Source: a phage
Length of the DNA: 566 nt
Reading direction: 5' to 3' (one strand)
Sequence record: EF517022.1
Part shown: one piece after another, positions 1-566 of the stretch
Layout: every line of letters begins with the position of its first letter
Numbering within the stretch: the stretch's first letter is position 1
Notes under the pieces: model-generated
Database searches by the model: none
Seen by the model: only the letters and a program-made list of their open reading frames with translations
Told to the model about the DNA's origin: nothing
Translations under genes and position numbers: made by a program

Positions 1-1
1 C

Positions 2-106
2 TGGGAAAAAGAAAACCCACCAGTACAAGCAACTGGGTGTATAGCTTGCTTAGAGAAAGATGACCGTTATCCACACACACCTGTAACAAAGGAGCTAACG
101 ATATGA
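2..106 (+). CDS. 1.7: 5'-partial upstream reading frame corresponding to the N-terminal extension of long-form gp1.7, terminated at TGA 104-106 in this sequence
   Basis: Frame 2 is open from the window edge for 34 codons (WEKENPPVQATGCIACLEKDDRYPHTPVTKELTI*), while frame 1 has TGA at 61-63 and frame 3 has TAG at 42-44. The first 26 residues match my recollection of the T7 gp1.7 N-terminus (...WEKENPPVQATGCIACLEKDDRYPHT). The last 8 residues (PVTKELTI) look like out-of-frame read-through. May be better treated as a disrupted part of gene 1.7 than as an independent gene. Confidence 0.6.
   Translation, partial: WEKENPPVQATGCIACLEKDDRYPHTPVTKELTI
49..60 (+). repeat. Direct repeat copy 1 (cttagagaaaga)
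   Basis: Exact 12-mer identical to 495-506. Codons 50-61 in frame 2 encode L-E-K-D. Confidence 0.9.
73..80 (+). repeat. (AC)4 dinucleotide tract at the frame junction
   Basis: acacacac at 73-80, within ccacacacacc at 71-81. It sits exactly where the upstream frame (frame 2) and downstream frame (frame 1) diverge. Confidence 0.9.
89..94 (+). promoter_or_regulatory. Shine-Dalgarno sequence (AAGGAG) for the ATG at 103
   Basis: AAGGAG is a near-perfect complement to the 16S rRNA 3' end and sits 8 nt upstream of ATG 103-105. It lies inside the upstream reading frame. Confidence 0.8.
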
Positions 107-566
107 CCGAACGTGAACAAGAGATGATTATTAAGTTGATAGACAATAATGAAAGTCGCCTAGATGATTTGAATGGCTGTGGTATTCTTTGCTCCAATGT
201 CCCTTGCCACCTCTGCCTCGCAAATAACGATCAAAAGATAACCTTAGGTGAAATCCGAGCGATGGACCCACGTAAACCACATCTGAATAAACCTGAGGTA
301 ACTCCTATAGATGACCAGTCTTCCGCTGAGACAATCGAAGGTGTCACTAAGTCTTCCCACTATATGCTGTTTGGCGACATTGAGGCTATCGAAGTGATTG
401 CTCGTTCAATGACCATTGAGCAGTTCAAGGGATACTGCTTCGGTAACATCTTAAAGTACAGACTACGTGCTGGTAAGAAGTCAGAGTTAGCGTACTTAGA
501 GAAAGACCTAACGAAAGCAGACTTCTATAAAGAATTCTTTGAGAAACATAAGGATAAATGTTATGC
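103..566 (+). CDS. 1.7: Nucleotide (dTMP/dGMP) kinase gp1.7-like protein, short-form start; 3'-partial (runs off the window end)
   Basis: ATG at 103-105 lies 8 nt downstream of AAGGAG (89-94). Frame 1 is open for 154 complete codons to the window end, whereas the other two forward frames are full of stops. Translation begins MTEREQEMIIKLIDNNESRLDDLNGCGILCSNVPCHLC and ends ...AGKKSELAYLEKDLTKADFYKEFFEKHKDKCY. This matches my recollection of T7 gp1.7 from its internal Met (about residue 42 of the long form). Product assignment is from memory, not a search. Confidence 0.85.
   Translation, partial: MTEREQEMIIKLIDNNESRLDDLNGCGILCSNVPCHLCLANNDQKITLGEIRAMDPRKPHLNKPEVTPIDDQSSAETIEGVTKSSHYMLFGDIEAIEVIARSMTIEQFKGYCFGNILKYRLRAGKKSELAYLEKDLTKADFYKEFFEKHKDKCY
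495..506 (+). repeat. Direct repeat copy 2 (cttagagaaaga)
   Basis: Exact 12-mer identical to 49-60. Codons 496-507 in frame 1 encode L-E-K-D. Confidence 0.9.
550..554 (+). promoter_or_regulatory. Putative Shine-Dalgarno (AAGGA) for the downstream gene start at 563
   Basis: AAGGA lies 8 nt upstream of ATG 563-565 and is embedded in the 3' end of the gene 1.7 coding sequence. Confidence 0.5.
563..566 (+). CDS. 1.8: Probable start codon of the downstream gene (T7 gene 1.8 equivalent); only 4 nt in the window
   Basis: ATG at 563-565 in frame 2 is preceded by AAGGA at appropriate spacing. Its position agrees with my recollection that T7 gene 1.8 starts about 8 nt before the gene 1.7 stop. The fragment is far too short to confirm from sequence alone. 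Confidence 0.4.

Follow-up and report, generated by a model that had tools for sequence, protein, structure and literature searches.

An extra AC unit shifts the frame of gene 1.7 in a T7 derivative, at a dinucleotide tract that also varies among natural T7-like phages

The stretch of DNA analyzed here (the window) consists of 566 nts from the phage record EF517022.1. As a whole, it aligns by megablast to positions 8189-8752 of the T7 genome (V01146), which amount to 564 nts in T7. Identity to all T7 records is 97.0% over the full length, the features annotated at the match are "gene 1.7" and "gene 1.8", and the gene order is collinear with that of T7, with gene 1.7 followed by the start of gene 1.8 at the orthologous position. 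By homology, the gene in the window is gene 1.7 from a T7 derivative, and its product would be a dTMP/dGMP nucleotide kinase of the DUF3310 family. DUF3310 (PF11753) is the sole Pfam domain of gp1.7, located at residues 122-184 of the T7 protein, and the window's short open reading frame still matches it with 79 bits (E = 2.7e-22), compared to 81.5 bits for T7 gp1.7 and a cut-off of 24 bits.

All features discussed here are on the plus strand. The window opens inside the N-terminal part of gene 1.7, the rest of which runs in frame 2 from 2 to 106 as WEKENPPVQATGCIACLEKDDRYPHTPVTKELTI*, that is, WEKENPPVQATGCIACLEKDDRYPHT (ending ...GCIACLEKDDRYPHT) followed by the out-of-frame tail PVTKELTI and a TGA at 104-106. 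Frame 1 is closed on its 5′ side by a TGA at 61-63, after which it reads ...THTCNKGANDMTEREQ..., recognizable as ...TCNKGANDMTEREQ..., and leads into an ATG at 103-105. This ATG, the internal start codon, corresponds to Met42 of T7 gp1.7 and shares bases with the stop of the truncated frame (ATGA, 103-106); 8 nts upstream of it lies an internal Shine-Dalgarno sequence, AAGGAG, at 89-94. The short-isoform ORF, which includes DUF3310, extends from 103 to the end of the window at 566, with 154 complete codons and a final incomplete one (GC-) that encodes Ala whatever the next base. Since there is no alternative start in frame 1 between 64 and 102, ATG 103 is the earliest possible start of this frame. 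The ATG of gene 1.8 at 563-565 (T7 8749), which overlaps the end of gene 1.7, is unaffected. The two readings and the coordinates of their ends are all as the initial annotation had given them. In T7, the stop of gene 1.6 also overlaps the ATG of gene 1.7 (TGATG, T7 8166), and with (AC)4 one would have a chain of overlapping stop/start junctions going from 1.6 to the N-terminal peptide, to the short 1.7 and to 1.8. Scans of the window for promoters and terminators stayed at chance level.

What separates the two frames is a single indel, the only one in the base-by-base alignment of the window to T7 V01146. T7 has an (AC)3 tract, CCACACACC, in the context TATC-CACACAC-CTG; the window has (AC)4, CCACACACACC. 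Direct reading of positions 71-81 gives ccacacacacc, with (AC)4 at 73-80, just where it had been reported before. The aligner puts the two extra bases at 72-73, which is equivalent to the addition of one AC unit, and the resulting +2 frameshift falls between gp1.7 codons His33 and Cys35. The initial annotation had proposed precisely this, namely that slippage added 2 nts relative to T7 and thereby split gene 1.7, and the comparison bears it out. The T7 reference has (AC)3 and one ORF, as opposed to the same tract with two frames; the sole frame change of the alignment sits in the AC tract and not outside the 64-103 interval; and deleting one AC unit from the window restores a single ORF that reproduces the T7 protein exactly (...YPHTCNKGANDMTEREQ). 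The indel is a whole repeat unit in a pre-existing tandem repeat, unaccompanied by any other indel, as slipped-strand mispairing would leave it, and we infer that replication slippage is the cause of the extra unit. Tandem Repeats Finder reported nothing on the window, the AC tract being too short for it.

The region around the tract spans 81 nts in the window, compared to 79 nts in some 94 T7 records and in the other full-length matches of the phage collection. An exception is ESh3, with an 82-nt span, which has an unrelated 3-nt insertion adjoining an (AC)3 tract. Thus, none of the ~94 T7 laboratory records carries the allele. The exact window sequence, the 155-aa protein and the 42-aa peptide have no match in any collection searched. 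The exact allele, searched for with a 33-nt pattern and a degenerate 30-nt pattern, is not present in JGI metagenome, GTDB genome or IMG/VR contigs (for IMG/VR, with just two wild-type tracts, this says nothing), and a search for a contracted (AC)2 allele found none. The difference between the window and T7 is a single event, and any claim that the site is non-random rests on its recurrence in other phages, to which we return below.

The frameshift falls within the N-terminal segment GCIACLEKDDRYPHTCNKGAN, which has the pattern C-x2-C-x8-H-x-C. The truncated ORF retains C21, C24 and H33 and loses C35. Comparing the segment across 11 phages whose long ORF is intact, we find 15 synonymous codon variants and one amino-acid change, which implies that in those phages the long form is translated and constrained. 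Such strong purifying selection on the intact segment also means that its loss is not obviously neutral in general. The spacing of the cysteines and the histidine suggests a metal (zinc) site. An AlphaFold2 model of a long-form homolog, built on an alignment of 55 sequences, has a mean pLDDT of 55.7, with residues 1-41 below 50, so the model is too poor to judge a zinc site in the segment. A search by sequence found no solved structure for gp1.7.

Judging by its homologs, the N-terminus of the gp1.7 family is unusually plastic. Among P0003, P0006, P0066, P0077, P0088 and P0048 there are further N-terminal variants: one, MGLLDGDAWEKDYNHSHTCDKG..., has no CxxC, and another belongs to a K1F-like protein in which a remote form of the motif is recognizable, ...CEACNGDDRYPH.... 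Some other homologs (P0004, P0032, P0061, P0065, P0073, P0085, P0091 and P0116) have a ~34-aa Cys/His-rich insertion, for example HSDGMVCNCERDYDTSDGHALDCSI..., directly before DUF3310, at a place that corresponds to about 330-345 in the window, and which looks to be a second optional module in the family.

In contrast to the long form, the short one keeps everything that it would need to be made. The Shine-Dalgarno sequence, the 8-nt spacer and ATG 103 are unchanged in the window, and they are conserved in 9 of 9 natural relatives and at all loci added later. The predicted duplex with the anti-Shine-Dalgarno sequence has -7.9 kcal/mol. RNA folding predicts the same accessibility of the Shine-Dalgarno sequence and the ATG with and without the insertion, and on this ground an effect of the insertion through mRNA structure was rejected. 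The initial annotation had proposed that the long isoform is removed and the short one kept, and the intact internal start and short ORF support it at the level of coding potential. It had also counted a 42-residue N-terminal peptide. The arithmetic (8 + 34) is correct, with the proviso that it presupposes a T7-like sequence in the 23 nts upstream, which lie outside the window.

The overlap of the peptide's stop with the internal ATG is the classic arrangement for termination-reinitiation, and ribosomes that end the peptide at 104-106 may be coupled in this way to the start of the kinase. Both gp1.7 forms of T7 (22,181 and 17,782 Da) reportedly co-purify and have nearly identical kinase activity, as Tran et al. 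are said to have described in JBC in 2012. Other homologs point to the same start. K1F-type proteins begin exactly at the position of the internal ATG, and the kinase of phage R1, discussed below, was annotated by its depositors from it. There are also phages that have the N-terminal segment in frame and whose kinase is nevertheless called from the internal ATG (YZ1, NC_047927, L014; ZH4, OM355495, L033; and loci L018, L021 and L024), so the gp1.7 lengths found in databases (155-157 vs. 179-197 aa) are an unreliable guide to the presence of the long ORF.

The window differs from T7 by 15 substitutions, at positions 19, 129, 154, 161, 180, 189, 218, 308, 319, 352, 363, 374, 415, 511 and 535. 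All except one (an A>G) are G:C>A:T changes, 10 of them C>T and 4 G>A, a strand bias that is not significant (p = 0.18). Nine natural relatives keep the T7 base at nearly all 15 sites, from which it follows that the window's alleles are derived. Nonsynonymous changes make up 9 of the 14 GC>AT changes, where 66.8% is expected if all possible GC>AT changes in the stretch are taken as equally likely (p = 0.78). The nonsynonymous share of the changes fits neutrality. Over the first 133 codons of the kinase body, the window has 4 synonymous and 8 nonsynonymous differences from T7, the reverse of what a pair of natural (AC)4 phages shows (see below).

The short ORF as a whole carries ten missense changes relative to T7: G59S, P61L, P80L, T110I, P114S, P125S, D132G, V146I, A178T and L186F. 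Several are at positions that hardly vary. In an alignment of 120 homologs, the T7 residue is found at P125 in 120, D132 in 119, L186 in 118, P80 in 116, T110 in 114 and G59 in 110, and the window's own residue occurs between 0 and 2 times at each of these six. The four most conserved (116-120 of 120 homologs), P125S, D132G, L186F and P80L, correspond to window positions 352-354, 373-375, 535-537 and 217-219. Thus the short isoform, even with its ORF open, may be impaired by changes at near-invariant residues, and given ten missense changes it is uncertain whether it retains the dTMP/dGMP kinase activity.

GC>AT changes are known to predominate in T7 mutagenized with nitrosoguanidine or hydroxylamine (PMC6042481). 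A nitrosoguanidine context (5′-purine-G) accounts for 7 of the 14 changes, which is about chance, so the changes do not point to one specific mutagen. T7 does not need gene 1.7 in the laboratory, where the gene can be deleted or replaced (PMC9712115; PMC7697293). From the mutational spectrum we infer that the source of the window is a chemically mutagenized laboratory T7 lineage, in which gene 1.7 would have been drifting without effective selection.

Such lineages are on record. The isolates K, K115, P and P82 (AY264775-AY264778) are chemically mutagenized T7 lineages, attributed to Bull et al. (2003, J Mol Evol). Like the window, they show a near-exclusive G:C>A:T spectrum in the same gene, with 7-8 changes relative to 15 in the window. 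Unlike the window, they are mutated at other sites and their gene 1.7 is in frame. A common descent with isolate P was considered and rejected. The one change common to the window and P/P82 is T7 8505 C>T, which makes 1 of the 8 changes of P, and the window does not descend from any of K, K115, P and P82. We observe in passing that in isolates K (CCACACATC) and P (CCACATACC) the AC tract contains a C>T, at the equivalent of window positions 78-80, which in both cases interrupts the repeat, and that K and K115 have a 3-nt in-frame deletion in an A-rich run at T7 8197-8199.

Natural phages tell us more about the tract. The gp1.7 homologs fall into three classes: long proteins that include the Cys/His segment; ~155-aa K1F-type proteins starting at the Met42 position; and T7-like proteins called from the internal Met. 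For those of the third class returned by the homolog search, and for related GenBank phages, we read the DNA upstream of the internal start. Expanded tracts appeared in several of them. (AC)4 is found in a 39-kb Logan contig from ERR779990 and in a contig from ERR477264, both with an N-terminus MSGC... and 84% identical to the window. It is also found in two cultured Kayfunaviruses, vB_EcoP-R1 (OQ703102, from China) and vB_EcoP_LNA5 (MZ311861, from Australia). Two other cases, SHAK9454 (OR594184, ACACACGC) and ERR2029892 (ATACACAC), have (AC)4 with a later point change. Finally, SRR17497105 has (AC)5, a +4 shift that meets an immediate stop in the new frame, while its closest named relative, ZH4, has (AC)3 and is in frame.

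These natural phages are like the window in the tract that is expanded, in the +2 shift, and in its outcome: in every +2 allele, the shifted ORF ends as PV(T/I)KEL..* at a TGA that overlaps the internal ATG. They are unlike the window in that they are 70-86% identical to it and have no G:C>A:T load, and the kinase body of at least one lineage clearly evolves under purifying selection. That lineage is the one of ERR779990 and ERR477264, both (AC)4, which differ by 13 synonymous and 0 nonsynonymous changes in the first 133 codons of the kinase body and encode an identical 155-aa protein. A body that can be translated from the internal ATG alone is thus under purifying selection there, and this is the best available evidence that in this (AC)4 lineage the internal start is used and the short form would be sufficient on its own. 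In ERR2029892, on the other hand, the N-terminal stretch has lost its start codon and its Cys residues and is down to ~85% identity, compared to 94-96% in the flanks, a decay that argues that the segment is no longer usefully translated.

The number of repeats changes over short distances, with 3, 4 and 5 units among close relatives. R1 (4 units) and the intact phage Bia (3 units) are 99.0% identical in the kinase body, and SRR17497105 (5 units) is 95.7% identical to ZH4 (3 units). A local tree of Kayfunavirus does not group the (AC)4 strains as a clade, and R1 is nearest there to the intact Bia. The backgrounds in which the expanded tracts occur are just 70-86% identical to one another, which indicates that the expansions are independent. 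We count at least four such events, and possibly six, a count made from sequence comparison that is subject to the mosaicism of phages, where recombination could have spread some of the alleles, and to ascertainment bias, since proteins called from an internal Met were examined first.

Judged by alignment span, the +2 tract allele occurs in 3 of the ~34 distinct natural phages in GenBank with this segment. Tract expansion affects about 1 in 10 of such phages, and an intact long ORF is missing in about 1 in 6 when other frameshifts are counted. Those other N-terminal disruptions include a -1 near the start in SRR21291463, an extra G together with C21R and C35Y in ERZ28588653 and SRR8353887, and a -1 in the adjacent CCC at locus L028, on a contig with coverage ~3.5, which may itself be an error. 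They also include a -2 shift in three wastewater Kayfunavirus assemblies of one project, Milel (OX460914, L015), Emlis (OX460933) and Midid (OX461104), which share a 2-nt deletion in an A-run of the N-terminal segment (GAGAAAGATG to GAGAGATG). Coming from an A-run and a single study, it could be a systematic assembly error. At the other end of the gene, K1F-type gp1.7 exists in two database versions, one of 155 aa and one of 148 aa with a frameshifted C-terminus ending ...GKKVRTCLLRESQ... (P0118 and P0119 vs. P0068), a hint of another site prone to indels or errors close to the C-terminal AAGAAG region.

Taken together, these comparisons make of the AC tract a putative natural slippage hot spot rather than the site of a one-off event. 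It seems to have gone unremarked; a literature search of incomplete coverage found no paper on an AC-tract polymorphism in gene 1.7. The natural recurrence, the G:C>A:T load and the possible role of the ATGA overlap as a coupling device were all absent from the initial annotation.

We propose the following course of events for the window. A T7 derivative would have accumulated a heavy G:C>A:T load, as in laboratory lines grown with mutagens of the nitrosoguanidine or hydroxylamine type, and replication slippage would have added one unit to the (AC)3 at codons 33-34. Ribosomes coming from the gene 1.7 ATG would then shift frame past His33 and end a short peptide (of 42 aa, given a T7-like upstream sequence) at the TGA that overlaps the Met42 ATG. 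The ~22-kDa long form, with its conserved C-x2-C-x8-H-x-C segment, would be lost as a protein, and the 155-aa short form could remain available, through direct initiation (AAGGAG-N8-ATG) or through termination-reinitiation at ATGA. In this lineage, the frameshift is probably a neutral passenger in a dispensable gene. We give a probability of roughly 0.75 to this reading as a whole, that is, a real slippage mutation with the long form lost and the short-form ORF kept, passively carried in a drifting gene.

One may ask whether the tract is more than a weak spot. CACACAC at codons 32-34 could act as a natural on/off switch for the Cys/His module, with the "off" state repeatedly favored in some hosts. 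We find this doubtful. If it were true, the long form would come and go by slippage, with the internal Shine-Dalgarno sequence and ATG, and the ATGA overlap, securing the kinase body either way; "off" would be favored, for example, where an Avs5-type defense senses gp1.7 or where the module is a liability; and the window would be a laboratory replay of the natural switch.

Are the two extra bases real? The initial annotation had cautioned that they could be a sequencing or assembly artifact or a deliberate edit, in which case the phage would truly have (AC)3 and an intact long ORF. It is in line with that caution that the allele occurs in no other T7 record, that neither the exact sequence nor its proteins are matched in any collection searched, and that the nearby natural frameshift at L028, on its ~3.5-coverage contig, may be an error as well. 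But the insertion of a dinucleotide unit is an atypical error for Sanger or Illumina chemistry, as is well established, and the sibling mutagenized isolates do have real indels in gene 1.7, such as the 3-nt deletion of K and K115. Moreover, independent cultured phages, one from China and one from Australia, share the identical allele, and expanded alleles are present in four unrelated Logan assemblies, Illumina-based data among them. An allele found in independent phages and assemblies is biologically viable, and this makes an artifact less probable than it first seemed; we now regard it as unlikely.

If the mutation is real, it could also have been selected, either by removal of the long isoform or by extra short form made through ATGA coupling. 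The allele does recur and persist in nature, and there are conceivable selective agents acting on gp1.7. The defense protein Avs5 is reportedly activated by it (PMC11897194), and a gp1.7 change, Y128C, arose in phages escaping retron-Ec48 (bioRxiv 10.1101/2020.06.21.156273). The rest of the gene in the window, however, shows no purifying selection and has changes at invariant residues, which fits drift and not tuning, and none of the ~94 laboratory-evolved T7 genomes carries the allele. For the window, we hold a selective advantage of (AC)4 to be quite improbable.

Least of all do we expect that the long isoform is still being made by slippage of the ribosome or the RNA polymerase on the repeat: peptidyl-tRNA-His could re-pair from CAC 74-76 to CAC 76-78 (+2) and restore ...YPHTCNKG..., R1, LNA5 and ERR779990 have kept an intact N-terminal coding part ahead of the tract, and a -1 frameshift is known for T7 gene 10A/10B (mentioned in PMC8923235), but there is no X XXY YYZ slippery heptamer at 71-81 and no obvious downstream stimulator, the Shine-Dalgarno-like AAGGAG is downstream of the site and not upstream, +2 hops are well established to be rare, the N-terminal region of ERR2029892 decays after the shift, and in the (AC)5 allele the new frame runs straight into a stop. 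Nor does the gene look like one with a programmed frameshift, as intact relatives have one continuous ORF and the shifted state is the minority and derived one.

The preferred reading, a slippage mutation carried passively in a drifting gene, can be set against several known systems. The closest is T7 gp1.7 itself, with which the window shares the gene, 97% DNA identity, DUF3310, and the internal AAGGAG-N8-ATG at Met42; unlike T7, the window has its long form genetically abolished by the +2 frameshift, and its short form has 10 missense changes. T7 gp1.7 is reportedly a nucleotide kinase with two forms, in work ascribed to Tran, Tabor, Richardson and colleagues (PNAS in 2008, Mol Microbiol in 2010 and JBC in 2012), and gene 1.7 reportedly makes for sensitivity to dideoxythymidine (Tran 2008). 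The K1F-type proteins (such as those of K1F, C5 and pO103; ~155 aa) start at the Met42 equivalent and are devoid of the N-terminal Cys/His stretch; being "short-only" is thus nothing unusual for a kinase of this family. There is a difference in how that state comes about: in the K1F-type phages, the N-terminal segment is absent or replaced, whereas in the window it is present but out of frame.

The same phage offers a second example of the architecture. In the T7 gene 4A/4B primase-helicase, an in-frame internal Shine-Dalgarno sequence and ATG produce a shorter protein that lacks the Cys-rich, zinc-motif-like N-terminus, a finding said to go back to Dunn and Studier in 1983 and to the Richardson laboratory. 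Gene 1.7 has the same internal-start architecture. No frameshift polymorphism at a repeat is known to switch the long form of gene 4A/4B on and off.

A more distant comparison is with the contingency loci of Haemophilus and Neisseria, where slipped-strand mispairing in tracts of typically many repeat units causes phase variation. Like them, gene 1.7 has a non-triplet coding repeat that varies (3, 4 or 5 units) among close relatives and switches a product off. Unlike them, its tract has only 3-5 units, and what is switched is an N-terminal module and not the whole gene. In several (AC)4 descendants (SHAK9454, ERR2029892), point changes interrupt the expanded repeat, which looks more like fixation than high-frequency reversible switching.

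Taken alone, the window is a modest result. In what is probably a heavily mutagenized T7 line, a dispensable gene of the gp1.7/DUF3310 family has undergone a slipped-strand frameshift of an ordinary kind. It is the natural (AC)4 phages that give it a wider meaning: with their kinase body still under purifying selection, they are genetic evidence for use of the internal start and for the sufficiency of the short form. A short dinucleotide repeat is a recurrent break point in gene 1.7, and because of it the start site of gp1.7 is annotated inconsistently. And nature has set up a clean experiment on the role of the conserved Cys/His N-terminal module, a question made more interesting by the reported activation of the Avs5 defense protein by gp1.7.
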